Shown here: in pieces, positions 1 through 9,161 of the stretch
Numbering within the stretch: position 1 is the first letter of the stretch
How the letters are laid out: every line of letters starts with the position of its first letter
DNA from: Perkinsela sp. CCAP 1560/9
Taxonomy: Eukaryota; Protista; Euglenozoa: Kinetoplastea
Assembly (NCBI GenBank): GCA_965644495.1
Contig: CBFFSA010000095.1
Span: forward strand, 1 to 9,161
Length of the DNA stretch: 9,161 bases
Direction: 5' to 3'
Program-made: the position numbers and the translations under genes
The notes under the pieces: model-generated
The model's database searches: none
The model's input: the letters and a program-made list of their open reading frames with translations, nothing else
Told to the model about the DNA's origin: nothing

Positions 1-3000
1 GTCATCAACAAGAACGGTTTGGGTTCGGATGTTTTGGTTGCTGACTGCACCGAATTTGGTGGGCTTGGGTGCTGGAGGAAGAGAAGGCGAGAGGGAAGAT
101 GTGGGAGAAGGAGAAGGAGAGAGGGAGGAGGAGGAGGAGGAGGAGGGGGAAGGGGAAGGGGAGGGGGAGGGAGAGGAGGATGGAGAAGAGAGAGGAACAG
201 AAGAAGCAATGAGAGCATTATCTTCCCGTTGTTTCCTCAACACAGCAAACTCAGAAGACTTGGAAGGAAAAAAAGAAGCCTCAAGAATAGACCCATTTAC
301 AGCGACATTTGGTTCAGCCCCTTTAGTACCATCAGAAACAAAGGTAAAGCAACGGTCATTGACCAGGGGCCTCTCGATAGGGAAACTTCCCTTTTGGTTC
401 AATCGGAAACGTCCAACCATCTGGCCATCGATGTGCAACTCACAATCAGACCAGCCTTCATTGACCTTATTTGCAAGAGCAACAGAAAATTGAGAAAGAT
501 CTTCCATGACAAAGATCCCGTCAAGGCCTTCCTCTTTCTCAGGGTTTGGAGATTCCAACATCTTTCCACCAACAACATTAAGAGCAAACAAATTTTTCGA
601 AACACCTTCGTGAGGGAAAAGGACAGACAAGATCATCTGAACCACCGCGGTATGCTTCAAGAAGGTGACAAAATCAGTGAAAAGAAGGCCCAACAACTCG
701 CACGATAAGAAGAAGTAGTGTGAAATGGCAGAAGAGAGAGATCGAAGCTTATCGTGGGTTGGGGAAATAACATAAGTCAAAACATTTCTCCAGATGGACT
801 TGAAACATGAAGAGAGAGCGTTGGTGATGTAATTGGATACGGAGACAATGTTTTTCCAAACGAAGTTGAAGAAAGAAGAAAAAGTGTTTGAGATAGATTT
901 GTAGAGAGAGACAACATTCTTCCAGACGAAGTTGCAGCAAGTAGAAATTGTGTTGGTGGTTGATTTGGAGACAGAGACAACATTCTTCCAGATAAAGTTG
1001 CAGCAAGTAGAGATTGTAGTGGCGATAGACTTGTAGACAGCGACAATGTTTTTCCAAACGAAGTTGAAGAAAGAAGAAAAAGTGTTTGAGATAGATTTGT
1101 AGACAGAGACAACGTTCTTCCAAACAAAGTTACAGCACGAAGAGATTGTAGTGGCGATAGACTTGTAAACAGAGACGACATTCTTCCAGATGAAGTTAGA
1201 AAAAGAGGAGAGAGAGTTGGTGGTCGATTTGTAGACAGAGACAATGTTCTTCCAGATGAAGTTGAAGAAAGAGGAGGTAGTTTTGACGACAGATTTGTAG
1301 ACAGAGACAATGTTCTTCCAGATGAAGTTGAAGAAAGAAGAGATAGAGTTGGTGATAGACTTGTAGACAGAGACAGTGTTCTTCCAGACAAAGGTACAAC
1401 ATGAAGAGATTGTGCGAGTGGTGGATTTGTAAGCAGAAATGATGGTCCTACGAAGGAAGTTGTAGCAAGAAGAGATTGCATTGGAGATAGACTTGCAGAT
1501 AGAGATAACATTCTTCCAGATGAAGTTGAAGAAAGAGGAGACAGAGTTGGTGATAGACTTGTAGACAGAAATGACATTCTTCCAGATGAAGTTGAAGAAA
1601 GAAGAGATAGAGTTGGTGGTCGATTTGTAAACAGAAACTACATTCTTCCAGATAAAATTATTGCACGAAGAGATTGTGCGAGCGATGGATTTGTAAGCAG
1701 AAATAATGTTCCGACGAAGGAAGTTGTAGCAAGAAGAGATGAGAGTGGTGACTGATTTGTAAACAGAGACAACATTCTTTCGGATGAAGTTGAAGAAAGA
1801 AGAGATAGAGTTGGCGGTTGATTTGTAGACAGAGACGACATTCTTCCAGATGAAGTTGAAGAAAGAAGAGATTGTGTTGGTGATAGACTTGTAAACAGAG
1901 ATAACATTCTTTCGAATGAATTTGTAGCACGAAGTAATGGCGTTAGTGATAGACTTGTAGATAGAGACAGTGTTCTTCCAGATGAAGTTGAAGAAAGAAG
2001 AGATAGAGTTGGCGGTTGATTTGGAGACAGAAACAACGTTCTTCCAGACGAAGTTGAAGAAAGAAGAGATCGAGTTGGTGGTCGATTTGTAGACAGAGAC
2101 AACGTTCTTCCAGATAAAGTTGCAACAAGTAGAGATTGTGTTGGTGATTGATTTGTAGACAGAGACAACGTTCTTCCAGATGAAGTTGAAGAAAGAAGAA
2201 ATCGAGTTGGCGGTTGATTTGGAGACAGAAACAACATTCTTCCAGATGAAGTTGAAGAAAGAAGAGATTGAGTTGGTGGTTGATTTGTAGACAGAGACAA
2301 TGTTCTTCCAGACAAAGTTGCAACAAGTAGAGATTGTGTTGGTGATTGATTTGTAGACAGAGACAATGTTTTTCCAAACGAAGTTGAAGAAAGAAGAGAC
2401 AGAGTTGGTAACAGACTTGGAGATAGAGACAACGTTCTTCCAGACGAAGTTGAAGAAAGAGGAGATAGAGTTGGCGGTTGATTTGTAGACAGAGACAACG
2501 TTCTTCCAGATGAAGTTGAAAAAAGAGGAGATAGAGTTGGTGGTCGATTTGTAGACAGAGACAACGTTCTTCCAGATGAAGTTACAGCAAGTAGAGATTG
2601 TGTTGGTGATTGATTTGTAGACAGAGACAATGTTTTTCCAAACGAAGTTGAAGAAAGAGGAGATAGAGTTGGCGGTTGATTTGTAGACAGAAACAATGTT
2701 CTTCCAGATAAAGTTGAAGAAAGAGGAGATAGAGTTGGCGGTTGATTTGTAGACAGAGACAACATTCTTCCAGATGAAGTTGAAGAAAGAAGAGACAGAG
2801 CTGGAGATAGACTTATAAACAGAGACAACATTCTTCCAGATAAAGTTGCAACAAGTAGAGATTGTGTTGGTGATTGATTTGTAGACAGAGACAATGTTCT
2901 TCCAGATAAAGTTGCAACATGAAGAAATTGTGTTGGTAATAGATTTGTAGACAGAGACAATGTTTTTCCAAACAAAGTTGCAGCAAGTAGAGATTGTGTT

Positions 3001-4280
3001 GGTGACTGATTTGTAGATGGAAACAACATTTCTCCAAATGAAGTTGAAGAAAGAAGAGACAGAGTTGGTGATAGACTTGTAAACAGAAACAACGTTCTTC
3101 CAGATAAAGTTGGAGCAAGTAGAAAAAGTGTTGGTGAAAGACTTGTAGATAGAAACAACGTTTTTCCAGATAAAATTAAAACAAGAAGAGGACGTATTTG
3201 TGACGAACTTGGAGAAGGAAGCAACATTTCTCCAAATAAAATTGAAACACAAACTCAAACGACCCCAAACAGGGCGAAAAAGGTAAGAAGAGAGAACCTC
3301 CCAAACAGAATTGCAAACGGATCCAATTCGTCGTGAAACAGAATTGAAAAAAGAGCAACATGAAAGCCAAAAAGAATTAAAATAACTTGAAACTCCATCG
3401 AGAATGAAAGCGGCAGCAGATCTCAGAGTTTCATAACGAGCCATAAATGAATTTAACACAATCGTGTACACAAGAGTGAGAAACGCAGCAAGACGAGAAG
3501 AAAAAGAGGTGGCTTGCACAACACCAATCATAGCTTTTGGCTTTTGGATCTTCTTCTTCTTCTTCTTCTTCTTGAGGCGTTTTGGTTCGAAAATTGGAAC
3601 CTCTTCTTCTCCTCCAAAAAGACTTGTGGGAGCATCATCATCATCAAAACATTCCTCTTCTTCGAAACCAGAAGGGACACAAGGTTCTTCTTGTTTGGGA
3701 GCTTGTTTTTTCAAATGAAGAATGACCATCAATTGAGCCTCTTTAACAATCCCCTCTTCTCTAACAGTCGCATAATCATTGTCGAGCTGCCTTCCCTTGT
3801 AGATGATGCGTTGTTGAGAAACAGGAAAAGCAAACTTATCATAAAGCTTCTTTTTGATCTCGAGAATTTGATCAGAATCGCTGACATGAAGAGAGAATCC
3901 CATTCCTGTCAAAGTTTTGATAAAGATATCAAAAGAGGTGTTGAGCAAGATTGCGTGGACAATCGCCTCCTTGTAAAGACCTGCTTGTTCCACAGTAACA
4001 TCCCCTTGAAAAAAAAAAAAAGAGAACATTTTAGATTTCATTCCACCACACCCCCACAACCAATCTCCACACCCACAATCACAAGAAAAAAAGAAAATCT
4101 TTTTTTTGAACCTGTTAATTTTTTGCCACGAAAAATGAGACTCAAAGAATTTTGAGGCACCTCTGCAATCCCTTCCACACGATACGCAACTGTTTGGAGT
4201 TTATCCTCTGGACTCACAAACAAATGCACAGTCTTTCCGGTCTTAAACTTAAAAAAAATAGGCCATTTGGCGCCCTTCAT
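1..4280 (-). CDS. Spliced, 3'-partial gene (exon 1 4280-4112, exon 2 4004-<1; >1391 aa): tandem ubiquitin-like domain protein with a giant 22-mer amphipathic helical repeat and a C-terminal beta-rich domain
   Basis: ATG at 4280 in AAAATG context with an in-frame TGA just upstream. Exon 1 reads MKGAKWPIFFKFKTGKTVHLFVSPEDKLQTVAYRVEGIAEVPQNSLSLIFRGKKLT(G); removing 4111-4005 joins it to (G)DVTVEQAGLYKEAIVHAILL, completing a Ubl fold. The frame then stays open 4004 nt to base 1 (no TTA/CTA/TCA seen in plus frame 1), ending ...PTKFGAVSNQNIRTQTVLVDD. Differences among repeat copies are mostly synonymous in this frame. Missing from the ORF track because there is no stop in the window. Confidence 0.9.
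61..195 (-). repeat. Low-complexity Ser/Pro linker (purine-rich GGA/GGAAGG runs on the plus strand)
   Basis: Encodes ...SSPSSSPSPSPSPSPSSSSSSSLSPSPSPTSSLSPSLPPAPKP in the left gene's frame. Confidence 0.8.
247..600 (-). other. Uncharacterised beta-rich globular domain in the C-terminal part of the left protein
   Basis: Complex, non-repetitive sequence: LFALNVVGG...GIFVMEDLSQFSVALANKVNEGWSDCELHIDGQMVGRFRLNQKGSFPIERPLVNDRCFTFVSDGTKGAEPNVAVNGSILEASFFPSK, with alternating hydrophobic strands and Gly turns. Confidence 0.65.
781..3249 (-). repeat. Coding tandem repeat, 66-bp unit, ~38 copies, no indels; 22-aa unit WKN(V/I)VSVYKS(I/T)TN(S/T)IS(SFF/TCC)NF(I/V)
   Basis: The Trp codon (cca on the plus strand) recurs at exactly 66-nt intervals: 790, 856, 922 ... 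3166, 3232 (38 positions; replaced by Arg at 1450, 1714, 1780, 1912). Confidence 0.97.
3550..3573 (-). repeat. (AAG)8 microsatellite encoding Lys8 within PKRLKKKKKKKKIQKPK (polybasic / NLS-like)
   Basis: (ctt)8 on the plus strand, in frame with the left CDS. Confidence 0.85.
3712..3933 (-). other. Ubiquitin-like domain 2
   Basis: FDIFIKTLTGMGFSLHVSDSDQILEIKKKLYDKFAFPVSQQRIIYKGRQLDNDYATVREEGIVKEAQLMVILHL: ubiquitin hallmarks IFxKTLTG, PxxQQRxIxxGxQL and IxKE; followed by KKQ rather than RGG. Confidence 0.92.
3943..4265 (-). other. Ubiquitin-like domain 1 (split by the intron)
   Basis: WPIFFKFKTGKTVHLFVSPEDKLQTV...VPQNSLSLIFRGKKLTGDVTVEQAGLYKEAIVHAILL aligns by eye with ubiquitin [26 protein letters not shown]...[36 protein letters not shown]; no terminal GG. 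Confidence 0.88.
4005..4111 (-). other. Spliceosomal intron, 107 nt, phase 1
   Basis: Minus strand: ACAG|GTTCAA ... G/T-rich body ... CTAAA branch-like motif ... long poly-T tract ... TTCAAG|GGGAT. Removal restores the frame and the Ubl1 alignment; unspliced read-through stops at 4038. Confidence 0.88.
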
Positions 4281-4831
4281 TTTTCAAAAAAGAAAAAGGT
4301 AAACAACAAAATCGTCCCATCGAAAAGAAACAGCGAGAAAGATTCAGCATTCCTTTCTGCAGTGAAAAATGTCTCACTTTCAAGTGGAATCACTGAATTC
4401 CCCAAAATCATTTTGACAGTTTGAAGAACTTTCAAATTTTGTGAGGGGTCTTTTCACTTCGGAAAAAAAATTAAAAACACCCGAGAAAAATTATAGGCGA
4501 AAACAACACGAAATGAAAAATAAGTGAGAAAATTAAAAATGAACCAAAAAAAGTTTATCTCGCTGTCGAAAAATTCCACAAAATGTCGCAAGTAGCGCCT
4601 TTTTTATCATCAATTAGAAAGGAATTATAATACAACATCTTTTCAAAAAGACCGTCGATTTTTGGGAGTTCAAAATTGTGACCGTTACGGTTTTATCATT
4701 CCATTGCTCGTTGGGTTTTGTCGTCTGGGGGTTTGTTGGGTGTGTTGTTTTGTGGTTTGTTGTTTTGTGGTTTTTTTTTTTTGTTGCTTGTTTTGGTTGT
4801 TTTTTGAAAGGAACCTTTTCTTTTGAAGAGA
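4281..4831. promoter_or_regulatory. Shared upstream region (probable bidirectional promoter plus 5' UTRs) between head-to-head genes
   Basis: 551 nt between divergent ATGs (4280 minus, 4832 plus); AT-rich; strand skew flips from A-rich to T/G-rich around 4620-4690; seven TTTGAA/TTCAAA hexamers and an ACCGT-T-ACGGT palindrome at 4681-4691. Confidence 0.7.
4710..4810 (+). other. Candidate 5'-UTR intron of the right gene (~101 nt)
   Basis: Begins GTTGGG, almost purely G/T, ends TTTTTGAAAG 21 nt before ATG 4832; size, composition and AAG acceptor resemble the intron at 4005-4111. The donor position is a guess (several GTs available) and no clear branch motif was seen. Confidence 0.4.
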
Positions 4832-7800
4832 ATGGCGGAATCACAGCAGCAACTTTGGTTTGTTGAGATGGCTGATTTCGAGACAGATGACGACGAGGAA
4901 GATGAGGATGAAGAAGATGAAGTTTTTTTTGGAGATATTACTGAACGAGAAATGATTGCGAGTCTCAGATTTTCGAAAGATCTGTCTCATGGTATTGAAA
5001 GAGAAAAAGATGAAAAGTTAATAGAAGAGAAGATCCAAGAAAAGAAACCTCAAGAAAAATTTGAGGAGAAAACTGAAGACAAAACCGAAGAGAAAGTCGA
5101 AGTCAGCAACACCGAAAAGAAAGTTGAAGAACAAAAAGAGTACGATGAAGAAAGCTCTGATGAAGAAACTGAAGTTTTCTTTTGTCAGCAAATTCTCTCT
5201 TCCTCTCTCTCTGTCGAACAACCCCTCTCAAATAGCGAAAACATCTCTCCCAATCTCTCACTTCCTCTTTCAACCCCTGAAAAGGAGAGAAACAATTTCC
5301 AAGCAAGAGATGATTGGTCAAGACCTGCCAACACAGAATCTATTTCTTCTGTTTCTCTTCCTCTGTCAAACAAAAGTGATTCAGAAATAGAAGAGATCAG
5401 TCAAGAAAGCGAGGAGAAAGGAGAAAAAACAATTGATTTGCTTCTTAATATGTTTGGAGAGAAGAAAAAAATATCCTCTGACGTCTCAATGAGTGATATT
5501 TCTTCTCCTTCTGATGATACTGAGATCTCTGAAGTTTCTCTTTCTTCTCAAAAATCTGATGTTCCTTCTGATATCCCCTCTAATGTCAATGTTCTTTCTG
5601 ATGTTTCTCCTTCCTCTGATGTATTTGTTTCTTCTCCTTCTGATGATACTGACATGGCCGATGTCGCTTCTTCTATTTTGACGACTCTCTCTCCTTTTCC
5701 TTCTCCCTCTAATTTTCCTGAGGTCACCGCTGTCGCTGATGTCTCGAATGTTTCTAATCTCTCTTCTATTGGCATTCCCTCTGCGAAGGTCGATGATATC
5801 GTTAGTTTCTCTTCTCCTGAGGAGGTTGTTTCTATTCCCTCAGTCCCTTCCGATATTTGTGGTTCTTTATGTGAGCCCACCCTGAATGATCACAGCGATT
5901 TTGAGAACGAAGCTACTTTTGATGATGTTGGTGTGGTTCCCAGTGTCGATATCGTACAAGATTTTGTTCAAGAAGTTGGTGTTGATGTTGCACAAGACGA
6001 TGATGACGACGATGATGATGATGAGGAGATCTTTGATGTGTCTTTTTGTGTCGAGGGGATCGAGGAAGGAGAGAAGAATCAAGAGAAAGAAGAGATGATT
6101 GAGATTGCCGATGTGAGCACCCAAAAAGAGGAAGAGAAAAAGGGAAGAGACGAAGGGGAAGGGGAGAAAGAGAAAGTTGCACAAGAGATTGAGCTCAAGG
6201 AAGTAGAAGGAGACAAAGAGGAGAAAGTTGAAGAAGCGGAAGAAGTAAAAGAAGTAGTCGGGGCAGGGGGAAGAGACGTAGAAGCAGCAGAGAAATCCAA
6301 ACAAGAAAATAGAAATACAAGAGAAATGGAGAGTGAAGAGGAAGAGAGAGAGAGTGATGATGAGAGCGATGATGAGAGTGATGATGAGATTGACGATGAG
6401 ATTGAGTTTATTTGTGGGAATGAACAAAATGATAATGGGGAGAGTGAACAGGGAGAAGTTGACGCTGACAAAGAAGAGGAGAAGAAGGAAAAGATAGAAA
6501 AGGAAGAGAAAGAAACCAAAGAAAATCGTAATGAAAAAGGACAAGAAAAAGAAGAGAGAAAAGAGGAAAAGAGAAAACAAGAAGAGAAAGAGATAAAAGA
6601 AGAAGAGGTAGAAAAAGAAGAAGAGAAGGAGAAATTGAAAGTTGATGATGATCACCACCACACTCTTCTTGACAATCTCCCTGTCCAACTTGATGGCCAA
6701 ATCGATTCTCTCTCCAATCTCGAGGTTCAACTCGACGACAAAACTCGTGACACTGAGTGTGATCTTGATATTAAACTTGATGACACAACTTCTGACAATC
6801 TTGATGACCAACTTGATGGTGATGAGAGCTCCCACACTGAAATTGATTCTCTTGACGACCTCGATGTTCCACTTGGTGACAAAACTCTTGACACTGAGCG
6901 CGATCTTGATATTCAACTTGATGGCAAAACTTCTGACAATCTTGATGACCAACTTGATGGTGACGAGGGCTTTCACACTGAAATTGATTCTCTTGACGAT
7001 CTTGATGTTCAACTTGATGACAAAACTCTTGACACTGAGCGCGATCTTGATATTAAACTTGATGACACAACTTCTGACAATCTTGATGACCAACTTGATG
7101 GTGACGAGAGCTTTCACACTGAAATTGATTCTCTTGACGATCTCGATGTTCAACTTGACGACAAAACTCGTGACACTGATCTTGATATTAAACTTGATGA
7201 CACAACTTCTGACAATCTTGATGACCAACTTGACGGTGACGAGAGCTTTCACGCTGAAATCGATTCTCTTGACGATCTCGATGTTCAACTTGATGACAAA
7301 ACTCTTGACCCTGAATGTGATCTTGATATTTCTGGCAATCTTGATGACCAACTTGACGGTGACGAGAGCTTTCACACTGAAATCGATTCTCTTGACGATC
7401 TCGATGTTCAACTTGATGACAAAACTCGTGACCCTGAATGTGATCTTAATATTCAACTTGATGGCAAAACTTCTGACAATCTTGATGACAAAACTCTTGA
7501 CCCTGAATGTGATCTTGATATTTCTGGCAATCTTGATGACCAACTTGATGGTGACGAGAGCTCCCTCACTGAAATCGATTCTCTTGACGATCTTGATGTT
7601 CAACTTGATGACAAAACTCTTGACACTGAGCGCGATCTTGATATTCAACTTGATGGCAAAGCTTCTGGCAATCTTGATGACCAACTTGATGGTGACGAGA
7701 GCTTCCATACCGAAATCGGTTCTCTTGACGATCTCGATGTTCATCTTGATGACAAAACTCTTGGCACTGAGTGTGATCTTGACATTCAACTAGACGACAA

Positions 7801-9161
7801 AACTTCTGACAATTTTGATGACCAACTTGATGTTGACAAGAGCTCCCACACTGAAATTGAATCTCTTGACAAACTCGTTCTCCGACTTGATGATAAGACT
7901 CTAGACACTGAACTTGTGACGGAGACTGATGTTGGTGATGACAAAAATTTTGAGATTGGTCAGACGAGTGTTGTTGAGAATCTTGATGATGATTGCCTTG
8001 ATCTTCAACTTGATGACAAAACCATTGAAATTGGTCTTGTTGAGAACCTTGGGACTCAACTTAGCGACAAAGAGACGATTCCTCTTGAAAATTCTGTTGA
8101 TGATTGTCAAGATCTTGTAAATGAACAACTTGTCAAGAAGAACCCCGAAATTGATTTGATTGAGAAACCTGAATATCCTGACGAAGAGAGTGAGATGAGT
8201 GTTGTTGGTGCCTTTGGTGATGGGAAAGAAAACGCTGAATTTGGTTGTGTTGAAAAACTTGAGACTTCCACTGAGATTGGGGTCTCTGCCGAAGATGCTT
8301 TTCTTCGCCAACTTGATCATCGACTTGACGAAAAGGCAGATTTTGGGGTTGTCGAAGATTTTTTTCTTCGTCAACTTGACGATCAACTTGATGAAAAGGC
8401 AGCTTTTGGTTCGATTGAGACTCCTCAACTCGCCGTTCAACTTGATAAACAACTTAACGAGGTGGTAGAACTCAGCCCGATTGAAAACCTCAATCGACTC
8501 AAAGAGAAACTTGACGAGAAGACAGAGATTGACCTTGTTGAAAATCTTGCTCAGCTCGACAGTCAACTTGACGAACAGAGTGATGGACGTGATGATTTGA
8601 TGGAGATTAGTCTTGTTGCTAAGCTTGACGATCAACTCGATGAACTCAAGGAGCTTGATGAAAAAGAAGAGAAAGAGAAAAGAATGAAAGAGACAAGTGA
8701 GAACGCCGAACTCACATCCTCCCCTGTCCTATCACCTTCTCTTCTTCTTCTCTCTCCCTGTCTCTCTTCCCATCTCTCTCCTCGTCACTCCCCTTCTCGT
8801 CCTTCTTCTCCCCATCCTTCTTCCCCCCATCCTTCTTCTCCTTCTCATTTTTCCTCCCTCTCTCTTTTTTCTCCAGCTCCTTACTCTTTCTCTTCACCTC
8901 TCTCTTCCCTCGCCGCTCCTCTTTCACCTCCTCTCTCCTCTCCTCACTCAGCTTCTTTCTTATCTCTTTCATCTCTCTCTGATACATCATTTGTGGGGCC
9001 TGATTCTGAAGATGAACTCTGCTTTGACCTCCTTTTGCAAGGAGAGAAAGAGAAAAAGGCAGTAGAAAAAGAAAGTGAAGCAAAAGAAACAGAAACAGAA
9101 ACACAAGAAGAAGAAGGAGAAGAAATGGGAGAAGAAATAGAAGAAACAGAAGAAATGGAAG
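4832..9161 (+). CDS. 3'-partial giant acidic, low-complexity/repeat protein (>1443 aa), function unknown
   Basis: First ATG after an in-frame TGA (4805): MAESQQQLWFVEMADFETDDDEEDEDEEDEVFFGDITEREMIASLRFSK...; frame 2 is open to the last base (...EEIEETEEME). Segments: E/K-rich, Ser-rich, D9 tract, E/K charged tract, 47-aa repeats, degenerate LD repeats, Ser/Pro-rich, E-rich. Alternative start at 4868. Missing from the ORF track because there is no stop in the window. Confidence 0.92.
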   Translation, partial: MAESQQQLWFVEMADFETDDDEEDEDEEDEVFFGDITEREMIASLRFSKDLSHGIEREKDEKLIEEKIQEKKPQEKFEEKTEDKTEEKVEVSNTEKKVEEQKEYDEESSDEETEVFFCQQILSSSLSVEQPLSNSENISPNLSLPLSTPEKERNNFQARDDWSRPANTESISSVSLPLSNKSDSEIEEISQESEEKGEKTIDLLLNMFGEKKKISSDVSMSDISSPSDDTEISEVSLSSQKSDVPSDIPSNVNVLSDVSPSSDVFVSSPSDDTDMADVASSILTTLSPFPSPSNFPEVTAVADVSNVSNLSSIGIPSAKVDDIVSFSSPEEVVSIPSVPSDICGSLCEPTLNDHSDFENEATFDDVGVVPSVDIVQDFVQEVGVDVAQDDDDDDDDDEEIFDVSFCVEGIEEGEKNQEKEEMIEIADVSTQKEEEKKGRDEGEGEKEKVAQEIELKEVEGDKEEKVEEAEEVKEVVGAGGRDVEAAEKSKQENRNTREMESEEEERESDDESDDESDDEIDDEIEFICGNEQNDNGESEQGEVDADKEEEKKEKIEKEEKETKENRNEKGQEKEERKEEKRKQEEKEIKEEEVEKEEEKEKLKVDDDHHHTLLDNLPVQLDGQIDSLSNLEVQLDDKTRDTECDLDIKLDDTTSDNLDDQLDGDESSHTEIDSLDDLDVPLGDKTLDTERDLDIQLDGKTSDNLDDQLDGDEGFHTEIDSLDDLDVQLDDKTLDTERDLDIKLDDTTSDNLDDQLDGDESFHTEIDSLDDLDVQLDDKTRDTDLDIKLDDTTSDNLDDQLDGDESFHAEIDSLDDLDVQLDDKTLDPECDLDISGNLDDQLDGDESFHTEIDSLDDLDVQLDDKTRDPECDLNIQLDGKTSDNLDDKTLDPECDLDISGNLDDQLDGDESSLTEIDSLDDLDVQLDDKTLDTERDLDIQLDGKASGNLDDQLDGDESFHTEIGSLDDLDVHLDDKTLGTECDLDIQLDDKTSDNFDDQLDVDKSSHTEIESLDKLVLRLDDKTLDTELVTETDVGDDKNFEIGQTSVVENLDDDCLDLQLDDKTIEIGLVENLGTQLSDKETIPLENSVDDCQDLVNEQLVKKNPEIDLIEKPEYPDEESEMSVVGAFGDGKENAEFGCVEKLETSTEIGVSAEDAFLRQLDHRLDEKADFGVVEDFFLRQLDDQLDEKAAFGSIETPQLAVQLDKQLNEVVELSPIENLNRLKEKLDEKTEIDLVENLAQLDSQLDEQSDGRDDLMEISLVAKLDDQLDELKELDEKEEKEKRMKETSENAELTSSPVLSPSLLLLSPCLSSHLSPRHSPSRPSSPHPSSPHPSSPSHFSSLSLFSPAPYSFSSPLSSLAAPLSPPLSSPHSASFLSLSSLSDTSFVGPDSEDELCFDLLLQGEKEKKAVEKESEAKETETETQEEEGEEMGEEIEETEEME
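5499..5652 (+). repeat. Exact 25-bp direct repeat pair TTTCTTCTCCTTCTGATGATACTGA (SSPSDDT), 129 nt apart
   Basis: Copies at 5499-5523 and 5628-5652, in frame in the Ser-rich region. Confidence 0.8.
6350..6406 (+). repeat. 12-bp coding minisatellite (ESDD)x3 then EIDD EIE
   Basis: GAGAGTGATGAT GAGAGCGATGAT GAGAGTGATGAT GAGATTGACGAT GAGATTGAG. Confidence 0.8.
6686..7912 (+). repeat. Coding tandem repeat, 141-bp/47-aa unit, ~8.5 copies: IDSLDDLDVQLDDKTLDTERDLDIKLDDTTSDNLDDQLDGDESFHTE
   Basis: Anchor AAT(T/C)GATTCTCT (slightly degenerate in the last two copies) at 6700, 6841, 6982, 7123, 7258, 7381, 7573, 7714, 7855; spacings 141, 141, 141, 135, 123, 192, 141, 141, all multiples of 3. Confidence 0.95.
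8291..8416 (+). repeat. 63-bp/21-aa tandem duplication EDAFLRQLDHRLDEKADFGVV / EDFFLRQLDDQLDEKAAFGSI
   Basis: Copies start at 8291 and 8354; further degenerate QLDxQLDE-like units follow to ~8650. Confidence 0.8.
8801..8842 (+). repeat. 15-bp repeat (PSSPH)x~3 within a pyrimidine-rich Ser/Pro segment
   Basis: CCTTCTTCTCCCCAT CCTTCTTCCCCCCAT CCTTCTTCTCCT. Confidence 0.8.

Follow-up and report, generated by a model that had tools for sequence, protein, structure and literature searches.

We asked what is encoded by a contig of 9161 bases (the window, analysed at its full length) in which a 66-bp tandem array specifies hundreds of residues devoid of Pro, Gly, Asp and Glu, and which structure such a polypeptide would adopt. 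An earlier note, made from the letters of the DNA, had described the array as one giant, uninterrupted amphipathic helix. The array itself is confirmed here but is only one part of a larger spliced gene, which is real, single-copy, transcribed and eukaryotic and comes from a marine amoeba culture. Both genes of the contig run off its ends, the second being divergent and encoding acidic repeats. All features described below lie on the minus strand.

The frame of the array is genuinely coding and not a by-product of the repeat. With TRF, 36.4 copies of a 66-bp unit were delimited at 789-3190 (78% matches, 0% indels), and the frame that encodes the WKNVVSVYKSITNSISSFFNFI unit is stop-free over window positions 1-4200, corresponding to 1400 codons. 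The claim that 22-residue units are encoded in a frame absent from the ORF track is thereby upheld; the frame is missing from the ORF list because it runs off the contig start. Within the array it is the only one of the six frames without a stop, and it displays the highest synonymous share of the six together with the most variable third positions. Nei-Gojobori comparison of unit against unit gave pS 0.49 and pN 0.15, a pN/pS ratio of 0.30, with synonymous variation observed at the invariant Asn3, Lys9, Ser10 and Phe21 of the unit. No paralogue was found when the genome was searched for one.

Exon 1 (4112-4280, ATG at 4280-4278) specifies MKGAKW and then the N-terminal two thirds of a ubiquitin-like domain, and alone matches the Pfam ubiquitin profile as a truncated domain (profile positions 1-48, E 1.8e-05, 24.8 bits). 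It is followed by a spliceosomal GT..AG intron of 107 nt (4005-4111), with a long pyrimidine tract ahead of the AG, and by exon 2 (1-4004), which is open to the contig's first base. The C-terminus of the protein is cut off because no stop codon occurs in exon 2 up to that base; a homologue, P0151, ends near where the window ends. RNA contigs were compared with window positions 3191-6000, where transcript-like contigs from two runs cover the intron together with the upstream portion of exon 2 (3191-4003). The splice join from 4003 to 4111 is present in a contig of run X3, while a contig of run X4 ends at 4006. The same 5' region is matched by P0006, a transcriptome protein filed under Paramoeba atlantica in the database, which begins with the residues of exon 1 and contains the joined reading KKLTGDVTVEQ.

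The protein comprises, in order, a di-ubiquitin-like head, an acidic linker, a Lys8 tract, a hydrophobic segment, approximately 40 22-residue units, a second hydrophobic segment, a conserved domain without assigned family and a Ser/Pro tail. The earlier note had made no use of this domain context, neither the head nor the flanking hydrophobic segments nor the conserved C-terminal domain. Ubiquitin-like domain 1 (3946-4262, residues 7-76 of the spliced protein) is split by the intron, and domain 2 (3712-3927) matches Pfam PF00240 above the gathering score (E 1.9e-15, 56.8 bits). Two ubiquitin stretches were likewise detected by Pfam in P0006 residues 1-200, scoring 94.5 bits together, and the two domains give a collinear alignment with structures of linear di-ubiquitin. 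The C-terminal Gly-Gly of a conjugatable modifier was sought in both domains and found in neither, domain 1 continuing as ...AILLNTSF and domain 2 as ...ILHLKKQAP. Judged by its sequence, the head is a non-cleavable pair of ubiquitin-like domains arranged as linear di-ubiquitin. The polybasic tract KRLKKKKKKKKIQKPK (3535-3582), which contains a 3-base run detected by TRF at 3549-3573, lies straight after the acidic linker, and hydrophobic segment 1, RLAAFLTLVYTIVLNSFMA (3436-3498; Kyte-Doolittle 19-residue mean 1.55), is a borderline candidate for a membrane anchor.

The array proper consists of 37 canonical 22-residue units (793-3234) without indels. With the register anchored on the motif F-[IVL]-[WR]-[KR], spacing is exactly 22 residues in all 37 units, and the register table places three degenerate 22-residue units (3235-3432) upstream of these in the same register. 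Phe-Phe and Cys-Cys unit types are mixed along the array. The reported stretch of 833 residues at 763-3261 without Pro, Gly, Asp or Glu is exact, with zero of each, and carries a net charge of +84. Its composition (S 169, V 105, N 104, I 92, F 85, K 72, T 71, Y 35, W 34, C 29) amounts to 41% Ser+Thr+Asn, 18.5% Phe+Trp+Tyr and 10% Lys+Arg, and 45% of the residues of the array are hydrophobic. Consensus hydrophobic residues occupy positions 1, 4, 5, 7, 8, 11, 15, 18, 19, 21 and 22, that is, the nine positions listed in the earlier note together with 7 and 21, the Phe at 21 falling on the polar side of the wheel. The polar face of Ser, Thr and Asn with Lys was correctly described, consensus Lys being located at 2 and 9. 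The best-conserved positions are polar (Asn3, Ser6, Lys9, Ser10, Ser16, Asn20). Since a plain lipid binder would need only the class of residue, conservation of polar identity hints at specific contacts between helices or with a partner. The lack of indels despite a synonymous divergence of 0.49 fits a structure whose phase persists across units.

Downstream of the array, hydrophobic segment 2 (613-717, ~35 residues; Kyte-Doolittle 19-residue means 1.78 and 1.68) is modelled as a helix at pLDDT 67-82 and possibly forms a hairpin or membrane anchor. The conserved C-terminal domain (253-615), with motifs DGxxVGRFRL and PIxRP, is predicted to be beta-rich in a low-confidence model; it is 34% identical to P0137/P0151 with 60-odd invariant columns, and gave no Pfam or NCBIfam match. 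A Ser/Pro low-complexity tract and the start of a short terminal segment, truncated by the contig end, occupy 1-210; in the alignment P0151 continues from the same Ser-rich tract into a terminal hydrophobic strand and a stop. In an environmental homologue, a Ser-rich, basic, hydrophobic-striped region of divergent sequence precedes the same C-terminal domain.

Periodicity of the array was as proposed, 11 residues per 3 turns. On each of three scales (Kyte-Doolittle, Fauchere-Pliska and Eisenberg) the largest Fourier harmonic is 22/6 = 3.67 residues, or 98 degrees; the moment of the unit, 0.56, was reached by 0.04% of 5000 shuffles, and the periodicity is coherent over 814 residues with a moment of 0.50 and a mean hydrophobicity of 0.58. 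The hendecad pattern a, d, e, h is found at W1, V4, V5, Y8 and at T12, I15, S16, F19, with extra hydrophobic residues at 7, 11, 18 and 22. That the array is helical stands less firmly: the single fold model obtained, by AlphaFold over 408 residues, shows three helices, 101, 128 and 119 residues long, and is free of strands, but at low confidence (pLDDT 44.7), and the composition intrinsically favours beta structure. The length of ~125 nm calculated for a continuous helix is arithmetically correct.

The reading we favour, as a plausible rather than a probable one, is that of a giant amphipathic helix bound to a membrane or lipid surface and equipped with a ubiquitin-like docking head. In water the array would be unfolded or chaperoned; at a hydrophobic interface it would fold into one continuous 11/3 amphipathic helix of ~120-125 nm, which would lie flat within the interfacial layer of either a lipid monolayer or one leaflet of a membrane. 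The residues directed towards lipid would be Trp, Val, Ile, Phe, Tyr and Cys, and the acid-free Ser/Thr/Asn/Lys face would look towards water and anionic head groups. The Lys8 tract and the hydrophobic segments on either side would fix the ends of the helix, the cytosolic ubiquitin-like pair would provide a docking handle for ubiquitin-binding machinery, and the strict 22-residue register would serve to keep the hydrophobic stripe on a single side over the full length. We infer the lipid binding, the orientation at the surface, the role of the head and the anchoring by the flanks. With a mean 19-residue hydropathy of 0.31 the array does not look transmembrane, whereas the flanks reach 1.55-1.78, a difference counted in favour of an anchored surface helix, although membrane insertion of the flanking segments is borderline by sequence. 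Also counted in favour of this reading were the dominant 3.67-residue periodicity, the strand-free AlphaFold model, the indel-free register, the likeness to tape-measure arrays and the hydrophobic-striped region retained by the environmental homologue. Against a surface helix, one so hydrophobic and aromatic would, if free, tend to aggregate and would not discriminate between membranes (cf. the PMC5889406 mutants). The low pLDDT, the beta-leaning composition and the location of the best conservation at polar positions were also counted against it.

The chief rival of the surface-bound helix is a self-associating rod or ruler, which we consider unlikely yet worth weighing. Here the hendecad, through hydrophobic a, d, e and h plus g and k, would bring several chains together as a coiled coil, straight or with a slight right-handed twist, as is the case for tape-measure proteins inside the tail tube. 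The product would be a ~120 nm fibre or spacer whose two ends carry the ubiquitin-like heads and the conserved domain, respectively; inter-helix contacts would be made by the conserved Asn, Ser and Lys positions. In its favour, the closest sequences are tape-measure arrays with identical periodicity, the hydrophobic face spans ~6/11 positions, which is broader than usual for a surface-lying helix, the polar positions are under strong purifying selection, and the absence of indels suits a length-defining device. However, acidic residues for salt bridges are lacking, +84 per chain would be repulsive in a homo-oligomer, the helix propensity of Ser/Thr/Asn is low without an interface, and the terminal hydrophobic segments and Lys8 tract resemble membrane anchors.

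A beta-rich assembly, a stiff fibre in which each 22-residue unit would make up a single coil of a beta-solenoid or a cross-beta stack, with ladders formed by Asn3, Asn13 and Asn20 and an interior of stacked Val, Ile, Phe and Cys, is distinctly improbable. Parallel beta-helices contain ladders of stacked residues, which the three near-invariant Asn and the interspersed Cys-Cys columns recall. Chou-Fasman values also lean this way (beta 1.16, alpha 0.93), and odd positions are mostly hydrophobic and even ones mostly polar, producing a secondary 180-degree component of 0.19. The 98-degree component is nevertheless 2.6-4.5 times the stronger on all three scales, Gly and Pro for turns are absent, the AlphaFold model is strand-free over its 408 residues, and tape-measure arrays of the same pattern are helical (PMC10038345, PMC3271669).

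Phage tail tape-measure arrays are the nearest sequences to the array, which raises the question of its origin. The best PHROG match is phrog_5493 (2.8e-65) and five others fall below 1e-30, among them phrog_167 (3e-41) and phrog_4070 (1.9e-35); a library search with the array returned 2828 matches below 1e-3, and at least 26 of 44 sampled matches bear a tape-measure Pfam domain. One match, P0003, has a 22-residue unit that agrees with the window unit, read in register, at 7 of its 22 residues, including W1, N3, K9, S10, N13, F18 and F19. Tape-measure arrays share the 98-degree signature, the Ser/Thr/Asn richness and the aromatic content. These similarities could reflect uptake of a phage or prophage tape-measure repeat by a bacterivorous amoeba, fusion to host ubiquitin-like and C-terminal domains and subsequent expansion, an origin compatible with any proposed mechanism for the array but one to which we give little credence. 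In controls, column permutations keeping only the hydrophobic/polar pattern scored 50-120 bits, the reversed array 155 bits against one match, and full shuffles 0. The score therefore derives mainly from pattern multiplied by repeat number, and the similarity is no proof of common descent. Identity is only 17-31%, the gene contains an intron and eukaryotic domains, and neither the tape-measure core domains (PF10145 PhageMin_Tail, PF20155 TMP_3, PF06791 TMP_2), including an N-terminal one, nor the repeat PF05017 is present; a Pfam search of the entire protein with an E limit of 0.1 detected only ubiquitin families, and NCBIfam none. No tail-gene module surrounds the gene on the contig. The earlier note did not recognise the repeat as a described family. 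The unit does resemble the tryptophan-marked 11-residue tape-measure repeat of Belcaid et al. 2011 (PMC3271669), although, as the controls indicate, the high scores are largely pattern-driven. Tape-measure arrays form extended helices at ~1.5 A of tail per residue, and hydrophobic parts of these proteins enter membranes (PMC3271669, PMC10038345).

An artefact, with the open frame arising by accident in a satellite that is mis-assembled or non-coding, is a very improbable explanation of the array and already largely refuted. In its favour, the contig is short with both genes cut by its ends, the array edge is a break point of short-read contigs, a second minus-strand frame is open for 286 (780-1637) and 538 codons (1641-3254) with one stop in the array, and P0006 carries a frameshift ahead of the array, but the open frame extends 790 bases below and ~1000 bases above the array to recognisable domains, the substitution pattern favours the coding frame, no indel occurs at the frameshift site in the four runs compared, and the parts of P0151 have the identical order.

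Among known systems, the tape-measure arrays (phrog_5493, 167, 4070, 4200, 1272) resemble the window array in 11/3 periodicity, Trp/Phe markers, a Ser/Thr/Asn/Lys polar face that is in some nearly acid-free, and long gap-free tandems with a hydrophobic segment just upstream. In contrast, the window gene is eukaryotic and spliced, its unit has 22 residues against 11 and carries Trp only once per 22, its array contains no Gly, Pro, Asp or Glu at all, and it encodes a ubiquitin-like head and an unrelated C-terminal domain. The membrane-anchored proteins HERPUD1/Usa1 and TMUB1/2 likewise link one or more cytosolic ubiquitin-like domains to hydrophobic, membrane-associated segments and, like the window protein, have no C-terminal Gly-Gly and so would not be conjugated. 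None is known to carry either a tandem of ubiquitin-like domains as its head or an array of repeats, and the comparison extends as far as the ubiquitin fold.

Of the analogues named in the earlier note, tape-measure proteins were closest by sequence, whereas perilipin, apolipoprotein and synuclein Pfam models gave no match to the window protein, nor was a PAT domain or four-helix bundle detected. Several tape-measure matches weakly cross-match the ApoLp-III and Apolipoprotein models. Exchangeable apolipoproteins (A-I, A-IV, E; apolipophorin-III) and alpha-synuclein share 11/22-phased amphipathic repeats that fold on lipid, but their helices belong to class A, in which the centre of the polar face is acidic and its edges are basic, and are punctuated by Pro, in contrast to the acid- and Pro-free array. 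ALPS motifs have a similar Ser/Thr-rich polar face opposite bulky aromatic and aliphatic residues; they are 20-40 residues long, Gly-rich and almost uncharged, whereas the array is ~20 times longer and Gly-free with two Lys per 22 residues. Perilipin-4 is a giant amphipathic helix of 29 x 33 residues, 968 aa (Copic et al. 2018, PMC5889406), and has in common with the array hundreds of residues in exact 11-residue phasing without indels (in the array, 3.67 residues over 814), a predicted 3-11 helix, Thr/Ser/Val richness and a comparable total length. It is weakly hydrophobic: its moment is 0.257, Phe+Trp+Tyr 0.2% and charged residues 15% with both signs, and it is Gly-rich (PMC5889406), compared with a moment of ~0.5, 18.5% aromatic residues, 10% charged residues that are all basic and no Gly in the array. 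Judged by perilipin-4 mutants (PMC5889406), such hydrophobicity and aromaticity would argue against reversible, droplet-selective binding.

The 66-bp array at 789-3190 (36.4 copies, 78% matches and 0 indels by Tandem Repeats Finder) lies in a minus-strand frame which a six-frame scan finds stop-free from base 4200 to base 1, a run of 1400 codons; the window itself, 9161 bases long, is one complete contig of an assembly of 110 contigs and 21 Mb. The frame is absent from the ORF track because the ORF lister skips ORFs running off a contig end. In this frame the motif F-[IVL]-[WR]-[KR] occurs 37 times at a spacing of exactly 22 residues (window 793-3234, minus strand), and three degenerate units (3235-3432, minus strand) continue the same register upstream of the canonical ones. 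The 833 residues encoded at 763-3261 contain no Pro, Gly, Asp or Glu, precisely as the earlier note had claimed. Across the array this is the sole stop-free frame of the six and the one with the largest synonymous share of codon differences between units, 2976 synonymous against 4723 non-synonymous (39% of differing codons), compared with 1342 against 5792, or worse, in the other frames. Variation is highest at third codon positions, and between-unit Nei-Gojobori values are 0.49 for pS and 0.15 for pN, a ratio of 0.30. Together with the extension of the open frame on both sides of the array into non-repetitive sequence with recognisable domains, and with transcript-like contigs over the 5' part, these values show that the note had chosen the correct frame. 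Invariant residues are encoded by differing codons: Asn3 by AAC (22) and AAT (14), Lys9 by AAA (24) and AAG (12), Phe21 by TTC (24) and TTT (12) and Ser10 by four codons. Residues kept through synonymous change indicate that the units are old and not newly homogenised, and no indel is tolerated among them despite this age. A second minus-strand frame over the array (780-3254), open for 286 and 538 codons and giving a Ser/Thr/Leu-rich reading, is reported by ORF listers; its synonymous share is much lower and it is therefore considered a by-product of the repeat.

At unit positions 18-19, Phe-Phe units alternate with Cys-Cys (or Cys-Tyr) units over window 930-2990 on the minus strand, and in part of the array the order CC, FF, FF suggests a higher-order repeat of 66 residues. 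The interspersed Cys-Cys units are located on the hydrophobic face, and it might be speculated that they are acylation sites.

The array belongs to a spliced gene. Public-run contigs aligned to window 3191-6000 cover 3191-4003 and resume at 4111, the 107 bases left out in between having GT..AG ends on the minus strand, and a contig from another run ends at 4006. Over 4319-4694, which is intergenic, the run that supplied the joined contig has zero coverage. Sequence reading places exon 1 at 4280-4112 with its ATG at 4280, the GT..AG intron, bridged by the joined run contig, at 4111-4005 and the beginning of exon 2 at 4004, all on the minus strand. The exon-joined reading is carried by a 305-residue library protein, P0006, beginning MKGAKWPIFF and filed under Paramoeba atlantica (MMETSP0151, EukProt). 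P0006 diverges from the window near base 3401, where GATGGAG becomes GAGGAG by a one-base deletion, and terminates at 305 residues, before the array. The indel is absent at this minus-strand site in all four runs aligned there, and the frameshift is taken as an error or rare variant of the 2013 assembly. In run X2, contigs join remote window sites on opposite strands (3859/6000 and 4388/5032); the joins are seen in no other run and probably come from chimeric short-read contigs. Paralogues of the array and of the C-terminal part were sought in the own genome, where only the gene itself was found. The array gene is transcribed (contigs over 3191-4003), selected and single-copy. Cis-splicing is reportedly absent altogether from Perkinsela, the kinetoplastid endosymbiont of Paramoeba (PMC11613528). 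An origin in the endosymbiont is therefore rejected for this cis-spliced gene, which is assigned to the amoeba host or another eukaryote in the culture.

The N-terminal head of the protein resembles linear di-ubiquitin. The exons were searched separately, the joined N-terminus being taken from P0006: exon 1 alone fits positions 1-48 of the Pfam ubiquitin profile, the second ubiquitin-like domain is a full Pfam match (E 1.9e-15), and residues 1-200 of P0006 contain two ubiquitin stretches (94.5 bits), with residues 7-155 collinear with residues 7-155 of solved linear di-ubiquitin chains. Neither domain ends in Gly-Gly, indicating that both are built-in domains and not cleavable modifiers. The head is followed, in order, by an acidic linker, a Lys8 tract, a 21-residue hydrophobic segment (19-residue hydropathy 1.55), the array, a 35-residue hydrophobic segment (hydropathy up to 1.78) and a C-terminal domain.

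An environmental protein (P0137/P0151), the sole homologue found and a partial one, shares 34% identity with the ~120 C-terminal residues; over 60 columns of the alignment are invariant, among them the motifs DGxxVGRFRL and PIxRP. The domain matches no Pfam model (E up to 10) and no NCBIfam model, and we treat as no evidence the results of an ESM Atlas feature search, which were limited to unnamed clusters (0.91-0.93) and DUF7918 (0.85). A structure prediction from the 3-sequence alignment reached a pLDDT of 44, too poor for use. Word-indexed searches detected neither full-length relatives of the C-terminal part (region 1084-1347 of the whole protein) nor relatives of P0151, and of the 377 pattern matches from scanning metagenome contigs for the C-terminal alignment, none was confirmed. 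The environmental contig (L008) opens with an Illumina adapter at positions 1-50, translated as the first residues of P0151 (MLFRS...), and the homologue is therefore N-terminally truncated; its true stop lies a few residues past the position where the window ends. Ahead of the shared domain the environmental protein has a Ser-rich, Arg-bearing region with hydrophobics every three to four positions and without the unit found in the window. Judged from these two sequences, the physical character upstream of the domain seems to be conserved although the sequence is not.

Hydrophobicity within the array is strictly periodic. The strongest harmonic, on three scales, is 22/6 = 3.67 residues (98.2 degrees), the value the earlier note had anticipated, and exceeds the 180-degree harmonic 2.6- to 4.5-fold. 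The hydrophobic moment summed across 814 residues is 0.50, so that the hydrophobic stripe runs without drift; the consensus unit has a moment of 0.56, equalled by only 0.04% of shuffles. On a helical wheel W1, V4, V5, V7, Y8, I11, I15, F18, F19 and I22 occupy an arc of ~165-200 degrees, with K2, K9, N3, N13, N20 and serines opposite; F21 falls on the polar side. The most conserved unit positions are the polar ones. A transmembrane reading of the units is rejected on a mean 19-residue hydropathy of 0.31 and a mid-unit Lys in each. Intrinsic propensities favour beta (1.16) over alpha (0.93), implying that a helix would need an interface, a dependence known from alpha-synuclein and perilipin-4 (PMC5889406). 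Run without an alignment, AlphaFold models residues 148-555 as helices of 101, 128 and 119 residues with no strand; at a mean pLDDT of only 44.7, the model is compatible with the helical fold put forward in the earlier note and is no proof of it.

The array keeps a coherent amphipathic periodicity in strict register, and its polar face is basic and acid-free; hydrophobic segments flank it, and the protein also carries a Lys8 tract and a di-ubiquitin-like head. We propose that the array would fold on a hydrophobic interface into a single 11/3 helix, ~120-125 nm long, that lies in a lipid monolayer or one leaflet of a membrane, with its ends pinned by the flanking hydrophobic segments and the ubiquitin-like pair exposed to ubiquitin-binding partners. 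The absence of indels fits an interfacial helix, in which the hydrophobic stripe would be turned by any insertion whose length is not a multiple of 11, and tape-measure proteins provide a precedent for metastable helices entering membranes (PMC10038345). Conservation of polar positions, the very wide hydrophobic face and the beta-prone composition count against a simple lipid coat, and are consistent with the main rival, in which hendecad chains would self-associate into a rod or ruler, for which a charge of +84 per chain without counter-charge is hard to square with a homo-oligomer. A beta-solenoid or cross-beta array, to be set beside both the beta-leaning propensities and the strand-free prediction, is a weaker rival.

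A divergent gene ~550 bases away (4832-9160, plus strand) encodes over 1440 residues and continues past the opposite end of the contig; a transcript-like contig begins at 4753. Its product is very acidic and has no Pfam match; ~8.4 copies of an Asp/Leu-rich unit of 141 bp, or 47 residues (6699-7911, plus strand), are accompanied by tracts rich in Glu/Lys and in Ser/Pro. With a charge opposite to that of the array, it could be a candidate partner or solubiliser.

Exhaustive HMMER searching of 1.84 billion representatives with the array gave 2828 matches below 1e-3, the best at ~1e-33 with 17-31% identity across 300-700 residues, and these matches are phage tail tape-measure proteins. Two of them, P0001 and P0013, contain PF10145 and reach 1e-116 to 1e-138 against tape-measure PHROGs, and a sample of 44 further matches has PF10145 in 17, TMP_3 in 8, TMP repeat in 2 and TMP_2 in 1. 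Compared directly with PHROGs, the array of the window scores 2.8e-65 for phrog_5493 and below 1e-30 for five other tape-measure families. The matches fall in 11-residue repeats marked by tryptophan, which Belcaid et al. described (PMC3271669) and whose consensus here is W-N-x-I-K-S. One match has a 22-residue unit, WTNISNGIKSAWNAVAHFFGST, that agrees in register with the window's unit at 7 of 22 residues. Weak matches to Baculo_PEP_C, ApoLp-III, Apolipoprotein and diatom pyrenoid DPC2 are also seen for P0001, P0004 (another array match), P0013 and 27 of the 44 sampled proteins; tape-measure repeats matching unrelated amphipathic-helix models indicate that such periodic arrays cross-match readily. 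As controls, altered arrays were searched against the matches already retrieved, a set picked by the native query. Complete shuffles score 0, and a random permutation of columns across all units mostly gives less than 50 bits. Permutations preserving the hydrophobic/polar pattern reach 41-120 bits and the reversed array 155 bits against one protein; the native array has a median of 108 bits over the top 20, an advantage biased upward by the selection of the set with that query. Scores of this size therefore come from a shared pattern multiplied by 37 repeats, and the similarity, although compatible with common descent, does not establish it. Searches of Pfam and NCBIfam detect in the array gene none of the domains that define tape-measure proteins; given this and the eukaryotic context, it is filed as working like a tape-measure array and not as a family member. 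That a bacterivorous amoeba captured a phage tape-measure repeat, expanded it to 37 acid-free units and fused it to a di-ubiquitin-like head, the product now serving the cell as a 125 nm ruler or membrane-inserting rod, we regard as improbable; if true, the array would be the first tape-measure module known to have been domesticated by a eukaryote. The physical signature common to the phage and eukaryotic arrays would point to convergence on a metastable, membrane-competent long helix or to an unusual gene transfer.

Very long 11-residue-phased amphipathic helices are rare, and perilipin-4, the textbook case, works because it is weakly hydrophobic. Giant repeats of this type are already known from perilipin-4, apolipoproteins and tape-measure proteins. 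The earlier note did not recognise the repeat as a described family, which holds for the acid-free, Gly/Pro-free, aromatic-rich variant, no description of which occurs in the libraries and papers searched, and needs qualifying for the kind, which is known, the units resembling tape-measure repeats. Nor do these sources describe 22-residue units under purifying selection, in a eukaryote, between a linear-di-ubiquitin-like head and a conserved domain without a family. If the array binds lipid surfaces, it would test how length, aromatics and charge set membrane or droplet selectivity, and a surface coat would be tied to ubiquitin-binding machinery. The matched tape-measure arrays, like that of the window, peak at 98 degrees; their mean hydrophobicity is 0.48-0.75, with 20-39% Ser/Thr/Asn and 10-23% aromatics, and two are nearly acid-free. 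Perilipin-4 is 35% hydrophobic, with 0.2% Phe+Trp+Tyr, a moment of 0.257 and 15% charged residues of both signs (PMC5889406), whereas the array is 45% hydrophobic, with 18.5% Phe+Trp+Tyr, a moment of ~0.5 and 10% charged residues, all basic. At a similar length, the array stands at the opposite extreme from perilipin-4, with twice its moment, about one residue in five aromatic, no acidic residue, a net charge of +84 and a di-ubiquitin-like head.
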